The notes under the pieces: model-generated
Seen by the model: the letters and a program-made list of their open reading frames with translations, nothing else
Databases searched by the model: none
What the model was told of the DNA's origin: nothing
Source: Bacteroidales bacterium
GTDB lineage: Bacteria > Bacteroidota > Bacteroidia > Bacteroidales > WCHB1-69
Length of the DNA: 64,000 bases
Direction of reading: 5' to 3'
NCBI GenBank assembly: GCA_017540505.1
Contig: JAFYAW010000018.1
Location: 21,286-85,285 of the forward strand
Made by a program: the position numbers and the translations under genes
In this document: one piece after another, positions 1 to 64,000 of the stretch
Layout: every line of letters starts with the position of its first letter
Numbering within the stretch: the stretch's first letter is position 1

Positions 1-93
1 TCCGCGCAGCATGTTCATCCGCAGGGAACGGTAGCTTGGTGTGCTTTTCCGATAAAAATGATTTCAGGATGGTTTTTATTTTGAAAAAAAGTG

Positions 94-101
94 TATTTTT
101 G
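94..101 (+). promoter_or_regulatory. Bacteroidetes-type -7 box (TATTTTTG) for tRNA-Ser
   Basis: Matches TAnnTTTG 25 nt upstream of the tRNA 5' end. It sits in a ~30-nt context nearly identical to the tRNA-Met promoter at 62344. Confidence 0.6.
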
Positions 102-125
102 CCGCCGATTTCAAAAACGAAACCC

Positions 126-212
126 GGAGAGGTGGGTGAGTGGCTGAAACCAACAGTTTGCTAAACTGTCGATGGGGAAACCTATCCGCGAGTTCGAATC
201 TCGCCCTCTCCG
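126..212 (+). tRNA. tRNA-Ser (anticodon GCU), type II with long variable arm
   Basis: Acceptor GGAGAGG/CCTCTCC. Anticodon stem ACAGT/ACTGT with loop TTGCTAA. Long variable arm, T-arm GCGAG-TTCGAAT-CTCGC, discriminator G. CCA is not encoded. Confidence 0.92.
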
Positions 213-220
213 CAGAACCA

Positions 221-249
221 AAGGCAACGCGAAAAGCGTTGCCTTTTTT
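221..249 (+). terminator. Intrinsic terminator after tRNA-Ser
   Basis: 10-bp stem AAGGCAACGC/GCGTTGCCTT, loop GAAAA, then a T-run. Confidence 0.8.
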
Positions 250-260
250 GTTGCCGAAAG

Positions 261-434
261 CCTACGACTGCTCGCAGTCGGAAGGCAGGAGGCAACAAAA
301 AAGGGCATTGCGGAGCGATGCATTTTGTTATGCAAGGATGCCCGCGGCAGCGAAGAGATATTCAATCTCGCCGCCTACGGCTGCTCGCAGTCGGAAGGCT
401 GGAGGCAACAAAAAAGGGCATAGCGGAGCGATGC
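261..434 (+). repeat. Two ~61-bp direct repeats (261-321 and 374-434), 113-bp period
   Basis: Unit is CCTACG(A/G)CTGCTCGCAGTCGGAAGGC(A/T)GGAGGCAACAAAAAAGGGCAT(T/A)GCGGAGCGATGC. The copies differ at about 3 positions. No convincing ORF. Confidence 0.8.
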
Positions 435-486
435 GAAATTTTTCATGACATTTAAATAAAAAACACTTTGTATTATTGGATTTTTA

Positions 487-494
487 TATCTTTG
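487..494 (+). promoter_or_regulatory. -7 box TATCTTTG (with TTTG at 467-470)
   Basis: TAnnTTTG 35 nt upstream of the ATG at 529. Confidence 0.55.
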
Positions 495-528
495 CAGCAA
501 CCTTAATTTGTATTAACCATAAAATCCA

Positions 529-2274
529 ATGCGTATGAAAAAACTTGTATTCTTTTCATTTCTGATGCTTGCCGCTGTGTCCTTCGGTGTGTCGCAGACT
601 GTCGTGTTCAGCGACAATTTCGACACCTACACGGTTGGCAGTCATCTGGCCCAGAGCAATTCTGCTTGGACTACCTGGACTAACGATCCGGGTTCAGATG
701 AAGATGGTGTGATTACCAACACGCAATTCTCATCGGCACCAAACTCACTGCTCGTTTCGGGCGCCGTTGACCAGGTGTATCCCTTCGGCAACTACACCTC
801 GGGGCATTACACCGTCACATTCAACATGTACGTCCCCAGCACGGGCAACGGGGCCTATTTCAACATCCAGCACGAATTGCTGACACAATGGTCTTATGAG
901 TGCTACTTCTACAACAACGGCACGGGATATCTCACCGTGGGTGGTACGGATATCAATTTCACGTATCCCTCCAACACATGGTTCCCAGTGGTGATGGATG
1001 TGGACCTGGATAATGACCAGACATCATTGACTATCAATAATGCAGTAGTGAATACGTGGCCCTTCCACTATACTGGGGAATCTACCACTGGCGGCTCCAA
1101 CAAATTGGCGGGCATTGACCTTTATGCCGGTGCACCCAATAGTCTGTCCGGAACCTACTATGTGGATGACTTCATCGTGACGGAAGTGAATGCTGCTCTG
1201 GTGGGAGAATTCGCTGTAAACCCCACGACATTGTCGGCCACCTTTGCCCCCAACACGACAGGCACCCTTAGCCTTGACTTCTCCAATCCGGGAACCAACG
1301 TCACCGATTACAAGATTGTAACCACATACGATATTCCCAACCCCGACAACACCTCAACTGGTGAAACCACCATGATGTATTGTAACCAGCCTGAAACGGC
1401 TATCGGCTTCACCTCCGCTACACAATATGACCTTGCGGTAGGATTCCCGGCGGACATGCTCCAAGCACATATTGGCAAAACCCTCCGGACGATTGCAATA
1501 CCTTTGACAAGCGATATCACAAATGCCAAAGTCAGGGTGTGGGGCATGAGTAACCCCCTTTGGGCAGAAGGCCCGGGTGAGTTGCTGTACGAGCAGACAT
1601 TCACTCCCACGGATGATTGGAACTACATTAACCTGTCCACCCCGGTTGTTATCGATGGCAGCGATCTCTGGATTGGTGTTTGGATTGACCAGCCGGATTC
1701 CATTTACCCCATTTACATGGATGTTTACTCTGCCAATAACTATAGCGCATGGTATAGAACTTCAAACACTTGGCACAATCAGTTCACCAATTACGAGTAT
1801 AACCTTTGTATTGTAGGCTACATTGACGGCACGCCCATCACGCCGTGGCTGTCGGCAAACCCGACCGTGGGCACCATCAATGCCGGCGGCAGCCAGTCGC
1901 CCACCGTCACCTTTAACAGCCAGGGAATGGCTTTGGGCGAGACCCACACCGCCAAGCTGCACTGCTACTCCACCGACTTCAACAACAAAGAGGTGGTGGT
2001 GCCGGTGTCGCTGAGCATCACTAACGTGGAGGTGGATGAGCACAACCGCATCGCCGTGTCGCTCTACCCGAACCCGACGGTGGACCAGGTACAAATCTCC
2101 GCCGACCGTATCCTGCGGGTGGAAGTCTTCAACCTGACCGGCCAGAAGATGCTGGACAACGAATACAGCGACAGCCATGTTGTCCTTGACGCCAGCAGTC
2201 TCCCTGCCGGCACCTACATGGTGACCGTCACGACCAGCACCGGCAAAACCACAAAGAAAGTGGTTGTCCGGTAG
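529..2274 (+). CDS. Secreted protein with T9SS C-terminal sorting domain (CTD)
   Basis: N-terminal signal peptide (MKKLVFFSFLMLAAVSFGVSQ). The last ~75 aa (VSLYPNPTVDQVQI...LPAGTYMVTVTTSTGKTTKKVVVR) fit the Por/T9SS CTD pattern. Confidence 0.8.
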   Translation: MRMKKLVFFSFLMLAAVSFGVSQTVVFSDNFDTYTVGSHLAQSNSAWTTWTNDPGSDEDGVITNTQFSSAPNSLLVSGAVDQVYPFGNYTSGHYTVTFNMYVPSTGNGAYFNIQHELLTQWSYECYFYNNGTGYLTVGGTDINFTYPSNTWFPVVMDVDLDNDQTSLTINNAVVNTWPFHYTGESTTGGSNKLAGIDLYAGAPNSLSGTYYVDDFIVTEVNAALVGEFAVNPTTLSATFAPNTTGTLSLDFSNPGTNVTDYKIVTTYDIPNPDNTSTGETTMMYCNQPETAIGFTSATQYDLAVGFPADMLQAHIGKTLRTIAIPLTSDITNAKVRVWGMSNPLWAEGPGELLYEQTFTPTDDWNYINLSTPVVIDGSDLWIGVWIDQPDSIYPIYMDVYSANNYSAWYRTSNTWHNQFTNYEYNLCIVGYIDGTPITPWLSANPTVGTINAGGSQSPTVTFNSQGMALGETHTAKLHCYSTDFNNKEVVVPVSLSITNVEVDEHNRIAVSLYPNPTVDQVQISADRILRVEVFNLTGQKMLDNEYSDSHVVLDASSLPAGTYMVTVTTSTGKTTKKVVVR

Positions 2275-2327
2275 GCCTATACGATACGGTGTGATATGCC
2301 TGTAAAGGCATATGAAATCCAAGATAA

Positions 2328-2360
2328 GGAGACGCCACTATGTGGTGTCTCCTTTTTTTT
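2328..2360 (+). terminator. Intrinsic terminator
   Basis: GGAGACGCCA/TGGTGTCTCC stem (one G-U pair) followed by T8. Confidence 0.8.
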
Positions 2361-2394
2361 GACCGAATATAGAAAAAGACAGGCAGTTTTTTCG

Positions 2395-2402
2395 TACCTT
2401 TG
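2395..2402 (+). promoter_or_regulatory. -7 box TACCTTTG
   Basis: TAnnTTTG 21 nt upstream of the pcm ATG. Confidence 0.5.
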
Positions 2403-2422
2403 CATCCTCTAACGCAAAGACG

Positions 2423-3067
2423 ATGACCGACAATTATCTTTTATTGGGAGCAAAGAAACGGCTGATTGAGGAGCTGCGCGAGAAGGGTATCTCTGATGAG
2501 CAGGTGCTGCAGGCCTTTGACAAGGTGGAACGCCACCGTTTCGTGGAGTCGTTCCTATGGCCGAAAGCCTACCAAAATGTGGCCCTCAAGCTGCTGAACG
2601 GGCAGACTATCTCGCACCCCTATACCGTGGCCTTCCAGTCGCAACTGCTGGGTATTTCAAAGGGCGACAAGGTGTTGGAGATCGGCACGGGCTCCGGATT
2701 CCAAGCGGCCATCCTCAGTGCCATGGGTGCCAAGGTCTTCACGATTGAGCGCCAGGAGCTTCTCTTCCGCAAGACCAGCAAGCTGTTAGAGAGCCTTGAT
2801 GGCCGTATTCTCACCTACTTGGGCGACGGTTACCGCGGCCTGCCGGAGATCGCCCCCTTCCAGAAGATCATCGTCACCTGTGGTGCCCCTGACGTGCCTC
2901 CCGCCTTGCTTGACCAGCTGGCCGTTGGCGGCAGGATGGTGATTCCCGTGGGCGACGCGTCGCACACCATGAAGCGCATCACCCGCGTTGATGATCAATC
3001 GTTTGAGGAAGAGACATTTGGAGACTTTCTGTTCGTCCCCATGCTCAAGGAAGTTGTCCGAAAATAA
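2423..3067 (+). CDS. pcm: Protein-L-isoaspartate O-methyltransferase
   Basis: SAM motif VLEIGTGSGFQAAIL; length 214 aa; overall Pcm-like sequence (ISHPYTVA, VIPVG). Confidence 0.88.
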   Translation: MTDNYLLLGAKKRLIEELREKGISDEQVLQAFDKVERHRFVESFLWPKAYQNVALKLLNGQTISHPYTVAFQSQLLGISKGDKVLEIGTGSGFQAAILSAMGAKVFTIERQELLFRKTSKLLESLDGRILTYLGDGYRGLPEIAPFQKIIVTCGAPDVPPALLDQLAVGGRMVIPVGDASHTMKRITRVDDQSFEEETFGDFLFVPMLKEVVRK

Positions 3068-3072
3068 GCCCG

Positions 3073-4143
3073 CTATTCCTGTTTGAAGACGATGCTCCCC
3101 GGATTCACTCCAACGGGGAACGAGAATTTCTTTTTACCTTGGTCAGAAAAACAATACACATCACCCGTCACGGTGAAGTTGTAGGCATCGGAGATATATA
3201 CGTCGCCGTTGATGGGGTTGACGGTGATGCAGTAGGGAGCATCCAATGAGGTGCCGTCCGTGATGAAATCCTCCGTGGAAAGCTGGTCGTTCAGCAGGTT
3301 CAAGGTGCGAATCCACGAGTCGCCGTTGTTGTAATCGTAGCTGTAGATGTATGCGGTATGCTGATGGATGGCCATTCCTAATACGTTGATATTATAGGTT
3401 TTAATAACGTTGTCGCTGTAGGTGTCTATCTTTTGCAGGTTATATGGGATGCTGCCGTAATTGCCACGGGATTGTACAAACACATAGCGGTCGTTGTAGG
3501 GGATCACTAAGCAGGGGTTGATACCTACCGGGATGGTCTTGATGACGGAGAAGCTGTTGAGGTCGATGACGGTGACGGTGGAGTCGTAGTTCGGATAGTT
3601 TAGTCCGCCGGAGTTGGCCACGTAGAGTTTGTCGTTGCACACGCAGATGCCTTCGGGATTGTTGCCGCTGTGCACGGTGCCGTCCACCGTCAGCGTGGCG
3701 GTGTCGATGCGCACCACGTCGCCGTCAAAGCAGCTGACGTAGGCTTTGCCCTCGTGAAAGGCGATGCTGCGCGGCGATTTGCCCGGCAGGGAGATGGCCT
3801 GGATGGATTTCAGGTCCTTGACGTTCATCACCTCCACACGGTGGGAGTTGTTCACTACGCAATAGAGCTTGGAACCGTAGATTTTGAGGTCGTTGCCCGT
3901 GTCGCCAAGACCGCGTCCGTTGGTTGCCAAGAAGGCGTCATCCGTGATCAGGCCGGTAGCGATGTCGTAGAAGGTGATGGTACTGTTGTTGAGTTGGAAA
4001 TTCCCCTGGTTCAAAACCAAAATACCCGTGGTGATGGGGTTGATAGGCGGTTGGGGCGGATTGCAGGAGGAACAGAGACCGAAGAAGGCTGTGAGGAGTA
4101 GGATTGTCTTTAATAAAAGATGGTGTAGATTGTATTTCATCAT
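3073..4143 (-). CDS. Beta-propeller (YVTN/YncE-like, DUF5074-like) surface lipoprotein
   Basis: Lipoprotein-type signal (LCSSC). Repeated YVxN/GxNP blade-like motifs. Lies immediately downstream of a TonB-dependent receptor. Confidence 0.6.
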   Translation of the reverse strand: MMKYNLHHLLLKTILLLTAFFGLCSSCNPPQPPINPITTGILVLNQGNFQLNNSTITFYDIATGLITDDAFLATNGRGLGDTGNDLKIYGSKLYCVVNNSHRVEVMNVKDLKSIQAISLPGKSPRSIAFHEGKAYVSCFDGDVVRIDTATLTVDGTVHSGNNPEGICVCNDKLYVANSGGLNYPNYDSTVTVIDLNSFSVIKTIPVGINPCLVIPYNDRYVFVQSRGNYGSIPYNLQKIDTYSDNVIKTYNINVLGMAIHQHTAYIYSYDYNNGDSWIRTLNLLNDQLSTEDFITDGTSLDAPYCITVNPINGDVYISDAYNFTVTGDVYCFSDQGKKKFSFPVGVNPGSIVFKQE

Positions 4144-4152
4144 AGTAAAAAA

Positions 4153-6648
4153 TTAGAATTCAATGGAGAATTTGACATTTATCAGTCTTCCGGTCAGATA
4201 GTTGGGTACGGCGAACTGTGAGCCGCTGATGTCGGTGACCCAGAAATGGGAGGATATGTTGGAGGTGCCCAGCAGGTTGAAGACTTCAATATAGACGCCG
4301 GCGTTTTTGATGCTGCGCACGAACTTGGACTTGTTGCGCATACGGTCGCGGCTCTGTTCGAGGAACATGAACGAGCAGCCAAGGTCCACGCGGCGGAACC
4401 ATGTGTCGCGTAGCACGCGCATGTAGGCAGGGGCGTTAGGTGCGCCGTAGGGGAGGCCCGAGGCGAAGACGAAGTTCAGATGCACGCGGAACTGCGGGTA
4501 TCCGGGGATGTGGTCCTGGAAGAAGAGGTTTAAGGCTACGCGCTGGTCGGTGGGGCGCGGGATGTAGCCTGGCTCGACGCGATTGCCGTCTTGGTCGATG
4601 TAGTAGTCGCCGATGATGTCCTCCGCCGTCTTCATCAGCGATACGGAGAACCAGGATTCGAGGCCGCGCACAAACTCGCCGCTGATTTTCAGATCCAGTC
4701 CCGCGGCATAGCCTTTGGCGTCATTCTCCCCGCTGTAGATGATACGCACGTTGTCCACTGTGTAGGAGATGAGGTGGTCCATGTACTTGTAGTAGGCCTC
4801 GGCGGTGAACTTGAAGGGTCGCCGCCAGATCAGGAAGTTGTATTCCGTGCCGGCCACCACATGGACAGAGCGTTGCGACTTGATGTCGCGGTTGAGGCTC
4901 CCGTCGGGGCGGCGCATCTCGCGGTAGAAGGCCGGCTGGTAGTAGAGGCCGGTCTTGACGATGAACCGCCAGTCATGCTTCCAGTGCGGGTCGTAGGTGA
5001 AGGCGAGGCGCGGCGAGGCCGTGAACTCCTTCTTGTTGAGGGTCCAGTAATGGAAGCGCACGCCGGCATTGAGGATGTAGTGTGGTAGGGTGTCGTCGTC
5101 AATCTTCCAGACATCCTGCACGAAGCCGGTGAAACGGACGGTGTTGAGCAGGTTGTCGCATTTGAGGTAGTCGTGTTCGCCGAAGGCGAGAATGCGCGAC
5201 GGGTCGTCAAGAGGGACTGTCACGCCAGGCGTGTTATGCGTCATCGGCAGCGTGTAGCCGGAGGAGTCGCGCATGGTCCACTCCTTGATATGGTCGTTGA
5301 TGTATTCGTTCTGCGCCTTCACCCCCCAACTCAGCAGGTTGGAGTGGGGCAGCTTGTGCTCGCCAAGGATGTTGGCCGCCGACACCACCGAGGTGATGGC
5401 GTTGCGGGCATGCTCCAGATAGGTGCCGTAGGCCCGGATGGAGACCTCCTGCGCTATCTCACCATCTTCGTTGCCAAGGTCCGCTTCGATGTCGCTCAGG
5501 AAATACTGGCTTTGGATGTCGTAGCGTTCACTCTCCTTGGCAAAATAGGAGGAGAGGATGAGCCTCAGATGGGTCTTGTCGTCGGGACGGTAGTGGAAGG
5601 TGAGGCCGCCGAGGTAGTTCTCGTAGCGGTCCAGCTCCTGTCCGTCGTAATAGACGGTCACGCGCTTCATGTTCTCGATGGAGCCCCAGGTGGTGGTCCG
5701 GTCTTCCGGCTGGTAAAGGTAGCTGTTGATGGAGAAATTACCCAACAGGCTGATGCTGAATTTCTTGCTGATGTCCCAATTGAGGAGCATCTGCGTGTCG
5801 AAGAATCGGGGTTTGAAGTCGCCATGGGTCTCCAGCGATTTCAGCAGGTAGGCGTTGGAGTGGAAGCGCAGGCCCACCAGGAAGGAGAAGGTGCTGTCCA
5901 CCTTGCCTTCCGCGTGTGCGGTGGCCCCTAACATGCTGGCGGACACGGACCCGCCGTATTGCGTGGGCGTCTTGTACTGCACGTCCAGCACCGACGACAT
6001 CTTGTCGCCGTATTTGGCCTCGAAGCCGCCGGCGGAGAAAATGACGTTGCCGGTGAGGTCGGGGTTTATGAAGCTCATGCCCTCCTGCTGGGCACTCCGC
6101 ACTAAGAAGGGACGGTATATCTGGATGTCGTTGACAAAGATGAGGTTCTCGTCGTAGTTGCCGCCGCGCACGTTGTACTGGGTGCTCAATTCGTTGGTGG
6201 AGGAGATACCCGGCATCATCTTGATCAGCGACTCCATGCCGCCACCCGGGGTGGGCATCTGGAAGGAGAGTTTCGGGTTGACCTGAATGTATCCCGCTTC
6301 CGATTTTCCTCGTATGTTGACCTGCTGCAGCCGGTTGCCGACAGTCTGCAGGGTGATGCTCAGGTTGCGCGTCTCCTTCGATTTCAGACGAAGTGCAATG
6401 ACCGTGTCTCTGTGGCTGATGTGCTGGATGAGGATGTTCAGGTCGGTGTTCTCCGGCACGGCGAGTGTGAAACGCCCGTAGTCGTCCGTGATGGTCTGCA
6501 GGTTGTGGTCCAGCACGTGCACAACGGCATTCTCAACAGCCTGACCTTCCGTATCATACAAAACACCCTTGATGGTGGCCCTTTGGGCATGGGAGATGCC
6601 GAAGGTCAGAATCAGCAGACATAATATCAGAAAGGAGCGTGTGTTCAA
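4153..6648 (-). CDS. TonB-dependent receptor (CarboxypepD_reg N-domain + plug + barrel)
   Basis: Signal peptide; IKGVLYDTEGQAVENAVV carboxypeptidase-regulatory-like domain; plug motifs (NVRGG, ENLIFVNDIQIY); C-terminal F. Confidence 0.85.
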   Translation of the reverse strand: MNTRSFLILCLLILTFGISHAQRATIKGVLYDTEGQAVENAVVHVLDHNLQTITDDYGRFTLAVPENTDLNILIQHISHRDTVIALRLKSKETRNLSITLQTVGNRLQQVNIRGKSEAGYIQVNPKLSFQMPTPGGGMESLIKMMPGISSTNELSTQYNVRGGNYDENLIFVNDIQIYRPFLVRSAQQEGMSFINPDLTGNVIFSAGGFEAKYGDKMSSVLDVQYKTPTQYGGSVSASMLGATAHAEGKVDSTFSFLVGLRFHSNAYLLKSLETHGDFKPRFFDTQMLLNWDISKKFSISLLGNFSINSYLYQPEDRTTTWGSIENMKRVTVYYDGQELDRYENYLGGLTFHYRPDDKTHLRLILSSYFAKESERYDIQSQYFLSDIEADLGNEDGEIAQEVSIRAYGTYLEHARNAITSVVSAANILGEHKLPHSNLLSWGVKAQNEYINDHIKEWTMRDSSGYTLPMTHNTPGVTVPLDDPSRILAFGEHDYLKCDNLLNTVRFTGFVQDVWKIDDDTLPHYILNAGVRFHYWTLNKKEFTASPRLAFTYDPHWKHDWRFIVKTGLYYQPAFYREMRRPDGSLNRDIKSQRSVHVVAGTEYNFLIWRRPFKFTAEAYYKYMDHLISYTVDNVRIIYSGENDAKGYAAGLDLKISGEFVRGLESWFSVSLMKTAEDIIGDYYIDQDGNRVEPGYIPRPTDQRVALNLFFQDHIPGYPQFRVHLNFVFASGLPYGAPNAPAYMRVLRDTWFRRVDLGCSFMFLEQSRDRMRNKSKFVRSIKNAGVYIEVFNLLGTSNISSHFWVTDISGSQFAVPNYLTGRLINVKFSIEF

Positions 6649-6711
6649 ATACGGATTTGTTAAAATGACGAACTATATACGGACAACTATGTAAATTATT
6701 GTATGGGTAAA

Positions 6712-6750
6712 ATAAAAAAAAGCTGCTGTAATAGTTTTACCACAGCAGCT
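6712..6750 (-). terminator. Intrinsic terminator of rpmB
   Basis: 9-bp stem AGCTGCTGT/ACAGCAGCT followed by T8 on the minus strand. Confidence 0.8.
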
Positions 6751-6772
6751 TGTAGTTCACGTTGGGGATGGA

Positions 6773-7006
6773 TTATAAGATTCCCTTTTCAGAGGCTTCC
6801 ACTAAGCATTTGTAAACGCCCTTCTTGTTGATGTTGCGCATACCGTGGGCGGAAACTTTCAACCAAACCCATTCGTCCAGCTCCGGCACATAGAATTTCT
6901 TGGTGTGCAGGTTGGGGTGGAATCTTCTCTTGGTTTTGATATTAGAGTGGGAAACATTATTACCAACCACCGTCTTTTTTCCTGTAATTTGACAAATTCG
7001 TGACAT
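6773..7006 (-). CDS. rpmB: 50S ribosomal protein L28
   Basis: [11 protein letters not shown]...[19 protein letters not shown] is a canonical L28 sequence; 77 aa. Confidence 0.93.
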
Positions 7007-7054
7007 GTTCTCTATCGTTTTTTAATGATTAATAATCCTTTTTAATTTGGGCGG

Positions 7055-7062
7055 CAAAAGTA
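7055..7062 (-). promoter_or_regulatory. -7 box TACTTTTG (minus strand) for rpmB
   Basis: Reverse complement of CAAAAGTA, 49 nt upstream of the rpmB ATG. Confidence 0.55.
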
Positions 7063-7116
7063 CAAAAAAATTCATTCAATCCCAACGTGTTGGTTATTAT
7101 TTTTTTCAACTTTCCC

Positions 7117-10100
7117 TTATTCCTCTAAAATGCAGCGTATCGAGTAGCCGAAATTATCCGCATCCTCCTTTTCTTCCAGTTTGTGGCAGGGGAATGTCAT
7201 GGAGAAGAAGAGCGTGTTTTCGGAGTTTTCGTCGCCGGAAGTGGACCAGAAGCGTGTTTCGCCGAGCAGGTTCTCGAAGCGTTTGCGGGTGCCGTTGTAG
7301 AAGCCGGCGGGCAGTGCCGAGAACTGCGTGCTGTTGTTCCCGCCGCTGTCGTTGATCCAATAGAGGGGCGAGCGCAGGGCGTAGGCCCCGTACAGGCTCA
7401 GTGCTTCATACTGCTCCCGCTCGGGCAGATACCAGCCGTCGGGGCAGATGCCCGGATGGTGGCCTCCGGCGGTGAGGCTGTCTTTCTTCAGGCTGTCCAT
7501 GGCATCGCGCCACGTGTAGAGGCACCCGAAGATGCGGATGTTCTCCAGCGTGTCGGGATACATGTCGGAGGCATATCCCATCACGCGGGGGATTTTCCGC
7601 CCGTCGGCGTAATGCTGCGATTCCAGATTGCGCTGTGTCCAGCAATAATGGCCGATGCGCACTGCCGGATAGATGTTGCCGTCGTAATCCACGGCGTCGG
7701 GGCAGGGCAGGTTGACCCATGGGTCCTGGATGCGCACCAGCACGCTGTCGTGCAGGATGCCGCACCCGCTGCCGATAATGTCAATATGGTACATTCCTTC
7801 ATCAGTCAATGACAATAGTAGATTCACGTCCCGCTGTTGGCTTTCAAATCCGTTGGGCCCTGTCCAGTGGTAGGTGAACTCCTCCATCGCCAGTCCGTGC
7901 AGGTGGCAGGTGTCGCCCACCTCATACCCGACGGTCGCCTCCCCATCCTCCAGCCAGCATTTCCGGATGGATTCCATATCGCTGACACGGAAATTGGTTA
8001 GGAAGTGTGCGTTGCAGGCGTCTTCCATCTGTACGGACATGTTCTGCATGAAACGCAGCGGCACATCCTCGAAATAGCCCGTGCTGTTTTGGGCAATCAG
8101 GGGTCCTTGGCCGTCCGGCTGTGCAAAGAGCCGGTAGATGTAGGGTTCGGAGCCGCCCCGCGCTTTGGAGTGCACGAAGCCTGTGGTATCGGCACTGTTG
8201 CACACATACGAATACAAGTACTTGAAATCCAGCGTGGCCCCGTCCCAATGGATGATGGTGTCCACATGAAAGCAGGGGTTCGTTGGAAGATAGGCATCGC
8301 CGCCTTGCGGCAGGGTGTACATGCTGAGCCGGTAGTCGCCGGCCACGCCCACGAGCAGGGGCTCCCCCTTGACGACGGCGTTGGCGGAATGGATGATGGA
8401 ATCTCCCAAATAGACTTGGAAATAGGTCTGCAGATTCTGGCCTCCCTTGGCGAACTGGCCCGCTATGGGCGTGATTTCCAATCGGGTGCACTGCTGTCGG
8501 AACTGGTAGGCAGGTGGCTCTGCTATCTCCGGCGACTCGCGCAAGAAGTCCTGCACGAGGGTGTCTTTGCTCCGATTGCAGGCCGAGGTGACCACCCACG
8601 TGTACCGCCCGTTGGGCAAAGCGGTGTCACTGAGCAGCAGTAATGGCCGGTTGGACCCGTTATGTTTGTAGGGGATGATTTCAATGTTGGCATGGTTGTC
8701 GGTATTCTGCCGATGGGTGGTTAGGTGGCCGATAGAATCCGTATGTGTGGTGAAGTTGTAGAAGTTGTTCCGCGGACTGCCAACCAACTCTACGGTAACA
8801 TCCCGATACGAGGCTTTGCGTGTGCCGTCCTCGGCACGGGAAAGCCCGTAGGCACCATTGATCTGAAACACGCCGACACCATACCGTCCGTCGGGACAGT
8901 ATTCTTTGAAGTCTTGGGTGGTGGTCGCCCAATCATAATTCCGGTAGTATGAGGCGATACCTCCTCCCGGTTCGGGTTTATATACAATCGTAGTGGCGTG
9001 AACCGGACATCCGTGTGCATCCACTATTTCCACAATCAAGGTGTCGCCAGCATTCACACCAGAGGTGACGTTGGACGATAAGATCCAGGAATAGTCGAGT
9101 GTGGACTCCATGTCGCTGAAAAGCACGGTGTCAGTGGTGGCGTTTGTAACCTTCCATGTTACGGGCAGCGTGACGTAGCTGTGGTACTGCATCCCGACGG
9201 TGCTGTTTGGGATGCCACCCTCCTCAGTCATTAGTGTGTATGCCTTGTCGCTGGGGTGGTTCAGCGAGTCGGCAGGCATGTAGATGTTGACTGGGATAAT
9301 ACGTTGCGAAAACAGTTTCAATCCTGTGATTACATTTTCGTAGCGGGCGGTCTGGTATCCGCAGGTGTCGTAGTATTCTTGTGTTGCCAACACCAGCCGG
9401 TTTACGGGGAGGAGATTGTCTGTTATCTGCCCTTGGGGATAAATGGTAAAATGAAACTCTACCAGTGTGTCTTCGCAGGCTTTGGGTCGTACTTGCATCG
9501 TGATGGGTTTGAACCAGATATTGCAGTAGCAGTTGGCTTGTGACACGGTGTCGCGGATGAAAGTGCCTTGGGTGGATGACGGCGGCAGATTGTACCAGGA
9601 GGTGGTGTCCGGCCCTGTGAGGACGGCGGGATTGAGGAAACGGTATTCGTAAATGGCCTCCCCGGAATAATGGTAGTAGTCGTCGTTGCTTTCGGAGGAA
9701 TATGCCTCTATCAGCATGTTCTTGATAGTGATGACATTATGCGAATAGATGTCGCCGCTGCTGTTTCGGAGCAGGAATTTCTGATTGCGAAGGTTATAAC
9801 GGACCTCTGGTACTGGGGCGGTCAACGCGGGCGTATGATATCCGCACGCGTCGTGGCACAGGAAACGGTATTCGCCCACGGGCAGACTATCTATAGTATA
9901 ATAGTCGCGGAAATCGTAGCGCAGGGGGTCGTCGCCGGTGTGCTGCGGTGATGTGAAGGTGACGCTTCGCCAGAAGAGGGTGTCGCTGCCGCTTATACGG
10001 CTGATTTCCACCGTGTAAGGTAGGGTGCCGCGCTCGATTTTAAGCTGGATCTTGCCGGTGGGCTTGCATCGCAGGGATGGTACGGTGCCGTAAGGGTGCT

Positions 10101-10563
10101 CTCTGGTGAACAGCGGGTATATCACGCCGCTGACAGGGTGCTCGTAGTCGCTCTCCACAAGGACATCCTCCACGGAGTCGGATACCAGGGTGTAGGCGTC
10201 GCCCTGCGACAGGCCGGTCTGGCATAGGGCCGTCACCCGCACTTTGTAATGTCCGGGCCAGAGATGTGTGACGGAGGGGAGTGTGCTCTTCAGGATGGAG
10301 TCCTCGCCTGCGAGCGGGATGTACGCGTAGCGGATCTGTGACAGGCGTGAGCCCGTCGTGTCGTGCAATGTGCAGTGGATTTCACCATCGGCTTGGCATT
10401 TGGCTGGGATAGTGCTGATTTCCAGCCGTATAGGACAGTTTTGCCCCAATAGGCTGCCGATGCAAAATAAAGAATTAATTGTTAAAAATGCACGAAAAAA
10501 AACGGAGAGCCTTTTGACTCTCCGTTTCGTGCTCTTGCCGTTTTGTGATTTTGGTGGGACCAT
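7117..10563 (-). CDS. Large secreted multi-repeat protein with C-terminal FISUMP (Fibrobacter succinogenes major paralogous) domain
   Basis: Signal-like N-terminus. Repeated xxDxxGC modules (DACGYH, DAHGCPV, GSGCGIL). The C-terminal ~200 aa carry YDGNIYPAVRIGHYCWTQRNL...CPDGWYLP...FSALPAGFY...FWSTS...GYSIRC, typical of TIGR02145. Confidence 0.75.
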   Translation of the reverse strand: MVPPKSQNGKSTKRRVKRLSVFFRAFLTINSLFCIGSLLGQNCPIRLEISTIPAKCQADGEIHCTLHDTTGSRLSQIRYAYIPLAGEDSILKSTLPSVTHLWPGHYKVRVTALCQTGLSQGDAYTLVSDSVEDVLVESDYEHPVSGVIYPLFTREHPYGTVPSLRCKPTGKIQLKIERGTLPYTVEISRISGSDTLFWRSVTFTSPQHTGDDPLRYDFRDYYTIDSLPVGEYRFLCHDACGYHTPALTAPVPEVRYNLRNQKFLLRNSSGDIYSHNVITIKNMLIEAYSSESNDDYYHYSGEAIYEYRFLNPAVLTGPDTTSWYNLPPSSTQGTFIRDTVSQANCYCNIWFKPITMQVRPKACEDTLVEFHFTIYPQGQITDNLLPVNRLVLATQEYYDTCGYQTARYENVITGLKLFSQRIIPVNIYMPADSLNHPSDKAYTLMTEEGGIPNSTVGMQYHSYVTLPVTWKVTNATTDTVLFSDMESTLDYSWILSSNVTSGVNAGDTLIVEIVDAHGCPVHATTIVYKPEPGGGIASYYRNYDWATTTQDFKEYCPDGRYGVGVFQINGAYGLSRAEDGTRKASYRDVTVELVGSPRNNFYNFTTHTDSIGHLTTHRQNTDNHANIEIIPYKHNGSNRPLLLLSDTALPNGRYTWVVTSACNRSKDTLVQDFLRESPEIAEPPAYQFRQQCTRLEITPIAGQFAKGGQNLQTYFQVYLGDSIIHSANAVVKGEPLLVGVAGDYRLSMYTLPQGGDAYLPTNPCFHVDTIIHWDGATLDFKYLYSYVCNSADTTGFVHSKARGGSEPYIYRLFAQPDGQGPLIAQNSTGYFEDVPLRFMQNMSVQMEDACNAHFLTNFRVSDMESIRKCWLEDGEATVGYEVGDTCHLHGLAMEEFTYHWTGPNGFESQQRDVNLLLSLTDEGMYHIDIIGSGCGILHDSVLVRIQDPWVNLPCPDAVDYDGNIYPAVRIGHYCWTQRNLESQHYADGRKIPRVMGYASDMYPDTLENIRIFGCLYTWRDAMDSLKKDSLTAGGHHPGICPDGWYLPEREQYEALSLYGAYALRSPLYWINDSGGNNSTQFSALPAGFYNGTRKRFENLLGETRFWSTSGDENSENTLFFSMTFPCHKLEEKEDADNFGYSIRCILEE

Positions 10564-10599
10564 TTTTTTGATATTGGTTAATAGATTTTAATTTCGCGG

Positions 10600-10607
10600 C
10601 AAAGATA
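10600..10607 (-). promoter_or_regulatory. -7 box TATCTTTG (minus strand)
   Basis: Reverse complement of CAAAGATA, 37 nt upstream of the ATG at 10563. Confidence 0.55.
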
Positions 10608-10704
10608 TAAAAATAATTTAAAATACCATTTTATTTGATGAAAAATTTATATAAAATAGTCAAATTTAACAATTAATAGTTAAAAATTCGATTTTTTGTT
10701 GGAA

Positions 10705-10900
10705 GATTAGAGATTGGAGTTTAGAGTTGAGGGAGAAACGTTAAAGTGTTATGGGTCAACAGCTATATCAGGCCATTAAAAAACTAAGAAATTAAGAAGT
10801 TAAGAAACCAAAAACCAATGCTAACAGCCAAAAGCTAATGGCATGTCGTAATCGAAAACCGCAAACCGCAAATCGTAAATCGCAGACTCCAAGCCTACAT
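10705..10900 (-). repeat. Heptanucleotide-phased drifting tandem array (about 28 units), inverted relative to the other arrays
   Basis: Reads in one 7-nt phase: GATTAGA GATTGGA GTTTAGA GTTGAGG ... AACTAAG AAATTAA GAAGTTA AGAAACC AAAAACC AATGCTA ACAGCCA AAAGCTA ... TCGAAAA CCGCAAA CCGCAAA TCGTAAA TCGCAGA. The reverse complement gives the TCTAATC/TCTAAAC/CCTCAAC units seen at 14256 and 53277. Confidence 0.8.
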
Positions 10901-10915
10901 TCTGCCGAAAAGTTG

Positions 10916-10923
10916 TATTTTTG
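10916..10923 (+). promoter_or_regulatory. -7 box TATTTTTG
   Basis: TAnnTTTG 54 nt upstream of the ATG at 10977. Confidence 0.5.
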
Positions 10924-10976
10924 CCGTATGAGATAATTATTTTTAACGTATTATAAGACAATAAGATAAAACAAAA

Positions 10977-12479
10977 ATGAGAAAGTTCTGTTCCCTCTTT
11001 TTTCTGATTCTGACAACGTTGTCATCGTTATTCGCCCAGGAACCGTTGGATGAGCTGCTGGACGGTGGGTTGTCAGGGGTGCCGTTGCACAGCCATTTTG
11101 CCAGTATCGATAACAACCATTATGTCATCTTCTCCAGCGCCTATTTGAATCAGGATGTGTTGGTGACCCTTCCTGAAAATGACGGGAAAGGGTCGCAGGT
11201 GCAGCAGCAACACCCCACAGACTATGTTTTGCTGGTGGCCTACGAAGACGCGAATAACATTCATGGCATTTATAAACATTACAATTACAAAACCCAAACA
11301 TACGGTCTGTACCTGAACTCGTACCAAAAAGCCGCTGCTTCCGCCGAGTGGAAACCGGAAAACCTCATTTCTGTCCCGCTTGACAAGTCGGAGGACATCC
11401 GCGTGCGCAGTGCCGTTTCTCCCGACAGGAGCAAGGCCGCCGTGGCCCTGTTTCTCACCAATTTCAAGGCCAACAGTTTGAAAGGCTCGCTGGTGCTGGC
11501 CTTCGATGAGAACGGCATGCGTTGGAAAAACCCCTTGGATTTGGAATTTGAAAACAATACCATCCAGATTCTCGATTTTGCTGTCAGCAACAATATGAAA
11601 GCTTATACCTCCATTCTCTCGTTCGATAAGGACAAAGATGGGAAACAGCGTGAAAACGAGGTTCTGCATCTATACGAAAGCGGTGAGTATGGGGAACTTA
11701 ACAACGCCGAATGCGCGATAGAGTTCGGCAGTCTTTCGTGCGGACGATTGCTGATGACCAGAAAGGGTGGCGTGATGATGGGCGGCTATTACGCCCCGGA
11801 ACCGGAGAAGAAAGAAACAGGCTGTTACATGGTGCATTATGGTATGAGCCCGCTGGAGTGCGCCAACATCAGTCACGAGGACTTCCCGGAGACCTATTAT
11901 GCGTATGTGCATACCTCAGCAGGCAAGAAGGCAAAGGACTTCTCGGTCTATCCGATGGCTTTCTATGAATTCGCGGACGGCAATGTGGCACTGCTGGGCG
12001 ATATGTACACCACATACAATCTTACCATGACCTTTTCTGCCGGTGGCAACATTGTTATTCACATGGCCGACAGTCGCGGTGACATCACCCAGTTCAAGAC
12101 GGTGGGCAAAATGCAGACCTCGGTGATGGTCTCCCCGCCGGCAAGTCTGAACAAATATTTATTCTCCTATCATGCTTTAATGCACAATGACAAAATACAT
12201 ATCTTTTTCTCGGATAACATCAAAAACTACCAGGGAGGGTCCGGCCAGAACAGTTTCGTGGACGTGAGTATGATGGGGAAAATGCTTTATAAGGGTCATT
12301 GTGCTGCACATTGCACACTGGACCACAATGGGGAGGTCTCCAAACCGGAATTGCTGATGGATTATGCCGACTATGGCGGATATATGATTGCTCCTTTATA
12401 CGTGGAGGACGATGGCTTTGTGTTTTTGAAAACGGGTAAGAAAGCCAGACAAATTGCCAAATTGAAACATTCTTTTTGA
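10977..12479 (+). CDS. Hypothetical secreted protein
   Basis: Signal peptide MRKFCSLFFLILTTLSSLFAQ. Long ORF with backbone-like composition. No family recognised. Confidence 0.6.
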   Translation: MRKFCSLFFLILTTLSSLFAQEPLDELLDGGLSGVPLHSHFASIDNNHYVIFSSAYLNQDVLVTLPENDGKGSQVQQQHPTDYVLLVAYEDANNIHGIYKHYNYKTQTYGLYLNSYQKAAASAEWKPENLISVPLDKSEDIRVRSAVSPDRSKAAVALFLTNFKANSLKGSLVLAFDENGMRWKNPLDLEFENNTIQILDFAVSNNMKAYTSILSFDKDKDGKQRENEVLHLYESGEYGELNNAECAIEFGSLSCGRLLMTRKGGVMMGGYYAPEPEKKETGCYMVHYGMSPLECANISHEDFPETYYAYVHTSAGKKAKDFSVYPMAFYEFADGNVALLGDMYTTYNLTMTFSAGGNIVIHMADSRGDITQFKTVGKMQTSVMVSPPASLNKYLFSYHALMHNDKIHIFFSDNIKNYQGGSGQNSFVDVSMMGKMLYKGHCAAHCTLDHNGEVSKPELLMDYADYGGYMIAPLYVEDDGFVFLKTGKKARQIAKLKHSF

Positions 12480-12496
12480 CGCATCCCCTTTTTTTG

Positions 12497-12504
12497 TATC
12501 TTTG
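12497..12504 (+). promoter_or_regulatory. -7 box TATCTTTG for glnS
   Basis: TAnnTTTG 37 nt upstream of the ATG. Confidence 0.55.
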
Positions 12505-12540
12505 CCGCTTGTTTTTCAAAACTCATAAAACACAGGCCCT

Positions 12541-14172
12541 ATGAATTTCATTGAACAAATTATTGAAGAAGACATACGTAACAACAAGAACGACGCCAAG
12601 GTGCACACCCGATTCCCTCCGGAGCCGAACGGGTATCTTCACATCGGACACGCCAAATCCATCTGCCTGAACTTCGGCATGGCGCAGAAATATGGCGGCA
12701 AGTGCAACCTGCGCTTCGACGACACCAATCCCGTGAAGGAGGACACCGAGTATGTGGACTCCATCCGCGAGGATATCCAGTGGTTGGGTTTCCAGTGGGC
12801 GGCAGAATACTATGCTTCCGATTATTTTGATCAATTATATGCTTGGGCTGAACAGCTGATACAGGAAGGACTTGCATACGTGGACGATCAGACGCAGGAA
12901 GAAATCAGCAAAGGACGTGGCGTGCCTACCGCACCCGGTGAGGAGAGTCCCTATCGCAACCGTACGCCGGAGGAGAACCTCGACCTGTTCCGCCGTATGC
13001 GCGCGGGCGAGTTCCCGGATGGCAGCCGCGTACTCCGGGCCAAGATCGACATGGCCTCCCCGAATATGCACTTCCGCGACCCCATCATGTACCGTATCCT
13101 ACATGCCACCCATCACCGTACCGGCGACAAGTGGTGCATCTACCCCATGTACGACTTCGCCCACGGCCAGAGCGACTCCATCGAGGGCATCACACATTCC
13201 ATCTGCACGTTGGAGTTCGAGGTGCATCGTCCGTTGTACGACTGGTTCTGTGAGGCGTTGCGCATCCATCATCCCCAGCAGATTGAGTTCGCACGGTTGA
13301 ACCTCAACTACACCATTATGAGCAAGCGGAAGCTTTTGCAATTGGTGAAGGAGGGCTATGTGAACGGTTGGGACGATCCGCGCATGCCCACCATCTGCGG
13401 CTTGCGTAGAAGAGGTTACACGGCTGCGTCGCTGCGCAATTTCGCAGAGACCGTAGGCGTGGCCAAGCGCGATAACATCATCGATGTGTCGCTACTGGAG
13501 TACTGTGTGCGTGAGGACCTCAACAAAACCGCCATCCGTACCATGGCTGTGCTCGACCCGGTGAAGCTCATCATCGACAACTATCCCGAAGGGCAAGTGG
13601 AGGAGATGACCGCTGTGAACAACCCCGAGGACCCCGAAGCCGGCACCCGCACCGTGCCCTTCTCCAAGGAACTCTGGATTGAGCGCGCCGACTTCCGCGA
13701 AAACGCCGACAAGAAATTCTATCGCCTCTCCATCGACCGGGAGGTCCGCCTCAAATACGCCTACATCATCAAATGCACCCATATTGTGAAAGATGATGCC
13801 GGCAACATTACGGAAATTCATTGCACTTACGACCCGATGACCAAGAGCGGCATGCCCGACAGCAACCGCAAGGTGAAAGCCACCATCCACTGGGCCTCTG
13901 TGCAACATGCCCGCAAGGCTGAAATCCGCCTTTTCGACCGTCTCTTCAGTGTGCCCGATCCCGACAACTGCGAGGAAGGACAGACGTTCCTCGACCATCT
14001 CAACCCCAACTCCCTCGTGGTGCAAGAAGGCTGGATCGAACCCACCCTCACCCTCGACAAGGCCATGCAGATTCAGCACTTCCAGTTCGAGCGTCTCGGC
14101 TATTTCTACGCCGACCCCGACTCCACGGAAGAACGTCTCGTGTTCAACAAGACCGTAAGTCTGAAGCAGTAA
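12541..14172 (+). CDS. glnS: Glutamine--tRNA ligase
   Basis: Class I HIGH motif ([14 protein letters not shown]), KMSKS-type motif (IMSKRKL), GlnRS-like C-terminal domain. Confidence 0.92.
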
Positions 14173-14178
14173 TTGTCC

Positions 14179-14290
14179 ATTGGGATTTGGGTATTGTGGA
14201 ATTAGGCTTTGGCCATTAGCCGTTAGCTATTGGCTTTTAGCTTTTAACTTTTAACTCTAAACTCTAATCTCTCAACTCTAAACTATTAAA
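14179..14290 (+). repeat. Heptanucleotide-phased drifting tandem array (16 units) filling the glnS-downstream spacer
   Basis: ATTGGGA TTTGGGT ATTGTGG AATTAGG CTTTGGC CATTAGC CGTTAGC TATTGGC TTTTAGC TTTTAAC TTTTAAC TCTAAAC TCTAATC TCTCAAC TCTAAAC TATTAAA. Confidence 0.85.
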
Positions 14291-14295
14291 CAGAC

Positions 14296-14715
14296 ATGCA
14301 CTGCCTCACCGATTACGACACCAAGGTGCTGCTCGCCTTCAATCTGAGCTTGCAGGGCGACCGGAAATTCAGTGATTTCCTGATGCAGAACGGGTATCCG
14401 GAGTTGGAGGCGTTGTCGTCGTCCATCCATTCGAACATTGCGGCCCAGCAGTGGCTGTTGGACAATGGGTATCCGGAGTTCGCCGTGTTGAGCAATGCCA
14501 TCGACGACGAGCCGGAGGCTATTGACTGGTTGGAGAAGTACCATTGCGACTTCCTATCCAGGTTTGCGGCGGCGTGCCGGAAGGACCCGGCGGCCATGAA
14601 GTGGTTCGCGGCCAACGACTTGAAACTCTTCGTTATCATCATCAGCAATATCCAGAACATCCTGATGTACCAGTCGTGGGATGCCTCCGACATCCACAAG
14701 TTCCGGCGGAGTTGA
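14296..14715 (+). CDS. Hypothetical protein with internal NGYPE(L/F) repeats
   Basis: 139-aa ORF with a repeated ...(F/W)L(M/L)(Q/D)NGYPE(L/F)... motif. No signal peptide. Family not recognised. Confidence 0.5.
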   Translation: MHCLTDYDTKVLLAFNLSLQGDRKFSDFLMQNGYPELEALSSSIHSNIAAQQWLLDNGYPEFAVLSNAIDDEPEAIDWLEKYHCDFLSRFAAACRKDPAAMKWFAANDLKLFVIIISNIQNILMYQSWDASDIHKFRRS

Positions 14716-14734
14716 TGCTGTAATGGGATTTTTT

Positions 14735-15337
14735 CTAATGATAAAATATCACGCCGAAGTAGAAGCGTGGACCAGTGGGCTTTATCCATCCTGCCCGTGA
14801 AATGCTGTTCATCCAGTCGGCTTTCAATGTCAGATGCACGGCCTTGGTGAGGATGAAATCGCAACCCACAAAAGGAGTGATGGCACAGAAGCCTTGCTTG
14901 TGGAAGACGCTCTCCTGCTCGCTGGTCCAGTCGGTGGCGCTGCCGTCGAGTAGCAGAAAGGTGGTCTGCGTGCCGCCACCTATCGTCAGTCCCACGTAGG
15001 GCATGACATGTTTGAAAGGCCAGTAGAACTCGCCTAACAGACCGCCCCATCCGTATTTGATATAGCTTCCGTTGCGCAGTTGGCGCAGTGTGGATACGTA
15101 TCCCTCGCCTCCGACCATCCAATGGCGGCCCAAGGCTACGCGGATGACGCCGCCTAGTCCGAAGGGTGCTCCCTGTGCGTGGTACCCGATTTCCGGTAGC
15201 GTGCCCTGCAGATAGCCGGTATGGACCATCATGCCGCCATTGAAGCCCGCCACCACCTTCGGCTGTGTTGTCTCCTGACCTTGCAGGGAGAACAGACAAA
15301 GGAAACATATCAAACCTAATAGAAAAAGACGCCTCAT
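14735..15337 (-). CDS. Small outer-membrane beta-barrel-like protein
   Basis: Signal peptide; alternating hydrophobic/Gly-rich strands; aromatic-rich C-terminus. Confidence 0.55.
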   Translation of the reverse strand: MRRLFLLGLICFLCLFSLQGQETTQPKVVAGFNGGMMVHTGYLQGTLPEIGYHAQGAPFGLGGVIRVALGRHWMVGGEGYVSTLRQLRNGSYIKYGWGGLLGEFYWPFKHVMPYVGLTIGGGTQTTFLLLDGSATDWTSEQESVFHKQGFCAITPFVGCDFILTKAVHLTLKADWMNSISRAGWIKPTGPRFYFGVIFYH

Positions 15338-15347
15338 TTTCTAACGA

Positions 15348-17579
15348 TTACATGTAACTGTGCATACCGCCCAAGATGAGGTTCACGCCGAAGTAGGTGA
15401 TGACCACACTCAGGAACGCCACGATGCAGTAAATGTGGAAGAACATCGGCTTGCGGAAGGATTCCCAGACCGTATTGTGCAGCGGGGCGGCGTATATCAG
15501 GAGCGTGATCAGTGCCCACACCTCCTTCGGGTCCCAGGCCCAGTAGCGGCCCCACGAGATGTTGGCCCACACCGCCCCGATGATGATGCCTGCCGCCAGC
15601 AACACCACTGCCGGGTATAACATGATCCGGCTGATGTCCTGCAAACGCTCTATATAGGAGCTGTTTCCCGGTTGAGCGCATCGCACTACCACCGCACTGA
15701 TGCCGTTAAGCATGATGAAAAACAACAAGGCGTAGGCTATCATGATCACGGTGACGTGAAGGCTGAGCAGGGGAGAGGTGAGCACCGGCATCAGATAGGT
15801 CACCGGCGGGTTGGCACCGCCCATCATCTGTACTAACAGCACGAAGCCGGTCATCAGCAGGCCTGCAGGCAGGGCGAACTCATATTTTTTTGCCATTATC
15901 AAGGTGATGATGGCGATACTTAAGGCCAAAAGATTCATCGAATCGAAGCTGCCGGCCATCGGCACGTGGCCGCCGGCAATCCAGCGCAGGACGAACAGGA
16001 TGGCCAAGAAGAGAGCCAATAGCGTCATCCACACCAAAGCTAACCGTCGTACGGGTGTGTGAAGTTTTTTGCCCCTCCCCATGCAGTAGAGGGCCAACGC
16101 AAAACAGAACAGGCCTAATGTGATGTTGAGGATGGCTAACCATTTACCCGCGGTCAAGCGGTTGTATAGCCGCTCGGCCCGGTACTGCGTTTTAGAGGGC
16201 ACATTTCCCAAAGCGTATTTTTCCTGATAGATCCGCGTTTTCTCGAAAACCTCATTCAAGGCGTCGAAGTCGCCTTTCACCACATATTCCTGGCAAAGGC
16301 TCAGCTGTTTGCGGATGAAGAGGTATTCGTCATCGGAAATTTCAAGCGGTAGTTCGTCGTTTTGCGAATACCAGGTGATGTTGCCGGTGCTGTCGGCGTG
16401 GGGGAACATCTTGAGCAATTTGCCGTTGTACAGCATGTTGATGAGTTGGAATTTCTCATCGGCGGACCTGTACTTCTTGCGCAGGGGGTCGCCCATGGGG
16501 AGTGACTGCACCTTGCCATCAAGTTTGTACTGTCCGTAGTTGTCGCTGAAATCGCTCAGGCGGGCGTATCTGCCGTCCGTGCCGAGCGTTTCGCGCACGG
16601 CGTCGCCTTTGATTTTGAAAACGGGCTCATTCTGCCAGTCGTAGGCATAGAACAACCAGCCGCTGAATACCTGCTCCGGTGAGTAGCCGCGGTAGCGGGC
16701 GTTGCCGCAGAGCTTGGTGGTGAAATCCTTGGCCAACGTCTGCAGCGGGCAGACGCGTCCCTTGTACATCACATACATCTGTCCCATCTTGTCGGCACTT
16801 TCCCGGGGTAGCACGCGGGGCTTTCCGCTGGCCGCGTATGCGGGAGTTGTCATGCCAAGCATCAGCACGCAGGCGAGCAGCACGGCCGTGGGGGTGCTGA
16901 CTTTCCGCAATAGGGTGCGGAACTGTCCGTTGTGTTCGAAAAACAGCCATCCCATAGCGATGAGCAGCAGGATGTAGCCTGCGTAGGTCACGCCCGTGCC
17001 CCAGGGATCGTGAGCCACCGCGAGCACTGAGTTGCCCTCCTCGTCGTAATCGCTCTGATAGAAGCGGTAATGACGGTATTTCAAAATGTGGTTCATGGAA
17101 ATCCGTGCGTCGTAGAGGAATTTCCCGTCGGTGATTATGAGGTAGCTCACAAAGTCCATGGGCGAGCGGGTGCCGGGGTATGTCTCTACCTCGAAGCGGT
17201 CGAGGGTGAGAGTGAAGGGCAACTGCGCTTCGCCGCTCCCGTCTTTTTGCTCAAGGGTGAAGCAGTCGGCGGCCACGCCCGGATGCAAGGTCATCTCCCC
17301 GTGCTGGCCGGTGAGCTTGGTGAGCAGGGCGCCGAGCAGAATCAGCAACACGGCAAGGTGCAGGGTGCAGACGGCTGGCCGCCGCCAGGATTTCCCGGTC
17401 AGCAGCATGACCACCATGCCGGCGGCGGCCAGGGCCAACAGCACGGCAAACCACCAAGAGCCATATACGTGCGCCAGCGCGTAGTCGGAACCGTGGAATT
17501 TTTCCACAACGGTGCCTGCCGCCAATACGGCTATCAGGGAAACCATCAGGATGGTGAGGATATGTCGGAGCTTCTTCAT
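15348..17579 (-). CDS. ccsBA: Cytochrome c biogenesis system II synthetase, fused CcsB-CcsA
   Basis: Multi-pass membrane protein. The C-terminal part carries a WWD-type motif (WGRYWAWDPKEVW) and conserved His residues. 743 aa fits a fused CcsBA. Confidence 0.8.
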   Translation of the reverse strand: MKKLRHILTILMVSLIAVLAAGTVVEKFHGSDYALAHVYGSWWFAVLLALAAAGMVVMLLTGKSWRRPAVCTLHLAVLLILLGALLTKLTGQHGEMTLHPGVAADCFTLEQKDGSGEAQLPFTLTLDRFEVETYPGTRSPMDFVSYLIITDGKFLYDARISMNHILKYRHYRFYQSDYDEEGNSVLAVAHDPWGTGVTYAGYILLLIAMGWLFFEHNGQFRTLLRKVSTPTAVLLACVLMLGMTTPAYAASGKPRVLPRESADKMGQMYVMYKGRVCPLQTLAKDFTTKLCGNARYRGYSPEQVFSGWLFYAYDWQNEPVFKIKGDAVRETLGTDGRYARLSDFSDNYGQYKLDGKVQSLPMGDPLRKKYRSADEKFQLINMLYNGKLLKMFPHADSTGNITWYSQNDELPLEISDDEYLFIRKQLSLCQEYVVKGDFDALNEVFEKTRIYQEKYALGNVPSKTQYRAERLYNRLTAGKWLAILNITLGLFCFALALYCMGRGKKLHTPVRRLALVWMTLLALFLAILFVLRWIAGGHVPMAGSFDSMNLLALSIAIITLIMAKKYEFALPAGLLMTGFVLLVQMMGGANPPVTYLMPVLTSPLLSLHVTVIMIAYALLFFIMLNGISAVVVRCAQPGNSSYIERLQDISRIMLYPAVVLLAAGIIIGAVWANISWGRYWAWDPKEVWALITLLIYAAPLHNTVWESFRKPMFFHIYCIVAFLSVVITYFGVNLILGGMHSYM

Positions 17580-17604
17580 TTCTCGATTGGGGATTAATGT
17601 TTTG

Positions 17605-17612
17605 CAAATATA
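17605..17612 (-). promoter_or_regulatory. -7 box TATATTTG (minus strand) for ccsBA
   Basis: Reverse complement of CAAATATA, 26 nt upstream of the ATG at 17579. Confidence 0.5.
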
Positions 17613-17649
17613 AAAAAAATGTTGAGACGCAAGACTTTGCGTCTCAACT
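17612..17649 (-). terminator. Intrinsic terminator after the di-haem gene
   Basis: 10-bp GC-rich stem GTTGAGACGC/GCGTCTCAAC followed by a T-run on the minus strand. Confidence 0.8.
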
Positions 17650-17650
17650 G

Positions 17651-19210
17651 TTAAATAGCATTGATGAATTTGACAATGGCATCGCGGTCTGCCTTGCTGA
17701 GGTTGCGGAATTGCTCGACCGAACGGCGGGCGTCACTCTGGACGTTGCCATGCCACATGATGGCTTCAATGACATTGCGTGCGCGGCAGTCGTGCAGACG
17801 GTCGGCGGAGCCTGTGCAGATGGCGGAGAGTCCTCGCCCCCACAGAGGGGTGGTGCGGCACCAGCCGGTGCGGATGTCGTTTTGCATGTGCAGCTGGTGC
17901 TGAATCATGTCGGTATAAGGCCATATCTTCTGGTGAGGATAGCTCGGCAGTCGGCGGTCGCCGGTTGTGAAGAAACCGTTAGGGTCGGTGAAGCGGTCCG
18001 GGCCGGTGGTCCAGCTGGGCCGGTGGCAGTGGGCGCAGCCGATTTCGCGGAAGAGCCTACGGCCGCGTTGGATGACGGTGTCGCTCAGGTTGCGTGCGGC
18101 GGGTACAGCCAGACCACGGTGCCAAACCATGAGGTTCACGTAGTCGTCGTTGCTCATCTCCACGGGCAGGTCGCGGCCCATCAGGTAGTTATAGATGTCA
18201 GCCTCCACATCACCGGTGTTGTATTGGGGATAATATTGGTAGAAATGGGCCTGCACATTGGGGTCTTGGGAGGCCACGCGGGCATACGTCGCGGTCATGT
18301 AGTGGTAACGGCGGTCGCCGCGGGTGACGTTGGTGATGTTCCAGATGGCGTTGGCTCCAGGACCATCCTGCAGGGGCCCGCGGGTACATGCGTACGTGAA
18401 GCGCTTGGGATGTCTCGTGTTGCCGTAGAGTCCGCTGGGAGCCCAGTCGGAGCCTGCCCACATGGCCGGGTTGAGGTGCACGCCGGCGCGATGCTCCCGC
18501 TCATATTGGGCTTTCAGGGAATCGTCCGGAATGGCATCCAGCAGACCGGTGCCGTAGATGCCGATGGTGGACTCTAAGCGCACAATCTCACTACCGTAAG
18601 GTATGGTGGTGCCGTTGACCTCCAGCGGGACATAGTAGGCCGATGCGGGAATGGAGACTTGCGGGTAGATTAGGCTGTAGCTTTCTCCGTCAGGAAAATG
18701 GTTTCCCCACTCGTCAACGTAATCCAACCAGCTGATTTGAATCTGCGATTCGTCAATGGGTGCCGTGAAAGGCGGTGTGGCCTTGGTCTGCGGCATGCCC
18801 GTCAGGGAGGAGATGTAGTTGTCGTTCTGGTCGGTGACCACCAGCAGGTAGCCGTTACCCCAATCGTTGGCCGCATAGCGGTCCATACGTTTGCCGTGGC
18901 CGTAGCCCGGATGGCAAGCAATGCAGGAGCTTCGGATGTAGAGTGGCCCTAACCCGCTGAAGGGCGGCGTGTTGATGTTGAAGTCACGCTCGAAGAGATA
19001 CTCGCCATATTTGAAGGCGGCAATGTCGTTGACGGCAGGAGCGGGATCCTCGTATGCGGAGGAGGAGCTGTTGAACGTGGTACCCAGTTTGCCGCCGGCG
19101 TAGGTCTCCTCTTCCAACCAGTCCGGATCTTCAATCTGACGGTGGCACCCCGACAGTATCCCTGTTATTATAAAGAGCGAACCGATAAGGATAAAAAACG
19201 ATTTTTTCAT
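17651..19210 (-). CDS. Di-haem cytochrome c lipoprotein (DUF1111 / cytochrome-c-peroxidase-like)
   Basis: Lipoprotein signal (LSGC). Two CXXCH haem-binding motifs (CIACH, CAHCH). Lies next to an imelysin-like gene. Confidence 0.7.
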   Translation of the reverse strand: MKKSFFILIGSLFIITGILSGCHRQIEDPDWLEEETYAGGKLGTTFNSSSSAYEDPAPAVNDIAAFKYGEYLFERDFNINTPPFSGLGPLYIRSSCIACHPGYGHGKRMDRYAANDWGNGYLLVVTDQNDNYISSLTGMPQTKATPPFTAPIDESQIQISWLDYVDEWGNHFPDGESYSLIYPQVSIPASAYYVPLEVNGTTIPYGSEIVRLESTIGIYGTGLLDAIPDDSLKAQYEREHRAGVHLNPAMWAGSDWAPSGLYGNTRHPKRFTYACTRGPLQDGPGANAIWNITNVTRGDRRYHYMTATYARVASQDPNVQAHFYQYYPQYNTGDVEADIYNYLMGRDLPVEMSNDDYVNLMVWHRGLAVPAARNLSDTVIQRGRRLFREIGCAHCHRPSWTTGPDRFTDPNGFFTTGDRRLPSYPHQKIWPYTDMIQHQLHMQNDIRTGWCRTTPLWGRGLSAICTGSADRLHDCRARNVIEAIMWHGNVQSDARRSVEQFRNLSKADRDAIVKFINAI

Positions 19211-19242
19211 ATTACAATATTATTATAAATTTCAAAACAATC

Positions 19243-20418
19243 TTATTTGCTGGTTATAGCCTCCTTGACTTCCGAGAGGATGTCGTCGAGATTCTGACAG
19301 GCGGTGATGGCTTCCGCGTTGGCGGGGTTGGCATAGTTGCGTACAAATGGCACAGGCATGGCATTGATCTTAGCCTTGGCGTTGTTGATGGCTTCCACCA
19401 CGCGGCTGTCAAGATCGGCATCCACAGCCTTCACGTAGCCGTGCAGGGAATATTTCTCGCTTTGGCTTCCCTCCACGCCGCCATAGTATGCATGTTCGAT
19501 GCTTACGATGTTGTTATAAAAGTCCTCGATGGATTTCTGGCTGTAGGGTGATTCGATGTAGGTGGGGTCCTCGCCGTTGTAAGGCTTGCCGATCTTGGAG
19601 GTGCCCACCTCATCGGCGATGGTCTTGCATCCGTCCACGATGGCTAAAAGGCCCTGCACGGTGCTGATGTAGGTGCTGCCGGCGTTGCCCGCCTTCATCA
19701 GGTTGTCGCCATAGCTGTAGCTGCCGCCGTTGACAGTGGTGTTGAGTTCCAGCTCTTCCACTTTGTCGCGGTGCGACTTGGCGGCATTGTCGCCAATCCA
19801 GCTTACCTCCAATTGGAAACAGCGGTTGCGGAGGTCGCCGGCCACGGCGATGGCATATACCAGTTCGGTGTTCGTGATGGCCTCTGCGCTCTTTGGCTGA
19901 CCGTCAGCAAAGAGGATGTATTCAATGCCGTGGAAGCCGAGAAGCGAGTTGCCGAGTTGCTCGCCGGCCACCACATCGCCGTCTTCGCCCCCGAGGGCAG
20001 CCACCATGTTCGGACTGCTCATCAGATTGAGGAAGGCATCCTCATCCAATGGCCAGGAGTCGATGTGCGGGTCGATGCCGAAGTCGGAGGCGGCACCGAA
20101 GAGGAAGGCCTCGCTCTTCTCCCACCAGGAACGGGCGGTAAGGAAAGTGGCGCAGACCTGATTGAGGTTGCCCTGCGTGGGACTGGCCTTGAAGGTCTTG
20201 AGTTCCGTCACCAACTGGTCGGTGTAGTTGGCCAGATGGGTGTATGTGGGCTGGATGGTGTTTTCCACATATTGTTTCAGGATAGCCGTTTGGGTTTCAT
20301 CTTTCAGATAGTTGCCTCCATGATGGCAGGAGGTGGCAAGCACTGCAATAGCGCAAAGGGCAAAACAGAGAATTTTGGATACGTTTTTCATTTTGTTGTG
20401 ATATTTAATGTTATACAA
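19243..20418 (-). CDS. Imelysin-like (peptidase M75 family) lipoprotein
   Basis: Lipoprotein signal (LATSC) and a GIDPHIDSWPLDE-type motif. An alternative start is MKNVSK at 20391. Confidence 0.65.
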   Translation of the reverse strand: MYNIKYHNKMKNVSKILCFALCAIAVLATSCHHGGNYLKDETQTAILKQYVENTIQPTYTHLANYTDQLVTELKTFKASPTQGNLNQVCATFLTARSWWEKSEAFLFGAASDFGIDPHIDSWPLDEDAFLNLMSSPNMVAALGGEDGDVVAGEQLGNSLLGFHGIEYILFADGQPKSAEAITNTELVYAIAVAGDLRNRCFQLEVSWIGDNAAKSHRDKVEELELNTTVNGGSYSYGDNLMKAGNAGSTYISTVQGLLAIVDGCKTIADEVGTSKIGKPYNGEDPTYIESPYSQKSIEDFYNNIVSIEHAYYGGVEGSQSEKYSLHGYVKAVDADLDSRVVEAINNAKAKINAMPVPFVRNYANPANAEAITACQNLDDILSEVKEAITSK

Positions 20419-20445
20419 TAATTTTAATAAGGGGAAAAACAGGTG

Positions 20446-21804
20446 CTACCGCGATTTTTCTTTGGTGAAATCATGTTTGAAGAAGGCAGCCCAGGTGATG
20501 CCAAGGGCCATCCAGGGCTCGTGGTTGTATTGCGATTTGAGCAGCCGTACGCCCGCCTCGGCCTTGACGGTAATTTCGGGTATGGGCCGGTAGTTGATGC
20601 CGCCGCTCACACAATGGCGGTCACTCCATTGGTAATCAATGAGTCCCGGAGCGGGGATGTAGGAATCGTAGTATTCGTAGCGGGCGAAGACAAAGAAGTT
20701 GTGTCCCCGCAGGCGGGAGCTCTCTTTTGCGAGTCGGAAAAAATCGAAGCCCACTTCCCCGCCGGCGGTCCAGGCGGCCATGCCCACCAGTGTGTGCGGG
20801 TAGGGCGATTGGCTGCTGTTGGAAAGTGTGGCGTTGAAGGAGGATACCATGGCGGCATCTGTGAGATAACCGTAGAGGCCACTGCCCCGCAGGATCAGGC
20901 CTCCAGTCTGGTAGCTGAAGTCCAGTCCCCCGATGGCTACGGTGCCGCGCACATCGGCGTAGCGAGTGGAGTGCTCGTCGGTGATGATGTCGTTGCGGAA
21001 ACAGTTGCCCACATAGCCGCTGACCCCCACATGCAGGCCTTTGACGCTGTAGTTGTCCACACGGGCGGCCACGGCCAACTTGTTGGCCACGCGGAACTCG
21101 TAGGGGGATGCGGATCCGTTGTGTACCCATCCCGACACGTTGAAGAAACTGGAGTTGAGGGCGGGGATGAGCATCACATCGTAGCGCCATCCCTTGATGC
21201 GGCCCCAGAGTTCGATGCCGTTCTCGTGCCAGGTGCAGGGGATGATGGTGTTCTCGCCCTCGGGACGATACACGCCGAAGAACTCATTGGGCAGGTGGGC
21301 GTTGTTGGTGCCGCCCACCGGCACCACGATGTGTCCGGCCCGGATGTTGATTTTGGAGCCGAGGAAGGACTTCTGCAGCCAGAACTGTTCCAAGGCCACC
21401 TCGCCGCCCCGTTCCGTCTCCTGCTCGAACTCTCCCGACTCCTCGGCCTCCACTTCCACGGCGGATTCCGTGCCGCCATGCTCGAATTCCACCTCCGTGT
21501 TGAACGTCCAACCATGCCCGAAATCGTAGCCCAACAGGAACACGGCGTGCGGAAGATCCATGCGACCATGTCCCTTGGATTGGGTGTAGCGATCCGCATG
21601 GGAGTAGCGGAACACATTGTCGCTGTAGAAATTGTATTTGTAAACGCCCTCGCCATATCCGCCGATGGTCAGCCGGCCACGGGAGCGCACCGAATCGGTG
21701 TCCGCTTTTTTGGCCGATAGGGAATCAGCGCTGGAAGCGGCGTTAACAAATTGAAATCCAAATAAACAGGTTAGAAATAAGAGTAAAAAGGAAATTCTTC
21801 GCAT
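20446..21804 (-). CDS. Outer-membrane porin-like beta-barrel protein
   Basis: Start moved to MRRISFLLLF (signal peptide), because the -7 box at 21824-21831 lies downstream of the longer ORF's ATG at 21861. Beta-strand-rich with an aromatic C-terminal region. Confidence 0.6.
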   Translation of the reverse strand: MRRISFLLLFLTCLFGFQFVNAASSADSLSAKKADTDSVRSRGRLTIGGYGEGVYKYNFYSDNVFRYSHADRYTQSKGHGRMDLPHAVFLLGYDFGHGWTFNTEVEFEHGGTESAVEVEAEESGEFEQETERGGEVALEQFWLQKSFLGSKINIRAGHIVVPVGGTNNAHLPNEFFGVYRPEGENTIIPCTWHENGIELWGRIKGWRYDVMLIPALNSSFFNVSGWVHNGSASPYEFRVANKLAVAARVDNYSVKGLHVGVSGYVGNCFRNDIITDEHSTRYADVRGTVAIGGLDFSYQTGGLILRGSGLYGYLTDAAMVSSFNATLSNSSQSPYPHTLVGMAAWTAGGEVGFDFFRLAKESSRLRGHNFFVFARYEYYDSYIPAPGLIDYQWSDRHCVSGGINYRPIPEITVKAEAGVRLLKSQYNHEPWMALGITWAAFFKHDFTKEKSR

Positions 21805-21823
21805 AGACAATTTTTTTAACGCA

Positions 21824-21831
21824 CAAAAATA
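21824..21831 (-). promoter_or_regulatory. -7 box TATTTTTG (minus strand) for the porin/imelysin/di-haem operon
   Basis: Reverse complement of CAAAAATA, 20 nt upstream of the ATG at 21804. Confidence 0.55.
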
Positions 21832-21926
21832 GTATGCGCTTTTTCGGTGTGGTGTAACCAAAAATAGGGAAAAAGAGGAAAGGGTATAATTATAAATGAG
21901 GATGTGGTTTTTGCGTTGATTTTTTT

Positions 21927-21934
21927 TATCTTTG
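21927..21934 (+). promoter_or_regulatory. -7 box TATCTTTG at the left edge of AT-rich island 1
   Basis: TAnnTTTG about 210 nt upstream of the lipoprotein ATG at 22144, which implies a long leader. Confidence 0.45.
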
Positions 21935-22143
21935 CAACGTTAAATTAATATACTATTTGTTGTCATGAAAACTTTTGACAGGAAGATACCTTTTCCATAT
22001 AAGTCAGAAGCCCTTTTGAGGGCGTGCCAGAACAAGTCTCCCGGTGTTTGGGATTCCTCCTGTCGAAACAAAGGATCCCTGTGCGGGAGGAATGGAATGG
22101 GACAATACAATACAAATTTATTCATCCAAAAAAACAAAACGTT

Positions 22144-23724
22144 ATGAAATTTTATAAATTAATATTATTAGTAGTTCTTCTATTTGTTGCCAGCTCTTGT
22201 AAAAAGGAAGATGTGTTTGGCTATAAATTCTTAAATTACGAATTATGTCTCGATAATCCTCTTTTTGAAAGTATGCTTGATGAAATTAACCAGTATGACA
22301 CGTATGTGAATAATGATGGTATCATGGTGTTTGACAATAGAGAGGCATTGAAAAATACGATCGAAATACTTGAAACATATTGTGACTCTATTATTGCTTC
22401 CGACACTTCCTTGTCGTATGGTGATATTCTTAATGCATTTGGTTGTGCTTACCATTTTCAATCTTTATATACAAAGATTGAAAATCAGATTGAATATTTG
22501 GAACAGAATGAACTGCTTTCAGAACAAAATGACCCAGACATTCACTTTATAGGTAATATTTTCCTTCGAGCAATACTAACTCCAGATTGTGAGATAATTG
22601 TTGGAGATACATGGTATATACTTCAGGACGGTTTTACTTTAGGAATTATGAACCACGATGCAGAGGCAAGAAGTGATTTGTTGGAGCTTATTCAAAACAA
22701 TGGTTCAAAGGAAAATTTTTTCTTTTACTGTAATACACATAAAAACGCATTCATAACTTCATATGGAGAAGCAGATGTGAAACCTGAATTTGTTTGCCAA
22801 GTGTCATCTTCCAATCTGTTAAATTATTCTTTCATTAACATGACATCGTGTGAGGAATACACAGGTGTGACCTATTTGTGGACTTTTGGTGACGGTTATA
22901 CATCTACTTTGTCCAATCCATCACATACTTATTCTATTGCAGGAACTTATACTGTACGTCTGACAGCAAGTTATAATGGGGTTAGTAAAATGTGTGAGAA
23001 AGTCCTAAATGTGGGAGGAGAAAGCGCAAATTTTACCTATAGTAAAGATCAAGATGGTGTTTTTTATTTCTCTGCACAGATAAGTGATACCAATATTGTC
23101 GTTGTAGGATATGAATGGGATTTTGGTGATGGAACAGTTGTTCAGACAAATGAAGGGAATTGTACACATGTATTTAGCGATGAGGAGGAAACATACCACG
23201 TTAGTCTTTCGATTATTAAACCGTTGGAAAATACAATATTGCATGAAAAGAACCTTTCGGATTTGTGGCATCCATACTGTCGGCCTTTAGCCTGTTGTTA
23301 TTCTGGGACATCAGCATATCCACATAGACATCTTGGTGATAATTATTATGCTAAGACTGCAATTTCAGTATATAATTCTTATATTCTTCATAATATAATG
23401 ACCAGAACGATTTATCTTAAAAAAAGGAACAATGGGACTTATAGAAGAATAAAAGCCGAAAAAATAGGAACAAAAATGCAAGGTGCAATATACGTACCTT
23501 GGAATAATAGTGACAATGGTAGTGATTGTGGTATAGAAGAATATATTAGTTTGCCCAAAATAAAATACAATCAAAGGGAAGTGGTTAAATCATTGGTCCT
23601 TTATTATGAAACATATTTTAAGGTTGCATATTTGAGTTTAGCTGCTTCGTCTTGTATTAATGAAGGTGATTTTCATTTGGGTGTGATTGTCCATAACCAT
23701 GAAAATCAATCTGTTAACCCTTAA
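22144..23724 (+). CDS. Lipoprotein with two PKD-like domains
   Basis: Start chosen at MKFYKLILLVVLLFVASSC (lipobox). PKD signatures WTFGDGYTSTLSNPSHTYSIAGTYTVRL and WDFGDGTVVQTNEGNCTHVFS...YHVSL. The gene is AT-rich. Confidence 0.7.
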   Translation: MKFYKLILLVVLLFVASSCKKEDVFGYKFLNYELCLDNPLFESMLDEINQYDTYVNNDGIMVFDNREALKNTIEILETYCDSIIASDTSLSYGDILNAFGCAYHFQSLYTKIENQIEYLEQNELLSEQNDPDIHFIGNIFLRAILTPDCEIIVGDTWYILQDGFTLGIMNHDAEARSDLLELIQNNGSKENFFFYCNTHKNAFITSYGEADVKPEFVCQVSSSNLLNYSFINMTSCEEYTGVTYLWTFGDGYTSTLSNPSHTYSIAGTYTVRLTASYNGVSKMCEKVLNVGGESANFTYSKDQDGVFYFSAQISDTNIVVVGYEWDFGDGTVVQTNEGNCTHVFSDEEETYHVSLSIIKPLENTILHEKNLSDLWHPYCRPLACCYSGTSAYPHRHLGDNYYAKTAISVYNSYILHNIMTRTIYLKKRNNGTYRRIKAEKIGTKMQGAIYVPWNNSDNGSDCGIEEYISLPKIKYNQREVVKSLVLYYETYFKVAYLSLAASSCINEGDFHLGVIVHNHENQSVNP

Positions 23725-23736
23725 ACCGATGTTGTT

Positions 23737-24285
23737 ATGAAAAAATCAGTCTTTATTTTTATGTTATTGATTATCTGTTTGTTGTCGTTTTCACAAACAG
23801 ATAATGTAGAATCAACAAAAAAAATACAATATTATCATTCGATAGATTTAGGGTCAGGTTTTGAAAAATGGAAACCAGGAGTATCAACTTGGGGAGTGTC
23901 CATTCGGGAAACACATGGGATGCTGATTAAACAGCACGTGGTGGTGGGTTTGAATTTGGAATTTTTGTATGCCAATATTTATCGCAATGATGGGGAAGGT
24001 TGTGATGTGCTTGCATTTTCGAGTGGTTTGGATTTGCGGTATTTTATTCTTAAAAAATATAAATGGACACCTTTTTTAATGTTCAAATGGAATGTGGGAT
24101 TAACGATAGTGGGCAAGACTCGTAATCGTCCGATGGAGTATGCGGACGTATATCCGTTATTTGACAATATATCATTTTTTGTGGGTTGTAATTATTCATT
24201 TAAAGAGAAAAAGAGTGTTTATATGGCTTTAGGGTGCGATATGATATATCCAGGTCCGGCTTTCCGTATCGGGGTGCGGTTTTAA
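23737..24285 (+). CDS. Small outer-membrane beta-barrel protein
   Basis: Signal peptide; alternating strands; C-terminal ...FRIGVRF. Lies 13 nt after the PKD gene. Confidence 0.6.
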   Translation: MKKSVFIFMLLIICLLSFSQTDNVESTKKIQYYHSIDLGSGFEKWKPGVSTWGVSIRETHGMLIKQHVVVGLNLEFLYANIYRNDGEGCDVLAFSSGLDLRYFILKKYKWTPFLMFKWNVGLTIVGKTRNRPMEYADVYPLFDNISFFVGCNYSFKEKKSVYMALGCDMIYPGPAFRIGVRF

Positions 24286-24312
24286 GATATCCCGATGGAA
24301 CATATAAACGTT

Positions 24313-24344
24313 AAGGCTGACCTGTTATGGGTCAGCCTTTTTTT
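24313..24344 (+). terminator. Intrinsic terminator
   Basis: 10-bp stem AAGGCTGACC/GGTCAGCCTT followed by T7. Confidence 0.8.
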
Positions 24345-24394
24345 CTATATCCGGCGAATACTTAACGACTACACCGGACAAATATACAGAGATT

Positions 24395-24592
24395 ATGTAC
24401 AAGACACCGAACAACTTCAAGCTCGCATTTTTTTATGACACAAAAGACAAAAATCCGTCATGGAAGTTGATAATGCAAATAAAGGATTACACATACAGGT
24501 CTCTCGTTGAGATTGACAAGGATGACATATCAGTGCTTGTTCAAGATTTTGAAAGTGCATACAATAGAATAAAATCAGCCATTGGGGAATAG
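24395..24592 (+). CDS. Small hypothetical protein (65 aa)
   Basis: AT-rich ORF. Its last codons lie in the 5' arm of the 24572-24609 hairpin. No homology recognised. Confidence 0.3.
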   Translation: MYKTPNNFKLAFFYDTKDKNPSWKLIMQIKDYTYRSLVEIDKDDISVLVQDFESAYNRIKSAIGE

Positions 24593-24609
24593 TCCTCAAT
24601 GGCTGATTT
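24572..24609. terminator. 13-bp palindromic hairpin, candidate bidirectional terminator
   Basis: AAATCAGCCATTG / CAATGGCTGATTT with a 12-nt loop. T-rich tails are present on both strands. Confidence 0.6.
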
Positions 24610-24853
24610 GTTTGTTTAACACAAGCGCTCTCGATACTCCTTTTACATTGAAGGTGTACACGTTGCGATTGACATCAATATGGACGCAGTCTTTTCGCTC
24701 TATCCTATTCATTAAGGACAGAACCTCTGTAAGGTCAACTTGTTGGTAGCTGTCAAGCGTCCTCGTGTTGAGCGGCATGACCTTGAAGCCAACAGGCAGG
24801 TCTATGATTAGCATTGGTCGGTCTTTCACGTAATTATTGCCTTCTTCGGTCAC
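24596..24853 (-). CDS. Small hypothetical protein (85 aa)
   Basis: AT-rich ORF convergent with 24395..24592. Its last codons lie in the 3' arm of the same hairpin. Confidence 0.35.
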   Translation of the reverse strand: MTEEGNNYVKDRPMLIIDLPVGFKVMPLNTRTLDSYQQVDLTEVLSLMNRIERKDCVHIDVNRNVYTFNVKGVSRALVLNKQISH

Positions 24854-24918
24854 AAACTACGGACTTCCTCCCTTGCCGACAACAGCGTCACCGCCAGAGT
24901 GGTGGCTCGTTCCTTCCG

Positions 24919-25253
24919 GTTTTAAAACAATCGTATTTATGCACCCTAAAAACTCGAAACGTGCAACCCCATACGGGGTTGTGGGTTCGGCTGGGAATGC
25001 CCTCGGCTACAGATAGGGAACCCCTAGCGGGGTTCAGCGGAATTCGGAAACAAAACAAGATTCCGGCATCAACCGATACACCGCAGACACCCGCATTGGG
25101 CTTAAATGCAATACTGTGCCGGAGGAGGCGGTGGTGAGGTAAAGTGAGGTGAGGTATGACGAGGTAAGGTAAGACGACTGTCTGTAGCAAACGGATGCCA
25201 CACGTGGTTTTCAAATCTCCGTAGGAGATTCATATTCAACGGCTAATGGACGG
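24919..25253 (+). repeat. Copy A of a ~335-bp palindrome-rich repeat element (3' arm partly degenerate)
   Basis: The 123-nt core 24953-25075 differs at only 2 positions from 26220-26342. Hairpins at 24964-24981, 25018-25035 and 25215-25229. CTACAGATAGG box at 25007-25017. Confidence 0.85.
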
Positions 25254-25289
25254 GTCTCCCGTTTAAAACAATTGTATTTTTTGCACCCT

Positions 25290-25351
25290 AAAAACATTGT
25301 AGGAGCATTCTCACAGGAGATCCTGCCTCCTTTCAAATGCTCCTACAATGT
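25290..25351 (-). terminator. Intrinsic terminator downstream of hicB
   Basis: 15-bp stem ACATTGTAGGAGCAT/ATGCTCCTACAATGT (25294-25308 / 25337-25351) followed by T5 on the minus strand. Confidence 0.65.
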
Positions 25352-25388
25352 GCGTCCGAAAACGACACGGCAAAAATACAAAAAACAA

Positions 25389-25793
25389 CTATAAGAGTTG
25401 TACCGCGGCCAGTTCTCTTCCAATCTTGTGAATCGCGGTCTGAATCTTTGACACTTGCTTTTCCGACACATACTGGCCGTGCTTGTATTGGCGCATCAAA
25501 GAGGGGTTGATGCCGGCATATTTTGCAAATTGTGTCATATTCAGTATTTTGTAATAGCTCAAGAAAGAAGGCATATCATATTTATATACGAATGTCGTGT
25601 TTTTCAAATCGTCGGGATCGGGTTTTCCCGTTTCCTCAAACACTTCTATAAATTCCCTAACTGAATTTTCAAAATCGGCTTTAGCCTCGGCGACAGTGCT
25701 GCCGTTTCCAAACATAACGGATTTTGTGTCAGGAGAGAACACACCGAATGTTCCGTCTTTGCCAATTTCTATTAATGCGACTTTCTTTTTCAT
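25389..25793 (-). CDS. hicB: HicB-family antitoxin with C-terminal HTH
   Basis: N-terminus (KVALIEIGKDGTFGVFSPD...GSTVAEAKADFENSVREFIE) is HicB-like. C-terminal XRE-like HTH (MTQFAKYAGINPSLMRQYKHG). An alternative start lies at 25829. Confidence 0.75.
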   Translation of the reverse strand: MKKKVALIEIGKDGTFGVFSPDTKSVMFGNGSTVAEAKADFENSVREFIEVFEETGKPDPDDLKNTTFVYKYDMPSFLSYYKILNMTQFAKYAGINPSLMRQYKHGQYVSEKQVSKIQTAIHKIGRELAAVQLL

Positions 25794-25818
25794 AATTCTA
25801 TGCTTTTGTTGATTTCTA

Positions 25819-26001
25819 TTAAAAACCAATCAATTTCTTCAACTTGCAATACAATCCGTACTTTATTTCCTGCGAACCATGACGTTCAATTTTCAAAAGT
25901 TCATTCTTTTCTGCGTGGGCATATATGTCATGATTAGCACCATTTCGCAAAAGATACCATCCTTTAGATTCGGCTATCCGTCTGAGTTCGCTCCATTTCA
26001 T
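25819..26001 (-). CDS. hicA: HicA-family mRNA interferase toxin
   Basis: MKWSELRRIAESKGWYLLRNGANHDIY...ERHGSQEI fits the HicA/YcfA pattern. The internal start is supported by the -7 box at 26026-26033, which lies inside the longer ORF. Confidence 0.75.
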   Translation of the reverse strand: MKWSELRRIAESKGWYLLRNGANHDIYAHAEKNELLKIERHGSQEIKYGLYCKLKKLIGF

Positions 26002-26025
26002 ACTCCACTGCTTTTGACCATGCTG

Positions 26026-26033
26026 CAAACATA
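26026..26033 (-). promoter_or_regulatory. -7 box TATGTTTG (minus strand) for hicAB
   Basis: Reverse complement of CAAACATA, 25 nt upstream of the hicA ATG at 26001. Confidence 0.45.
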
Positions 26034-26187
26034 TAACTTTTTTGCAATATACCAATACTCTTTAAAAAAATTATTTCTCCCTATCCATCAATTATTTACA
26101 TACTTTCTATAAATATAATTGCTGAAACTGTGCTGCAATATCAAAAGTTTTTTCCAAGACTATTGTATTTATAGAGTTTGCCATTTA

Positions 26188-26530
26188 GTTTTAAAACAAT
26201 CGCATTTACACAATAAAAACTCGAAACGTGCAACCCCATACGGGGTTGTGGGTCCGGCTGGGAATGCCCTCGGCTACAGATAGGGAACCCCTAACGGGGT
26301 TCAGCGGAATTCGGAAACAAAACAAGATTCCGGCATCAACCGCCACGCCGCATACACCCGCATCGGACTGATATGCAATACCGCGCCAGAGGAGGCGGTG
26401 GTGAGGTAAAGTGAGGTGAGACGAGACGTGGTACAACATCCCCGTAGGGGATGCCTATCTGTAGCAAACGTATTCCACACGTGGTTTTCAAATCTCCGTA
26501 GGAGATTCATATTCAACGGTTCATGGACGG
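26188..26530 (+). repeat. Copy B of the ~340-bp palindrome-rich repeat element (most complete copy)
   Basis: Hairpins at 26231-26248, 26285-26302, 26437-26453 and 26492-26506. GCTACAGATAGG (26273-26284) is a perfect complement of CCTATCTGTAGC (26454-26465). Confidence 0.85.
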
Positions 26531-26609
26531 CCTATTCCCACATCAGGAAAACAAAAGACAGCTCGTTGAGAGAACAAGGGTGGAAAGAACCACAAACGAT
26601 AATTTTTCG

Positions 26610-26617
26610 TATTTTTG
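26610..26617 (+). promoter_or_regulatory. -7 box TATTTTTG for trpS
   Basis: TAnnTTTG 23 nt upstream of the ATG at 26640. Confidence 0.6.
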
Positions 26618-26639
26618 CACCCCTAAAAATTATCGTAAA

Positions 26640-27635
26640 ATGGATAAAGTAGCAAGCGGCATACGGCCCACCGGTTTCCTCCATCTCGGCAACTATTTCG
26701 GTGCCTTGAGGAATTTTATCAAAATGCAGAATGAGAACAACTGCTATTTCTTCATCGCGGATTACCATTCCCTGACCACCCATCCCAACCCGACGGACCT
26801 GCGCACCAACGTGCGCAACGTGCTGATCGACTATCTGGCGGCCGGTCTGGATCCGGAGAAGGCCACTATCTATGTGCAGAGCGATGTGCCCGAGGTGTGC
26901 GAGCTGAGCCTGCTGCTCTCCATGAATGTGTATGTGGGTGAGCTGCAGCGCGTGGCATCCTTCAAGGAGAAGGTGCGCCGCCAGCCCAACAACGTCAACG
27001 CCGGCCTGCTCAACTATCCCGTGCTGATGGCTGCCGACATCCTGCTGCACCGCGCCGACAAGGTGCCCGTGGGCAAGGACCAGGAACAGCATCTGGAGAT
27101 GACCCGCGACTTCGCCCAGCGCTTCAACCACATCTACAAACACGAGTATTTCAAACTGCCCGTGGCCTACAACTTCGGCAACGAGTTGGTGAAGATCCCT
27201 GGCCTGGACGGCTCCACTAAGATGTCCAAGTCCGACAATGAGGGCTCCTGCATATACCTCTCCGACGCGCCCGAGGTGGTGCGCAAGAAGATTATGCGTG
27301 CTGTCTCCGACAGCGGCCCGACGGAGCCCGGTCAGCCTAAATCGCAGGCGGTGGAGAACCTCTTCAGCCTGATGAAGGCCGTCTCCACGCCGGATACGGT
27401 GCAATACTTTGAAGACCAGTACCAGGCCTGCCAGATCCGTTACGGGGATATGAAGAAACAGTTGGCCGCGGATATGATTGCGTTCATACAGCCTATATAT
27501 GAGCGCATTATAGAACTGCGTTCCAAAGACGAATACATTAGCAAAGTGGCCCGCATGGGTGCGGAAAAGGCCCGCGAAAGCGCTTCCAAGACCGTGCGCG
27601 AGGTGCGCGAAATCATCGGATTCAAGGCTTTGTAA
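26640..27635 (+). CDS. trpS: Tryptophan--tRNA ligase
   Basis: Start at MDKVASGIRPTGFLHLGNYFGA (HIGH-type). KMSKS motif present (KMSKSD). 331 aa. Confidence 0.92.
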   Translation: MDKVASGIRPTGFLHLGNYFGALRNFIKMQNENNCYFFIADYHSLTTHPNPTDLRTNVRNVLIDYLAAGLDPEKATIYVQSDVPEVCELSLLLSMNVYVGELQRVASFKEKVRRQPNNVNAGLLNYPVLMAADILLHRADKVPVGKDQEQHLEMTRDFAQRFNHIYKHEYFKLPVAYNFGNELVKIPGLDGSTKMSKSDNEGSCIYLSDAPEVVRKKIMRAVSDSGPTEPGQPKSQAVENLFSLMKAVSTPDTVQYFEDQYQACQIRYGDMKKQLAADMIAFIQPIYERIIELRSKDEYISKVARMGAEKARESASKTVREVREIIGFKAL

Positions 27636-27647
27636 TCTCCCTGCATC

Positions 27648-29744
27648 ATGGCATTGCTGACCGAATACCCACTCTGGCTCATCATTTTCATCATCCTGCT
27701 CGGTGCAGGATACGCCTGCTTCCTCTATTTCCGGAACAATACCGTTGTTTTCGAGAAAGTCCCGAAAATCATTATGGCTTGCCTGCGTGGCGTGGCCATG
27801 TCGCTGCTCGCCTTCCTGCTGCTCGCCCCCATGCTCAAGATGGTTCGGAAGCAGGTGGACAAGCCCCTCATCCTCGTGGCCGTTGACAACAGCGAGTCCG
27901 TGGCGTCGGGCAAGGATTCCGCCTACTACCGGACGGAATACGCCAAGCAGGTGCAGAATATGATTTCCGAGCTGGGCGATTCTTACGAGGTGAAAACCTA
28001 TAAGATCGGGGATGAAGATGCGCTGATAGGAGATGACGAACAGCTTAATCTGGACTTCTCCGACAAATCCTCCAATCTGGCCTCCCTGTTCGATCAGGTG
28101 GACATGGTATATGCTAACCGCAATATTGGGGCGATGGTCCTGCTGACGGACGGTATCTTCAATACGGGTACCAATCCTTATTATAAAGCTGAAAAGGCTG
28201 ATTATCCGGTTTATACGGTGGGATTGGGTAATACGGAGCTGACGACGGACTTCTTCATCGCCGGTATCAACCACAACAAGCAGGCCTTGAAGGGGAACAT
28301 GTTCCCGGTGGAGATCAAGTTGGCCGCCAACCGCCTCTCCGGACGCGCCGCCGAGGTGACCGTCATGGAGGGTTCCGAGCAGATCTACAGCAAAAAGCTC
28401 ACCCTGAGCGGCAACCGCTATTTTGAGACCGTCAAGTTCAGCGTGGAGGCGAAAAGCACCGGCATCCATCATTACAAGGTGGATATCACCGAGTTGGACG
28501 GCGAGGTGACCCACAAGAACAACCACACGCAGTTCTTCGTGGAGGTGGTGGACTCCCGCGAGAAGGTGGCCATCGTCTATAACTCGCCACATCCCGACAT
28601 TGCGGCTATGAAGGAGGCTTTAGAGCTGACCGACAACTACGACGTGCAGGTCTCGTCCATCGCTGAGTTCTCTGGTAAGCCCAGCGACTATAGTTTAGTG
28701 ATCCTGCACCAGCTGCCCTCCACCACCAACTCGGCCGCCAACCTGTTGACCCAGATCCGCCAAAGCGGCACCTCCGCTCTCTACATTTTAGGTCCGCAAA
28801 CTAACCTCACCACCTTCAACGGGCTGAATGTGGGTATGAGTGTGGTGCAAAGCAAATCGCTGACCAACAATGCGATGCCATCGTATAATGACAATTTCAC
28901 CTCCTTTACATTCTCAGAGGATTCCCGCCAGATGCTCTCCAAGTTCCCGCCCATCAAGACTATTTTCGGCAATTACAAGACATCGGTTTCGGCCAATGTC
29001 TTCCTGTATCAGAAGATCAGCGGGGTGGACACCAAATACCCGTTGGTGGTCTTCAGCAGCCATAATGGAGCGCGGAGTGGGGTGGTGGCCGGCACCGGTT
29101 TCTGGAGTTGGAAGCTGTACAACTACATGCACGCCGGCAACCACGATGCCTTCAATGAGGTGATTGACAAAACGGTGCTCTATTTAGCCGCCAAAGGCGA
29201 CAAGAGCCAGTTCCGCGTGCAGCACGCCGCCATCTTCGCCGAGAATGCGCCGGTGGAATTTGCGGCAGAGCTCTACAATGACAGCTATGAGTTGATTAAC
29301 GAGCCGGACATCAAGATGGTTATCAAGGGCAGTGGCGACACCACTTACGAGGCGCAGTTCTCCAAGCAGAACAACGGCTATTACCTGAATGTGGGCGAGC
29401 TGCCCGTAGGCAATTACACCTGGACGGCCACCACGCAGGTGGGCAAGCGCAAAATGGAGAAGTCGGGACGTTTCTCCATCCAGGAGGTGATGCTCGAAAC
29501 CGCTAATCTTGTTGCCGACCACGACCTGCTGAAGAGCATCTCCACCGCCACCAACGGCCAATTCTTCCCGAAGGAGAACATCGACCGTATTGTCAAGGAA
29601 ATCAAGCAGAACGACCAGATAAAGCCTATAGCCACCTACCGTAAGCACTATTCCATGCTGCTCAACTCCTACTGGTATCTCATCGCCATCGTATTGCTGT
29701 TAGGCATCGAGTGGTTCCTGCGCAAGTGGAATGGAGGGTATTAG
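27648..29744 (+). CDS. Membrane protein with N-terminal double-TM segment and vWA-like domain (BatA-like N-terminus)
   Basis: Two N-terminal TM helices followed by LILVAVDNSESV (a vWA MIDAS-like DxSxS). C-terminal TM anchor. Confidence 0.55.
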   Translation: MALLTEYPLWLIIFIILLGAGYACFLYFRNNTVVFEKVPKIIMACLRGVAMSLLAFLLLAPMLKMVRKQVDKPLILVAVDNSESVASGKDSAYYRTEYAKQVQNMISELGDSYEVKTYKIGDEDALIGDDEQLNLDFSDKSSNLASLFDQVDMVYANRNIGAMVLLTDGIFNTGTNPYYKAEKADYPVYTVGLGNTELTTDFFIAGINHNKQALKGNMFPVEIKLAANRLSGRAAEVTVMEGSEQIYSKKLTLSGNRYFETVKFSVEAKSTGIHHYKVDITELDGEVTHKNNHTQFFVEVVDSREKVAIVYNSPHPDIAAMKEALELTDNYDVQVSSIAEFSGKPSDYSLVILHQLPSTTNSAANLLTQIRQSGTSALYILGPQTNLTTFNGLNVGMSVVQSKSLTNNAMPSYNDNFTSFTFSEDSRQMLSKFPPIKTIFGNYKTSVSANVFLYQKISGVDTKYPLVVFSSHNGARSGVVAGTGFWSWKLYNYMHAGNHDAFNEVIDKTVLYLAAKGDKSQFRVQHAAIFAENAPVEFAAELYNDSYELINEPDIKMVIKGSGDTTYEAQFSKQNNGYYLNVGELPVGNYTWTATTQVGKRKMEKSGRFSIQEVMLETANLVADHDLLKSISTATNGQFFPKENIDRIVKEIKQNDQIKPIATYRKHYSMLLNSYWYLIAIVLLLGIEWFLRKWNGGY

Positions 29745-29790
29745 CAGTTAGCAATTGATAACATTCTGAACACCATAAAATTATCATACA

Positions 29791-30381
29791 ATGAAAAAAT
29801 TCGACCTTTTATCCCTGCCATACGCGGCGAACGCCCTGGAACCTGTCATTTCCGAAAAAACCATCGGATTCCATCATGGGAAACATCTTCAAGGGTATGT
29901 CAACAATCTGAATGCAGCCATTGAGGGCACGCCCTTCGCGGACATGGAGCTGACGGAAATCGTCAAGAAAGCAACCGGCGGTATGCTGAACAACGCCGGT
30001 CAGATTCTGAACCACAATCTCTATTTCCTGCAATTCAATGCGCCGAAGGCCGACAACAAGCCCGTTGGCCAGCTGGCGGAGGCCATCCATAGCCAATTCG
30101 GCTCCTTCGAGGAGTTTCAGAAAGCCTTTGTGCAGGCTGGTGCCACCCTGTTTGGTTCCGGCTGGGTATGGCTGTCTGCCGATAATGAGGGGAAATTGGT
30201 GATCTCGCAGGAGGGAAACGCCGCCAATCCGGTGCAAAAGGACCTGACCCCGCTGCTCACCTTCGACGTGTGGGAGCATGCCTACTATTTGGATTATCAG
30301 AATCGCCGTCCCGACCACCTGAACGCCCTGTGGCAGATTGTGGACTGGAACGTCATTGAAAAACGCTACCTGAACCGATAG
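29791..30381 (+). CDS. sod: Fe/Mn superoxide dismutase
   Basis: LPYAANALEP...HHGKHLQGYVNNLN and the DVWEHAYYLDYQNRR signature. Confidence 0.93.
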   Translation: MKKFDLLSLPYAANALEPVISEKTIGFHHGKHLQGYVNNLNAAIEGTPFADMELTEIVKKATGGMLNNAGQILNHNLYFLQFNAPKADNKPVGQLAEAIHSQFGSFEEFQKAFVQAGATLFGSGWVWLSADNEGKLVISQEGNAANPVQKDLTPLLTFDVWEHAYYLDYQNRRPDHLNALWQIVDWNVIEKRYLNR

Positions 30382-30398
30382 AATTGGCGCAAACGGCG

Positions 30399-31709
30399 TC
30401 AATTATGGACGTTTTCTGATGTAATTCTTTCTTCTTGACCTGTCTGCGGTTTCTTTTTCACCGAGAGAAGCCATAATAGGACATTGATGATGGCGAAGAA
30501 CTGCACCCCGGCCCGTATCTCGAACATTGATTCCACCAACAAATTGAAAATCAGAATTATTGCGAAAGAGAGATACAACATATCCTTTTTCCGGATGGAG
30601 AAATACAACGGGTAAAAACAGTAGGTGAGCAATATAATCAGTCCGGGAATGCCGACAGTGAGCAGTGTTTGCAGATATTGGTTGTGCGCGTTGAAATGAT
30701 GCCCGATGAGGTTGGTGTAGTTTTTGTGGATGGCGTTCAGGCAAAGCTCGTCCGTGGCATCGCCGGTACCCACCCCCCAGGGCAGGTTCTTGCGGATAAT
30801 CTCCAGCGTGGACTTCCATACCGTGAGGCGTATCTCGCTGCTGCCATGGCCATAGGGTTTCTCCTTATGGTGCTGAACCTGCGTGATAGTTTCCTGCAAG
30901 CGGTTGACCGGCAGCACATCCGTGCGGAAGACCAAGAGCCCTAATCCGACAGTAAGTGCCAGAAACAGAGCTCCCCAAGCTAACTTATAGCGCACATGGC
31001 AAATGAAATACACGAACCACATGACGGTCAGTATGGCAAACACGATTAACCCTGCTTTGGATTGCAACAACACAATCAAGGCAAGCAGAATGATAAGCGA
31101 CAAGATGATGGCGATCACACTGGGCAGCGAGATAATCTTTTTATAATGATGTATAAAATACAACAATAGGAAAAACGTGAATGTGGAATACATGGCCACA
31201 TAGGAAGGATGCCGCAGGAATGAGAGTTTCATATAGTAAAATGCACCAGTGTCGCCCGTCTTCAGCAGGCGATAGGTGGCGGTGCCCAACAGGATACACG
31301 CATGCAAAATCGTGGAGAAGGCAAAGTATTTGAGGATAATCCGGATACGCCGGTTGGTGAACAATTCCGGATCGTAGGTTAGACAGCAGACCGGTGCCAC
31401 TAAAAACCAGAGATAGCAGTCGAAGCAGCTCATGGCGCGACCTTTATTAAAGGACAATATCAAGCCTATAAAGGGAATCAGGTAGAGAGACAGGAAGATG
31501 AAGAACGACGGGATGGCCTTATGCTGCCGTATGTTCTGCCATTTCTGCCGCCAGTTCCATTCCACCACGACATTCAGGAGCATGAGGATGGCGATGGGCA
31601 GCATGAGGAAGGTGGTCATCGGCAAGGTGACCGCCGCCAGCAGGAGCAGCGCGTAAAAGACATTGAAATGTCCGTTTTTCGTGAAAATATCCTGTAGAAT
31701 TTTCATCAT
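30399..31709 (-). CDS. O-antigen ligase (Wzy_C) family membrane protein
   Basis: About 10 TM helices with a periplasmic loop carrying HNQYLQTLLTVGIPG. Confidence 0.65.
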   Translation of the reverse strand: MMKILQDIFTKNGHFNVFYALLLLAAVTLPMTTFLMLPIAILMLLNVVVEWNWRQKWQNIRQHKAIPSFFIFLSLYLIPFIGLILSFNKGRAMSCFDCYLWFLVAPVCCLTYDPELFTNRRIRIILKYFAFSTILHACILLGTATYRLLKTGDTGAFYYMKLSFLRHPSYVAMYSTFTFFLLLYFIHHYKKIISLPSVIAIILSLIILLALIVLLQSKAGLIVFAILTVMWFVYFICHVRYKLAWGALFLALTVGLGLLVFRTDVLPVNRLQETITQVQHHKEKPYGHGSSEIRLTVWKSTLEIIRKNLPWGVGTGDATDELCLNAIHKNYTNLIGHHFNAHNQYLQTLLTVGIPGLIILLTYCFYPLYFSIRKKDMLYLSFAIILIFNLLVESMFEIRAGVQFFAIINVLLWLLSVKKKPQTGQEERITSENVHN

Positions 31710-32383
31710 TTGTTCAAAAGATCAGGTCTTCGGGCTTGGGTTCGTTGCATTTGCTGTTCCATCTTCCATTCGGCGATGAGCTTGTCGTTGCCGGAGAGCA
31801 GCACGTCGGGCACACGGTGGCCGCGGAAGTCAGCCGGACGGGTATAGACCGGTGCCGACAGCAGGTCGTCCTGGAAGGAGTCGGAGAGGGCTGAGGTGCC
31901 GTCGTTGATGACTCCCGGGATGATGCGGGCCAGCGCGTCGGTAATGGCCATGGCCGCAATCTCGCCCCCGGAAAGCACGTAGTCGCCGATGCTGATATCT
32001 TCGGTGACGAACAGTTCGCGCACGCGCTCGTCCACACCCTTGTAATGCCCGCACAGGAGCATGATGTTATCCAGCATCGACATCTGGTTGGCCTTGTGCT
32101 GATTGAAGGGCGTGCCATCGGGAGCCATCAGGTATATGGCGTCATATGTGCGCTGGCTCTGAAGCTCTTCGATACAGCGGGCGATGGGCTCAATCATCAT
32201 GACCATACCGGCACCCCCGCCAAACGGATAGTCGTCGGCCTTGTGGTGCTTGTCGGTGGTCCAGTCGCGGATGTTGTGCGTGTGCAGCTCCAGCAACTGC
32301 TTGTCCACGGCGCGTTTCAGAATCGAATTGCCGAAAACGCCGGTGAACATGTCGGGGAAAAGGGTGAGTATATCTATGCGCAT
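31706..32383 (-). CDS. trmD: tRNA (guanine37-N1)-methyltransferase
   Basis: MRIDILTLFPDMF... and a YVLSGGE motif; 225 aa. Confidence 0.92.
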   Translation of the reverse strand: MRIDILTLFPDMFTGVFGNSILKRAVDKQLLELHTHNIRDWTTDKHHKADDYPFGGGAGMVMMIEPIARCIEELQSQRTYDAIYLMAPDGTPFNQHKANQMSMLDNIMLLCGHYKGVDERVRELFVTEDISIGDYVLSGGEIAAMAITDALARIIPGVINDGTSALSDSFQDDLLSAPVYTRPADFRGHRVPDVLLSGNDKLIAEWKMEQQMQRTQARRPDLLNK

Positions 32384-32385
32384 GG

Positions 32386-33036
32386 TTATTGTTTTTCTAT
32401 CATCATAATTCCGTCACGGAAAGGCAGCAGCATATTCCGCACGCGGTCGTCCTGCTGCACATAATTGTTAAATTCCATAATGGCTTGCGTGTCGCGGTCG
32501 TGACGCAACACTTCTTGGGTCACCTTGCCATTCCATAACACATTATCAACCAATATGAAACCGCCCTGTCGGATGCGCGGAAGCACTTTGTCATAATAAG
32601 AACGGTAGTCCTCCTTCTCCGCATCGATGAAGACCAGATCCCATACAGGCTCCAACGTGGGCACCACCTCTTTGGCGTCCCCGATGTGCAGCACGATACG
32701 ATCGCCCACCGGCGATTGGGCCAAATACTCCCGGATGCGATCCTCGTATTCGGGATTCGATTCGATGGTGTGCAGCTCGCCGCCGTCGGCAAGACCGGAA
32801 GCCAAGCAGATGGCCGAATAGCCCATGAATGTGCCAATTTCCAAAATGAATTTCGGACGCATCATCTTGGATAGGAATGTGAGGAACTGCCCCTGCAAAT
32901 GCCCGGAGCACATCCGCGGGTTGATGGTCTGCAGGTATGTCTGACGGTTCAGACGGTACAACAGGGCATCCTCCGGGGTGGTGTGTGCCTCGCAGTATTC
33001 CTCAATGTCTTGGGCTATCAGGTCGAAGGTGGACAT
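32386..33036 (-). CDS. Class I SAM-dependent O-methyltransferase (family 3, YrrM/TrmR-like)
   Basis: ILEIGTFMGYSAICLA SAM motif and DLVFIDAEKEDY motif. Confidence 0.8.
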   Translation of the reverse strand: MSTFDLIAQDIEEYCEAHTTPEDALLYRLNRQTYLQTINPRMCSGHLQGQFLTFLSKMMRPKFILEIGTFMGYSAICLASGLADGGELHTIESNPEYEDRIREYLAQSPVGDRIVLHIGDAKEVVPTLEPVWDLVFIDAEKEDYRSYYDKVLPRIRQGGFILVDNVLWNGKVTQEVLRHDRDTQAIMEFNNYVQQDDRVRNMLLPFRDGIMMIEKQ

Positions 33037-33037
33037 G

Positions 33038-33232
33038 CTACGACAGTTCGGCTATGGTTTTATTCACCTCCTCCTCGGTTTTGGTGAGCTTGTCACGGCA
33101 AATCTTGATCAGCTTGGAGGCCTTCTTGATATTCTCGGAAAGGTCGTCCACGCTGATGTCCGCATTTTCCATCTGGGTGACGATGGTCTGCAGCTGCTCA
33201 AAGGCTTCAGTATAGGTAAGTTCTTCTTTCAT
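33038..33232 (-). CDS. xseB: Exodeoxyribonuclease VII small subunit
   Basis: 64 aa; TYTEAFEQLQTIVTQMEN...L is the typical XseB helical hairpin. Confidence 0.85.
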   Translation of the reverse strand: MKEELTYTEAFEQLQTIVTQMENADISVDDLSENIKKASKLIKICRDKLTKTEEEVNKTIAELS

Positions 33233-33238
33233 GGGACT

Positions 33239-33886
33239 TTAATATAAAAGACCGACGCGTACACCGGCAAAATGATACAGTTGGTTTTTCTTGATGTCGT
33301 CCGTTAGAATGGAGGCATAATCCATGTTGGCCGGATTGGAGGTGTAACGAATGGAGGTTACCTGAAGCTTGTACAATGCGGTGAACATGATGGATAACCG
33401 GTTTTTGAAGCGAATGCGCAGACCGATAGCCGCCTCGCCCATCGGACCCGGATCGGAGCCGTGGATGACATGCGTCACCGCTTCCGGCGTGGACTGCATA
33501 TACCATTTGAAACCGTAACCGAGATTGAGGGTGAAGACCGGTGCCACACGCTTGTCAAGCATGATGACATTCATACCCAAATACAACGGGATGAAGGCCG
33601 TACGCTTCCAAATGTCAATGCCGGCCCCAATACCCAATTGGAAATTGTTATTGAATTGGTACCCAATAAATTGGTGTATCATCACATTGGTGTTCTTATT
33701 GATAACCACCATCCAGTCCTCCACCGTGCGGGTGTAGTCGGGCAGCTTTAATGAGCCGGCTCCGCTGGCAAAGCCTATGGAACTCATGAATACGAACCTC
33801 TTCTCCTGACGGTCGCTTCGGTGCTGGGCGTTAATTGTTGGCAGAATAATACCCAATAAGCAAATAATCAATATGATACGTTTCAT
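33239..33886 (-). CDS. Small outer-membrane beta-barrel-like protein
   Basis: Signal peptide; alternating strands; C-terminal ...GVRVGLLY. Confidence 0.55.
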   Translation of the reverse strand: MKRIILIICLLGIILPTINAQHRSDRQEKRFVFMSSIGFASGAGSLKLPDYTRTVEDWMVVINKNTNVMIHQFIGYQFNNNFQLGIGAGIDIWKRTAFIPLYLGMNVIMLDKRVAPVFTLNLGYGFKWYMQSTPEAVTHVIHGSDPGPMGEAAIGLRIRFKNRLSIMFTALYKLQVTSIRYTSNPANMDYASILTDDIKKNQLYHFAGVRVGLLY

Positions 33887-35574
33887 AATGTCGTGACATT
33901 AAGGGGTTGGGTGATGGTGTCGTGAAGCATTTCCCGTGCTGTGGTCAGGGCCGCCTCTGACTGTTCATTGCCGCTCAACATGCCGGCAATGGTCCTCACA
34001 CGGGCATCGCCGTCCAGCTGGCGGATATTCGTAATGGTTTGATTTTCTGTGTTTTCTTTGTAAACAAGCAGATGCTGATTTCCACGTACCGCTATCTGTG
34101 GCAGATGCGTGATGGTGACCACCTGATGGTTTTCTGCCAGCAGGCGCATCACTTCGCCGACGCGGTTGGCGGTTTCTCCTGAAATGCCCGTGTCGATCTC
34201 ATCGAAGATGACCGTCGGCAGGAGACGGCTGTCGGTGATGATGGACTTCAGTGCGAGCATCACGCGCGACAGTTCGCCGCCGGAGGCCACCTTGCCAAGG
34301 TCCGCAGGCGCACTGCCACGGTTGGCGGAGAACCAGTATTCCACCTTGTCGGCACCGTTCGCCATCAGCTCGCCACTGTCTGTCAGGAGGATTTCGAACT
34401 TGGCATCCGACATGCCCAGTTGTACGAGCCGTGCATCCACGTCCGCGCTCAGGTTGTCCAGCACTTCTTTGCGCCGCTCGGAAAGCTGGCGGGCCAGGTC
34501 CAGAGTAGCTGACCGCAGCTCATCAATCCTATTGGCCAGGGTGGCCAGCAGCTCCCGATTGTCCTGATAGGCTTCGCTTTCCCGCTGCAGTTTGCTCAAG
34601 ATGTCCAACAGCCCTTGGATATTGTCCACCTGATACTTGTGTTCCAGCGTGTAAATGAGGTCCAAGCGTTCCTGCACCCGCTCCATCTCCTGTGGGTTCA
34701 CATCCACAGCGTCGTATTTTCGGGAGATTTCGTAGGCGATGTCCTGTAATTCCGATTGGGTGCTTTCCAGCCGGTCGCACAGCTCGCGGTACTCTGGTCC
34801 GATGTCGGACAAAGCACGGCATTCGTGCAGTATCTCTTTCAGTTTCAGTAAAATATTGTCGTTATCCTGTTCCGACAACAGCTGGGCGGCCTGGTACAAA
34901 TGGGCCTTGATGTCGCCGGCATGCGTGAGGGTGTTCAGATTCTGCTCCAACAGTTCCTGTTCGTCGGACTGCAGCTGGGCGTTCTCAATCTCCTGAATCG
35001 TAAAGGTATGGAAATCATGTTCCAGCGCAGCTTGCGAGCAGGCTTCCTTGAGGCGTTTCTCTTCCAGAATCGTGTTCTTCAACTCCGTAAGGGAGGATTT
35101 GTAAGATGCCAACAGGGATTGGGTTTTGGCATACTGGTCGATGATGTCCATTTGGAAACCGGAATCCTGCAACAGCAGGTTCTGATGCTGCGAGTGGATG
35201 TCAATAAGTTGGGAGGCCAGTGCTTTGAGCGTGGTGAGATTGACGGGCGTATCGTTGATGAAGGCACGCGACTTGCCGTGCTCGTTGATTTCACGCCGGA
35301 TGATGGTCGTTTCCTGATAGTCCAGATCGTGCTGTTCGAAAAAAGTCTGCATTTCGGGGTTGTCCAGACGGAAGACACCCTCCACGATGCACTTGCGGTT
35401 TTTGTCGTAGAGCACGTCTGTGTCGGCGCGGTTGCCGAGAATGAGTGCCAGAGCCCCTATGAGAATGGATTTCCCCGCGCCGGTCTCACCGGTAATGACC
35501 ACAAAACCCTTGTCGAAACGAATCTCAAGGGCATGTATGAGGGCATAATTCTCAATTTTCAGGGATTGTAGCAT
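33883..35574 (-). CDS. recN: DNA repair protein RecN
   Basis: N-terminal Walker A (ITGETGAGKS), long coiled coil, C-terminal SMC signature (SGGELSRV) and Walker B (IFDEID). Confidence 0.92.
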   Translation of the reverse strand: MLQSLKIENYALIHALEIRFDKGFVVITGETGAGKSILIGALALILGNRADTDVLYDKNRKCIVEGVFRLDNPEMQTFFEQHDLDYQETTIIRREINEHGKSRAFINDTPVNLTTLKALASQLIDIHSQHQNLLLQDSGFQMDIIDQYAKTQSLLASYKSSLTELKNTILEEKRLKEACSQAALEHDFHTFTIQEIENAQLQSDEQELLEQNLNTLTHAGDIKAHLYQAAQLLSEQDNDNILLKLKEILHECRALSDIGPEYRELCDRLESTQSELQDIAYEISRKYDAVDVNPQEMERVQERLDLIYTLEHKYQVDNIQGLLDILSKLQRESEAYQDNRELLATLANRIDELRSATLDLARQLSERRKEVLDNLSADVDARLVQLGMSDAKFEILLTDSGELMANGADKVEYWFSANRGSAPADLGKVASGGELSRVMLALKSIITDSRLLPTVIFDEIDTGISGETANRVGEVMRLLAENHQVVTITHLPQIAVRGNQHLLVYKENTENQTITNIRQLDGDARVRTIAGMLSGNEQSEAALTTAREMLHDTITQPLNVTTL

Positions 35575-35579
35575 GGGCC

Positions 35580-36494
35580 TTACTTGTTGGTCGCGGCATT
35601 GATGGCATCGTAACGGGAGGAGTTGGTGGGGTCGATCTGTTTCATGATGTTGATCACCTGTGTTTTCTCGCTGGGCATTCCCTCCTTGAAGATATTGACA
35701 ATCTCATCGCACTTGGTGGAGGCAATGACCTTCACCATCGACAGGCCGGATTTCTGGGCATTCACCTGCTGCAGCAGACGGAGGCTCTCTAAGATGACGG
35801 CGCGTCCGGCATCGGGTGTTTCGTTCATCACATCCAATCCGAGCCGGTGGTACTGGTAGAAGAACTCGTGCAGTTTGCTGTACTGGCTGTTGGTGAAATT
35901 CTCAATGATCCAATAGCGGTTGCTCTGACCGTTGTCGGCTACACTCCAGCCCTTCTCTTTGGAGGATTGGTTCAGATTCACGATGGACTGGCAGTTGCTA
36001 TAATAGACGGCACCACCGTTCGGTGCAAAGCTGTCGAATTCCACCGCAAGGAACAGGTTGAGGTAAAAGGCAATCAGGGAGGTGAACTGCGAGAGGTTCA
36101 TGTTGTCAGAATACTCCAGCGGGTCGCCCTCGGCGTAGGTGAACTGGATGTGCTTGTCTTGGAAATTCAGTAGGGTGGTCTTATAGCTGGCCTTATAGAC
36201 CGGACGCTGGAGCAGGATGTTCATGGAACCTTCCATCACATCGCCCGACACTTTTGTCAGCGTGATCTGCAGTGCGCACTCGATGCGCTCGTTGGTTTTC
36301 AGCTTGTACTGGCACCATTTGCGGTCATGGATGAACTGGTACAGCTTCTGCTGCAGGTCATTGTACCGCTGCTGGCTGGATCCGCCAGTCACCGCATTGG
36401 CGTTGATGGACACCTGGCACTGGAAGTCCTGGGCATACAGTCCGCCGCAGACGAACGCACACAATAGGATGAGGAATAGCCGTTTCATTGTCAT
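35580..36494 (-). CDS. DUF4835-family protein (conserved between recN and coaBC in Bacteroidota)
   Basis: Signal peptide. The call rests on the conserved gene neighbourhood and size (~300 aa). The family assignment comes from memory of that neighbourhood, not from a search. Confidence 0.55.
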   Translation of the reverse strand: MTMKRLFLILLCAFVCGGLYAQDFQCQVSINANAVTGGSSQQRYNDLQQKLYQFIHDRKWCQYKLKTNERIECALQITLTKVSGDVMEGSMNILLQRPVYKASYKTTLLNFQDKHIQFTYAEGDPLEYSDNMNLSQFTSLIAFYLNLFLAVEFDSFAPNGGAVYYSNCQSIVNLNQSSKEKGWSVADNGQSNRYWIIENFTNSQYSKLHEFFYQYHRLGLDVMNETPDAGRAVILESLRLLQQVNAQKSGLSMVKVIASTKCDEIVNIFKEGMPSEKTQVINIMKQIDPTNSSRYDAINAATNK

Positions 36495-37705
36495 TATTCT
36501 ACTTCGTGAGTCATTATTTTATACACCAGATTCAGGATGTCGTCGGCGATTTCGCGTTTGCTCTTCAGCTCGCTGGTTTCCGTATGGTTGCCTTTGGTCA
36601 TCATCATCACCTGGTTGGTGGCGGTCTTGAAGCCTGCGCCCTTGGTCCGCAACGAGTTCAAAACGATGACATCGGCGTTTTTATTATGCAGTTTGGTGCG
36701 GGCGTTCTCAATTTCATTCTCCGTCTCCAAGGCGAAGCCCACCAGTATCTGGTCGTCGCGCTTCTGCTTTCCGATGCTGGCCAGGATGTCCTTGGTCTTG
36801 CAGAGGTGCAAGTCCAGCCCTTCGGCGTGCTTCTTGATCTTCTCAGGTGCGGGGTTCTCCGGTGTATAGTCGGCCACAGCTGCCGACATGATGCAGATAT
36901 TCTGCTCGTCCACCACATCCATGCAGGCCTGGTACATCTCGGCGGCGGTGGTCACATCACAGCGGTGGATGGCGGGATGCTGCGTCTGCAGGCTCGTGGG
37001 CCCCGTGACCAGCGTGACCTCTGCGCCCTGTTCGGCGGCGGCCTCCGCTATGGAGAAACCCATGAGACCGGAGGAGTGGTTGCCGATGAAGCGGACGGGG
37101 TCGATGGGTTCGTACGTGGGACCGGCGGTGATGAGGATTTTCTGACCGGCAAACCGCTGTTCGGCGGTAAGGTGTTGATTTACTATAGTGAAGATGCGGT
37201 CAGGCTCTTCCATTCTACCGGTGCCCGTACTGCCGCAGGCGAGGAATCCGCTCTGCGGGTCGATGATGTGGCAGCCCCGCTCCTTGAGGAGGCTGATGTT
37301 GTGCTGCACGGCGGCGTTCGCGAACATCTTGTCGTTCATGGCCGGAGCGATGAAGACTGGGCATTGCAGGGCGAGCAGCAGCGTGGACAAGGCGTCGTCG
37401 GCGATGCCGTTGGCGTATTTGCCGATGATGTTGGCTGTGGCCGGTGCCACCACCATGCAGTCGGCCCAGTCGGCCAGGCTGATGTGGTGGGTGTCACGAT
37501 GTTCCGTGGGGTCGAACAGGTCGGCGTACAACTTGTTCTGCGACAGGGTCTCTATCGTCAGCGGCGTGACGAACTCCAGGGCGTGCCGTGTGGCCACCAC
37601 CCGCACATCACAGCCGTTGCTCTTGAACAAGCGGATGAGGTACAGCGACTTATAGGCTGCAATGCCGCCCGTAATCCCGATGACGATGTGTTTGCCGTTC
37701 AGCAT
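36494..37705 (-). CDS. coaBC: Bifunctional phosphopantothenoylcysteine decarboxylase / phosphopantothenate--cysteine ligase
   Basis: N-terminal flavoprotein motif ([15 protein letters not shown]...APATAN) and C-terminal CoaB domain ([22 protein letters not shown]). Confidence 0.92.
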
Positions 37706-37717
37706 GTTAGCGGTGTT

Positions 37718-38047
37718 TTAGTCCACGTCGGGATCCTTGAAATAGACCTGGTTGTTCTCAAACTCGTACAGGGCGATCTGCGTGGGTTTGGGAAGCTGTT
37801 CGTAGAATTTGGACAATTCGATCTGTTCGCGGTTTTCGTACACCTCCTCCAACGACTCGTTCGTCGGGGAATATTGCTGGGAACTCTCCTGGAACTCCTG
37901 CTTCAGGTCAGAGGCTATCTGATCCGCCCGCTTCGACATGATGACGATGCTCTTGTAGAAATTACCCGTCTCCTTGTCATACTGTCTGATGTCTTTCGTC
38001 TTTGCAAAGAGATCAATTTTAAGTTTTTTGTAATCAGCTGCTTTCAT
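37718..38047 (-). CDS. rpoZ: DNA-directed RNA polymerase subunit omega (Bacteroidota type)
   Basis: 109 aa; N(F/R)YKSIVIMSKRADQI motif; conserved position between bamD and coaBC. Confidence 0.75.
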   Translation of the reverse strand: MKAADYKKLKIDLFAKTKDIRQYDKETGNFYKSIVIMSKRADQIASDLKQEFQESSQQYSPTNESLEEVYENREQIELSKFYEQLPKPTQIALYEFENNQVYFKDPDVD

Positions 38048-38066
38048 TAAAATATTATTTGGTTTG

Positions 38067-38978
38067 TTAATTGTATTTCTGTAACTGTTTCTGAACGTCG
38101 GCGGCTATTTTCTCCACCTCCTTGGTATATTTCGTCTCCCCATAGTTCAGGGTGAGGCGGTTGCAGGCATCCAGGCACGCGCGATAACGCTCGGCCTTCT
38201 TTTTCTCCACACTCTTTCTGGCAAATTCGTAATTGTTCAGCACCAGATAATAAATCGCCTCCGGCATCAGCGGAGAGTAGGCATATTCATTGAAGAAGTT
38301 CTTTGCCGCAATCTGACAGGCTTCGTAATGGTCTGTGTTATAATATAGTTTCAAAATCTCCAAATCCTTGCGGGCCAGTTTCAGACGCAATGCGTCCAGC
38401 ATCACGTTGCACTCCTCCACATGTTTCGAATTGGGATAGGCGATCAGGAATGCCTTGATTTGCTCGATGGCGTACTCGGTGTTGCTCTGGTCCAGATTGT
38501 AGTCGGCACTGGACTTGTTGATGGCGGAGATGCAGTAGTAGAAAGCGTCCTCCGTGCGGTCGCTGTTGGGGTAGCGCTTCACATAGTCGCGGAAATGGAA
38601 GGCGGCCATCGTGTAGTCGGTGTTCATGTAGTAGCAATGGGCGAAGAGGAAGAGGATGGTGTCGGCGCGGGGCGTGCCCAAGGAGAGGGGATACAGATCT
38701 TCAAAAAGGCCGGCAGCGGAGAGATACTGTTGGTTGTTATAATACCGCATGGCCCTCGCGTAGTTGGCCTCGAAGCTCTCGAATGTGACCTTCTTGGCAC
38801 CCTTGGAGAGGCGCTCCTTTTTGGGCTTGGCAGCCTTCTGCGACGGCTTAGAGGTGTCCTGCACCGACAGCACCGTGTACGGGTTTTCGGAGAAAACAGC
38901 CGTAAAATCCGCGGCACAAACGTCCACAGAAGCAGCCAACAGTATTATTATCAATAACTTACAACTCTTCTTAACCAT
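38067..38978 (-). CDS. bamD: Outer membrane protein assembly factor BamD (TPR lipoprotein)
   Basis: Signal peptide; TPR-like repeats (YYNNQQYLSAAGLFEDL, YMNTDYTMAAFHFRDYVKRYPNS); conserved synteny. Confidence 0.75.
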   Translation of the reverse strand: MVKKSCKLLIIILLAASVDVCAADFTAVFSENPYTVLSVQDTSKPSQKAAKPKKERLSKGAKKVTFESFEANYARAMRYYNNQQYLSAAGLFEDLYPLSLGTPRADTILFLFAHCYYMNTDYTMAAFHFRDYVKRYPNSDRTEDAFYYCISAINKSSADYNLDQSNTEYAIEQIKAFLIAYPNSKHVEECNVMLDALRLKLARKDLEILKLYYNTDHYEACQIAAKNFFNEYAYSPLMPEAIYYLVLNNYEFARKSVEKKKAERYRACLDACNRLTLNYGETKYTKEVEKIAADVQKQLQKYN

Positions 38979-38994
38979 AGTAAATCAAACGTTG

Positions 38995-39002
38995 CAAAGA
39001 TA
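38995..39002 (-). promoter_or_regulatory. -7 box TATCTTTG (minus strand) for the bamD operon
   Basis: Reverse complement of CAAAGATA, 17 nt upstream of the ATG at 38978. Confidence 0.55.
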
Positions 39003-39046
39003 CAAAAAAAGATACAAAATATTTCCGATGGATGTTTCATTTTTTT

Positions 39047-39054
39047 TATTTTTG
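39047..39054 (+). promoter_or_regulatory. -7 box TATTTTTG
   Basis: TAnnTTTG 53 nt upstream of the ATG at 39107. Confidence 0.55.
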
Positions 39055-39106
39055 CAACCTGAAAATCCTTCAACCCAGTACCCGTTGATTTAGCAATCGT
39101 AGCAAA

Positions 39107-41569
39107 ATGTCAAACACCCACCGCATCCTGCTCCTGCTGGCGTTCGCCTTTTCCATGTCGGCCCTGTTCGGGCAGCGCACCTACACGCTGCACGGTGTGG
39201 TGCTGGATAGTGCCAGCCACAGCCGGGTGGCCTTCGTCAATGTGGGCCTTTTTACGGCGGACTCTACCCGCACGATGGCGGGAGCCGCCGTCACCGACCA
39301 GAACGGGCGTTTCACCATCGCAGACGCGCCGGCGGGCGACTACCTGCTGAAGCTGTCGCTGATAGGCTATGACGTGCGTACCGTGCCTGTCACTGTGGGC
39401 GGGGAGGAGGCGCATGTCCGTCTCCGACCGGTGGCCCTGAAGAAAGGGAACACCACGTTGGGCGAGGTCAGCATTGTGACTGAAAGGCCCGTATTCATGG
39501 TGGAGGGGGAGAAGACCATGTACAACGTGTCGGACGACCCGACCATACAGTCGGGCACCGCCTCCGACGCCCTGCAGAACACCCCGGGCGTGGAGGTGGA
39601 CATTGAGGGCAACATCACCCTGCACGGTGCTTCCTCGGTGGAGATCTGGATGAACGACAAACCTTCCAATCTCACGGAGGACAACCTCAAGAACTTCATC
39701 CGCCAGCTGCCCGCCAACGCGTTGGAACGCATTGAGGTAATTAACAATCCGTCAGCTAAATACAATACGGAGGCCGATGCTATCATCAACATCGTTTTAG
39801 CGGGCAACATCAAAAAGAACAGCTTCATCAGCTTCGGCGTGACGGGCTCCTCCCGACCGGAAGTCAACCCGTGGGTGTCATACGTGTGGGCCAACGAGAA
39901 GCTGTCGCTGAACTTCTACCTCAGCGGGCGTTACAACTTCCAGAACAGCATCAGCGAATCCTACGCCACCCGTTTCAATCACGAGGGCGACACCTCCAGC
40001 AACGGCCATGGCAGCGGCCAGTCCATAACGCACAATTTCTCAACCTCTTTCAGTTTCAACGGCAGCTACACATTCGACACTTTGAATACGATGAGCTTCT
40101 GGGCGGGCACCTATCCGTCGTGGAGCCGCTACAGCAACGATCAGAATGTGTTCCGTCGGGAATATCTGGAGCCTTCGGCGGGCCTCTACGCCTACATCAC
40201 CGACGCCGCCAACCGGTCGTTCTCAGCGGGTGCCTACGGGGGAATGTGGTTCCTCCATCGTTTTGACCGCCAGGGCCATGAGCTGAAAGCGAACATGTCG
40301 GGCAATTTCAACCGAAGCCAGTCTTTTTCGGAAGAAATCCGCGACTATATGTTGCAGGATTTTATGGATTATCATAAAAAGAAAACCAACAACGGGCTCA
40401 ACTACAGCGTTCGTGCCAGCCTCGACTACTCCCGTCCCTTTGCCCGCAACCATGAACTGTCGGTCGGGATGGAGGGCAGCTACCGGCAAAACAGCGGCTT
40501 GAGCTCATCGGACACGTTGGTGATGAACACGGCGGACGTGTTCCTGCTGGACTCTCTGCGCTTGAAAGACACGCGCACCCAAAACGGTGGGGTCAGTGTT
40601 TTCGCCACCCTCCAGCACAAGTTCGGCAACTTCACTGTGAAAGAGGGCCTCCGTATCCGATACAACCATGAGGTCTATCAGATTTTCAACTCCCCGAAAG
40701 ACAATGTCATACAGAACAAGCTGAGTTATTTCCCCTCCCTGCATTTGAGCTACCGGACAAAATCCATGCACAACTTCCGGCTGAGTTACACTTATCGCAT
40801 CAAACATCCCGATGCCTCCAGGCTCAGCCCGTTCATCAGCTATGGGGAGGATTCGTACAGCATGGGGAATCCTGAGCTGGACGCCACCCAGACGCACAAT
40901 GTGGAGTTCAACTGGACCAAATTCGTGAAAAAATTCGGAAATCTCGGACTCTCGGCCTATTTCAAGCATACGGGACAGAAGGTGAACACGTTGACGGACG
41001 TGGCCTACAGCGACATTTTCGGGCGCGTGGTCACGTTCACCATGCCGGTGAATGCGGGCACCACCTTGAACACAGGGGCCTCGTTCAACATGAACTACCG
41101 GCTGAAGACCTTCATGAGTATCCGCTTTTACGCCAACATCTACTACGAACATTCGGAATACCGCTTCCGCAACGAGCCCGATCCGCGCATCTTCTCCCAT
41201 GTGGGATATAGTTTCCGCCTTAACTATTGGGCCAAGCTCTGGAAGGTTTTAGAGGTGTTCGCCTCCGCCAACTACCGATCCAAGAGTGTGTCGCTGTTCA
41301 CTACTACGAGGCCTCGCTACTCCATCGATTGCGGCCTTCGGGCGGATCTGCTGCAGCGTAAAATCTCGCTCCATCTGAATGTGAGCGACATCTTCAATTG
41401 GAACCGGTCGGCCACAGCGGAGGACAACCCCTATTATGTTGTCCGTTCGTCCACTAAGTACAACAGCCGTTTCATCAGTGCGGGCATCACACTGCGTTTC
41501 GGAAAGATGGAATTGGAAAAGAAGGCGCAGAACAGCGGGCCGTCCGAGATTGAGGAAAGCGACGAATAG
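39107..41569 (+). CDS. Outer-membrane beta-barrel family protein (TonB-dependent receptor-like)
   Basis: Signal peptide; CarboxypepD_reg-like domain (LHGVVLDSASHSRVAFVNVGL); plug-like segment (TPGVEVDIEGNITLHG); long beta-barrel. Confidence 0.8.
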   Translation: MSNTHRILLLLAFAFSMSALFGQRTYTLHGVVLDSASHSRVAFVNVGLFTADSTRTMAGAAVTDQNGRFTIADAPAGDYLLKLSLIGYDVRTVPVTVGGEEAHVRLRPVALKKGNTTLGEVSIVTERPVFMVEGEKTMYNVSDDPTIQSGTASDALQNTPGVEVDIEGNITLHGASSVEIWMNDKPSNLTEDNLKNFIRQLPANALERIEVINNPSAKYNTEADAIINIVLAGNIKKNSFISFGVTGSSRPEVNPWVSYVWANEKLSLNFYLSGRYNFQNSISESYATRFNHEGDTSSNGHGSGQSITHNFSTSFSFNGSYTFDTLNTMSFWAGTYPSWSRYSNDQNVFRREYLEPSAGLYAYITDAANRSFSAGAYGGMWFLHRFDRQGHELKANMSGNFNRSQSFSEEIRDYMLQDFMDYHKKKTNNGLNYSVRASLDYSRPFARNHELSVGMEGSYRQNSGLSSSDTLVMNTADVFLLDSLRLKDTRTQNGGVSVFATLQHKFGNFTVKEGLRIRYNHEVYQIFNSPKDNVIQNKLSYFPSLHLSYRTKSMHNFRLSYTYRIKHPDASRLSPFISYGEDSYSMGNPELDATQTHNVEFNWTKFVKKFGNLGLSAYFKHTGQKVNTLTDVAYSDIFGRVVTFTMPVNAGTTLNTGASFNMNYRLKTFMSIRFYANIYYEHSEYRFRNEPDPRIFSHVGYSFRLNYWAKLWKVLEVFASANYRSKSVSLFTTTRPRYSIDCGLRADLLQRKISLHLNVSDIFNWNRSATAEDNPYYVVRSSTKYNSRFISAGITLRFGKMELEKKAQNSGPSEIEESDE

Positions 41570-41587
41570 CGGAGTCCTAATTACTGA

Positions 41588-42232
41588 TTACTGGCAGAAG
41601 ACGTATTGGAGAATGTTGGCACCCATCTGCAGGGCTTTGGTGCGGGTGGCTTCCGAGTCTTTGTGCACGATGTAGTCCTCCCAGCCGTCGCCCAAGTCGC
41701 ACTCATACGTGAACAGGAACACCATGCGTCCCTCCCAGAAAAGAGCGAACGCTTGGGGCGGCTTGTTGTCGTGCTCGTGGATTTTAGGTAATCCGTTCGG
41801 GAATTTGTATTTCTGATGGAAAATCGGATGGTTGAAGGGCAGTTCCACGAGGTCGAGTTCCGGGAACACCTTCTTCATCTCCTTGCGGATGAAGGTGGAG
41901 AGTCCGTAGTTGTCGTCCGCGTGCAGGAACCCGCCCGACATGAGGTAGAGGCGCAGGTTTTCGGCCTCAGCCTCGCTGAAGACCACGTTGCCGTGTCCGG
42001 TCATGTGGACGAAAGGGTATTGGAAGATGTCGGCACTGCCCACCTCCACGGTGGCGGGTTTGAGGTCGAGCGACATGCCGAGGTTGATATTGCAGAACTT
42101 GATCAGGTTGGGCAGCGAGGTGGGGTTGGCGTACCAGTCGCCGCCGCCGTTGTACTTGAGCAGGGCAATCTGCTGTGCGGGGGCCGTGAGGCACAGGACG
42201 CAGTACATCAGTCCGAAGAGATATTTTTTCAT
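41588..42232 (-). CDS. DUF4159 domain protein
   Basis: Start at MKKYLFGL, because the -7 box at 42258-42265 lies downstream of the longer ORF's ATG. LLKYNGGGDWYANPTSLPNL motif. Confidence 0.7.
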   Translation of the reverse strand: MKKYLFGLMYCVLCLTAPAQQIALLKYNGGGDWYANPTSLPNLIKFCNINLGMSLDLKPATVEVGSADIFQYPFVHMTGHGNVVFSEAEAENLRLYLMSGGFLHADDNYGLSTFIRKEMKKVFPELDLVELPFNHPIFHQKYKFPNGLPKIHEHDNKPPQAFALFWEGRMVFLFTYECDLGDGWEDYIVHKDSEATRTKALQMGANILQYVFCQ

Positions 42233-42257
42233 ATTCAGGGTATCCAAAAAAAGCCTG

Positions 42258-42265
42258 CAAAAGTA
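42258..42265 (-). promoter_or_regulatory. -7 box TACTTTTG (minus strand)
   Basis: Reverse complement of CAAAAGTA, 26 nt upstream of the ATG at 42232. Confidence 0.55.
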
Positions 42266-42324
42266 CATAATTTTTGGAAAAGTGGAAAAGAGTCAAGCTG
42301 AAAGTGGGGTGTGCAAAAAAGTGT

Positions 42325-42332
42325 TATTTTTG
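42325..42332 (+). promoter_or_regulatory. -7 box TATTTTTG
   Basis: TAnnTTTG 44 nt upstream of the tsaC ATG. Confidence 0.55.
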
Positions 42333-42375
42333 CGGCTGCAAATCTTTGGTTTGCCATTGCTAATGAACTACTGAT

Positions 42376-42939
42376 ATGGAACAAGAAATCGAACGGTGTG
42401 CGGCGTTGCTGCGTGAGGGCAAAGTGCTGCTTTATCCCACCGATACGGTGTGGGGCATCGGGTGCGACGCCACCAACGAGGAGGCCGTCGCGGCCATTTA
42501 CCGCATCAAACAGCGTAATGAGAAGAAGAGCATGATCATCCTGTTGGACTCGGCGGAGCGTCTGCCCCATTATGTGGAGCAAATCCCGCTGATTGCCTGG
42601 GACCTGATCCCGCACATCTCGCGCCCCACCACCTTCATCTATCCCACTGCCAAGAATCTACCCGCCAAGCTGGTCCATGACGACGGCACCATTGCCATAC
42701 GGATTACAAGCAACGAGTTCTGCCGTAAGCTCATCCGCGCTCTCGGCAAGCCCATCGTCTCCACCTCCGCCAATATCGCCGGCGAGCCCACCCCCAAGAC
42801 CTTCGAGGACATCTCCCCGGAAGTCATCCGCCAGATGGACCATGTGGTGCCGCACGAGCTCGCCAGCTCCATCGACTACAAGCCCTCCCGCCTGATCAAA
42901 TTCCTTGACGACTACAATTTCACCATCCTCAGAGACTGA
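42376..42939 (+). CDS. tsaC: L-threonylcarbamoyladenylate synthase (YrdC/TsaC type)
   Basis: LLYPTDTVWGIGCDATNEEAV, KQRNEKKSMIIL and STSANIAGEP motifs; 187 aa. Confidence 0.88.
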   Translation: MEQEIERCAALLREGKVLLYPTDTVWGIGCDATNEEAVAAIYRIKQRNEKKSMIILLDSAERLPHYVEQIPLIAWDLIPHISRPTTFIYPTAKNLPAKLVHDDGTIAIRITSNEFCRKLIRALGKPIVSTSANIAGEPTPKTFEDISPEVIRQMDHVVPHELASSIDYKPSRLIKFLDDYNFTILRD

Positions 42940-42944
42940 TTATT

Positions 42945-43409
42945 ATGAAAAATATAGCTTTGTTCGCCGGTTCCTTCTGCCCTTTCACCAAAGGACACGA
43001 GGATATTGTTCGGAAAGCCCTGCCGCTCTTCGATCATCTGTACATTGCTCTCGGCCACAACCCCGCCAAAGTGGACATTTTTCCTGTGGAGCAGCGTCTC
43101 CAGTGGATCCGTGACCTGTACAACGGGGAACCGAAGGTGACCGTCATGGCGTATGAGGGACTTACCACGGACCTCTGCCGGCAGCTTGGGGCCAACTATC
43201 TGGTGCGGGGTGTGCGCAACGCCACCGACTTCGCCGCCGAAGAGGAGCTGCGTCGGATTAATCTGACCCTGAATCCCGAGGTGGAGACCATCTTCATCCC
43301 ATGCTCCCCCGAGTGGGCCATTGTATCCTCCTCGCTGGTGCGGGAGTTGTGGTCCCTGCACGCCGACTACTCCGCCTTTCTATCCTACAAACTTCCAGAA
43401 AAATCCTGA
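42945..43409 (+). CDS. coaD: Pantetheine-phosphate adenylyltransferase
   Basis: ALFAGSFCPFTKGHEDIV (HxGH-type); ISSSLVRE-like motif; 154 aa. Confidence 0.9.
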   Translation: MKNIALFAGSFCPFTKGHEDIVRKALPLFDHLYIALGHNPAKVDIFPVEQRLQWIRDLYNGEPKVTVMAYEGLTTDLCRQLGANYLVRGVRNATDFAAEEELRRINLTLNPEVETIFIPCSPEWAIVSSSLVRELWSLHADYSAFLSYKLPEKS

Positions 43410-44857
43410 TGCCCACCCAGTCAAATATATACAAGATACCGTTTCTGCTCATCCTGATATGCGTTGGGATGCGGGTTTTTGCGCAGCAGCCTGTGGTCAT
43501 CACGGGCGAGGCCCCGTTTGCCCGCAATGAGGAGATCCGTCTGTTGGTGTTTGACGACCTGCTTAACAATATCCCCACCGTGGCGGCCCACGACAAGATT
43601 GACAAGAACGGGCGTTTCAAGCTCTCGTATTCCACCACCGACATTAAGCTGGTGCAGCTGGCCATCCGCACCACCAAGGCCGAATTTTTCATCGTGCCCT
43701 TCCACAATTATCATTTCCATATCAGTGCCGACACCCTGCTCTTCAACCTTATTAACCCGGAGACCTACGGCGGTTTCCTGCAAATCACTACAGATGAAAC
43801 CGACACCGCCGACCTCAACTACAAGATTAACAGGTTCTCCCGCTATTTCAGCGGTATCACCGACCGTTATGCCTTCCGGATTACGTACGACCACGATCCA
43901 AAGGCGTTCGACACCGTTTCCACTCTGCTTTCCGAGCGGTTCCCGATCCGGTATAATCCGGAAAATTTTTACGAATCCTACATCTACTATACGTATGGTT
44001 TGTTGGAAATCATGCTCGACCGCAGAGCCATCTATTCCAAGTATTTCGATCACGACAAGGTGCTTTACAATAACCCTGCCTACATGGCACTGTTCAACCA
44101 GTTTTATGGGAACTATCTATACAATTCACCTCGTGTCTCCAAGGACTTGCTGGCTCGCACCATCAACGAGCAGCCCGACTATCTGACTCTTTTCAACGAG
44201 GTGGGTCGGGACCCCCAGCTGGTGAACGAGCGTATCCGCGAGCTGGCCATCATCCGCAATCTGGACCAGTGGATGGACAACGAGGAGTTTGACCGTGGAA
44301 ACATTATTAAACTGCTGCAATACATCCAAGTGTCCACGCATTTTCCGGAGCATCAGCCGTTTATTGCCCATGCCCTTGAACGCGCCCTGCCTCCGGCACA
44401 GAAAGCAGATATTCCCGTGTTTGAAAACGAGAAAGGCAAACACGTCCGTTTAAACCAATTGGGTGACAAACCTATCTACGTGCAGTTTTTGCAGTCCGAC
44501 TGCATTGATTGTATCCGGGAGATGGTTTTATTAAACGAGTTTTATCAGAATTTTCAGGACAGAATCCAGTTTGTGAGCGTCTGTGCAGACCCTGGTCGCA
44601 AAACGTACGAGCAGTTCTGCAAGACCTACGGAGGGATGGTGACATGGCCAATCCTGCATCTCAACGGCAACTACGACTGGCTGATGCGCATGGGCGTGGA
44701 AACGCTGCCCGACTATATGATTCTGGGGGCTGACGGGCGGATTCTCAACCGCTACGCGCCCTCTCCCGACAATGGGCTGATCCAATATCTGAACACCCAT
44801 TTTCCAAAAGAAGAACAGGAGTTAGAAAATCCACTTTTTATCAATAGAAAAAATTAA
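43409..44857 (+). CDS. Secreted protein with C-terminal thioredoxin-fold (TlpA-like) domain
   Basis: Start at MPTQSNIYKIPFLLILICVGMRVFAQ, overlapping the coaD stop (ATGA-type). CXXC motif (CIDC) in the C-terminal domain. Confidence 0.65.
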   Translation: MPTQSNIYKIPFLLILICVGMRVFAQQPVVITGEAPFARNEEIRLLVFDDLLNNIPTVAAHDKIDKNGRFKLSYSTTDIKLVQLAIRTTKAEFFIVPFHNYHFHISADTLLFNLINPETYGGFLQITTDETDTADLNYKINRFSRYFSGITDRYAFRITYDHDPKAFDTVSTLLSERFPIRYNPENFYESYIYYTYGLLEIMLDRRAIYSKYFDHDKVLYNNPAYMALFNQFYGNYLYNSPRVSKDLLARTINEQPDYLTLFNEVGRDPQLVNERIRELAIIRNLDQWMDNEEFDRGNIIKLLQYIQVSTHFPEHQPFIAHALERALPPAQKADIPVFENEKGKHVRLNQLGDKPIYVQFLQSDCIDCIREMVLLNEFYQNFQDRIQFVSVCADPGRKTYEQFCKTYGGMVTWPILHLNGNYDWLMRMGVETLPDYMILGADGRILNRYAPSPDNGLIQYLNTHFPKEEQELENPLFINRKN

Positions 44858-44871
44858 AAAAACACCGTATT

Positions 44872-45393
44872 ATGAAAAAAAGAATCCTATCCATCCTCTG
44901 TGTGCTGGCCTTCTGCTTGCCGGTCATTGCCCAGAACGACGATACCAAACCCCAGCATCTGGCCAAAATACCCGCCATTGATATCCAGACCTTGGACGGA
45001 CAGGTTTTCAACACCGCTAACATCCAGAATGACGGAAAGCCCATCATCATCAGCCTGTGGGCCACTTGGTGCAGACCCTGCATCAATGAACTTATGGCCA
45101 TTGCCGACGAGTATGAGGAGTGGGTGGAGGAGACGGGAGTCAAGTTGTACGCCATCTCCATCGACGACTCGAAGACCTCCGCACGCGTGGCGCCGTTCGT
45201 CAACGGGCGGGGCTGGGAGTACACCGTCCTGCTGGACGTGAATTCCGACTTCAAGCGGGCCATGAACGTGAACGATGTGCCGTATCTCTGCATCCTCAAC
45301 GGCAACGGCGAGATTGTGTGGCAGCATACCTCCTACGCGGCCGGCGGCGAAGAGGAAGTCTATGAAATCATCAAGAAAATGGTCGGGAAATAG
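44872..45393 (+). CDS. TlpA-family thiol:disulfide oxidoreductase
   Basis: Signal peptide and a WATWCRPC active site; 173 aa. Confidence 0.85.
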   Translation: MKKRILSILCVLAFCLPVIAQNDDTKPQHLAKIPAIDIQTLDGQVFNTANIQNDGKPIIISLWATWCRPCINELMAIADEYEEWVEETGVKLYAISIDDSKTSARVAPFVNGRGWEYTVLLDVNSDFKRAMNVNDVPYLCILNGNGEIVWQHTSYAAGGEEEVYEIIKKMVGK

Positions 45394-45417
45394 TCCGACA
45401 GAACAAGATTCCTGAGT

Positions 45418-47139
45418 ATGAGAAAATATCTACCTCTAATAATTTCATTTTTACTGCTGTTTCCGATGACGACTCTCTTCGGGCAGCACCAGTTCGGCAA
45501 CAGCCGCATCAGTGGCGACTTCGGTTTCAGCGGCATGTATTATATGCCGGATTCCCTCATCGGAGCGGAAAAGGTGGACTCCAAGGTTCGGGCCAATGCC
45601 TTCATCAATCTGCTTTATTCGAATGGCGGCTTTTCCGCCGGTGTGCGCTACGAGTATTATCAATTCCCGCTGATCGATTTCGAGAAAATCCAGTACCAGG
45701 GTCAGGGCGTGCGCTATTTTTTCGCCGATTATAAAAACAAGTTCATCCAGGTCACCGCCGGCAACTTCTACGAGCAGTTCGGCAACGGGCTTGCGCTGCG
45801 GGCGTACGAGGACCGGCAGTTGGGCATTGACAACAGTCTGCTTGGTGCCCGCGTGAAGGTGACCCCGTACAAGGGCATCACCATCAAAGGCGTGTGGGGC
45901 ATCGAACGGTTCAATTTTGAAAGCTATTTGGGACGGCGCGACTTCGTGCGGGGCCTTGACGGCGAAATCGCTTTGGGCGAGCTTATCCCCAAGATGCAGG
46001 AGAAGGGTTTCACCACGAACATCGGGGCCTCCTTCGTGAGCAAGTTCGAGAAGGCCGACGAGCCCATCAACACCAGCCTGTATTCCGGCACCAGCAGTAT
46101 TTGTTCCGCCATAATTCCCTCCGAGAAGATTCCGCAGAACATCCCGATATGGGCCACGAGGCTGAATTTCGGGTACAAGGGTTTCCGTTTTGATGCCGAA
46201 TTCGCCCAGAAGATGCAGGACCCGAACGTTTCCAACGACTTCATCTACAAGAAAGGCGATGCGCTCTTCCTTTCGGCCACATACTCCATGAAAGGCTTTG
46301 GTGTGGCGGCCTCGTTCATCCGTTCCGATAACATGGATTTCCGTTCGCAGCGCATGGTCTCGCAGAACAGCTGGTTGGGTATTAACAACATTCCGGCCAT
46401 CAACCGGCAGTATTCGTACCAACTCATCAGCGATTACGGGTTCGCCAGCCAGCCCAACAGCCAGATTGGCGTCCAGCTTCAAGTCAACTACAAGATACCC
46501 AAGAAGACGAAATTGGGCGGCAAGTACGGTACGGACCTGACCTTCAACTTCTCCCGTTTCCACAATACCGACCAGCAGCCCGTGGCGTTGGCCCTGGAAT
46601 ACGGCACCCCCACTGGAACTGAGGGCTACACCTCCTCGTTCTTCAAATTCGGCCCCGACCTCCTCTATCAGGACATCGGACTGGAAATCAGCCATCGGTT
46701 CACCAAATCCTGGAAATGGACGTTAGCCTACAATTTCATCTCCTACAATCTTGAAATCCTGCAAGGCCATGAAGGCATGATGCGTGGGCATCTGGTGGCT
46801 TCCGATCTCCAATGGAAGATCACATCCAAGCACGCTCTGCATCTGGATCTCCAGCATTTATACACCAAAGATGACGACGGCAGTCATATCTATGGTATGC
46901 TGGAATATTCCATCAGTCCGAAATGGTTCATCTCTATCGGTGACGACTGGAATTACGGCAATCCAGATCCTTCCCGTCGGCTGCATTATTTCAATATTGC
47001 CGGAGCCTTTGTGTGGAACACCACCCGCATTGCGCTCAACTTCGGCAAGACCAAAGAGGGTATCCTCTGCATCGGAGGCGTTTGCCGTGCCGTACCCGCC
47101 TCCTACGGTGTGGGCCTTTCCATCACCACATCCTTTTAA
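45418..47139 (+). CDS. Hypothetical outer-membrane beta-barrel protein (DUF6029-like)
   Basis: Signal peptide; beta-strand periodicity; C-terminal ...LSITTSF. The family name is tentative. Confidence 0.55.
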   Translation: MRKYLPLIISFLLLFPMTTLFGQHQFGNSRISGDFGFSGMYYMPDSLIGAEKVDSKVRANAFINLLYSNGGFSAGVRYEYYQFPLIDFEKIQYQGQGVRYFFADYKNKFIQVTAGNFYEQFGNGLALRAYEDRQLGIDNSLLGARVKVTPYKGITIKGVWGIERFNFESYLGRRDFVRGLDGEIALGELIPKMQEKGFTTNIGASFVSKFEKADEPINTSLYSGTSSICSAIIPSEKIPQNIPIWATRLNFGYKGFRFDAEFAQKMQDPNVSNDFIYKKGDALFLSATYSMKGFGVAASFIRSDNMDFRSQRMVSQNSWLGINNIPAINRQYSYQLISDYGFASQPNSQIGVQLQVNYKIPKKTKLGGKYGTDLTFNFSRFHNTDQQPVALALEYGTPTGTEGYTSSFFKFGPDLLYQDIGLEISHRFTKSWKWTLAYNFISYNLEILQGHEGMMRGHLVASDLQWKITSKHALHLDLQHLYTKDDDGSHIYGMLEYSISPKWFISIGDDWNYGNPDPSRRLHYFNIAGAFVWNTTRIALNFGKTKEGILCIGGVCRAVPASYGVGLSITTSF

Positions 47140-47168
47140 CCTCATACCATAATTATATTATTGTAAAA

Positions 47169-48020
47169 ATGGAAAAAATGAGAAACATCATCATAGCATT
47201 GTTCATCGCGGCGGGCCTTATGGCTGCCTGCGACCGCATTGAAGGCCCCTACATCATCCCCAGTGAAGTGGAGGATGTGACGGTGGAGTTCCCCCCTCTG
47301 GATCAAAGTAGTGTTTTCCGCAAACTGCTGATTGAAGAATACACGGGTCATTATTGTCCGAACTGTCCGGATGGCCACGAAGAATTGGACCGACTGCATA
47401 CGGTTTTCGGCGACACCTTAGTGATGGTGGGCATCCATGCTGGAGCTTTGGCGGCCCCGCAGTCGGGAATTCCGGCGTTTTCCTACGATTTCCGTACGGA
47501 TGTCGGGAATGAATTGCGCACTTTCTTCAATATCGACGGCATCCCTGTTGCCATCATCAACCGTCATCAGAACATTGTGTCGCCCGCTCGCTGGCAATCG
47601 AAGCTGGAGGCTGAAAGCCGCACTCCGATGGCTGCCATCCAACTCATCAACCAATATGGCACCATGCAGCCGGATGTCCTGAAAGTGAACGCCAAGGTCA
47701 CCATGTTAGCGGATTATCCCAACGCTCTGCGACTCTCGTTGTTCCTTATAGAGGACAACGTCATTAAGCCGCAGCTCAAACATACGGAAACCATTATGGA
47801 ATACACGCACAAGCATGTGCTGCGTGCGGGATTGAACGGCACCTTCGGCGACCTGCTGTCCAGCGACGGCGTCTTGCAGAAAGATTCTGCCTACATGTAT
47901 GGGCGATCCATTTCCTTTGCGGGACACGACTGGAATCCTGACAACTGTTCGGTGGTGGCCATCCTGCACGACAAGGCTAACGGGAAAGTGCTTCAGGTGG
48001 AGCAACTTCGTGTCAAGTAG
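47169..48020 (+). CDS. Omp28-related lipoprotein with thioredoxin-like CXXC
   Basis: Start at MEKMRNIIIALFIAAGLMAAC (lipobox). EEYTGHYCPNCPDGHEEL motif. Confidence 0.65.
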   Translation: MEKMRNIIIALFIAAGLMAACDRIEGPYIIPSEVEDVTVEFPPLDQSSVFRKLLIEEYTGHYCPNCPDGHEELDRLHTVFGDTLVMVGIHAGALAAPQSGIPAFSYDFRTDVGNELRTFFNIDGIPVAIINRHQNIVSPARWQSKLEAESRTPMAAIQLINQYGTMQPDVLKVNAKVTMLADYPNALRLSLFLIEDNVIKPQLKHTETIMEYTHKHVLRAGLNGTFGDLLSSDGVLQKDSAYMYGRSISFAGHDWNPDNCSVVAILHDKANGKVLQVEQLRVK

Positions 48021-48047
48021 AATTTTTATAATAAAACATTTAACTAT

Positions 48048-48962
48048 ATGAAGATTGTAGCTGTAGAACCTATCGGCATCAGCGAAGAGCGAGCCACCTA
48101 TATTGCATCCGATTTGGCCGCTAAAGGCCATGAGTTCATCTGCTACCGCGACCGTAAGGAGGATGCGGAAACCCTTATCGAGCGGATGAAGGATGCGGAG
48201 GAGGTCGTTGTGTCCAATATTAAAATTGGGAGCGACATACTGTCGCAATGTCCTAAGCTGAAGAAACTCAACGTCGCCTTCACAGGCTTGGACCATATTG
48301 ATTTGGAATACTGCCGTGCACATGGCATCGAGGTGGTGAATGCCTCCGGCTATGCCACGGAGGGTGTGGCGGAGTTGGCCATCGGGCTGATGTTGGATGT
48401 GTATCGGCGCATCACGGCGTTGGATGCCGACATCCGTCGTGGGGGCACGCGCAACAACTTCTTAGGTCGCGAGCTGCGGGGCAAGCGTGTGGGCATTGTG
48501 GGTACGGGTGCCATCGGGCGGCGCACGGCCCTTCTGCTCCAGGCTTTCGGCTGCGAGGTGGTGGCATGGAGCCGCTCCGAGTACGACGACCTTGCCGCGC
48601 AAGGCATCGTCTATCTTCCCTTGGAAGAGCTGATGAAGACCAGCGACATCATCTCTCTGCACGTGCCGCTGACGGCCGAGACGCACCATCTTATCAGCCG
48701 CGAGCGGTTGGCGTTGTGCAAGCCCACGGCCGTCATCATCAATACCGCCCGTGGTAACGTGGTGGACATCGATGCCTTGGCCGACATGCTGAAAGCGGGT
48801 GCGATTGCCGGTGCCGGCTTTGACGTGTATGAGAAAGAGCCGCCTTTGGCGGAAGACCATCCTCTTTTCAACGCACCCAACTGTGTGCTCGTACCCCACG
48901 TGGGCTACGCCACCCGCGAGGCCTTCGACGACCGCATTGACATTGTACTCAGTCACATATAA
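48048..48962 (+). CDS. D-isomer-specific 2-hydroxyacid dehydrogenase (NAD-binding)
   Basis: GIVGTGAIGRRTA Rossmann motif and the catalytic-region pattern NTARGNVVD...VPHVGYAT. Confidence 0.85.
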   Translation: MKIVAVEPIGISEERATYIASDLAAKGHEFICYRDRKEDAETLIERMKDAEEVVVSNIKIGSDILSQCPKLKKLNVAFTGLDHIDLEYCRAHGIEVVNASGYATEGVAELAIGLMLDVYRRITALDADIRRGGTRNNFLGRELRGKRVGIVGTGAIGRRTALLLQAFGCEVVAWSRSEYDDLAAQGIVYLPLEELMKTSDIISLHVPLTAETHHLISRERLALCKPTAVIINTARGNVVDIDALADMLKAGAIAGAGFDVYEKEPPLAEDHPLFNAPNCVLVPHVGYATREAFDDRIDIVLSHI

Positions 48963-48977
48963 AACTTCCAGCACTCC

Positions 48978-50330
48978 ATGTTCCAAAAAATCATCAACGC
49001 CTGCGTCCGAGTGGTGCAACGCTACCTGCCGGAGCCGTTCATTTTCGCCATTCTGCTCACCTTTGTCGCCGCCCTGTTGGCGATGCCCATCTGCCATCAG
49101 ACTCCTTTGGAGGTGATGGAGCATTGGGGCAACGGTGTGTGGGGCCTGTTGGCCTTCGCCATGCAGATGGCGTTGGTGTTGGTGTGCGGTTCCACGTTAG
49201 CTGCCGCTCCTGTCATCAAAAAGGGTATCAGCCGGTTGGCGGGCATTCCCAAGACCCCTGCCGGAGCCATCGCTCTTGTGACGGGCGTGTCGGCAGTGGC
49301 TTGTTGGCTCAACTGGGGCTTCGGCCTGATTGTGGGGGTGATTTTCGCCAAGGAGATCGCCCGCAAGCTGTCGGGGGTGGACTACCGTCTCCTGATAGCC
49401 TCTGCCTATAGCGGCTTCGTTGTGTGGCATGCGGGTCTGTCCGGATCCATCCCGCTGACGATGGCCACGCCCGGGGAGGCGCTCACCAAGGCCACCAACG
49501 GCATCCTCACCGAGCCCGTTCCTGTGACGCAGACCATCTTGGATCCGCACAACCTCATCATGGTGGCACTCACCATCGCCGCCATCGTGGTGGTGAATGC
49601 GCTCATGCACCCGCATCCCGAAAAAGTGGTGGCTATCGACCCTGCCCTGCTGGCGGAAGAACAACCCCAGCCGGACATCGTACCCTCCACACCTGCCGAG
49701 AAGTTGGAGAACAGTCGTATTCTGAATTGGTTAGTGGCCATTTTGGGACTTGGATATCTGATTGTTAAAATCGGATTCCGGGGAGGTTCGTTAGATCTCA
49801 ACTCGGTAATCATGCTGTTCCTGTTTATCGGCATCATCCTGCATGGAACGCCATTGGCCTATGTCCGGGCTTTCACCAAAGCGGCTTCCGGCGCGGCGGG
49901 TATCATCCTGCAGTTCCCATTCTACGCCGGCATCATGGGCATTATCACGGGCATCGGTCATTCCGGCATCTGCTTCGGCACCGTCATCAGCAACGCCTGC
50001 ATCTCCATTTCCACCCCCACCACCTATCCGCTGCTCACCTTCCTGTGTGCTGCGGTGCTCAACATGTTCGTGCCTTCGGGCGGCGGTCACTGGGCCATCC
50101 AGGCGCCCATCATGTTCGCCGCCGGTGCCAACTTGGGGGTGGATCCGGGTTTGACGGGCACCGCCATCGCGTGGGGTGATGCGTGGACCAATCTCATACA
50201 GCCCTTCTGGGCCATCCCCGCATTGGCTATCGCCAAACTCAACGCCAAAGACATCATGGGCTTTTGCCTCATTGATTTAGTGGTCAGTGGGTTTATCATT
50301 TGCGGCGGCCTCTTGATTTGGGCATTATAA
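48978..50330 (+). CDS. atoE: Short-chain fatty acid transporter (AtoE family)
   Basis: N-terminus VQRYLPEPFIFAILLTF... resembles AtoE. About 12 TM segments; 450 aa. Confidence 0.7.
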   Translation: MFQKIINACVRVVQRYLPEPFIFAILLTFVAALLAMPICHQTPLEVMEHWGNGVWGLLAFAMQMALVLVCGSTLAAAPVIKKGISRLAGIPKTPAGAIALVTGVSAVACWLNWGFGLIVGVIFAKEIARKLSGVDYRLLIASAYSGFVVWHAGLSGSIPLTMATPGEALTKATNGILTEPVPVTQTILDPHNLIMVALTIAAIVVVNALMHPHPEKVVAIDPALLAEEQPQPDIVPSTPAEKLENSRILNWLVAILGLGYLIVKIGFRGGSLDLNSVIMLFLFIGIILHGTPLAYVRAFTKAASGAAGIILQFPFYAGIMGIITGIGHSGICFGTVISNACISISTPTTYPLLTFLCAAVLNMFVPSGGGHWAIQAPIMFAAGANLGVDPGLTGTAIAWGDAWTNLIQPFWAIPALAIAKLNAKDIMGFCLIDLVVSGFIICGGLLIWAL

Positions 50331-50361
50331 TGATTTTACAATAATAAAACATAGAAAAAAC

Positions 50362-51954
50362 ATGATGAAACCTTTGTTCACCCTTTTGTTCCTTGCGGCT
50401 GTCAGCGTGGCTGTCGCCCAAACCGATTACGATCCCATGACCGAAGGCATGGAGTGCACCTCCATTACCATCGGCAAGAAGGCCTCCGCTGATGGCTCTG
50501 TCATGACCTCGCACACGGATGACAGTCATCGTTCGCGTACCAACATTATGGTGGAGCCGGCCATGGACCACCAGGCGGGCGAGACTGAGGGTATGTACTG
50601 GCGTCGCTGGGCCAAGAAGGTCCCTGGCCAGATGGCCCGTTACGAGAACATCCTCATCGGCGAGATCCCGCAGGTGGCGCACACCTACCAGTTCCTGAAC
50701 ACCGCATATCCCTGCGTGAACGAGAAACAGCTGGCCATCGGCGAGTCCACCTTTGGCGGGCGGTCGGAGCTGAAATCCGACAGCGGACTGATTGAGTGCC
50801 AGACTTTGTGCCGTCTCATGGTGCAGCGTTGCACCACCGCCCGCCAGGCCATCCGCATGGCTGGTGAACTCCTCAAGGAGTACGGCTGGCGCGATGCGGG
50901 CGAATGTCTCACCATCGCTGACAAGAATGAGGTGTGGCATCTGGAGATCCTCGGCCCAGGTAAGGACAAACGTGGGGCTGTATGGGCAGCCCAGCGCGTA
51001 CCCGACGACCATGTGGCCGTCAATGCCAATGCCTCTACCATCCGCGAAATCAACCTGAAAGACAAGGACTACTATATGGCCTCCGACAATGTCTATTCCT
51101 TGGCTAAGGAGAATGGCTGGTGGGACGGCAAGTCCACGTTCCAGTTTGCATACGCCTACGCGCCGCAGACGCGCACGATGATTGCCTGCCGGCGTCGCGA
51201 GTGGCGCGTCTTCGATCTGCTCGCGCCGTCACTCAAGTTGGATCCCAATGCTGAGAATTACCCCTTCTCGGTCAAGCCCGACACCTTGGTGACCATTGAG
51301 AAGATGATGAGCATCTTCAAAGACTACTATGAGGGTACTCCTTACGATATGCGCAAGACGTTGACGGTGGCCAACAAAGAGGGCAAACAGGTGATTTCCC
51401 CGATGGCCAATCCCTTCATGAAGGCCGATGAGCTGAAGCTGCATCGCATCAACGGCGGATGGAACGAGCTAGGCGAGCGTAACATAGCTGTACATTTCAC
51501 CGTTTACGGCACCATTATCCAATGTCGTGCCGACCTGCCCGACGAGGTGGGTGCACTTTGCTGGTTTGCCCTTGACAACGTGGCATCCTCCATTTATGTG
51601 CCCATCTATGCCAACGTCACTGACCTGCCCACCACCTACAAGACCGACGGCCGTATGACGGGCTTCAGCAAAGAGGCCGCGTGGTGGGGCTTCAACCGTG
51701 TGGGCAGTTTGGCCTGCCAGCGTTGGGGCGACATGCACATCGTCATTGACAAGACGTGGGAACCTTTGGAGAAACAGTTTATTGACGAGCACAAAGACGT
51801 TGAGCAGAAGGCGTTACAGCTGTTGAAGAGCGGCAACCGTCAGGAGGCCATCCGCACATTGACGGACTTCACCAACCGTTGCGGCAATACTGCTGTGGAG
51901 ACCGCCTGGAAGCTCGGCGACCGCATCTGGACCGACTTTGACGGGATGTGGTAG
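50362..51954 (+). CDS. Peptidase family C69 dipeptidase
   Basis: Signal peptide, then CTSITIGKKASADGSVMTSHTDD (an N-terminal nucleophile Cys context typical of C69). Confidence 0.8.
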   Translation: MMKPLFTLLFLAAVSVAVAQTDYDPMTEGMECTSITIGKKASADGSVMTSHTDDSHRSRTNIMVEPAMDHQAGETEGMYWRRWAKKVPGQMARYENILIGEIPQVAHTYQFLNTAYPCVNEKQLAIGESTFGGRSELKSDSGLIECQTLCRLMVQRCTTARQAIRMAGELLKEYGWRDAGECLTIADKNEVWHLEILGPGKDKRGAVWAAQRVPDDHVAVNANASTIREINLKDKDYYMASDNVYSLAKENGWWDGKSTFQFAYAYAPQTRTMIACRRREWRVFDLLAPSLKLDPNAENYPFSVKPDTLVTIEKMMSIFKDYYEGTPYDMRKTLTVANKEGKQVISPMANPFMKADELKLHRINGGWNELGERNIAVHFTVYGTIIQCRADLPDEVGALCWFALDNVASSIYVPIYANVTDLPTTYKTDGRMTGFSKEAAWWGFNRVGSLACQRWGDMHIVIDKTWEPLEKQFIDEHKDVEQKALQLLKSGNRQEAIRTLTDFTNRCGNTAVETAWKLGDRIWTDFDGMW

Positions 51955-51962
51955 TTTTTCGC

Positions 51963-51970
51963 TATTTTTG
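51963..51970 (+). promoter_or_regulatory. -7 box TATTTTTG for tsaE
   Basis: TAnnTTTG 25 nt upstream of the ATG at 51995. It lies inside the longer ORF, which supports the internal start. Confidence 0.55.
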
Positions 51971-51994
51971 CAGCATAAAAAAACGGAAAGGAAA

Positions 51995-52405
51995 ATGCAA
52001 CAGATTACGGCAAACGAGCAGCAGCTGGCCGGGGTGGCGGATGCCATCCTGAAGGCATACCCCCGGGAGCGTGTTTTTGGCTTTTACGGGGAAATGGGTG
52101 TCGGGAAGACGACGCTGATAAAAGTGATGTGTCGCGTGCTTGGCGTGTGCGACATCACCTCATCGCCCACGTTTGCCATTGTCAATGAATATTGGACCGA
52201 ATCGGGCCAGCCGGTGTATCATTTTGATTTCTACCGTATTGACGAGCCTGCGGATGCCACCCGAATCGGCTTTGAGGAGTATCTGGCCAGCGGCGCGTAC
52301 TGCTTTATCGAGTGGACGGAGAAGGTGGAACCCATCCTCGGGGATGACTTCATCCCGGTACGCATTGAACGGGAGGATGACACGACGCGCAACATTATTT
52401 TCTGA
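51995..52405 (+). CDS. tsaE: tRNA t6A biosynthesis ATPase TsaE
   Basis: Walker A GEMGVGKTTL, SPTFAIVNEY and YHFDFYR motifs. Confidence 0.88.
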   Translation: MQQITANEQQLAGVADAILKAYPRERVFGFYGEMGVGKTTLIKVMCRVLGVCDITSSPTFAIVNEYWTESGQPVYHFDFYRIDEPADATRIGFEEYLASGAYCFIEWTEKVEPILGDDFIPVRIEREDDTTRNIIF

Positions 52406-52420
52406 TGAAACATCACTGAA

Positions 52421-53134
52421 ATGGGTACAACAGGAATGATATGGGATGATGCGTCGCCGGTGACGTTGGAAAAGCCGGCGGCGGTGGAGATTGTGCATCA
52501 TGGTGTGTCCGTGGCCCTCATTGCGGATGATATGCCTCTTGGCGATTTCGCGTGGATTACGCCGAACGCGGTCCGCACGTTAGTGGAGAATCATGTCAAA
52601 GTCTATATGCAGCGCGGCTTTGCGGAACATTCGCCCTACTCGGATATGGATTATGCCGATGTGGGGGCGGAGTTCGAGGACGAGTTTGTGCGGTTGGCGG
52701 CAATGTCGCCCCTGTTAGTGAAGTTCATGCCGTTCACGGAGGAGCAGATCGGGCAGATGCGCGAGGGGCAGATCATCCTCTCCACGCAGCAGGCCGCGCA
52801 GATGAGCCTCCCGCAGGTGGAAATGCTTCTCCGCAAGAAAATCTCCGCGTTGGCCATGAATCTGATACGCGATGCGCAGGGCCTCTCCGTCACCGACAGA
52901 ATACTTTCGGAGACCATCACCCCGGTAGGGTTAGGCATCGCATTGTCCAATTTTGTGCTTCCGATGATTTTGAACATCCTGTTCAGTCCGCGCTTCCGCT
53001 TCGCCCTGCAGCGCACGCCAGCCCTGATGCAGAGCGTCTATTGCTACGACGGGCACCTGTGCAACGCGGAAATGGCCGAACTGCTCGGCCTGCCATGGAA
53101 GGACATCGTAACGCTTTGCTGGGATTTGAATTAG
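52421..53134 (+). CDS. Hypothetical protein (weak resemblance to an alanine dehydrogenase/PNT N-terminal domain)
   Basis: 237-aa ORF directly after tsaE. The N-terminal half is weakly AlaDH/PNT-N-like and the C-terminal half is hydrophobic. The call is tentative. Confidence 0.45.
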   Translation: MGTTGMIWDDASPVTLEKPAAVEIVHHGVSVALIADDMPLGDFAWITPNAVRTLVENHVKVYMQRGFAEHSPYSDMDYADVGAEFEDEFVRLAAMSPLLVKFMPFTEEQIGQMREGQIILSTQQAAQMSLPQVEMLLRKKISALAMNLIRDAQGLSVTDRILSETITPVGLGIALSNFVLPMILNILFSPRFRFALQRTPALMQSVYCYDGHLCNAEMAELLGLPWKDIVTLCWDLN

Positions 53135-53136
53135 AA

Positions 53137-53318
53137 TTGGCTGTTGGCCGTTAGCTGTTGGCTATTGGGATTTGGGATTTATGTTAATGCCTGAATAAGG
53201 TTGACCGTTGGTCACTATTCACTGATCACTATTCACTGATCACTGATCACTGGTCTTAGTTCCTTAACTCCTCTCAACTCTAATCTCTAAACTCTCAACT
53301 CTAATCTCTCACCTCTTA
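53137..53318 (+). repeat. Heptanucleotide-phased drifting tandem array (about 26 units) filling a convergent intergenic spacer
   Basis: TTGGCTG TTGGCCG TTAGCTG TTGGCTA TTGGGAT TTGGGAT TTATGTT ... GTTGACC GTTGGTC ACTATTC ACTGATC ACTATTC ACTGATC ACTGATC ACTGGTC TTAGTTC CTTAACT CCTCTCA ACTCTAA TCTCTAA ACTCTCA ACTCTAA TCTCTCA CCTCTTA, all in one phase. Confidence 0.85.
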
Positions 53319-54844
53319 ATCGGCAGATAGATGACGAATGTGCTGCCCTTGCCCTCCTCGCTCTGCACCTGGATTTTGCCTTTGTGCAAGGAGACGATTT
53401 TCTTCACATAGCCAAGTCCGAGGCCGTAGCCCTTCACGTTGTGCACGTTGCCTTTGGGCACGCGGTAGAAGTTGTCGAAAATGTTGGCGATGGCCTTCTT
53501 GGGGATGCCGATACCCTTGTCGGTGACCGAGAGCAGGAAATACTTCTCGTCCGACTGCGTGTTGATAAGGATCTCGGGTGCCCCTTGCGAGTATTTGATG
53601 CCGTTTTCCACCAAATTGACAATCACATTGGCCAAATGGGAGCGGTCGCCGAAGATCTTGTAGGTGTCGGCGTTCAGGGCCAAGGAGAGCGTCCCGTTGG
53701 TGGATGAGATCTGCAGGGCGATGTTGTCCGAAACCTTGTGGATGAGCTCGTGCATGTCCAAAAGCTCGATGTTCATCTTCACCTGTCCTTTTTTCAGTTG
53801 AGCAATCTGTAAGATGTTGTTGACCATGTTTTTGAGACGGTCGTTTTCGTCACGGATGATGGAGACATAGCTCTCTAAGATGTCGGCGTCGTTGCGCATG
53901 ACGGGGTCGGTGAGTGCCTCGCAGGCTAACGAGATGGTGGAGATCGGGGTTTTGAACTCGTGGGTCATGTTATTGACGAACTCGTTGGTGACCTCCGACA
54001 GTTTTTTCTGGCGGTACAGGGAGAACAGGGCGGTGAAGGAGATGGTGAAGCAGATGATCAGGAAGATGAGGATGAGGCCCACGATGGTGCTCATACGCTG
54101 GAGGAAGATGCCGCGTTCGGCGGGGAAGTGGAGGATGATGTAGTGCGGCGCGCTCACTTTCTCGTTGAATTTCAGACGGAAGACGTAGTCGCTCTTGAGC
54201 ATCTGCTCGGGCTGGGTGAATTCCGGCTCAACGACGAAGTCGGTGGTGAAGGCGTTGTAAAGGGCGAAGTCGAAGCGTGCGGTGATGTTCTCGGCGGCCA
54301 AGGCATTCTCGATGACCTCGTGAAGGAATTCGGCGTTCAGCAGGGCCACGGTCTGGCTGTCGAGCTGGATGAGGTTGGCATCGCGGGTGTTGTTGATCAG
54401 CAGGGTAGTAGATTTGGTGTTCTTGGGTGACCACGGATCGTTGTTGACGGGGAAGAGCTGCCGGTAGGACTCGCTGAAATACTCGGTGTCGCACTCCATA
54501 AGCCGGGAGTTGTTCTCCTTGACGAAGATGACCGCCTTGATGACGCCGATGGGCTGTTGCGTTACGGTGTCGAGCAGGAATTTGCGGGTGTGCATGGTGG
54601 AGACCACATCCGTGGTGTCGGCGGCGGTGAGCTTCCCTACGGCTTCCGCCATGGCCACTGTGTCGTTGAGGATGGTGGCGTCAATCTGGTTGACGATGGC
54701 ATCGCCGGCCGTCAGCACCTCGTTGACGAAAATGCTCCGCTGCACCTTCTCCGCTTCCGTGTAAAGCTTGAAAATGGACAGGATCAGCGGGATGGAGGTG
54801 ATGCCGACAATGAAGAACAAGGCTACGATGATACGTTTTTTCAT
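53309..54844 (-). CDS. Sensor histidine kinase
   Basis: Two TM segments; H-box (NMTHEFKTPISTI); N, G1 and G2 boxes (NLVENGIKY, DKGIGIP, GYGLGL). Confidence 0.88.
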   Translation of the reverse strand: MKKRIIVALFFIVGITSIPLILSIFKLYTEAEKVQRSIFVNEVLTAGDAIVNQIDATILNDTVAMAEAVGKLTAADTTDVVSTMHTRKFLLDTVTQQPIGVIKAVIFVKENNSRLMECDTEYFSESYRQLFPVNNDPWSPKNTKSTTLLINNTRDANLIQLDSQTVALLNAEFLHEVIENALAAENITARFDFALYNAFTTDFVVEPEFTQPEQMLKSDYVFRLKFNEKVSAPHYIILHFPAERGIFLQRMSTIVGLILIFLIICFTISFTALFSLYRQKKLSEVTNEFVNNMTHEFKTPISTISLACEALTDPVMRNDADILESYVSIIRDENDRLKNMVNNILQIAQLKKGQVKMNIELLDMHELIHKVSDNIALQISSTNGTLSLALNADTYKIFGDRSHLANVIVNLVENGIKYSQGAPEILINTQSDEKYFLLSVTDKGIGIPKKAIANIFDNFYRVPKGNVHNVKGYGLGLGYVKKIVSLHKGKIQVQSEEGKGSTFVIYLPIKR

Positions 54845-54853
54845 AAGAATGGA

Positions 54854-55774
54854 TTAAACGAGGTGTTCCAAAAATGTGAGGGTGTATTCTGCTGGATTGG
54901 CTTGTAGTAGAGGCCTTTCTGTATAATAGGTGTAATGGACTACGGCCACCGGCGGGAAGTCGTTGTCGCTCTCGCGGAAGAGGAAGGTGCCGGCATCCAT
55001 GTAGGGTTGTCGGCTCATAAGATGGATGGCTTTCTGGTATTCTAAGTGGTTGAGGAAACGGTTGTGGGTGGATAGCGGAAGGCTGGCATCCTGCAGACAT
55101 CGGAAGAGGGGTTGGAAGTCATAGCCTTGTGGCACAAGCAGTTTCCGGATGGCCTTCGGTCCCCGCCCGAAATAGGTGCAGATACCGTGTGCCGTTTGCC
55201 GCAGGGCAAGGTCGTATTCCTTTCCGGTAAGGATGGTGGTGCGCCCTTTCCGGATGCGGAGCAGATGCGGTTTCCCATTAAAATATTGGTCAAATGTGTC
55301 GAGTTGGTCCGGATTCACGTCAGCGATGAAGGCATCCGCATCGGTGATCTTGTCCGCAAAACGGATACGTTGTGCCCATGCAGGCTCTGTTTCGGTCAGC
55401 ATCTGGACGATGATGGGCAGCAGGAGGTTGTCGTCCGAGTCTTGCCGGCATTGGAGACGGTGTCCAGTGAGCAGGATATGCAGCAGGTCGGGGAAGGCTT
55501 GCAGCGGCATATCGCCGGCAGCCACAAGGGCGATGTCAAGGCCGGTGGGGTGGGGCAGGGAGGGATGATCCCGCATCAGCGCAAGCAGGGTGTCCTCTTC
55601 CAGCAGGCGGGCAGTTTCCGTCAGGGCTTGCTCACAGCATTCAGGGGTGAACCAGGGGTTGCGCTGGTGTTGCACACGGATGGCCTCCCCGAAGCGTTGG
55701 CGGAGGATGTCCGGCTGCCGTAGCTGCTGGCCCAGCCGGAGAAAGGGGCGTATATTTGCTTCAGCGGTGATCAT
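54854..55774 (-). CDS. LuxC-like acyl-CoA reductase family protein
   Basis: N-terminal ...FLRLGQQL...NPWFTPE... pattern typical of Bacteroidota proteins annotated as acyl-CoA reductase. Identified from memory only. Confidence 0.5.
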   Translation of the reverse strand: MITAEANIRPFLRLGQQLRQPDILRQRFGEAIRVQHQRNPWFTPECCEQALTETARLLEEDTLLALMRDHPSLPHPTGLDIALVAAGDMPLQAFPDLLHILLTGHRLQCRQDSDDNLLLPIIVQMLTETEPAWAQRIRFADKITDADAFIADVNPDQLDTFDQYFNGKPHLLRIRKGRTTILTGKEYDLALRQTAHGICTYFGRGPKAIRKLLVPQGYDFQPLFRCLQDASLPLSTHNRFLNHLEYQKAIHLMSRQPYMDAGTFLFRESDNDFPPVAVVHYTYYTERPLLQANPAEYTLTFLEHLV

Positions 55775-57234
55775 GAACGCACGGCCTCGCAGGCTTCCCG
55801 CACGATGCGGCGGATTTCCTCCTCGGGAAATTCTTGGATGAACCCCTGCTGTTCGAAGAGACGGGCCAGGGTGTGCGTCTCGTCAATGTCGTGCTTGGCG
55901 ATGTCATAGACCTCCTGCCAGGTGCGCGTCTTGCGGGCCACGCCATCGTGGATGGCCTGCATGGCCACATCGGCAGCCACGGTCGGGAAGAGGTCGCTGT
56001 CCATCATGGTGGGCATGATGTGCTCGGTGCTAAGACCTTGACGTTCTGCGAAGTCGGCGATGGAGTGTGCGGCGCGGATGGCCATGCTGTCGGTGATCTT
56101 GCGGGCCGACACTAACAGCGTGCCCTTGAGGATGGAGGGGAAGCATACGGAGTTGTTGACCTGGTTGGGGAAGTCGCCGCGTCCGGTGGCCACGATGTAG
56201 GCGCCGGCCTCCTTGGCCTTGTAGGGGTATATTTCCGGCACGGGGTTGGCGCAGACGAAGACGATGGACTTGTCGGCCATGAGGGAGATCCATTCCGGCT
56301 TGATGGTGTCGGGGCCGGGTTTGGAAAGGGCAATCAGCACGTCGGCATCCTTGAAGGCCTCTTCGTGGGTCTCGATATGTTGCGGGTTGGTGGAGAGGCA
56401 TAATTCCCATTTGCGGTAGAATCGTTTGTCCTCGCGGTATTGGGTGCGTCCGCTGTGGAGTGTGCCTTTGGTGTCGAAGATGATGATGTTTTCGGGCTTC
56501 ACGCCGTCGGTGATCATCAGGCGGGCGATGGTGGTGTTGGCGGCTCCCGCACCGTAGAGCACGGCCTTGATGTCGGACATCTTCTTGCCGGTGATTTTCA
56601 GCGCGTTGATAAGGCCGGCCAGCGTCACGCAGGCGGTGCCTTGCGCGTCATCGTGCCACACGGGGATGTCGCAGGCCTCGCGCAGGGTGTCCAGCACGCG
56701 GTAGCAGTTGGGCTGCGAGATGTCCTCCAGATTCACGGCGCCGAAGCTGTGCTGTACCATCTTCACGAACTCGATGAGCTTGTCGGCTTGGTGCTCGCCG
56801 TTCTCGTCACGGCTGTCGATGCAGAGGGGTACAGAGTCCACCCCGCCGAGATATTTCATCAGCATGGCCTTGCCCTCCATGACACCTAACCCGCCGGGAG
56901 GTGTGCAGTCGCCGTCGCCCAACACGCGCGTGCTGTCGCTGACGACGGCCACCAAGTTGGAACGGTTGCTGAGCTCGAAGGAGCGGTCGTTGTCATCCCG
57001 GATGGTGGTGGACACCGCCGACACACCCGGCGTGTACCACACGTTGAACCAGTTGAAACCATAGATGGGCGCCTTGGGCAGCGTCTGCATCTTGCCCCCG
57101 TAAAACTGATGGGCGGCAATGGATATTTTTTTGTAAAACAGCGTCTTGGCTTTGGCAATCTGCTCTTCGGTGAAATCGTTCGGAAACAGTTCCTCGATGT
57201 GGTCTAATGTTTGGATGTCGTTCATTGGAATCAT
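55771..57234 (-). CDS. NAD(P)-dependent malic enzyme (no phosphotransacetylase-like domain)
   Basis: VAVVSDSTRVLGDGD, GKAMLMKYLGGVD and VLYGAGAANTTIARL (NAD-binding) motifs. Confidence 0.85.
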   Translation of the reverse strand: MIPMNDIQTLDHIEELFPNDFTEEQIAKAKTLFYKKISIAAHQFYGGKMQTLPKAPIYGFNWFNVWYTPGVSAVSTTIRDDNDRSFELSNRSNLVAVVSDSTRVLGDGDCTPPGGLGVMEGKAMLMKYLGGVDSVPLCIDSRDENGEHQADKLIEFVKMVQHSFGAVNLEDISQPNCYRVLDTLREACDIPVWHDDAQGTACVTLAGLINALKITGKKMSDIKAVLYGAGAANTTIARLMITDGVKPENIIIFDTKGTLHSGRTQYREDKRFYRKWELCLSTNPQHIETHEEAFKDADVLIALSKPGPDTIKPEWISLMADKSIVFVCANPVPEIYPYKAKEAGAYIVATGRGDFPNQVNNSVCFPSILKGTLLVSARKITDSMAIRAAHSIADFAERQGLSTEHIMPTMMDSDLFPTVAADVAMQAIHDGVARKTRTWQEVYDIAKHDIDETHTLARLFEQQGFIQEFPEEEIRRIVREACEAVRS

Positions 57235-57248
57235 TTTTTATGAGGATG

Positions 57249-57256
57249 CAAAAATA
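57249..57256 (-). promoter_or_regulatory. -7 box TATTTTTG (minus strand) for the malic-enzyme operon
   Basis: Reverse complement of CAAAAATA, 15 nt upstream of the ATG at 57234. Confidence 0.5.
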
Positions 57257-57336
57257 CAAAAAAAGAAACGTTTTTATTAAGAAAATGATGTTTACAATTC
57301 TCTTTCCGCTGCAAGAAACGCCCCTAGAATTTTTCC

Positions 57337-57344
57337 TACATTTG
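57337..57344 (+). promoter_or_regulatory. -7 box TACATTTG
   Basis: TAnnTTTG 39 nt upstream of the ATG at 57383. Confidence 0.5.
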
Positions 57345-57382
57345 CCCGTTTATTATAATCTAAAATAAAAGAAGCCTGATAT

Positions 57383-60300
57383 ATGAAACCTTTTAGAATT
57401 TTAGCCTTCGTGTTTCTTCTGGGATGCTGGATGCCGCTGGCCGGATGGGCGCAGCGCACGGAAAATTACAAATCCCCGCAGTACGAGTACAAGGTGGCTA
57501 TGGACCTTTTCCAGAATGAGAAATACGGTTCCGCACAGCAGTATTTCAAGTATGTCTTTGAAAAGACGGACGATATGCAGCAGGATATCAAGACCAACTC
57601 CTTCTTCTACATGGGTATCTGCGCGGCCAAGCTCGACAACCCCGATGCCGCCTACCTGTTGCAGTCATTCATCGACCGCTATCCGGTGCATTCCAATGTG
57701 ACCGAAGCCCATTTCTATCTGGGCCGTTATTATTTCAGCCGTAAAAACTGGAAAAAGGCCATTCCTCATTTTGAGGAGATTATGGACAACGAGATCCAGC
57801 CGGAGAACCGGGCAGAATACTGCTTCAAGAGAGGGTATTGCTATTTCATGCTCAACGACTACGACAAGGCGAAGTCCTATCTCAACCAGGCTCGCGAGGA
57901 GTCGGGTCCGTATCAGAAGCACGCCATCTACTATCTGGCCTATCTGGCCTACCAGAACGGGCATTATGAGGCGGCGTTGGAGGATTTCCTCCTGCTGAAG
58001 GACGATCCTGAATATCGCGATGACGTGCGCCAGTACTTGACGCAGATCTATTTCAAGGAGGGACAGTATGAGAAGGTGTTGCAGACGGCACCGACGCTTA
58101 CCGATTCCAAGGATCCCGCCCAGCTGCAGGCACTCCGCTGCGTGGCCATCTCGCAATATAATCTCAACCAGTACGAGCAGGCCGCCGACAACTTCGACAA
58201 GCTGCTGGCCGCCGACAAGATTACCCTTGACAGCAACGACTATTTCGCCGCCGGCTTCACCTACTACCGTGCGCAGGCGTATGACAAGGCCATCGAGAAT
58301 TTTTCCAAGGCCATCAACCCCAAGAATCCCACCGCCACCACGCAGAACTGCTACTATCTGCTCGGCGACTGCTACCGCCGGACCAACCAGAACAATCTGG
58401 CCATCCAGAGCTTCAAGGAGGCTTCGAAATATGATTTCAACAGCGATATAAAGGAGGATGCTCTTTACAATTATGCCAAACTCCAGTGCCAGACCTCTAC
58501 CAGTCCGTTCAACAACGGCATCCAGGCCCTGCAGGAGTACATGAACACCTACCCGCACTCTTCCCGTAGCGAGGAGGTGTCGGCCTATCTCTCCAAACTG
58601 TATCTCTCCACTAAAAACTACCAGACTGCCATCGCCTCCATTGAAAAGTTGAGCAACAAGACCCCGGCGATACTGAAGGCCTACCAGCGTTGCACCTATT
58701 TCCGTGCGTTAGAGCTTATCAACAACCGCAGCCATAAGGAGGCGTTGCAGACGTTGGCGAAAACCCTCTCCGCGCCGGTTGACAAGGATATGAACCTGAG
58801 TGCGTTGTACTGGAAAGGGGAATCCCAATACCGCAACGAGCAGTACTCCGACGCTTATTATACGTTGCAGAACTACCAGCGCACGGCCGGTGCCTCGTCC
58901 AATGAGTTCTACCGCCAGTCCTACTACACGCTGGGCTATGCGTCGCTGAAGATCAAGCGCTACCGCGATGCCGCCCGCTACTTCAAGGAGTTCCTGAATG
59001 GCGACGTGGAGAGTCCGGCGGAGCGGGCGGATGCCACCGCACGATTGGCCGACTGCTATTTCATGCAGCAGGACCTCAATTCCGCCATCCAGTATTACAC
59101 CCAATGTGAGAATCTTGGCCAGTCCAACGCCGACTATGCCATCTACCAGTCGGCGAAATGCTATGGCTACCAGAAGAACAATGCGAAGAAGATTGCCGCT
59201 CTGAACCGTCTGACGGACAACTACTCGCAGTCGGCCTACTTGGACGATGCGGAATATGACCTGGCGGTGACGTACCACACGCGGAACGATTACGCGCAGG
59301 CCATCGCCGCCTACAAGGACTTCATCGCCCGCCATCCGAAGAGCAAGTACGTGCGGCAGGCGCACACCCGTCTGGCCCAGGCCTACCTGAACAGCGACAA
59401 TGTGCCGATGGCCATCTCCACCTACAAGTATGTGGTGGAGACCTACCCGGGTTCGCAGGAGGCCAAGGATGCGTTGGCCAACCTGGAGAACATCTACACC
59501 GAGGAGGGCAACACCAGCGAGTTCTTCGACTATGTGCGCACCAAGAATATGAACATCACCGCCGACCGGCAGGATTCCATTGCCTTCCGTGCCGTGGAGA
59601 GCAAATACAACCGCGGCGACTGCGAGGCCTCGATACGGAGCTGCGGCGACTATCTGCGCCAGTTCCCGAACGGCTCGTTTGTGGCCAAGGCCCGCTTCTA
59701 CCGTGCCGAGTGCGAGTACGGACAGCGCCGCTACTCGGAAGCCCTTGCCGATTATGAGGCTATTATCAAAAACTTCAAGACCGAATACAATGTGACCGCC
59801 CTGCATAAATCGGCCTCCATCCTCTATAACGACAAGGAGTATGCCCGTGCCTTGAATTATTTCAACAAGCTGATAGAAAGCACGTCGGATGAGGATGAAC
59901 TTATCTTTGCCAACAATGGGGTGATGCATTGCGCCTACTTCCTGAAGGAGTATCCCAAGGCACTGAACGCCGCCGCCAACATTGTCAGCTCCAACCAGAC
60001 GGATGCCGACCTGCTGAATGAGGCGCTGCTCATCGCCGGCAATTCCGCCAAGAACAACGGCGAGTATGCCAAGGCCAAGGATTATTACAGCCGATTGGTG
60101 AAGCGAGGCAGCAACGACCTTTGCGCCGAAGCCGCCTACCACCTGGCCGACATCGCGCTCAATCAGGAGAACGACCTGGCCGCCTGCGAGACCCGCATCC
60201 GCGCCATCCTCGGCAGTGACTACTCTTCCGAATATTGGTACGCCCGCACCTTCATCCTCTATGGTGACCTCTACAAGGCGAAAGGCAATTATTTCCAGGC

Positions 60301-60409
60301 CCGTCATACCTACCAGAGTATTGTGGACAATTACGAAGGCGAGGAACTGGTCAACATGGCCAAGGCCCGCATTGCCGAGTTGGATGCTTTGGAAAACAAT
60401 CAGGAATAA
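57383..60409 (+). CDS. Large tetratricopeptide-repeat (TPR) protein, secreted or lipoprotein
   Basis: Signal peptide (possible lipobox LLGC). Many 34-aa TPR-like repeats (A..Y..G.CY....Y..A pattern) across 1008 aa. Confidence 0.75.
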   Translation: MKPFRILAFVFLLGCWMPLAGWAQRTENYKSPQYEYKVAMDLFQNEKYGSAQQYFKYVFEKTDDMQQDIKTNSFFYMGICAAKLDNPDAAYLLQSFIDRYPVHSNVTEAHFYLGRYYFSRKNWKKAIPHFEEIMDNEIQPENRAEYCFKRGYCYFMLNDYDKAKSYLNQAREESGPYQKHAIYYLAYLAYQNGHYEAALEDFLLLKDDPEYRDDVRQYLTQIYFKEGQYEKVLQTAPTLTDSKDPAQLQALRCVAISQYNLNQYEQAADNFDKLLAADKITLDSNDYFAAGFTYYRAQAYDKAIENFSKAINPKNPTATTQNCYYLLGDCYRRTNQNNLAIQSFKEASKYDFNSDIKEDALYNYAKLQCQTSTSPFNNGIQALQEYMNTYPHSSRSEEVSAYLSKLYLSTKNYQTAIASIEKLSNKTPAILKAYQRCTYFRALELINNRSHKEALQTLAKTLSAPVDKDMNLSALYWKGESQYRNEQYSDAYYTLQNYQRTAGASSNEFYRQSYYTLGYASLKIKRYRDAARYFKEFLNGDVESPAERADATARLADCYFMQQDLNSAIQYYTQCENLGQSNADYAIYQSAKCYGYQKNNAKKIAALNRLTDNYSQSAYLDDAEYDLAVTYHTRNDYAQAIAAYKDFIARHPKSKYVRQAHTRLAQAYLNSDNVPMAISTYKYVVETYPGSQEAKDALANLENIYTEEGNTSEFFDYVRTKNMNITADRQDSIAFRAVESKYNRGDCEASIRSCGDYLRQFPNGSFVAKARFYRAECEYGQRRYSEALADYEAIIKNFKTEYNVTALHKSASILYNDKEYARALNYFNKLIESTSDEDELIFANNGVMHCAYFLKEYPKALNAAANIVSSNQTDADLLNEALLIAGNSAKNNGEYAKAKDYYSRLVKRGSNDLCAEAAYHLADIALNQENDLAACETRIRAILGSDYSSEYWYARTFILYGDLYKAKGNYFQARHTYQSIVDNYEGEELVNMAKARIAELDALENNQE

Positions 60410-60421
60410 TTTTAAAGTCGG

Positions 60422-62308
60422 ATGATTATGAGATACAATAATAATATAAGACGAATGGCCGTGGTGGCCGCATTATGTTGCTGTGCTCTCGGAATGAGCG
60501 CCCAGGTGGTGGATTCCGCGCATCTGCTGATACAGTATGTCCCCAAACTGATCAACTCCAACAAAATCAACCGTTCTGCCGTCATCGTGGACACCGTACA
60601 GGAGGAGGTGAAATACACCTATTCGATCAGTCCGCAGAAGCCGGAGGTCACATTCAACGCTGCTGAAATGAAGGTGACCAAGCTGAATCCCGAAATCAGC
60701 GAGCTCTACTACCGGAATTACATTAAGTTGGGCTTCGGTTACCCGATCACGCCGTTAGCGGAGCTGTCGATGCACAACTGCCGCAACCGCAAATATTCCT
60801 ACGGCTTGAATTTCCATCATTTCTCCTCGTGGGCGGAGCCGATAGGCAAAATCCAGAAGCAGTATGCCTACGCGCCCACCAGCGACACTCGCGTACATCT
60901 TTTCATGAACCGCTTTTTCAAAAATTACACCCTGTACACCTCGTTAGGCTACAACCATGAGATGGCTAACCTGTATGGGTACAACAAGAGTTGGGGTATC
61001 GATCCTGTTTATTATGAAAAAGATTATCGTGACAGTATTCACAATAATTTCCACCATCTGAAAGCCGAATTGGGCATCCGTTCCAATTATACGACCGAAG
61101 ACAAGCGTGTGAAAGAGGATGTGCGCTTGAATTACGATTTTATCCATACCTATTGGAAAGATATGGAGCACACGGTGGGTCTGAAATCCTTCATTGCGTA
61201 TGATGAACGTTTTCTGAAGATTTCCGGTTACCAGCATTATCAGTTGGATTTCAATGTGGAGTATTATAACAACCATTGGAATGATTCCATTTATAATGCG
61301 GGTACCCAGCATAATGTGGCAAGTCCCAATGTTGACAACAGCTTCAAAATTGAGTTCCGTCCGCACATGAACTTCACGATCAAGGAGTACCACATCTTGT
61401 TGGGTGTGGGTGTGCCGGTGCTGATGGCCAACGAGCAGCTGAGGTGCCCAGTCTATCCCATCGCCGAGTTGCAGTTGGGTTTGGTGCGTGGGTTGCTCAG
61501 CATCTATGCCGGTGTGGACGGCCGTTCCGAATACAACTCGTTGAAGAACATCCTCTATGAGAATCCCTACGTGAAACCGCAGCTCGACAGTCTCCGTTTC
61601 AACCGGACGCAGGTCAGCATCTACGGAGGTGTGAAGGGTAATCTCTTCAAGAAATTCAACTACCACATTTCCGCACGTTACTCTTACAGCAAGGATATGC
61701 CCTTTTATGTGCTGGATACCAACAGTATGCTGAAAAACCAGTTCGACATTGTGTATGCCGAGAAGGTAGGGCACCTGAACGTGTGCGCCAACCTGAGCTG
61801 GGAGGCCATCGATCATCTCTATTTGAATCTGAACGCCAATTATTGGGGCTACTATTTCAGTCGCAAATCGCAGCATCCGGAGCACGCCTGGTACAAGCCC
61901 ACGTGGGAGATCGGCTTCGAGGGCAAGTATGTGCTGAAACAGAAGTTCATCTTCGACGTTAACGCCAAAGTGGGCTTCGACCGTTGGGCTCTGATGCCGG
62001 TCACGGGCGTGGATGAGGCGGGCAACACCGTCATCACCGGCTATCGCACGGTCAATGACATCCGCAAGGATTATGACATGCGCGATGCCGATGGCAAGAA
62101 GGTCTTCAAGCCGATACTCAATTTCGGTGTGGGATTCGAATACATCATCACCAAGCATTTTGCCGCCTTCGCACAGGTCAACAACATCGGGTGCCAGTAT
62201 GCGTCCGAATATTTGAATTTCAACAATTTTGGGGTGAATGCATTGGTGGGTGTGACCTATTCTTTCGGCAATGAGCCGTTGAAGCCTGCCAAGAAAAAGA
62301 AACAGTAG
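60422..62308 (+). CDS. Putative porin / outer-membrane beta-barrel protein
   Basis: Signal peptide (AVVAALCCCALGMSAQ); beta-strand periodicity; GVTYSFG near the C-terminus; paired with the TPR gene. Confidence 0.55.
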   Translation: MIMRYNNNIRRMAVVAALCCCALGMSAQVVDSAHLLIQYVPKLINSNKINRSAVIVDTVQEEVKYTYSISPQKPEVTFNAAEMKVTKLNPEISELYYRNYIKLGFGYPITPLAELSMHNCRNRKYSYGLNFHHFSSWAEPIGKIQKQYAYAPTSDTRVHLFMNRFFKNYTLYTSLGYNHEMANLYGYNKSWGIDPVYYEKDYRDSIHNNFHHLKAELGIRSNYTTEDKRVKEDVRLNYDFIHTYWKDMEHTVGLKSFIAYDERFLKISGYQHYQLDFNVEYYNNHWNDSIYNAGTQHNVASPNVDNSFKIEFRPHMNFTIKEYHILLGVGVPVLMANEQLRCPVYPIAELQLGLVRGLLSIYAGVDGRSEYNSLKNILYENPYVKPQLDSLRFNRTQVSIYGGVKGNLFKKFNYHISARYSYSKDMPFYVLDTNSMLKNQFDIVYAEKVGHLNVCANLSWEAIDHLYLNLNANYWGYYFSRKSQHPEHAWYKPTWEIGFEGKYVLKQKFIFDVNAKVGFDRWALMPVTGVDEAGNTVITGYRTVNDIRKDYDMRDADGKKVFKPILNFGVGFEYIITKHFAAFAQVNNIGCQYASEYLNFNNFGVNALVGVTYSFGNEPLKPAKKKKQ

Positions 62309-62343
62309 GCGATGGCCTGTTGCGGCAGTGTCAAAAAAAAATG

Positions 62344-62351
62344 TATTTTTG
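62344..62351 (+). promoter_or_regulatory. -7 box TATTTTTG for tRNA-Met
   Basis: TAnnTTTG 30 nt upstream of the tRNA. The extended context AAAAAAA(A/G)TGTATTTTTGCCGCC..TTTCAA is shared with the tRNA-Ser promoter. Confidence 0.6.
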
Positions 62352-62380
62352 CCGCCACTTTCAAGACTACACGATAGTCG

Positions 62381-62454
62381 GGTCCCTTAGCGCAGTTGGT
62401 TAGAGCAACTGACTCATAATCAGTAGGTCCTTGGTTCGAGCCCAAGAGGGACCA
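62381..62454 (+). tRNA. tRNA with CAT anticodon (Met elongator, or Ile2 if lysidinylated)
   Basis: Acceptor GGTCCCT/AGGGACC. D-arm GCGC-AGTTGGTTA-GAGC. Anticodon stem ACTGA/TCAGT with loop CTCATAA. T-arm CTTGG-TTCGAGC-CCAAG. Discriminator A. Confidence 0.9.
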
Positions 62455-62466
62455 CATAAGACAGGC

Positions 62467-62501
62467 AAGCACTTGCAATATGATTTTGCAGGTGCTTTTT
62501 T
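62467..62501 (+). terminator. Intrinsic terminator after tRNA-Met
   Basis: 12-bp stem AAGCACTTGCAA/TTGCAGGTGCTT (one G-U pair) running into T6. Confidence 0.75.
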
Positions 62502-62540
62502 ATTGTGGCGCTGGGAAAGGTGAAATTTCCACCAATTGTC

Positions 62541-62638
62541 GTTTGGGAATTGGAATTTGCGGTTTCGGTTCCCGATTCTATGTTCTCAGTTCTTAGGTCT
62601 CCGTTCTATGTTCTTTGTTCTTCGTTCTTTATCCCCCA
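62541..62638 (+). repeat. Heptanucleotide-phased drifting tandem array (14 units)
   Basis: GTTTGGG AATTGGA ATTTGCG GTTTCGG TTCCCGA TTCTATG TTCTCAG TTCTTAG GTCTCCG TTCTATG TTCTTTG TTCTTCG TTCTTTA TCCCCCA. Confidence 0.8.
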
Positions 62639-62674
62639 AAACGCCGTAGGCGTTTCATATCTGTAGAAATAGGG
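62639..62674 (+). repeat. Solitary copy of the element's 3'-arm module (GTA-loop hairpin + CATATCTGTAG box)
   Basis: AAACGCC-GTA-GGCGTTT followed by CATATCTGTAGAAATAGGG. Compare CATCCCC-GTA-GGGGATG + CCTATCTGTAG at 26437-26464. Confidence 0.7.
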
Positions 62675-62749
62675 CCGACGCACACACCATCGCGGCGTGG
62701 CAGGCGCGTGCCACAGAGAACGGGATGGAACCGCCGCGAAACGACGACA

Positions 62750-62790
62750 CGCTGAAAAGAGGTATCTTATCCGAATACGAAGGATAGATA
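62750..62790 (-). terminator. Candidate terminator of the island-2 operon
   Basis: Stem TATCTTATCC/GGATAGATA (1-nt bulge) abutting the stop codon at 62791-62793. It is followed on the minus strand by CCTCTTTTC. Confidence 0.45.
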
Positions 62791-63324
62791 TCATTTTTCT
62801 CCAACATAAAACAAATCCTTAATGGATTCGGTAGTAACTACTCGAAATTTCAGCATCCTAGATCCAATAAAAACATTTTTTCCGTTCACTGAGAATTCAA
62901 ATGTCCTGTCTAAATAGTTACTCCTCCATAGAATATCATTGTCTCCCACCGACCTTAATCGTAAATCATACCAAGTTCCTATTTGAAGAGGGGTGCTGCA
63001 ATCAAGAGTGTCTTCAAAAAAGGTTACTATAGTGAACATGAATTGTCCGGTTTTGTCCGCGACATGTATTAAATTGAATTTCTTGAAATCTTCTTTAAAA
63101 TTCCAGGGATTTGTATCTATTGCAACTACTATATAACTACAGAGGACAGAGTCATACACGGCTTCTTCAAAAATGACTGTGTCAGGAATATAATCTCTTA
63201 TCCAGTATACTTTTTCTGTATTCAGGTAACAGGTGTCAGACGTTTGCGCGGAACAGGGCCGTACACACACAAACAGCAATGTCAAAACGAGTAACGCCAA
63301 ATATTTCAACAGAGTTTTTTTCAT
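62791..63324 (-). CDS. Hypothetical secreted protein (177 aa), AT-rich island 2
   Basis: Signal peptide MKKTLLKYLALLVLTLLFVCVRPCSAQ. 4-nt ATGA overlap with the upstream gene. No family recognised. Confidence 0.55.
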   Translation of the reverse strand: MKKTLLKYLALLVLTLLFVCVRPCSAQTSDTCYLNTEKVYWIRDYIPDTVIFEEAVYDSVLCSYIVVAIDTNPWNFKEDFKKFNLIHVADKTGQFMFTIVTFFEDTLDCSTPLQIGTWYDLRLRSVGDNDILWRSNYLDRTFEFSVNGKNVFIGSRMLKFRVVTTESIKDLFYVGEK

Positions 63325-64000
63325 CGTATTAATATCCCAGGGCTTTCATTTTGATTGTTTTTTCTGGGGAAAAATCGTATCAAACAAACATAGTTTGGCG
63401 TGTTGTAAAAAGTATAAACACCTTCCTCATTGGTAGGTATTCTTAAGATGTAAATACCGCACTCATCCATCTCAACATCCAACGGCAATAGATAACAACG
63501 ATGCCCAAACTGATACAATCTAGCCACATGTATATCTTGTGGGAACGTGTAAATCATAGTTAAAATAGAATCTTTCCCGATTTTTTCACCGCTGCATGTA
63601 GTTAAGCATTCTCCATGCAAAGAGTTTGCCGTCACCTCTTTACCTAAAAAAGTTCTACTGTCAGAATAACATCTGACACCTATTTCTATTGTGGAGTCGC
63701 CAATCTCATTCATGAACACATGCTGGCTCTGGCCTGTTTCACGACACCAATCCCAAAGCGTTAATGCAAACGATGCACGATATGCATTTCTTTGGTTTTC
63801 ATAACCTTGGATACAGGCGATTGTATGCTGATTTATTTCAGCCATTTCTTCTTGACAAAGCAACGCATCACTCACTTTGATGAAGCTGTTTGTGTCCTCA
63901 TCAAATAAAGATGGTCCTTTTATCCGGTATTTTTGAGCATCCATTCGCGACAAATCTCTTTCATTCTGGCCAAATAGAGGAAAATACCCAACCCCAAAAA
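63321..64000 (-). CDS. Hypothetical protein, possibly 5'-truncated by the window edge
   Basis: The first Met in the track is at 63953, but the frame stays open to position 64000 (..FGVGYFPLFGQNERDLSRMDAQ..). Cys-rich and AT-rich. No family recognised. Confidence 0.5.
   Translation of the reverse strand, partial: FGVGYFPLFGQNERDLSRMDAQKYRIKGPSLFDEDTNSFIKVSDALLCQEEMAEINQHTIACIQGYENQRNAYRASFALTLWDWCRETGQSQHVFMNEIGDSTIEIGVRCYSDSRTFLGKEVTANSLHGECLTTCSGEKIGKDSILTMIYTFPQDIHVARLYQFGHRCYLLPLDVEMDECGIYILRIPTNEEGVYTFYNTPNYVCLIRFFPRKNNQNESPGILIR

Follow-up and report, generated by a model that had tools for sequence, protein, structure and literature searches.

The repeat array at positions 10699-10886 of the DNA analysed here (a stretch of 64,000 nucleotides, referred to below as the window) is built of two arms that face each other, and the same layout is displayed by the array family to which it belongs. 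It is one of some 190 intergenic arrays of 7-bp tandem repeats in its genome, members of a known but unexplained heptameric class of bacterial repeats. Our preferred proposal, that such arrays are slippage-prone filler which persists only where its orientation suits the expression of neighbouring genes, seems to us evenly balanced between right and wrong. A new finding is that an element of the IS3 family, which occurs across Bacteroidota, lies directly beside heptad arrays whatever the sequence of their units; a literature search on the association of insertion sequences with heptad arrays retrieved no paper.

The array occupies part of a 413-bp spacer (10564-10976) between two divergent genes, a minus-strand gene for a 1148-aa FISUMP-domain protein (7117-10563, with the start at 10563 being that of the longest ORF) and a plus-strand gene for a 500-aa secreted protein (10977-12479). 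Direct reading of the sequence places a Bacteroidota-type -7 box, TATCTTTG, at 10600-10607 on the minus strand, 37 nt upstream of 10563, and a second one, TATTTTTG, at 10916-10923 on the plus strand in front of the secreted-protein gene; both are present as claimed in a sequence-only reading of the window made earlier. The distance from the end of the array to the plus-strand -7 box is 30 bp. A scan for σ70-type promoters gave no score exceeding those of shuffled sequences.

Identity at lag 7 over positions 10705-10900 is 0.49, versus 0.28 ± 0.03 in shuffled sequences (none of 5000 shuffles reached 0.49), and TRF finds three arrays within the stretch. The period-7 repetition reported by the sequence-only reading is thus above chance. 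The 28 units sharing one phase that it described are instead five pieces, with heptad blocks in three registers (1, 5 and 4 mod 7) and partly non-repetitive DNA: three blocks have period 7, one has period 8, and 42 bp are not periodic at all. The outer block of the left arm (10699-10732) consists of four to five heptads TTTAGAG/ATTAGAG/TTGAGAG (lag-7 identity 0.67; TRF 10699-10728); its bottom strand contains 13 C and no G, the G-bearing strand being the top one. It is followed by the non-periodic insert (10733-10774), where lag-7 identity (0.34) equals background, and by a period-8 block (10775-10807; TRF period 8, 4.1 copies, lag-8 identity 0.80), which is a degenerate minus-strand copy of a dispersed block, CTTAACTCCTTAGTTCCTTAACTTCTTAAC. 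The inner block of the right arm (10808-10852) holds degenerate GCYNTTR heptads on the minus strand (GCTAAYR; lag-7 identity 0.50), with in-register matches at 10822, 10829 and 10836 that read CAACAGC, CAAAAGC and TAATGGC on the top strand. The outer block of the right arm (10853-10886) is made of five heptads AAAYCGY on the top strand (AAAYCGC-type; lag-7 identity 0.81; TRF 10856-10884), which belong to a GCGATTT/ACGGTTT class on the minus strand. Single strands of the region 10695-10895 are unstructured (fold z-scores +1.10 and +0.04), which rules out a structured RNA from the array; no Rfam family scored above threshold in the array, the only sub-threshold match being to PreQ1 (E = 0.28).

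The host genome is that of a ruminant-gut Bacteroidales (2.5 Mb, 51 contigs, 51% G+C). Scanned for self-identity at successive lags, it yields 123 regions of period 7, versus 0-18 for each other period from 4 to 12. The unit classes, named here by short labels and given in one-strand notation, are GCG (DCGRTTT), GGG (GGGRWTT), GCY (GCYNTTR), TCT (GKTCTHN), CACT (TCACTRN), CTCT (CTCTMAH) and TTAAG, a period-8 CTTARNTN block; in the array at 10699-10886 the outer block of the left arm is of class CTCT on the minus strand and the period-8 block is of class TTAAG. At least two tandem hits of these classes were called an array, and genes were called with a crude custom finder based on ORFs and codon usage. 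The genome contains 835 module hits in 191 arrays, versus 51 hits in a reversed-sequence control. The arm classes were set by eye ahead of the tests, and only the class-free and stop-codon tests presented below are free of that choice.

Adjoining runs of different heptad classes share one strand in 38 cases and differ in 3. When array copies were collapsed to 41 clusters and the window's own contig was left out, the shared strand was retained at 31:3 (p = 8e-7), and a common order, GCG/GCY/GGG followed by TCT/CACT, the TTAAG block and CTCT, was seen at 26:4 (p = 6e-5). Pairwise orders were GCY before CTCT in 9:0, GCY before GGG in 8:1, GCG before TCT in 5:0, TTAAG before CTCT in 7:0 and TCT before TTAAG in 4:0. 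The window itself houses three sister arrays. The first, at 14179-14290, fills the spacer downstream of glnS and reads GGG, GCY, CTCT. The second, at 53129-53326 in a convergent spacer (the 53137 array below), reads GCY, GGG, a solo right inverted repeat (IRR), CACT, TTAAG, CTCT. The third, at 62541-62638, reads GGG/GCG, TCT and abuts a REP-like hairpin. The sequence-only reading had claimed that the reverse complement of the array under study repeats the module order of these three plus-strand arrays, and formal alignment bears this out: collinear scores were 84, 96 and 61.5 for the arrays at 14179, 53137 and 62541, respectively, compared with 41, 44 and 21.5 in the opposite orientation, and the order outperformed 500 permutations of 7-mer blocks (p = 0.006, 0.002 and 0.006). 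A 237-aa protein encoded next to the 53137 array had no exact database match.

To describe the layout, we use the term G-type for a strand on which GCY, GCG and GGG units are read directly and CTCT, CACT, TCT and TTAAG units as their complements. The G-bearing strand of every arm, which is poor in C, has its 5′ end at the outer edge and its 3′ end toward the middle of the array. In arrays with both kinds of arm the G-type arm comes first in 29 cases out of 29, and inverted pairs of a single class (GCY+/GCY- 4:0, CTCT-/CTCT+ 2:0) have the same layout as the two-arm arrays. A stringent class-free test of arm order gave 7:0 in the host genome and 3:0 at loci of other genomes. It follows from the 29:0 ratio and the class-free tests that the "module order" is that of two arms facing each other. 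The array at 10699-10886 obeys the rule, with the G-type strand on top over 10699-10807 and at the bottom over 10808-10886. Since the arms face each other, the order of units looks identical whichever strand the array occupies. The intrinsic polarity proposed by the sequence-only reading therefore survives as a module order conserved throughout the genome, and not as a head-to-tail polarity. Its companion claim, that polarity is independent of flanking genes, holds for whole arrays, which lie on the same strand as co-directional flanking genes in 28 cases and on the opposite strand in 29; it does not hold for single arms, each of which is oriented by the nearest gene boundary. Whole-array orientation showed no dependence on whether local GC skew was positive or negative (Fisher p = 0.36, a coarse test in a genome of 51 contigs). 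Within the arms the order is nested, with GCY outside GGG, and CTCT outside TTAAG outside TCT. A single continuous lattice with a fixed register between classes was rejected, since the offsets of GCY-to-CTCT junctions vary among loci.

The influence of gene boundaries is most evident at stop codons, where 71 of the 75 modules located within 20 bp read inward. When the module next to a stop codon (at most 80 bp away) is GCY, it is in the sense orientation at 33:1, CTCT is antisense at 23:1, and CACT (11:4) and the TTAAG block (12:4) lean as CTCT does. Expressed by position, the G-type strand is the top one in runs nearer a left gene boundary and the bottom one in runs nearer a right boundary; this applies to tandem and convergent spacers and is weaker in divergent ones. 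Beside gene starts the rule is weaker (50 of 73), and the left side of divergent spacers does not follow it (5:8). In a class-free test on period-7 tiles, the inward strand had more G than C in 82:41 cases at 3′ ends and 65:23 at 5′ ends, compared with 173:172 and 266:181, respectively, in array-free spacers. Arrays of a single class follow the stop-codon rule as strongly as composite ones. Arrays lie a median of 15 bp from stop codons and 83 bp from start codons, and 9 of 108 arrays lie inside predicted coding sequences. Among spacers of at least 60 bp, arrays are present in 16.8% of convergent, 11-14% of tandem and 6.3% of divergent ones; the array at 10699-10886 thus belongs to a rare class.

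One can imagine that arrays positioned in this way act as bidirectional transcription insulators whose outward-read, C-rich strand serves as a rut-like loading site for Rho; they would protect genes and promoters against transcription that arrives as read-through or in the antisense direction and, in the spacer studied here, would shield two divergent promoters from each other. We consider this improbable, although several observations speak for it. The outward-read strand is rich in C (28%) and poor in G (12%), versus 20% each in intergenic DNA (the CTCT, GGG, CACT and TTAAG arms have 0-5% G on this strand), and the single strands of the array are unstructured, which is what is expected of a rut site. 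The orientation of modules by stop codons and the enrichment of arrays in convergent spacers also agree with insulation, and rho is present in 15 of 15 relatives from the genus. However, rho (searched for as Rho_RNA_bind) was not found in the host assembly, which is 91% complete. GCY, the most abundant class, is nearly balanced in G and C and yet has the strongest orientation bias. An array with the C-rich arm first would insulate at least equally well, and so the 29:0 order is not predicted. The sense RNA just after stop codons might have been expected to be the C-rich, rut-like one; it is the G-bearing strand that is found there. Convergent spacers obey the orientation rule, which a simple Rho-based filter fails to explain. 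Finally, cyanobacteria follow the rule and, to our knowledge, they, including Nostoc, have no Rho.

The solo IRR within the 53137 array, TGTTAATGCCTGAATAAGGTTGACCG (53182-53207, plus strand), marks the switch point between its two arms and matches exactly the IRR of five copies of an insertion sequence of the IS3 family. About 1.45 kb long, this element carries orfA with an HTH_Tnp_1 domain (E = 2.8e-7) and orfB with an rve domain (E = 2.9e-20), has an A-run frameshift site between the two frames, and is bounded by 26-bp TG...CA inverted repeats with a 3-bp target duplication, as is characteristic of the IS3 family. Seven IRR copies are present in the genome (five in IS copies and two solo), and all seven have GCY/GGG heptads outside, in one orientation; outside three of the four left ends there are CACT, TCT or TTAAG heptads. 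The 3-bp flanks can be paired at three pairs of contig ends (GTA/GTA once and TTG/TTG twice). From the different heptad classes outside the two ends and the paired flanks it follows that the IS sits at the switch point between arms.

The element is not confined to the host. At least 113 stretches from across Bacteroidota contain its inverted-repeat motif, and at 29 of 77 such ends the adjoining 45 bp hold a period-7 array, compared with 19 of 1540 random windows of the same loci; lags 6 and 8 are found beside 0-1% of the ends. The heptad units beside the ends differ completely from genome to genome. At least seven complete copies outside the host genome have 3-bp duplications directly at the inverted repeats. 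In a Cyclobacteriaceae genome one and the same array class lies outside the IRR of each of the five IS copies and of both solo IRRs nearby, a count that leaves out an IR-like site with two mismatches at 1782003. No close homologues of the transposase were found among 30 relatives at E ≤ 1e-60. Insertions are located at array edges or at junctions between arms. A tentative idea suggested by these observations, and one we rate as possible though doubtful, is that a heptad array, whatever its units, puts the DNA into a physically different state which cells and mobile elements are able to recognise.

A trace of such an element can be discerned in the array under study. Local alignment of the minus strand at 10753-10779, TTAATGGCCTGATATAGCTGTTGACCC, to the IRR and left inverted repeat (IRL) of the IS3-family element scored 27-29, versus a shuffle mean of 15 (p = 0.001), and 16 of 17 positions of the same segment agree with the terminal inverted repeat of a MITE-like element on another contig (C24:28520-28880). 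The segment has the orientation common to all IRR copies of the genome, with the outer end toward the GCY side. Judging from these alignments, the insert within the array is a decayed insertion-sequence end. Part of what had been described as array is thus such a remnant, which the sequence-only reading missed.

The arrays might themselves be fragments of one composite mobile or copy-and-paste element, similar to a BIME or MITE, with polarity and nested order inherited from a master copy; the gene-boundary rule would then be a by-product of where insertions survive. We regard this, too, as unlikely. Clear paralogues among arrays do exist and form three clusters with at least 85% identity over at least 90 bp. 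A paralogue of the 53137 array at C5:131820-131970 (C5:131842) is three 7-bp indels apart from it, and the two share the order GCY, GGG, solo inverted repeat, CACT, TTAAG. The 30-bp TTAAG block is found in 23 copies with no more than 5 substitutions in the genome, 5 of them perfect. TCT arrays travel with REP-like hairpins (6 of the 11 REP tags in the genome lie directly 3′ of TCT arrays). The nested order within arms is conserved, and it points to some descent from composite ancestors, which it fits better than an orientation filter. On the other hand, the arrays lack bounding terminal inverted repeats and target-site duplications, which also excludes their membership among MITEs, and the registers of inter-class junctions vary by locus. 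The stop-codon rule is equally strong in single-class arrays. Most arrays have no conserved flanking anchor motif: the only conserved motifs enriched at array ends were REP and GGGGATTCCGC boxes, which are confined to a few 3′ ends. The homology between paralogous arrays stops inside the arrays. Among 201 sampled Bacteroidales genomes, 26 have arrays of four GCY units without other modules; most of these arrays are simple or form inward-facing pairs. GCY next to GGG, in either order, was not encountered in five array-rich Bacteroidales genomes; junctions of GCY with a following CTCT were found in only two genomes besides the host, and the multi-class grammar was seen only in the host genome, one relative from the genus and one other genome.

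We compared the locus in related assemblies. Seven assemblies of the same strain from other samples have at most 6 mismatches in 6.5 kb; a SNP at 10834, present in four of them, is the sole difference in the array, and the other three are identical across the spacer. The 53137 array is identical in five same-strain assemblies. With no length variation at 12 loci over the two arrays, a phase-variable contingency locus can be rejected. In lineage L020, where the 500-aa protein is 92% identical, the corresponding position is occupied by an array of like orientation with both of its ends kept; its interior has been rebuilt and still follows the grammar, with the segment 10733-10807, and hence the insert 10733-10774, missing. 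Lineages L021-L024 lack both the FISUMP gene and the array; they have a different segment beside rpmB, and homology returns at a point 8 nt upstream of the -7 box. The array is therefore part of a strain-variable segment that carries the FISUMP gene as well. L023 is a recombination mosaic (98-100% identical over 10977-13176 and about 85% identical beyond), which weakens the case for wholesale swapping of arrays between close strains. In L023 and L024 the glnS spacer contains a (TTAATTR)x7 array in place of the 14179 array. Taken over all loci, arrays have changed by gain and loss of units, by internal insertion and deletion, and by copying between loci. The -7 box TATTTTTG is conserved in L020-L024 and in two species at whose orthologous loci protein identity is 60%, and in congeneric species (at most 60% protein identity at the locus) there was no array upstream of the conserved promoter. 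Among the metagenome contigs scanned, no relatives of the 500-aa neighbour protein were found.

The position of the array between two promoters, 30 bp from one of the -7 boxes, could also be taken to mean that it is an operator-like array coated by one or more heptad-binding proteins that regulate both divergent promoters. The omega repressor of pSM19035 binds WATCACW heptads, which the CACT class presumably resembles, and the recognition of arrays of any unit sequence by an IS family means that a common bound factor could exist. Even so, we find the operator reading very unlikely. The same classes fill about 190 spacers, mostly just past stop codons, and divergent spacers are the least often occupied. 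The orthologous promoter apparently works without an array in other lineages and species, and the interior of the array is not conserved in L020 in spite of the similarity of the neighbouring protein. A search of the genome for Omega_Repress homologues gave no match, and neither did control genomes. Since both arms lie upstream of promoters and the promoter seems to function arrayless elsewhere, a locus-specific regulatory role of the array is unlikely; since the two promoters are arranged back to back with both arms upstream of them, the array is probably not transcribed. As to the order of units being a chance product of low-complexity, AT-rich intergenic DNA, to which we give almost no credence, the units are indeed short and degenerate, the classes were defined by eye and the 28-unit lattice did include non-repetitive DNA, but the enrichment of period 7 alone, the reversed-sequence control, the independent contigs, the block permutations and the class-free tests all refute it.

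Intergenic heptamer repeats have reportedly been noted since 1990, when Mazel is said to have described the STRR heptamers of cyanobacteria, and their over-representation was reportedly shown in 2007. Transcription of most repeats is counted among the features of the bacterial intergenic heptameric SSR class; we know of no accepted function or origin for such repeats. The arrays of the host genome have the features of this class: over-representation of 7-nt units, intergenic location near ORF ends, a strand rule and no leading- or lagging-strand preference. The closest counterparts are the intergenic G-rich heptamers GGGAATC of Xanthomonas and GGGGA(C/T)T of Nostoc, whose G-rich strand is sense within 50 bp after a stop codon and antisense within 50 bp before an ORF; about one-third of them lie on each strand between aligned ORFs, 16% are convergent and 7-8% divergent, and they show no leading- or lagging-strand bias (Rehm et al. 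2015, PMC4692102). The arrays described here are likewise dispersed intergenic tandems of 7-nt units with the same strand rule and lack of strand bias, and the context proportions are nearly identical (counts of 28/29/13/9). In contrast to those repeats, at least seven unit classes coexist here, most of them are not G-tract repeats, a G-quadruplex would be conceivable from the sequence only for short GGGATTT blocks, and the arrays are two-armed with a nested order.

TAACTGA and mixed heptamer direct repeats have been described in Beggiatoaceae, Cyanobacteria and some Bacteroidetes (MacGregor 2015, PMC4679880). The TAACTGA and STRR heptamers resemble the present arrays in being intergenic, oriented by gene ends and furnished with stop codons in all frames, in having indels in 7-nt steps between close strains and mixed heptamers in one spacer, and in their patchy phylogeny. 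Unlike the present arrays, which hug stop codons, they are located mainly directly upstream of start codons, where a translational role has been proposed, and no ordered two-arm layout has been described for them. The REP and BIME elements of enterobacteria and pseudomonads are targets of the insertion sequences IS1397, ISKpn1 and ISPsy8 (Tobes and Pareja 2006, PMC1525189). Like the arrays, they are extragenic at the 3′ ends of genes, form mosaics of a few modules in a defined relative orientation, and serve as specific landing sites of IS3-family elements in a fixed orientation. The units here are, however, non-palindromic tandem heptads without a stable hairpin, and only the TCT subclass is linked to REP-like hairpins; judging by the fold z-scores of 10695-10895 the array is not a REP or BIME. 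Contingency SSRs are also tandem short repeats near promoters or gene ends, but the arrays described here lie outside coding and core promoter sequence and have no length polymorphism; their constant length among same-strain assemblies shows that they are not contingency loci. Relative to known heptamers, what is new is the IS-end remnant, the IS family that targets arrays, and the two-arm description of multi-class arrays.

We return to the reading preferred here, in which the arrays would be filler DNA without a locus-specific regulatory role and their orientation would be constrained by the neighbouring genes. According to this proposal, the RNA just past a stop codon would have to be the G-bearing strand, and the RNA leaving an array toward a gene would be the unstructured, C-rich and G-poor one; arrays in the wrong orientation would be lost or would never arise. 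If, on the other hand, heptad arrays were the distinct state of DNA tentatively suggested above, the inward layout of the G strand, seen here and published for Xanthomonas and Nostoc, would go back to a single mechanism by which arrays originate or act at gene boundaries, and candidates would be boundary insulation or 3′-end-directed synthesis, as in head-to-head telomere fusions; the alternative would be unrelated slippage events.

The host genome is an unusually rich case among genomes with heptamer repeats. The coexistence of at least seven unit classes in it makes the layout rule visible and testable without knowing what the units do, and the rule recasts a puzzling "module order" as something that any genome can be examined for. 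The landing sites of the IS in arrays provide a practical reason for the breaks of draft assemblies at such spacers. An IS family that lands on arrays throughout the phylum is, moreover, a natural probe for the property that these arrays have in common.

In the genome of the window (G000), an IS3-family insertion sequence invariably lies where the two arms of an array meet, and always in a single orientation. Its inverted repeat (IR) is TGTYAATGCCTGAAWWAGGTTGACC, the element is about 1.36-1.48 kb long, and its copies carry 3-bp target duplications. IR sites or copies were located at window positions 53182-53207 and, on other contigs of G000, at C29:1-1362, C3:25777, C6:42512, C9:117-142, C16:90289, C25:116-141, C33:14484, C41:114-139 and C50:112-137. 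The element with this IR is spread throughout the Bacteroidota (loci L045-L124). Period-7 arrays directly abut 29 of 77 of its IR ends, compared to 1.2% of random windows, and the array units beside it are unrelated in sequence. We found no literature description of an IS3-family element adjoining heptad arrays. Terminal inverted repeats related to those of the IS3-family element, GGCAATGATATAGTTGTTGACC, bound a roughly 360-bp MITE-like element (C24:28520-28880), whose interior contains GC-rich hairpins; solo ends of this element are present at C5:160645 and C29:52828-52846.

A 30-bp period-8 block, CTTAACTCCTTAGTTCCTTAACTTCTTAAC, which is far more conserved than the heptads, occurs at 23 sites in G000 (for example, C4:13206, C6:21139, C16:33448, C21:49111 and C41:174), five of them perfect. 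It is seen in both orientations relative to adjoining heptads of the GCY and GGG classes and is often followed by TATA; a degenerate copy lies at window positions 10775-10807. On the 3′ side of GCG-type arrays (C33:676, C45:20065 and C30:80521, among others), the box TCGGCACCYTRAATRTTTGGRGATTCCGC is conserved. Downstream of G000 arrays, two 8-mers, GGGATTCC and GATTCCGC, show an enrichment of about 15-25-fold.

On the minus strand, the -7 box (10600-10607) is followed after about 70 nt by a terminator-like hairpin of 13 pairs with a U-run (10499-10528), which lies in the extra N-terminal part of the longest FISUMP ORF (1148 aa versus 1110 aa in the NCBI call). The hairpin, which is kept in the L020 lineage, may act as an attenuator in the leader or mark where a small RNA ends. 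A search of the whole G000 assembly (91% complete) did not detect the Rho RNA-binding domain (PF07497), probably due to an assembly gap; each of the 15 genomes sampled from the genus has an open frame of 605-708 aa at the Rho match.

The FISUMP gene and the array form a strain-variable segment (7007-10908); in the lineage represented by L021-L024, its place is taken by 495 bp that contain a 92-aa ORF. The adjacent 2.2 kb (10977-13176), which cover the gene for the 500-aa protein and the 5′ portion of glnS, are 98-100% identical between lineages that otherwise show about 85-93% identity, which points to a recent recombination tract that ends at the array.

Follow-up and report, generated by a model that had tools for sequence, protein, structure and literature searches.

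How does the space between two genes come to be filled by a chain of short repeats whose two ends are unrelated? The question is raised by a 123-nt spacer within a 64,000-nt stretch of a Bacteroidales genome (the whole stretch is hereafter called the window). On its 5' side lies glnS, the gene of glutamine--tRNA ligase (12541..14172, + strand), which ends with a TAA stop codon at 14170-14172; on its 3' side lies ORF139, encoding a 139-aa hypothetical protein (14296..14715, + strand), whose ATG begins at 14296. An earlier note on this DNA had described the spacer as a 'morphing' array of heptanucleotides, recurring elsewhere in the window, and had added that its author knew of no description of such drifting arrays in Bacteroidota.

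That last statement was too strong. According to Mrazek 2007, as far as that study is quoted in PMC4679880 and PMC4692102, heptanucleotide repeats are the most abundant class of 5-11-nt repeats in most bacterial genomes, and the period has been connected with polymerase slippage, on the idea that about 7 nt matches the length of DNA gripped by the replicating enzyme (as quoted in PMC4679880). Heptamer families (STRR, GGGAATC/GGGGAYT and TAACTGA) are dispersed intergenically in Cyanobacteria, Xanthomonas, Beggiatoaceae and some Bacteroidetes, and mixed heptamer assemblages have been published for five Bacteroidetes (PMC4679880, PMC4692102). For the GGGAATC repeats of two Xanthomonas species, persistence of sites with rapid turnover of sequence has been reported (PMC4692102). 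In many bacteria, no longer simple repeat is as common as the heptanucleotide. The phenomenon is already known, and the array downstream of glnS is a local example of published heptanucleotide repeats; what is added to the literature is the lineage, the extent to which units are degenerate and graded, and quantified rules of arm order and strand.

Results

The array next to glnS occupies positions 14179..14290 on the + strand and is called array 2 here. Its reading as 16 heptads in one unbroken phase was confirmed exactly, together with the stop codon, the ATG and the 123-nt spacer that it fills; ORF139 starts 5 nt after its end. Identity at lag 7 is 0.71, and other lags that are not multiples of seven stay at or below 0.38; the best lag (2-14) in any of 2000 dinucleotide-preserving shuffles reached 0.47 at most. 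Tandem Repeats Finder, independently of the autocorrelation, also returned rows of period 7 or 14 here. Neighbouring units resemble each other more than chance order would allow: the mean Hamming distance is 2.0 between adjacent units and 3.54 over all pairs, a closeness that 0 of 20000 random reorderings of the units equalled. Along the array, G minus C per unit declines (Spearman -0.81, p 1.5e-4), from G-rich units such as ATTGGGA to C-rich, G-free units such as TCTAAAC, so that the description as a 'morphing' array stands. The claim that adjacent units differ by 1-2 nt was correct for most of the chain (10 of 15 pairs differ at two positions or fewer), but the actual range is 0-4 nt. Position 3 of the heptad is T in 16 of 16 units. 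The observation is therefore real: array 2 is a tandem array of degenerate, fast-evolving 7-base units.

A sliding autocorrelation scan over the whole 64 kb window singled out only four loci, all intergenic, which together make up about 11% of the window's intergenic DNA (gaps of at least 60 nt) and occur at about one per 16 kb. They are numbered here by position, and no strand is assigned to arrays 1, 3 and 4. Lag-7 identity is 0.49 in array 1, 0.62 in array 3 and 0.64 in array 4, and the period-7 signal holds against shuffling at all four loci (0 of 2000 shuffles each). Array 1 (10697..10893) is a composite between divergent genes, lying between two putative promoters; a G-rich arm (TTAGAGA, TTGGAGT; 10697-10735) is followed by a non-repeat core, TTAATGGCCTGATATAGCTGTTGACC (10754..10779, - strand), which resembles the core of array 3, by a run of 8-mers (ATTAAGAA; 10775-10807) and by a C/A-rich arm (AAACCGC, AAATCGT) that ends at 10893. 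Array 3 (53137..53320) is a composite between convergent genes. Its G-rich arm (TTGGCTG to TTGGGAT; 53137-53179) leads to a non-repeat core, TTAATGCCTGAATAAGGTTGACC (53184..53206, + strand), that aligns locally to the core of array 1, then to a TCACTGA/TCACTAT run (53212-53256) and to a C-rich arm (CTCTAAW/CTCTCAA) that extends to 53320 and overlaps the stop codon of a histidine-kinase gene. Array 4 (62541..62634) lies 3' of tRNA-Met and its canonical terminator; a self-folding G-rich arm (62543-62575, -15.9 kcal/mol) is followed by T/C-rich GTTCTTN heptads.

The sequences that the loci share support a multi-copy family as opposed to one isolated event of slippage. Arrays 2 and 3 have 27 8-mers in common on the same strand, and array 1 shares 14 and 16 with arrays 2 and 3, respectively, on the opposite strand; because of these shared 8-mers, arrays 1-3 are regarded as one unit family (CTCTAAW/CTCTCAA, TTRGCY, TTGGGAT). 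The same unit families therefore recur in arrays 1-3 as claimed, but not in array 4; this array is only loosely related to the others, sharing four 8-mers with array 1 and none with array 2 or array 3. The similarity of the cores of arrays 1 and 3 is modest (local score 22 versus 12.8 +/- 2.2 in shuffles, p about 0.003). The recurrence had also been said to keep the same order and polarity. The overall polarity, G-rich to C-rich on the + strand, is indeed common to the arrays, whereas the families of units follow one another in differing order within the arrays: TTRGCY units precede TTGGGAT in array 3 and follow it in array 2. Array 1, which had been called inverted, does share its 8-mers on the opposite strand, but it too runs from G to C on the + strand. 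As reverse complementation keeps this polarity, array 1 is inverted only with respect to which unit family occupies which end.

Two further features of the window were noted. Tandem Repeats Finder reported a 21-nt super-period, that is, three heptads, at 53271-53316 and 62582-62628 (92% and 80% matches, respectively); this length is roughly that of two B-DNA turns. Two gaps of about 0.9-1.1 kb, 24286-25388 and 6259-7116, are without an ORF of at least 90 aa and without period-7 signal, and the former contains short GGTGA / GAGGTAAGGTAAGAC repeats at 25133-25177.

The host of the arrays belongs to an uncultured rumen lineage of Bacteroidales, and its GlnS is identical to a protein encoded by a rumen MAG of a 'Bacteroidales bacterium'. 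Because the nearest species-representative GlnS is only 71% identical, orthologous spacers were reached through protein look-ups; that of array 3 was located through the histidine-kinase protein, since the product of 52421-53134, as called, has no record. Eight independent metagenome contigs encode a GlnS identical to that of the window, and among the nine conspecific sequences so obtained the spacer varies solely in the number of CTTTTAA copies, of which there are one, two or three; the window has two perfect units at 14241..14254 (+ strand). Units are thus gained and lost between strains. Variation by a 7-nt unit at a place where adjacent copies are identical points to slipped-strand mispairing, and the comparison across independent contigs shows that the arrays are not assembly artefacts. 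Arrays 1, 3 and 4, which contain few perfect neighbouring copies, showed no variation in 6, 3 and 10 conspecific contigs, respectively. Next to array 4, the flank of tRNA-Met (62381-62455 and upstream; contigs L262, L267 and L270) varies between conspecific strains, some of which carry a resolvase gene (PF00239) in place of the window's 628-aa protein, which points to a hotspot of integration or to the junction of an island.

Beyond the species, a large clade of relatives encodes GlnS proteins 92-94% identical to that of the window, and the adjacency of glnS and ORF139 is retained in the three of these lineages examined. In all three, the spacer is again filled with repeats, though of units unrelated to those of array 2. 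One type of spacer (87-116 nt) reads (TTWAGAC)5-8, TTAATAAATAATCC and (TTAACTTC)3, and another consists of the 9-mer AAGAACTTK. In one of these sister species, strains with identical GlnS also carry 83-118 nt of GAGATGT/GAGACTT units 5' of glnS, with 3-6 copies of GAGATGT; one strain has an identical A>T change in two adjacent units of this upstream array, and another has a wholly different palindromic heptad element 3' of ORF139. Similarly, the spacer orthologous to array 3, next to a histidine kinase 84% identical to that of the window, consists of 74 nt of ACTAAGR units, has only 17 nt in common with the window and lacks the core, the window array being 100 nt longer. Persistence of repeats at given spacers, with a quick turnover of unit sequence, is shown by these comparisons. 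Units of 8 nt (ATTAAGAA / TTAACTTC) and 9 nt (AAGAACTTK) are interspersed among the heptads (window 10775-10807; contigs L199-L203 around 5690-5719 and L193-L198 around 5670-5690), and the 8-mer family is common to array 1 and the glnS spacer of a sister species.

A directional order was found when arms were compared over the wider set of contigs. Of the G-rich arms that have a reverse-complementary arm no more than 200 nt away, 49 are followed by that partner and 2 are preceded by it, in a count at arm level to which one palindromic element can add two; when neighbouring arm pairs are counted instead, 22 are G-then-C and none is C-then-G. Both exceptions to the arm order lie in one contig, L205 (IMG/VR, GC 0.68), with a weakly skewed TTGGTCA unit. 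There, at 5485-5522 and 8830-8867 on the reverse strand, (CCAATGA)n is followed by (TTGGTCA)n, and GGGATTT repeats adjoin; the TTGGTCA unit matches cyanobacterial STRR2. In viral contigs, most paired arms fold on either strand into hairpins of great stability (z -4 to -11).

Strand was also related to neighbouring genes. With crude ORF calls, and with each arm read along the coding strand of a gene whose end lies no more than 15 nt away, the ratio of G-rich to C-rich arms is 22:49 in front of starts and 79:19 behind stops (odds ratio 0.11, p 8e-11), and the detection biases that we considered would oppose the trend before starts. Unpaired arms follow the same rule (p 2e-6), as do all four arrays of the window, and the same strand preference relative to ORFs has been described for GGGAATC repeats (Rehm et al. 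2015, PMC4692102). The consensus heptads, at least 122 of them distinct, share a weak grammar of a purine block followed by T (3.16 bits versus 2.69 +/- 0.14 when shuffled). Stop triplets are present in 56% of purine-strand and 24% of pyrimidine-strand heptads, and start triplets (ATG/GTG/TTG) in 46% and 16%, respectively. The idea that the heptads are stop-codon 'pads' was rejected, as the frequency of stop and start triplets equals the expectation from composition, without excess.

The prominence of period 7 extends to unrelated DNA. In 0.89 Mb from 80 unrelated glnS loci of other species, 11 period-7 arrays were found versus 0-2 for each other period from 4 to 12, and a looser scan of these loci gave the same picture. 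Among viral contigs, there are 104 stretches with three CTCTAA-type units and 17 with three GGGAWTT units. Shine-Dalgarno sequences precede genes in several of the array-bearing viral contigs, so these are probably not all phages of Bacteroidota. Multiple long hairpins with complementary heptad arms occur in the IMG/VR contigs L144, L113, L192, L089 and L123, in the layout (TTGAGAG)n, loop, (CTCTCAA)n with z down to -11 on both strands (for example, L144:395-504 and L192:4325-4398). In four other viral contigs (L096, L108, L174 and L167), (AACTCTC)n runs appear inside long ORFs; as 3 x 7 nt gives a 7-residue peptide repeat, a DNA heptad would there be a protein heptad in these putative ORFs.

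With regard to RNA, the earlier note had seen no hairpin terminator between glnS and ORF139. Self-complementary TTRGCY units do form a hairpin at 14211..14235 (+ strand; -11.8 kcal/mol, -16.6 when extended, z about -2.4 to -2.5), with the U-rich units UUUUAGCUUUUAAC directly 3' of it, and the test for an intrinsic terminator likewise gave this hairpin followed by UUUUAGCUUUU. The claim was thus not fully accurate; the structure is, however, weaker than the canonical terminators of the window (-17 to -18 kcal/mol, U6 tail), and it is absent from the orthologous spacers of relatives. It may be a weak terminator or attenuator. A structured RNA was rejected for the arrays as a whole, which fold at the level of shuffles (z -0.3, -1.1, +0.1 and +0.5); the Rfam covariance-model search of the window at the gathering threshold returned two tRNAs and nothing at the arrays. 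A G-quadruplex was likewise rejected, since each array has one or two GGG tracts and at least four are needed.

Promoter signals were sought as the Bacteroidetes-type motif TAnnTTTG, which was found inside none of the four arrays, and a promoter within the arrays was rejected accordingly; a sigma-70 scan is not informative for this phylum. Copies of the motif lie to either side of array 1; ORF139 has none in front of it and is therefore probably co-transcribed with glnS. As for phase variation, the number of CTTTTAA copies does vary, and the tract lies outside ORFs in a spacer without the TAnnTTTG motif.

Discussion

Array 2 is a degenerate heptanucleotide simple-sequence repeat of the long-SSR or STRR-like class of bacterial intergenic DNA; tandem 7-nt units beyond chance, at four intergenic loci and with gain and loss of units between strains, were all found in the window. 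On balance, we consider it probable that such arrays are slippage-driven, essentially sequence-non-specific spacers shaped by neighbouring signals. Birth and loss of units by slipped-strand mispairing is supported by the variation between strains. Units created in this way then diverge by point mutation, and variants spread to adjacent units, giving a chain in which neighbours are similar and the two ends unrelated. We infer that the G-rich to C-rich gradient is imposed by the flanking genes. Purine-rich, G-containing units bring stop triplets, ATG, GTG or TTG and Shine-Dalgarno-like runs, and would be tolerated after a stop codon but not before a start; G-free units of pyrimidines and A bring neither start codons nor strong structure, and would be tolerated up to the next ATG. 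Array 2 would most likely be a transcribed, sequence-non-specific intercistronic spacer between glnS and ORF139, in which the weak central hairpin and its U-rich tail may attenuate read-through. Our best guess on function is thus tolerated spacer DNA, filtered by adjoining translation signals.

Such filtering by neighbours would cover the strand rule in general and, within the window, arrays 2, 3 and 4. The tolerance is one that we infer, and the triplets concerned are no more frequent than composition predicts. Array 1 is graded although it apparently lies upstream of both divergent promoters, so selection at the level of translation cannot explain it. Nor does filtering explain the G-then-C order of paired arms, which is kept more strictly than the gene-context rule and may need a cause at the level of DNA. 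Most of the array family, moreover, is not visibly unstable at the strain level, as arrays 1, 3 and 4 are invariant there. The persistence of arrays at the same spacers and the sharing of unit families between loci, and even between phyla, could equally indicate function.

Functions at the level of RNA deserve to be weighed against slippage and filtering. The heptads might act in cis on transcripts, the G-free ones as structure-free docking or standby sites before starts that drive Shine-Dalgarno-independent initiation, bound for instance by ribosomal protein S1 or by cold-shock-type OB-fold proteins (about 7 nt), and the G-rich ones as 3' pads. Bacteroidetes and Cyanobacteria are rich in heptamer repeats and make little use of Shine-Dalgarno sequences. 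The C-rich arm ends 5 nt before the ATG of ORF139 and 2-3 nt before it in relatives, arrays of a single unit type are almost without structure (for example, -1.7 kcal/mol over 121 nt), and the sense-strand rule is strong; for TAACTGA repeats, which closely precede start codons in genomes with few ribosome-binding sites, binding of S1, Csp or CsrA has been proposed (MacGregor 2015, PMC4679880). We nevertheless think such a role unlikely. Shuffled arrays are equally unstructured, so that the low structure is due to composition alone; array 3 lies between convergent genes, array 4 after a tRNA and array 1 upstream of promoters; 22 of 71 start-adjacent arms are of the G type; and the units are completely replaced between close species. 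A terminator, attenuator or RNA-stabilizing hairpin, formed by paired G/C arms or by the TTRGCY centre in the manner of REP/BIME palindromes, is quite improbable as a general explanation, even though folding energies speak for it locally: in the central hairpin of array 2, in the G-rich arm of array 4 (-15.9 kcal/mol, z -3.65), in palindromic heptad spacers of relatives (L278, z -6.3; L195, z -3.4; L275, z -2.8) and in most viral paired arms. At the scale of whole window arrays this excess over shuffles is lost, terminator-like matches in the array 2 region number 7 versus 4.5 +/- 2.2 in shuffles, and relatives lack the array 2 hairpin. The arms have T on the 5' side and A on the 3' side, opposite to the A-tract, stem and T-tract of bidirectional terminators, and the bona fide terminators of the window are of the canonical kind.

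At the level of DNA, by analogy with the operators of the ribbon-helix-helix protein omega/ParB of pSM19035, the arrays might bind one protein dimer per heptad, or a nucleoid protein, and serve putatively as operator, centromere-like site or insulator. In that precedent, 7-10 contiguous WATCACW heptads, in direct and inverted orientation, bind one dimer each (PMC9499535), and array 3 offers a partial likeness: five contiguous heptads at 53217-53251 (ATTCACT or GATCACT) each match WATCACW at 6 of 7 positions, within a TCACTNN run that is 6/7 identical per unit. The position of array 1 between divergent promoters, the invariant T in all 16 units of array 2 and the weak heptad grammar could be read in the same sense. 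An exact match to WATCACW is absent from the arrays, however, which, unlike the plasmid sites, are chromosomal and intergenic with many unrelated unit types, and at least 122 consensus heptads with rapid turnover between species are incompatible with one sequence-specific binder; we give this proposal hardly any credence. A dispersed mobile or duplicative composite of G-rich arm, core and C-rich arm, of which arrays 2 and 4 would be decayed or partial copies, is likewise very unlikely. It would account for the shared unit families and the similar, centrally placed cores of arrays 1 and 3, for the extra 100 nt of array 3 relative to its ortholog, and for viral contig L089, in which two inverted heptad-armed copies with an identical loop/core sequence lie about 690 nt apart. 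By inspection, the arrays lack terminal inverted repeats with target duplications, and no link to a transposase was seen; the array 3 ortholog has no core, and arrays sit in orthologous spacers, where they alter gradually, 7 nt at a time. The core was also rejected as a dispersed element in its own right: its pattern TTAATG..CCTGA..GTTGACC has 36 matches in viral contigs, all inside ORFs, free of heptads and, by our estimate, at about chance level, and the relative with the 84% identical kinase lacks it. Nor do the arrays have the features of a MITE or other small mobile element, a weakly similar core being present in two of them only and terminal repeats having been judged by inspection. Finally, heptad arrays might be polar intergenic 'punctuation', widespread in bacteria and phages, rather than passive slippage debris. 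We doubt this reading strongly. In it, G-rich heptads would be added 5'->3' at two 3' break ends, or by fold-back synthesis, and then joined, in a way that would resemble head-to-head telomere fusion. The G-then-C order (49:2) reads identically on both strands and so fits break-end addition and joining; alternatively, selection may favour the order, since the transcript from either strand has to pass from purine-rich to G-free sequence. If true, a dedicated mechanism, or a function that separates termination from initiation, would be implied.

The preferred reading, slippage and filtering, places the arrays among known heptanucleotide repeats without making them identical to any. Cyanobacterial STRR units are CCCCARTs, TTKGTCA and CAACAGT, none of which, in these forms, occurs in the window arrays, whose units differ. 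STRR sequences (Calothrix PCC 7601, as far as cited in PMC4692102) are likewise dispersed tandem heptanucleotides, but of other unit sequences and in another phylum, and a TTGGTCA-type unit was seen only in viral contig L205. The long heptanucleotide SSRs of Mrazek (2007), as far as the study is quoted, resemble the window arrays in being arranged head-to-tail, intergenically, at many loci and beyond chance, with 7-nt indels and a proposed origin by slippage; the window units are unlike them in being strongly degenerate and graded, in belonging to a rumen Bacteroidales and in including occasional 8- or 9-nt runs. The GGGAATC repeats of Xanthomonas and the GGGGA(C/T)T repeats of Nostoc (PMC4692102) have G-rich relatives in the window (TTGGGAT, GGGAATT) and are also conserved in position among relatives while varying in length and sequence, some as inverted pairs. 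Most window units are not G-tract units, in contrast, and one or two GGG tracts per array are too few for an intramolecular quadruplex. With the phase-variable heptanucleotide SSRs upstream of hmw1A in Haemophilus influenzae (PMC8262952), array 2 shares variation of copy number between strains by slippage; the Haemophilus tracts are long and perfect and are linked to how a surface protein is expressed, whereas array 2 varies by 1-3 perfect copies beside a housekeeping tRNA ligase gene, where no promoter motif was found.

The lineage is unusually rich in arrays, and many of its strains and sister species are present in rumen metagenomes. This makes it a convenient natural system for studying the birth, drift and loss of units together with the G-then-C and strand rules. 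As hotspots of 7-nt indels, the arrays could also confound assembly, strain typing and searches for intergenic motifs.

A last likeness is to the TAACTGA repeats of Beggiatoaceae, Cyanobacteria and five Bacteroidetes (MacGregor 2015, PMC4679880), which are intergenic heptamers often placed just before starts, mixed with other heptamers in Bacteroidetes and subject to strain indels in 7-nt increments. The dominant units of the window (CTCTAAW, TTRGCY and TTGGGAT) are unlike them, and TAACTGA itself occurs in the window as one single copy, not in tandem, but TCACTGA, one mismatch away, makes up three of the six units in the TCACTNN run of array 3, each an exact copy. A short sequence at 41575-41592, TAATTACTGATTACTGG (two ATTACTG units), also resembles the TAACTGA/TCACTGA family, and it sits in the 18-nt gap between the stop codons (41569 and 41588) of two convergent ORFs.

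Follow-up and report, generated by a model that had tools for sequence, protein, structure and literature searches.

The direct repeats bracketing hicAB upstream of trpS in a Bacteroidales genome are probably debris of earlier gene cassettes

Results

The hicAB locus upstream of trpS

The window, by which we mean the whole 64-kb stretch of DNA that was analysed, carries the tryptophanyl-tRNA synthetase gene trpS (PF00579; plus strand, 26640-27635), which forms the conserved right anchor of a variable region. Within this region lie the genes of a toxin-antitoxin pair, both on the minus strand: hicA, encoding a 60-aa toxin (25819-26001), and hicB, encoding a 134-aa antitoxin (25389-25793). The HicA product matches the Pfam family HicA_toxin (PF07927) with E=2.4e-7 and 31.2 bits against a cut-off of 27. 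The HicB protein itself gave no Pfam, NCBIfam or useful PDB sequence match; among its 441 homologues several bear the name HicB family antitoxin at the source (NCBI or JGI), one carries PF15919, and the homologues adjoin HicA genes. A long hairpin at 25296-25353 serves as the hicB terminator on the minus strand, and the Rfam match to AEV_CRE found there is spurious. The GC content around the locus is low, 0.31-0.41 over 21.8-26.2 kb.

A preliminary description of this DNA had reported two direct copies of about 340 bp bracketing hicAB, and these are real: copy A (24919-25253) and copy B (26188-26530), both on the plus strand, align with 87.5% identity over 345 columns (E=1.5e-121), a result on which repeat search, MAFFT and blastn agree, and their start-to-start spacing is 1267-1277 nt. 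The alignment also bears out the reported 123-nt cores (24953-25075 and 26220-26342), which differ at two positions, and shows 91% identity over the terminal 81 nt; a 29-mer of the core occurs exactly twice in the window, against zero expected from shuffles. Nothing but hicA, hicB, their promoter and their terminator lies between the copies, as had been stated. The statement that integrases and transposases are missing holds near the copies as well, and neither these nor other recombinases were found within 6 kb on either side or among the 20 larger ORFs of the window that were tested. The element gave no match by BLASTN against PLSDB plasmids and INPHARED phages or in IMG/VR pattern scans, and a protein search with a spurious ORF crossing it gave none either.

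Overlooked so far was that each copy constitutes one large imperfect palindrome, and that the 10-nt difference in length is accounted for by an additional hairpin, H4 (26437-26453), in copy B, which is kept in most copies of other strains and lost from copy A. Equally overlooked was a third, partial repeat right after copy A, where the P motif, which makes up the initial ~35 nt of the element, recurs at 25261-25295.

Anatomy of the repeat

All parts of the repeat are given on the plus strand. Copy A has as its left border the promoter-like motif P1 (24919-24953), with the left-half core GTTTTAAAACAATCGTATTT and the right half TATGCACCCTAAAAAC, followed by module M2 (24958-25035), which consists of hairpin H1 (24963-24982), the box GCTACAGATAGG (25006-25017) and hairpin H2 (25018-25035). 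Hairpin H3 (CGGAAT...ATTCCG, 25038-25065) marks the junction between M2 and a pseudogene relic (25068-25142) of a gene that we call geneX, comprising its last ~24 codons in the frame INRYTADTRIGLKCNTVPEEAVVR plus the stop codon. A purine-rich GGTGAGG/GGTAAGG tract (25143-25177), whose length differs among copies, leads to module M1 (25178-25253) with the box CTGTCTGTAGC (25178-25188), hairpins H5 (25198-25207) and H6 (25214-25230) and a tail (25231-25253), H4 being deleted.

Directly 3' of copy A, the second P motif, P2 (25261-25295), bounds the hicAB segment on the left, while P3 (26188-26220; core GTTTTAAAACAATCGCATTT) is at the same time the right border of that segment and the left border of copy B. 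Then follow M2 (26225-26302; H1 26230-26249, box 26273-26284, H2 26285-26302), H3 (26305-26332), the relic of the geneX 3' end (26335-26409; frame INRHAAYTRIGLICNTAPEEAVVR plus stop) and M1 (26437-26530), which has H4 at its start, the box CCTATCTGTAGC (26454-26465), H5 (26475-26484), H6 (26491-26507) and the tail (26508-26530). The trpS promoter, P4 (26608-26629; -7 box TATTTTTG), resembles the right half of P. At two loci, direct repeats of P delimit the element bodies as well as both hicAB segments.

The modules M1 and M2, of ~70 nt each, are inverted homologues of one another: an M2 profile matches 26513-26438 on the minus strand (nhmmer, E=1.3e-6), and pairwise alignment also pairs M2 (26232-26299) with M1 (26440-26507) on the opposite strand. 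Their best-conserved part is the internal GCTACAGATAGG box, not the ends. The hairpin stems are conserved and the loops variable, and H2 shows one compensatory change from C-G to G-C, which suggests that some selection or homogenisation maintains the hairpins, and that they may be more than debris. Beside intact geneX, in the homologous loci L046-L051, both modules are absent.

The claim that the element is non-coding does not hold for its middle, which is what survives of the 3' end of a gene for a restriction-type nuclease/helicase. GeneX encodes a T5orf172/helicase protein of ~840 aa with T5orf172 and ResIII domains, which matches a type IIG REase model (E=3.6e-34), and in L043 and L046-L050 the element profile matches geneX at the 3' end of its coding sequence (nhmmer, E 2e-7 to 1.7e-16). 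The identity between the element middle and the geneX end is 80.5% at the nucleotide level, in the same reading frame; the relic in copy A is identical to L043 geneX at 58/78 nt, and that in copy B at 62/77 nt to L043 and at 57/75 to L046. Since the middle is a gene relic, we read the element as cassette debris and not as a discrete, dedicated element.

GeneX has characteristic neighbours: a pair of genes for proteins of 63 and 104 aa normally lies between an MmeI/Eco57I-type methyltransferase gene and geneX. Among related Bacteroidales, M2 and M1 flank the intact 63/104 pair in two genomic contexts (L014 and L017), with further contexts in L043 and L059, and in L014 the last codons of the methyltransferase gene persist beside M2. 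Independent deletions of geneX that left residual stumps are seen in L055, L043 and L059. The promoter of the 63/104-aa cassette in L046 is identical to the right half of P1 at 19/21 positions and to P2 at 33/39. No Pfam, NCBIfam or PADLOC match was obtained for the 63-aa, 104-aa, 65-aa, 72-aa and 182-aa proteins, nor a useful PDB sequence match for the 104-aa protein. That geneX is repeatedly lost while the neighbouring 63/104-aa pair is retained constitutes a separate lead on this uncharacterised module.

Alleles and related loci

The trpS-upstream allele that had been predicted, with a single element and no hicAB, exists in a related strain (L018). A contig with an identical TrpS (L006) carries neither element nor hicAB, P4 being the sole part of the repeat system present there, and three-copy alleles also exist (L003). 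In the related Bacteroidales MAG Tb.RUG.328, two copies upstream of maf bracket a different hicBA pair, beside DUF4160/DUF2442, and diverged copies are found at further loci. The repeats thus belong to a pre-existing family, as had been proposed, and are not a one-off local duplication. The census of copies was made from exact 20-mer matches and is hence incomplete; at least four copies at two loci matched in the one genome that was hit. Copies are also found beside unrelated genes, for example maf and EamA.

Copies A and B are each about as distant from the single copy in L018 as from one another, and the three-way informative sites, compared to see whether the L018 copy is an A/B recombinant, give a mixed pattern; L018 may represent a deletion between copies or else the ancestral state. 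Derived bases common to A and B are missing from their orthologues in other strains, an indication of gene conversion.

Larger blocks recur as well. A truncated form of the maf-type block var-M1-P-promoter-hicB recurs upstream of trpS in L003, the two unrelated flanking contexts of L014 and L017 share the unit var-M1-linker-M2-63/104-M1, and arrays of the kind M1-linker-M2-(cargo)-M1-P-(hicBA)-P-M2-...-M1 are found in L017 and L007. Several indel borders fall exactly at the 19-20-nt P core, both in the comparison of the window with L018 and at both flanks of hicBA in L007; the segment by which the window differs from L018 extends from the left edge of one P core to just before the next. Such borders fit site-specific recombination better than general homologous recombination. 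Many other breakpoints lie off P and are of the illegitimate or microhomology type (the fusions in L001 and L003 and the deletion in L020).

The exact HicB protein was found at the trpS-upstream locus only, and hicAB homologues at 82-87% protein identity (~76% at the DNA level) occur in three other contexts without element or P nearby. The proposal of a composite mobilisable unit with the element as its ends is therefore unsupported, and the same three contexts led us to reject hicAB as a unit that carries the element with it. Of the preliminary mobility interpretation, the pre-existing repeat family and the single-element allele remain, while the composite unit and the purely non-coding nature do not.

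Discussion

The analysis establishes the anatomy of the copies, their homologies and the population polymorphism of zero, one, two or three copies, with or without hicAB. On balance, and by no wide measure, we think it probable that each ~340-bp copy is a decayed stump left by a cassette of defence genes, neither a dedicated RNA gene nor a self-mobile element. It consists, in order, of a copy P of the cassette promoter, M2, H3, the end of geneX, a slippage-prone purine tract and an inverted M1. Repeated deletion of geneX has left 3' stumps of various lengths, of which the element type in the window is the most reduced form. The stumps are found in a small number of intergenic islets, among them those in front of trpS and of maf, where they alternate with small selfish cassettes: two hicAB pairs unrelated to each other, DUF4160/DUF2442 and the 63/104 pair. 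The copies may serve as portable stretches of homology and as breakpoint sites, so that recombination between or beside them could bring in, remove or rearrange cassettes like hicAB, gene conversion would keep parts of the copies near-identical, and the GC-rich hairpins would serve, at the most, to terminate transcription or to insulate cassettes from each other. The trpS-upstream region is accordingly best read as a strain-variable hotspot at which small selfish cassettes are gained, lost and reshuffled.

Intergenic mosaic repeats are familiar from the BIMEs of enterobacteria, which are arrays of REP units, and from the NIMEs/dRS3 of Neisseria. The present system resembles them in having palindromic hairpin units in alternating orientation with two distinct kinds of linker (as in L017 and L007), in being strictly intergenic, and in forming rearrangement hotspots of strain-variable content between conserved genes. 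It differs from them in that its units, at ~70 nt with two hairpins and one 12-nt box, exceed theirs in length, the copy number is low, and the linkers contain promoter copies and gene relics. We know of no RAYT-type protein in this lineage.

The strongest competitor of the debris reading, although we hold it to be unlikely, is an integron-, rAID- or Xer-like array in which the ~20-35-nt P motif is an attachment site, and the P-bounded segments, that is element bodies and hicAB pairs, are cassettes moved by a tyrosine or serine recombinase encoded elsewhere. The recurrence of P around both kinds of segment at two loci agrees with this, as do the run of the window/L018 difference from core edge to next core and the perfect palindrome GTTTTAAAAC inside the P core. 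There is also a precedent in the Bacteroidales, namely the rAID-1 arrays, for which "repetitive intergenic sequences reminiscent of integrons" have been described (bioRxiv 10.1101/471110) and which by definition are headed by a XerD-family tyrosine recombinase (PMC12247911). Against it stand the lack of any recombinase within the 6-kb flanks or among the larger window ORFs tested, the many breakpoints that miss P, and the close hicAB homologues elsewhere without an adjoining P. Furthermore, P is homologous to an ordinary cassette promoter, and its recurrence may therefore merely mark cassette starts. Neither does P qualify as a dif-like Xer site, a possibility that we rejected: the reverse complement of P1 agrees by eye with E. 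coli dif, a reference from outside the Bacteroidetes, at 8/11 and 8/11 positions, but only P1, P2 and P4 show such a resemblance and the conserved core does not, and since the XerC-like arm is absent from P3 and the L007 copies, the 28-bp site with XerC and XerD arms in all copies that characterises Xer/dif modules (IMEX, pdif) is not found here.

A more specific proposal, which we regard as improbable, makes the P-bounded segments cassettes of an integron-like system of uncultured Bacteroidales with a distant recombinase, the 19-nt P core GTTTTAAAACAATCGYATTT being the crossover site and M1/M2 being attC-like folded structures. Like integrons, CALINs and rAID-1, the locus presents arrays in which small, strain-variable cassettes of low GC content, toxin-antitoxin pairs among them, are set apart by repeated structured spacers. 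Unlike in those systems, there is no linked integrase or XerD-family recombinase, and the cassettes, which lack a common orientation, carry promoters of their own; in the comparison with rAID-1, low GC content and repeated intergenic motifs are present, but the genes are not co-oriented. The repeat, at ~340 bp, also exceeds the 57-141 bp of integron attC sites, and as inspection by eye revealed no convincing GTTRRRY/RYYYAAC (R''/R') pair of core sites, a reading of the repeat as integron attC was discarded. If the integron-like proposal were true, a distant recombinase would bring toxin-antitoxin cassettes and defence cassettes, by shuffling, to sites close to the promoters of housekeeping genes (trpS, maf).

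We consider it equally improbable that the repeat is a non-autonomous transposon, MITE or mobile insertion cassette (MIC) with M2 and M1 as ~70-nt terminal inverted repeats and a transposase acting in trans, the empty form being the MITE and the form with 63/104 a cargo cassette. M2 and M1 are indeed inverted homologues around a non-coding middle or passenger genes, the unit var-M1-linker-M2-63/104-M1 does recur in two unrelated contexts, and an internal deletion that leaves a scrap of internal sequence, as seems to have taken place here, is the classic origin of a MITE; restriction-modification units with flanking inverted repeats of 26-65 bp are also on record (PMC2853133). Short target-site duplications and consistent outer ends are, on the other hand, missing, every copy being bordered by P or linker and none abutting unrelated DNA directly. 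Conservation is highest inside the modules and not at their ends, no transposase-bearing relative turned up among 59 loci, and the copy number is low (four copies at two loci by exact 20-mer in one genome). Finally, the modules alternate in long arrays, so that both "phases" can be read as units.

That the element is a functional structured RNA transcribed from P, either an sRNA or a cis-acting leader of trpS, appears very doubtful. It has a stable fold with a long-range stem (z = -2.4 and -4.3), its stems are conserved while the loops vary, with the one compensatory change, and promoter-like sequence is present at its 5' end. The minus strand, however, folds about equally well, as is expected of a DNA palindrome, and no relevant Rfam match was obtained in 24800-26700 even at E<=10, the only matches at gathering score in the whole window being two tRNAs. 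P3 has a poor -7 box, the element has a gene relic in its middle and, after it, a slippage tract of variable length, copies lie beside unrelated genes (maf, EamA), and the element is dispensable for trpS, because L006 does without it. Control of trpS through the GAG-rich tract by a T-box, trp-leader or TRAP-like mechanism was also rejected: the tract varies in length, follows the stop codon of the relic, is found beside maf as well and is absent in L006 together with all the rest of the element.

Hardly credible any longer is a simple tandem duplication in situ, or a fresh insertion that duplicated a long target, restricted to this locus: the single-copy allele L018 does exist, and direct repeats flanking an addiction module with no mobility gene have been described for restriction-modification units (PMC2853133), but A and B, at only 87.5% identity and with indels, are each about as far from the L018 copy as from each other, further loci and other species carry the element too, and the second locus (L007) together with the A/B divergence largely refutes the idea.

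The likeness to the long-target-duplication insertions on record (PMC2853133) is nevertheless instructive. As in those, a small selfish unit lies between direct repeats of more than 30 bp, one repeat is present at the empty site of a related genome (L018), and mobility genes are missing; the repeat at the present locus even derives in part from a restriction-modification locus. In contrast to those insertions, the cargo is hicAB and not a restriction-modification pair, and the repeats, of 335-343 bp, are neither near-identical nor confined to one site, copies also lying upstream of maf in the related MAG. An insertion between pre-existing repeats consequently fits the locus better than a fresh target duplication.

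With alleles of zero, one, two and three copies available in public metagenomes, the mechanism, homologous recombination or site-specific recombination at P, is directly testable. A practical lesson is that a well-folding "non-coding element" of ~340 nt that precedes a gene for a tRNA synthetase can prove to be a palindromic pseudogene mosaic and not a riboregulator. Read as cassette debris, the trpS-upstream region offers a natural worked example of how toxin-antitoxin and defence cassettes accumulate beside essential genes without a linked mobility gene: the remains of earlier cassettes, namely a copied promoter, what is left of a gene and the hairpin modules, persist as repeats that mark, and probably mediate, the later gain, loss and reshuffling of others.

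Genomic setting of the hicAB repeat pair

The window belongs to the core chromosome of an uncultured Bacteroidales, with housekeeping neighbours such as cytochrome c assembly, peptidase M75, TrpS, SOD, TrmD, GlnS and others, and its GC content drops to 0.31-0.41 over approximately 21.8-26.2 kb, compared with about 0.55-0.60 in the surroundings. The direct repeats that the preliminary description placed around hicAB are real: copy A (24919-25253) and copy B (26188-26530) have the same orientation, are spaced by 1267-1277 bp and show 87.5% identity over 345 columns (E=1.5e-121), with two differing positions in the 123-nt core and 91% identity in the 3' 81 nt. A core 29-mer occurs exactly twice in the window and never in shuffled sequences. 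As also described, the copies enclose hicA (25819-26001, minus strand, Pfam HicA_toxin), hicB (25389-25793, minus strand), a long terminator hairpin (25296-25353) and otherwise an AT-rich promoter region. The HicB protein has no Pfam match of its own and has 441 homologues, several named HicB antitoxin at source. Overlooked until now was a third occurrence of the element's first ~35 nt, the promoter-like P motif, right behind copy A, giving P1 (24919-24953), P2 (25261-25295) and P3 (26188-26220). The reported lack of a transposase or integrase held within 6 kb and among the 20 larger ORFs tested.

Between the repeat region and a conserved 450-aa gene is a low-GC island (21800-24900) that encodes a PKD-domain protein (ORF 22024-23724; 526 aa as called on related contigs) and, at 23737-24285, a signal-peptide-bearing protein of 182 aa. 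Gene content here varies among contigs with identical TrpS: L006 carries only a 176-aa homologue, and in L003 a 200-aa gene replaces the PKD gene. That 200-aa gene, intact in L003 (2008-2610), has left a 3' remnant in the window as a 65-aa ORF (24395-24592, plus strand), whose 5' part is joined to a truncated element copy in three contigs (L001, L004 and L005); the convergent 72-aa ORF (24596-24814, minus strand) gave no family match. The tRNA genes at 126-212 (87 nt, long-arm type) and 62381-62454 (74 nt) do not adjoin the variable region. Isolated P-like motifs at 19230-19248 (TTTCAAAACAATCTTATTT, differing from the P core at two positions and located in a short gap between genes) and 51962-51982 (CTATTTTTGCAGCATAAAAAA, differing from the right half of P at three positions and resembling the flanking promoter copies of metagenome locus L019) may be solo sites or chance matches.

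Alleles at the trpS locus

Twenty-three contigs were found by exact look-up of the TrpS protein, and most have the window arrangement or a variant with an altered copy A, which in L001, L004 and L005 is 5'-truncated and joined to a small ORF. L003 has three element copies, and L006 has neither element nor hicAB, the terminator of the upstream 176-aa gene being followed directly by the trpS promoter. The predicted hicAB-free allele with a single element was found in L018, a metagenome contig from a strain approximately 93-95% identical, in which a lone element lies between the left and right flanks known from the window, followed by trpS. The DNA that the window has in excess of L018 begins at the left edge of the P1 core and stops immediately ahead of the P3 core. 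Where A and B disagree, the L018 copy is sometimes A-like and sometimes B-like (B-like in P and the 3' end), and it can therefore be assigned neither as ancestor nor as deletion product.

Occurrence of the element at other loci

When 185,579 species genomes were scanned for an exact 20-mer, the sole relevant hit was the MAG 'Bacteroidales bacterium Tb.RUG.328', with matches at the orthologous trpS locus (L009) and at a second locus (L007). The order at L007 is a DUF4160/DUF2442 pair, terminator, internally deleted element, P, a different, same-strand hicB-hicA pair, P, full element, P and maf. Both gene pairs at L007 have a near-identical promoter segment of ~25 nt, AAAATGCTATCTTTGCGGCGTTAA (L007 6385-5824 (-), 5357 and 6422; L003 3336), which also heads a truncated hicB in L003.

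A second 20-mer scan, of metagenomes, found more diverged copies behind an EamA gene (L016), adjoining a membrane-protein gene (L015, L019, L020), adjoining tRNA-Phe (L014) and on a mosaic contig (L017). At L014 an element array with a pair of 63-aa and 104-aa genes (the 63/104 pair) lies ~430 bp from the tRNA-Phe gene (968-1041). Transfer RNA genes are classic integration targets; no integrase is visible on this 2.7-kb contig. The element had no match in plasmid, phage or viral-contig collections.

Close hicAB homologues from other Bacteroidales (82-87% protein identity, ~76% DNA) occur in three unrelated settings that lack both the element and P, so the element is not part of the hicAB module. 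The exact HicB protein was found only at the trpS-upstream locus. The cassette/mobility interpretation of the preliminary description is partly supported, by the predicted hicAB-free allele and by the other loci; no evidence was found for a composite mobilisable unit with the element as its ends.

Structure and origin of the element

A profile built from the element's 5' half matches, on the opposite strand, its 3' half (nhmmer E ~1e-6), in agreement with pairwise alignment. The halves contain two ~70-nt modules, M2 (hairpin H1, box GCTACAGATAGG, hairpin H2) and M1 (hairpin H4, box CCTATCTGTAGC, H5, hairpin H6), and M2 is an inverted homologue of M1, which makes the element a large imperfect palindrome. 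Hairpin stems are nearly invariant and loops variable, with one compensatory C-G to G-C change in H2. In arrays the module orientation alternates, with two kinds of spacer, P (or a shorter 'linker' version) and a middle segment, and genes can occupy either: hicAB pairs occupy the P spacer with P duplicated on each side (window, L007), and the 63/104 pair sits in the middle between M2 and M1 (L014, L017, L043).

The preliminary description took the element to be non-coding, which does not hold for its middle. When contigs with homologues of the 104-aa protein were scanned with element profiles, the middle matched the 3' coding ends of an ~840-aa gene (geneX), which lies directly downstream of the 63/104 pair in L046-L051 and occurs in L043 as well. 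Copy B is identical to the geneX end of L043 at 62/77 nt, and translated in the geneX frame it reads INRHAAYTRIGLICNTAPEEAVVR before the stop, as compared with the C-terminus GINRHAGDTRIGLMDSTVPIEAMLGDDKG before the stop in L046. GeneX combines a T5orf172 nuclease-like N-terminus with a ResIII helicase domain, scores E=3.6e-34 against a type IIG restriction enzyme model and is preceded by MmeI/Eco57I-type methyltransferase genes; in L014 the last methyltransferase codons (EIAFIESMIRPME, then stop) remain between M2 and the 63/104 promoter. P2 agrees with the 63/104 promoter of L046 at 33/39 positions, and P1 and the trpS promoter P4 (26608-26629) at 19/21; elsewhere in the window the extended motif is rare.

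The overlapping 63/104 genes (L046 3813-6908; L043, L055, L059) are uncharacterised, with about 155 relatives, all 'hypothetical', and usually lie between the methyltransferase and the nuclease gene. GeneX has suffered several independent deletions leaving stumps of unequal length (L055, L043, L059), each of which kept the 63/104 pair; in L055 the nuclease start codon is joined to its last ~7 codons. Behind the stop codon of the relic is a purine-rich GGTGAGG/GGTAAGG-like tract (25125-25175, 26395-26430), and its length, different in nearly every copy, suggests replication slippage. On these comparisons, the most reduced form in the series is the window-type element, made up of promoter copy, M2, junction hairpin, geneX stump, slippage tract and M1.

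The 5' core of A and B has derived bases in common, GGT.CGGCTGGG, where orthologous copies in other strains read GGCT.GGCCGGG. This points to gene conversion within the window lineage, which would explain the near-identical core. At the trpS locus of L003 there is a truncated version of the maf-locus block (83% over 486 nt), consisting of middle segment, M1, P, promoter and the 5' end of the maf-type hicB, and in L017 a window-type M1-P2-hicBA-P3-B block (96% identical) is joined to an unrelated left context.

Interpretation

We lean towards the copies being cassette debris in a small toxin-antitoxin/defence islet, serving cassettes as portable homology and preferred breakpoints. From the allele series we infer recombination acting on the copies; cassettes would be gained, lost and reshuffled there, with a possible further role of the hairpins as terminators or insulators. 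Site-specific recombination at the P core by a recombinase in trans is suggested by some borders clustering on its 19 nt; further breakpoints are plain illegitimate or microhomology events, and despite an array-level likeness to CALINs and Bacteroidales rAID-1 the locus fails the recombinase test that defines both, and we regard this explanation as unlikely. That the element is a MITE or MIC would agree with the inverted modules M1 and M2, and seems rather improbable. A functional RNA is very improbable: the predicted long-range stem and good folding energies are explained by the palindrome, the minus strand folds about equally well, and no Rfam family matched even at E<=10. A purely local duplication is scarcely credible for copies found at other loci.

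The hicAB genes with A and B fit a known pattern, in which an addiction module sits between long direct repeats and the empty site has one copy of the repeat (Furuta et al. 2010, PMC2853133). Since the repeats are diverged and are also found at other loci, they fall in the class of insertion between pre-existing repeats (PMC2853133), an option already raised in the preliminary description, rather than fresh target duplication. Neither Rfam nor the literature searched contained a description of this repeat family. BIMEs and NIMEs are intergenic mosaic repeats of similar architecture. Taken as cassette debris, the element belongs with the mosaic intergenic repeats and the repeat-flanked addiction modules, and its derivation from such debris is unusually clear.

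Follow-up and report, generated by a model that had tools for sequence, protein, structure and literature searches.

The analysis presented here indicated that the element at positions 26231 to 26506 of the window (the whole 64-kb stretch of Bacteroidales DNA that was analyzed) is copy B of a composite DNA repeat of about 340 bp, which is made of REP-like modules. A small IS200-like Y1 HUH transposase is likely the cognate enzyme of the Bacteroidales family to which the repeat belongs. Because hairpin repeats of this kind flanked an IS200-like transposase gene in relatives and bracketed a HicAB pair here, copy B most likely represents debris of mobile DNA and not a novel structured RNA. In the explanation that we prefer, and that we regard as probably correct, the repeat is a REP/BIME-like composite, an IS200-like Y1 HUH enzyme acts on its modules as cognate substrates, and the window carries non-autonomous copies that flank hicBA.

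Anatomy of the two repeat copies

The preliminary description of this DNA placed four hairpins (hp1 to hp4) and a perfect 12-nt inverted box, GCTACAGATAGG / CCTATCTGTAGC, in copy B. Inspection of the sequence bore out the positions of all four hairpins, as well as those of the two boxes (26273-26284 and 26454-26465). Each of the boxes directly adjoined a hairpin: GGAATGCCCTCGGCTACAGATAGG (26261-26284) was followed by hp2, and hp3 (26437-26453) was followed by CCTATCTGTAGCAAACGTATTCC (26454-26476). The tagged modules that contained hp2 and hp3 were inverted and faced each other, and the untagged hp1 and hp4 were located at the outer ends. The 12-mer box had three exact occurrences, or four when one mismatch was allowed, compared to the 0.08 expected from shuffles; the pattern YMTRTCTGTAG also had four occurrences, with 0.08 expected. 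The features of both copies and of their surroundings are listed in Table 1.

Table 1. Repeat modules, boundary repeats, and genes of the array, in positions of the window
Feature	Position	Strand	Remark
Whole accessory array	24344-26603		About 2.26 kb; absent from related strain L007
Boundary direct repeat, copy A 5' side	24919-24952	+	GTTTTAAAACAATCGTATTTATGCACCCTAAAAA
Copy A hp1	24964-24981		CAACCCC-ATAC-GGGGTTG
Copy A module, box and hp2	25006-25035	+	Box GCTACAGATAGG; hp2 GAACCCC-TAGC-GGGGTTC
Copy A inverted box	25177-25188	+	ACTGTCTGTAGC; hp3 missing here
Copy A hp4 and conserved tail	25214-25242	+	AATCTCC-GTA-GGAGATT; tail GATTCATATTCAACGG
Boundary direct repeat, copy A 3' side	25261-25294	+	Left edge of the cassette slot
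Long hairpin at the hicB 3' end	25296-25353		Probably a terminator; spurious AEV_CRE match
Presumed hicB antitoxin gene	25389-25829	-	Slot cargo; presumed from its position overlapping hicA
hicA toxin gene	25819-26055	-	PF07927; slot cargo
Boundary direct repeat, copy B 5' side	26188-26219	+	GTTTTAAAACAATCGCATTTACACAATAAAAA; right edge of the slot
Copy B hp1	26231-26248		CAACCCC-ATAC-GGGGTTG; invariant across the family
Copy B module, box and hp2	26273-26302	+	Box GCTACAGATAGG; hp2 GAACCCC-TAAC-GGGGTTC (26285-26302)
Six-bp stem	26305-26332		CGGAAT/ATTCCG; A-rich loop, length variable
Conserved non-coding central block	26334-26430		…AACCGCCACGCC…ACACCCGCATCGG.CTGA…, then a variable (GGTGAG)n purine tract
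Copy B module, hp3 and box	26437-26465	+	hp3 CATCCCC-GTA-GGGGATG; box CCTATCTGTAGC; inverted relative to 26273-26302
Copy B hp4 and tail	26491-26519	+	AATCTCC-GTA-GGAGATT (ATCTCC-GTA-GGAGAT at 26492-26506); tail GATTCATATTCAACGG
trpS promoter region	26603-26629	+	TTTTTCGTATTTTTGCACCCCTAAAAA; nearly the same as the boundary repeat in its 3' part; also in the empty-site strain
Lone module, same grammar	62639-62667	+	Hairpin AAACGCC-GTA-GGCGTTT followed by CATATCTGTAGA; 36 kb away

Copy A (24919-25294) was located 1267 to 1277 bp upstream of copy B, and the two copies were about 87 to 91% identical overall. Only two core differences between the copies had been noted previously. This count was accurate for the 5' half of the unit, but not elsewhere, as many central differences were found. 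The change noted in the 3' box of copy A was present in the sequence, which reads CTGTCTGTAGC. In copy A, hp3 was wholly missing; hence, the four-hairpin palindrome applies to copy B only. A template/variable repeat pair of the DGR type was considered for copies A and B and rejected, as the differences between them were not adenine-specific on inspection.

The trpS locus and its variation among strains

Copies A and B bracketed hicB and hicA (25389-26055, minus strand) and were located just upstream of trpS, the tryptophanyl-tRNA synthetase gene, which starts at position 26640. The presumed hicB gene had no Pfam or NCBIfam match of its own. In the related strain L007, the TrpS protein was identical and the flanks were 92 to 95% identical, yet the whole of 24344-26603 was absent; this missing stretch included both repeat copies, hicBA, and two small ORFs. 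Among same-species contigs, the number of repeat copies varied from two to three (three in L004), and several contigs with an identical TrpS carried a 444-bp deletion that ended inside copy A. Since L007 and other identical-TrpS contigs were polymorphic at the locus, the array is accessory DNA. The single empty site, that of L007, differed by a 48-bp substitution, and thus a clean insertion footprint was not visible.

Each unit and each cassette was bounded by a direct repeat of about 32 bp, which consisted of GTTTTAAAACAATYGYATTT and then …CACCC.TAAAAA. In its 3' part, this boundary repeat differed little from the trpS promoter, which the empty-site strain already has. The boundary repeat also carries a box resembling the Bacteroidetes -7 element, TAnnTTTG. 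A T-box or leader of trpS was among the candidates that we rejected: the trpS promoter is the same in L007, which lacks the element, and the maf locus also has the element upstream. If the repeat affects hicBA or trpS at the RNA level, this effect would be secondary.

Module grammar and covariation

The basic unit of the family was a hairpin of 5 to 8 bp followed by the tag (C)(C/A)T(A/G)TCTGTAG; the stem sequence was variable, and its pairing was kept. The conserved tag was 11 nt in length, ended in GTAG, and was positioned 4 to 5 nt from the hairpin foot, so that GTAG does not adjoin the stem but is 7 to 8 nt away. When 299 kb of collected DNA was examined, 134 of the 147 TCTGTAG sites were located 2 to 8 nt downstream of a perfect hairpin, and the TCTGTAG-tagged hairpins had at least 20 different stem sequences. 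The 64-kb window itself contained one array and one lone module.

Twelve slot-centered units were aligned for the covariation analysis. In this alignment, 92% of the cells were paired and seven pairs had changed on both sides. None of 500 shuffles reached the observed covariation values, and pairing fell to 34 to 50% when the partner column was slid. Specifically, hp4 switched between CG and UA, and hp2 switched between CG and GC. For the 12-nt box pairing, one A-U/G-C switch was observed, and two positions were each mismatched in 4 to 5 of the 12 sequences. This mismatch pattern is as expected of inverted binding sites for one protein, and no helix is needed to account for it.

Related loci, unit order, and cargo

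An exact-pattern scan with the 5' box/hp2 pattern, in which each GTDB species was represented by one genome, identified three sites in only two species, both of them Bacteroidales MAGs. One MAG, Tb.RUG.328, had a second locus upstream of maf, where a truncated repeat was followed by a hicAB pair of another type (type 2) and then by a full repeat; thus, the layout of repeat, hicAB cassette, and repeat recurred within the same MAG. A metagenome scan with the 3' pattern yielded 18 loci in rumen-type samples. BLASTN against plasmids and phages and exact-pattern scans of viral contigs returned no match.

Profile mapping indicated that most of the metagenome loci had the order central block, hp3, box, hp4, tail, a linker of about 30 nt, hp1, box, and hp2. 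In most relatives, therefore, the order of parts was permuted compared to the unit that was initially described, and the units were truncated as well. The stretch from hp3 to hp1 was the most conserved, and in the window this core was split by the hicBA cassette. Specifically, the slot was located between hp4 with its tail and hp1, and it was flanked by arms that formed inverted repeats of about 75 bp (inner hairpin, GGAAT spacer, box, and outer hairpin). The slot contained a Y1 gene in some relatives, was empty except for the linker of about 30 nt in others, and contained the hicBA cassette bounded by the direct repeat of about 32 bp in the window. Truncated and hybrid copies and deletion variants occurred among strains, including a hybrid hp1/hp2 hairpin in L008. 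A circularly permuted RNA was considered for the UBA1176 locus (L010) and rejected, as the usual unit order of the family and a tandem arrangement explained that locus better.

The genes between or beside repeat copies were almost all toxin-antitoxin (TA) or abortive-infection (Abi) genes. The cargo across the loci included HicAB of two types, DUF4160/DUF2442, DUF6577 with AbiEii, DUF5618, a 23S_rRNA_IVP protein with a zinc ribbon, and an AbiF-type gene with an abiF RNA motif. The position of the cargo relative to the modules differed between species.

We also considered whether the central block was a coding remnant. Variability was equal at the three codon positions (0.50/0.48/0.44), and this lack of codon periodicity indicated that the block is non-coding. 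When translated, the block gives a recurring pseudo-peptide, …NRHASDTRIGLMDSTVP…, which is fused to the upstream ORF in L026.

Link to an IS200-like Y1 HUH transposase

Two related loci had a gene for a 153-aa Y1 protein in the slot between hp4 and hp1 (L026, 694-1155, minus strand; L020, 3788-4246, plus strand), which is the slot that contained hicBA in the window. In these Bacteroidales contigs, the Y1 gene was flanked by the same hairpins and by the CTACAGATA(G/T)G box. A search for TnpA(Y1) genes with such ends was proposed in the preliminary description, and contigs of relatives supplied them. The Y1 protein matched PF01797 (Y1_Tnp) with an E value of 4e-22, and it passed the NCBIfam IS200/IS605 transposase model NF033573 (57.7 bits, cutoff of 55) and failed the RAYT model NF047646 (21.8 bits, cutoff of 80). 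Its motifs were DHIH, WQ, and YIENQVQHH, and its best PDB matches were the TnpA proteins of ISDra2 and IS608.

As an independent test of this link, Y1 homologues were fetched by protein identity alone, and their flanks were then inspected. Four further Y1 lineages, with 78, 75, 69, and 65% identity, were all flanked by hairpin-and-tag modules within 900 bp. In the case of the 78, 69, and 65% lineages, hairpin + C(C/A)T(A/G)TCTGTAG modules were found on both flanks; the 75% lineage had the same hairpins and a diverged tag (CTATAGAGATG / CATCCGTGTAG). Some of the Y1 lineages had tandem arrays with a 54-nt period and up to 15 modules in 3.5 kb. At 62 to 63% identity, a hairpin of the hp4 type (AATCCCC-N3-GGGGATT) still flanked the gene, and one locus had one tagged module. 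In total, tagged hairpin modules were present in five of the seven Y1 lineages (that of L026/L020 and the four at 65 to 78%); of the remaining two, one had a single module and the other had untagged hairpins only.

Inverted copies of the modules flanked the Y1 gene in L026, L020, L029, L032, L036, and L037/38. The modules on the two sides, including their loops, were reverse complements of each other (for example, GTCA and TAAC in L036), and the boxes were inverted. These results supported the earlier suggestion of an IS200/IS605-type element or a PATE/MITE derivative, in that relatives had a Y1 gene with the same hairpins and box. Two details were otherwise: the modules were inverted, as in a REPtron or BIME, rather than direct, and the core was permuted. 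No Y1 gene was found in the 64-kb window, which indicated that the copies there are non-autonomous or a relic.

Proposed mechanism

The mechanism that we propose is modeled on the biochemistry of IS608/ISDra2 TnpA and TnpA_REP (PMC6006769, PMC8266576). The hairpins would extrude in single-stranded DNA, and the Y1 enzyme would bind the hairpin foot and read the adjacent tag. By cutting and rejoining the DNA, the enzyme could excise, duplicate, or insert modules, and arrays could grow by tandem duplication and by recombination between units. It is from this analogy that we infer binding and cleavage by Y1, single-stranded DNA intermediates, and any current mobility.

Alternative explanations

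The alternative raised in the preliminary description was a structured RNA. This would be a plus-strand noncoding RNA of about 300 nt with a multi-hairpin junction closed by the 12-bp long-range helix, and with transcription driven by the promoter-like boundary repeat and its -7-like box. We consider such an RNA highly improbable. It is true that the hairpins covaried and that the predicted plus-strand fold of copy B was stable (-122.1 kcal/mol, z = -4.3), but the minus strand folded as well (-117.6 kcal/mol, z = -3.6), and copy A, which lacks hp3, had a z of only -2.2. A G-U pair in copy A had been taken as a hint of plus-strand constraint. This hint was gone at the family level, where G.T and A.C mismatches were balanced (6:4 in hairpins and 4:5 in the box pairing). 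Since both strands folded equally and these mismatches were balanced, a strand-specific RNA signal was not seen. The proposed 12-bp helix also contained the two positions that were each mismatched in 4 to 5 of the 12 family members, most relatives had permuted and truncated units, and the genomic context varied (trpS, maf, and others). The element had been described as matching no known RNA family, and Rfam agreed: Rfam 15, searched at the gathering threshold with the whole window and with eight related loci and at E <= 10 with 24700-26750, gave no family match and nothing beyond chance-level hits in the element. Inside the unit, a scan for sigma-70 promoters and terminators did not rise above the shuffle background, and on the plus strand it predicted no intrinsic terminator.

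Two other alternatives operate at the DNA level. An integron-like platform, in which a site-specific recombinase would use the repeat of about 340 bp or the boundary repeat of about 32 bp as its site and place TA/Abi cassettes beside housekeeping promoters, would account for the nature of the cargo (HicAB, AbiEii with DUF6577, DUF4160/DUF2442, and the AbiF-type gene with its abiF RNA motif). It would also fit the finding that hicBA type 1 and hicAB type 2 are located at the same point of the unit, each bounded by GTTTTAAAACAATYGYATTT, and the near-identical sequence that the empty-site strain already has in its trpS promoter. However, no integrase or recombinase gene was called within 4 kb on either side in seven same-species contigs; compared with an attC site, the unit is much longer and has no paired R''/R' core sites; and other species place cassettes at different points relative to the modules. 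The Y1 HUH transposase was the one enzyme that repeatedly accompanied the repeat. We regard an integron-like platform as unlikely. An inert relic, that is, the decayed ends of a former IS200-like element that were duplicated by unequal crossing-over at the trpS promoter and have no present activity or function, seems quite unlikely. The lack of a Y1 gene in the window, the loss of hp3 from copy A, the existence of copies that are truncated or hybrid (such as the L008 hairpin), the strains with deletion variants, and the copying of trpS promoter sequence in the boundary repeat are all as a relic would have them. What argues against a relic is that the same architecture was found at a second locus and that the hairpins and tag were near-perfect across species, with compensatory changes. 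This degree of conservation indicated that the family is under continuing selection or was recently active.

Several observations also count against the REP/BIME-like reading that we prefer. Copy number looks low, unlike that of classical REPs (three sites in two species by the exact-pattern scan), and GTAG is not adjacent to the stem. The Y1 protein fails the RAYT model, and its subclass has been described as being without REPs. Finally, direct repeats of about 32 bp around cassettes are no known signature of Y1 transposition.

Comparison with known systems

Like the units of REP/BIME/REPIN-RAYT systems, the modules are short hairpins with a conserved GTAG-containing tag; their stems covary and form sub-families, and the modules are intergenic and occur as inverted dimers and clusters with alternating spacers (PMC3733652, PMC6006769, PMC8266576). 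The relatives, though not the window, also resemble the REPtrons of Escherichia coli, Pseudomonas, and Stenotrophomonas in having a Y1 HUH gene flanked by inverted repeat copies. The REPtron enzyme, however, is a class 2 RAYT (Y---NP), whereas the enzyme here is class 1 and IS200-like (Y---Q--HH). Unlike REPs, the units here are composites of about 340 bp with two untagged hairpins and a conserved central block of about 60 nt, their arrays are interleaved with TA/Abi cassettes, and their copy number appears low.

The likeness to IS200/IS605 elements lies in the Y1 protein of the relatives, with its match to the IS200/IS605 model and to the ISDra2 and IS608 structures. In addition, the gene unit from hp4 to hp1 in L026 is about 660 bp, which is near the size of IS200, and gene-less versions exist. 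In contrast to IS200/IS605 ends, which are direct on one strand, the flanking hairpin modules here are inverted. There is no tnpB, the flanks are conserved far beyond a 4- to 5-nt target, and the repeats form arrays rather than the dispersed identical copies of IS200/IS605-PATE elements. Thus, the element fits neither family cleanly, given a protein that fails the RAYT model of the REPtron and modules that lack the direct orientation of IS200 ends.

The motifs of the Y1 protein suggest a subclass 1.2-like enzyme. It shares with TnpA_Y1 subclass 1.2 the motifs DH[IV]H, WQ, and Y---Q--HH, a similar length (153 aa compared to a subclass mean of 148), its occurrence in Bacteroidetes, and a low copy number (PMC6006769). 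That subclass was described as lacking IS ends or REPs (Quentin et al. 2018, PMC6006769), whereas five of the seven lineages examined here carry tagged hairpin modules.

The arrays can also be compared with integron attC arrays, as a functional analogy only. In both cases, small cassettes that are poor in promoters, many of them toxin-antitoxin cassettes, are set apart by structured imperfect palindromes, and the arrays are strain-variable. The attC sites are 57 to 141 bp, and the unit here, at about 340 bp, is 3 to 5 times longer. In addition, no IntI gene was among the genes called within 4 kb on either side in the seven contigs, R/L core sites are lacking, and the enzyme is an HUH Y1 enzyme rather than a tyrosine recombinase. 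On inspection of the sequence, ATTCAAC fits RYYYAAC, and its GTTRRRY partner is absent.

Because REP/RAYT and IS200/PATE systems are well known, the element is not categorically new. Three of its aspects appear to be undescribed in the literature that we searched: the pairing of GTAG-tagged hairpin repeats with a class 1, subclass 1.2-like Y1 enzyme, the occurrence of repeats of this type in Bacteroidales, and the composite units of about 340 bp interleaved with TA/Abi cassettes. Our literature search for REPtron/TnpAREP systems in Bacteroides or Prevotella found nothing specific. Di Nocera et al. did not report GTAG-type REPs from Bacteroidetes, and the range of GTAG-tagged palindromic repeats is therefore extended here to this phylum. 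With this analysis, a candidate structured RNA drops out of consideration and joins the repeats that are associated with HUH Y1 enzymes. It also offers a candidate DNA substrate, a hairpin followed by CATATCTGTAG, for a Y1 subclass without described targets.

It is doubtful, though conceivable, that subclass 1.2 Y1 enzymes have cognate GTAG-tagged repeats in Bacteroidales and that the arrays act as an HUH-driven platform that captures TA/Abi cassettes and shuffles them beside housekeeping promoters. If so, the platform would be the counterpart of integron attC arrays at the level of single-stranded DNA. The TA/Abi cassettes found between the repeats (HicAB, AbiE, AbiF-type, and DUF4160/DUF2442) suggest that the arrays mark or help to build small defense/addiction islands in rumen and gut Bacteroidales.

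Modules around Y1 transposase genes

The IS200-like Y1 HUH transposase genes (Y1 genes) of three related loci, L036, L037 and L038, were flanked by tandem arrays of modules, the short hairpins of variable stem that are followed by a conserved tag ending in TCTGTAG, and the density reached a maximum of 15 modules per 3.5 kb. A lone module in the window followed the same grammar as the element with a different stem; about 190 nt upstream of it were a terminator and the tRNA gene (62381-62454) to which this terminator belongs. The promoter regions of the Y1 genes in L026, L032, L036 and L037 contained a palindrome that could serve as an operator.

Features of the window and of related loci
Feature	Location	Remarks
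Lone hairpin AAACGCC-GTA-GGCGTTT, directly followed by CATATCTGTAGA	window 62639-62667	
Tandem arrays of hairpin, CATATCTGTAGAA and spacer	L036 2695-2930; L037 727-1066, 1220-1398; L038 2375-2713	period ~54 nt
Palindrome TTAACAA-N4-6-TTGTTAA	L026 ~1225-1245; L036 1899-1926; L037 1415-1434; L032 ~1905-1930	conserved
Hybrid hairpin	L008 5700-5670	minus strand; start of truncated element copy
Purine tract (GGTGAG/GGTAAG/GACGAG)n	window 26385-26430; equivalent in L008	variable-number hexamer repeat
Third element copy	L004 1-2325	same-species contig
abiF RNA motif (RF03085)	L011 1517-1553	56 bits; adjoins element, upstream of AbiF-type gene
Cobalamin riboswitch	L026 2899-3088	downstream of L026 array
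Long near-perfect hairpin	window 25296-25353	just past hicB stop codon
Two direct repeats, 62 nt each	window 260-434	95% identical, 113 nt apart
CTCTAAA/CTCTCAA-type tandem repeats	window 14220-14296; 53257-53319	short; period 7 or 14 nt

Boundary repeat and trpS promoter

When the trpS promoter region (26603-26629) was compared with positions 24919-24952 and 25261-25294 and with L007 3965-3998, its sequence CGTATTTTTGCACCCCTAAAAA matched the 3' portion of the direct repeat that bounds the element almost perfectly. The matching promoter sequence was also present in L007, the trpS-locus contig of a strain without the element. This shared sequence could be a target resembling an attachment site, or a promoter that was duplicated. 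As a separate observation, the boundary repeat of the window (TTAAAACAATCG) was similar to one half of the Y1-promoter palindrome.

Variation among element copies

The hybrid hairpin of L008 combined the 5' arm of hairpin hp1 (CAACCCC) with the loop and 3' arm of hp2 (TAAC-GGGGTTC), and the box and spacer that separate the two hairpins were deleted. Such a hybrid would be the expected product of inter-hairpin breakage and rejoining, or of slippage. The length of the purine tract also varied among element copies. In L004, a 200-aa ORF was full-length, its window counterpart being truncated to 65 aa, and a truncated type 2 hicB lay upstream of a 182-aa gene; this layout stems from rearrangement or from chimeric assembly.

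An upstream ORF in L026 (11-322) continued into the central block, the conserved non-coding stretch of the element, and stopped within hairpin hp3 (ending in AYTGVNRHASDTRVGLMDSTVPIEAMVSGVPHPC*). At this locus, the element thus provides a host gene with its C terminus and stop codon.

Other features of the window

The hairpin at the hicB end is probably a bidirectional terminator. An Rfam match to AEV_CRE at this site was rejected as spurious (31 bits versus a gathering score of 100). The 62-nt direct repeats were located just downstream of a tRNA (126-212), and the CTCTAAA/CTCTCAA-type repeats occupied two sites far apart in the window.
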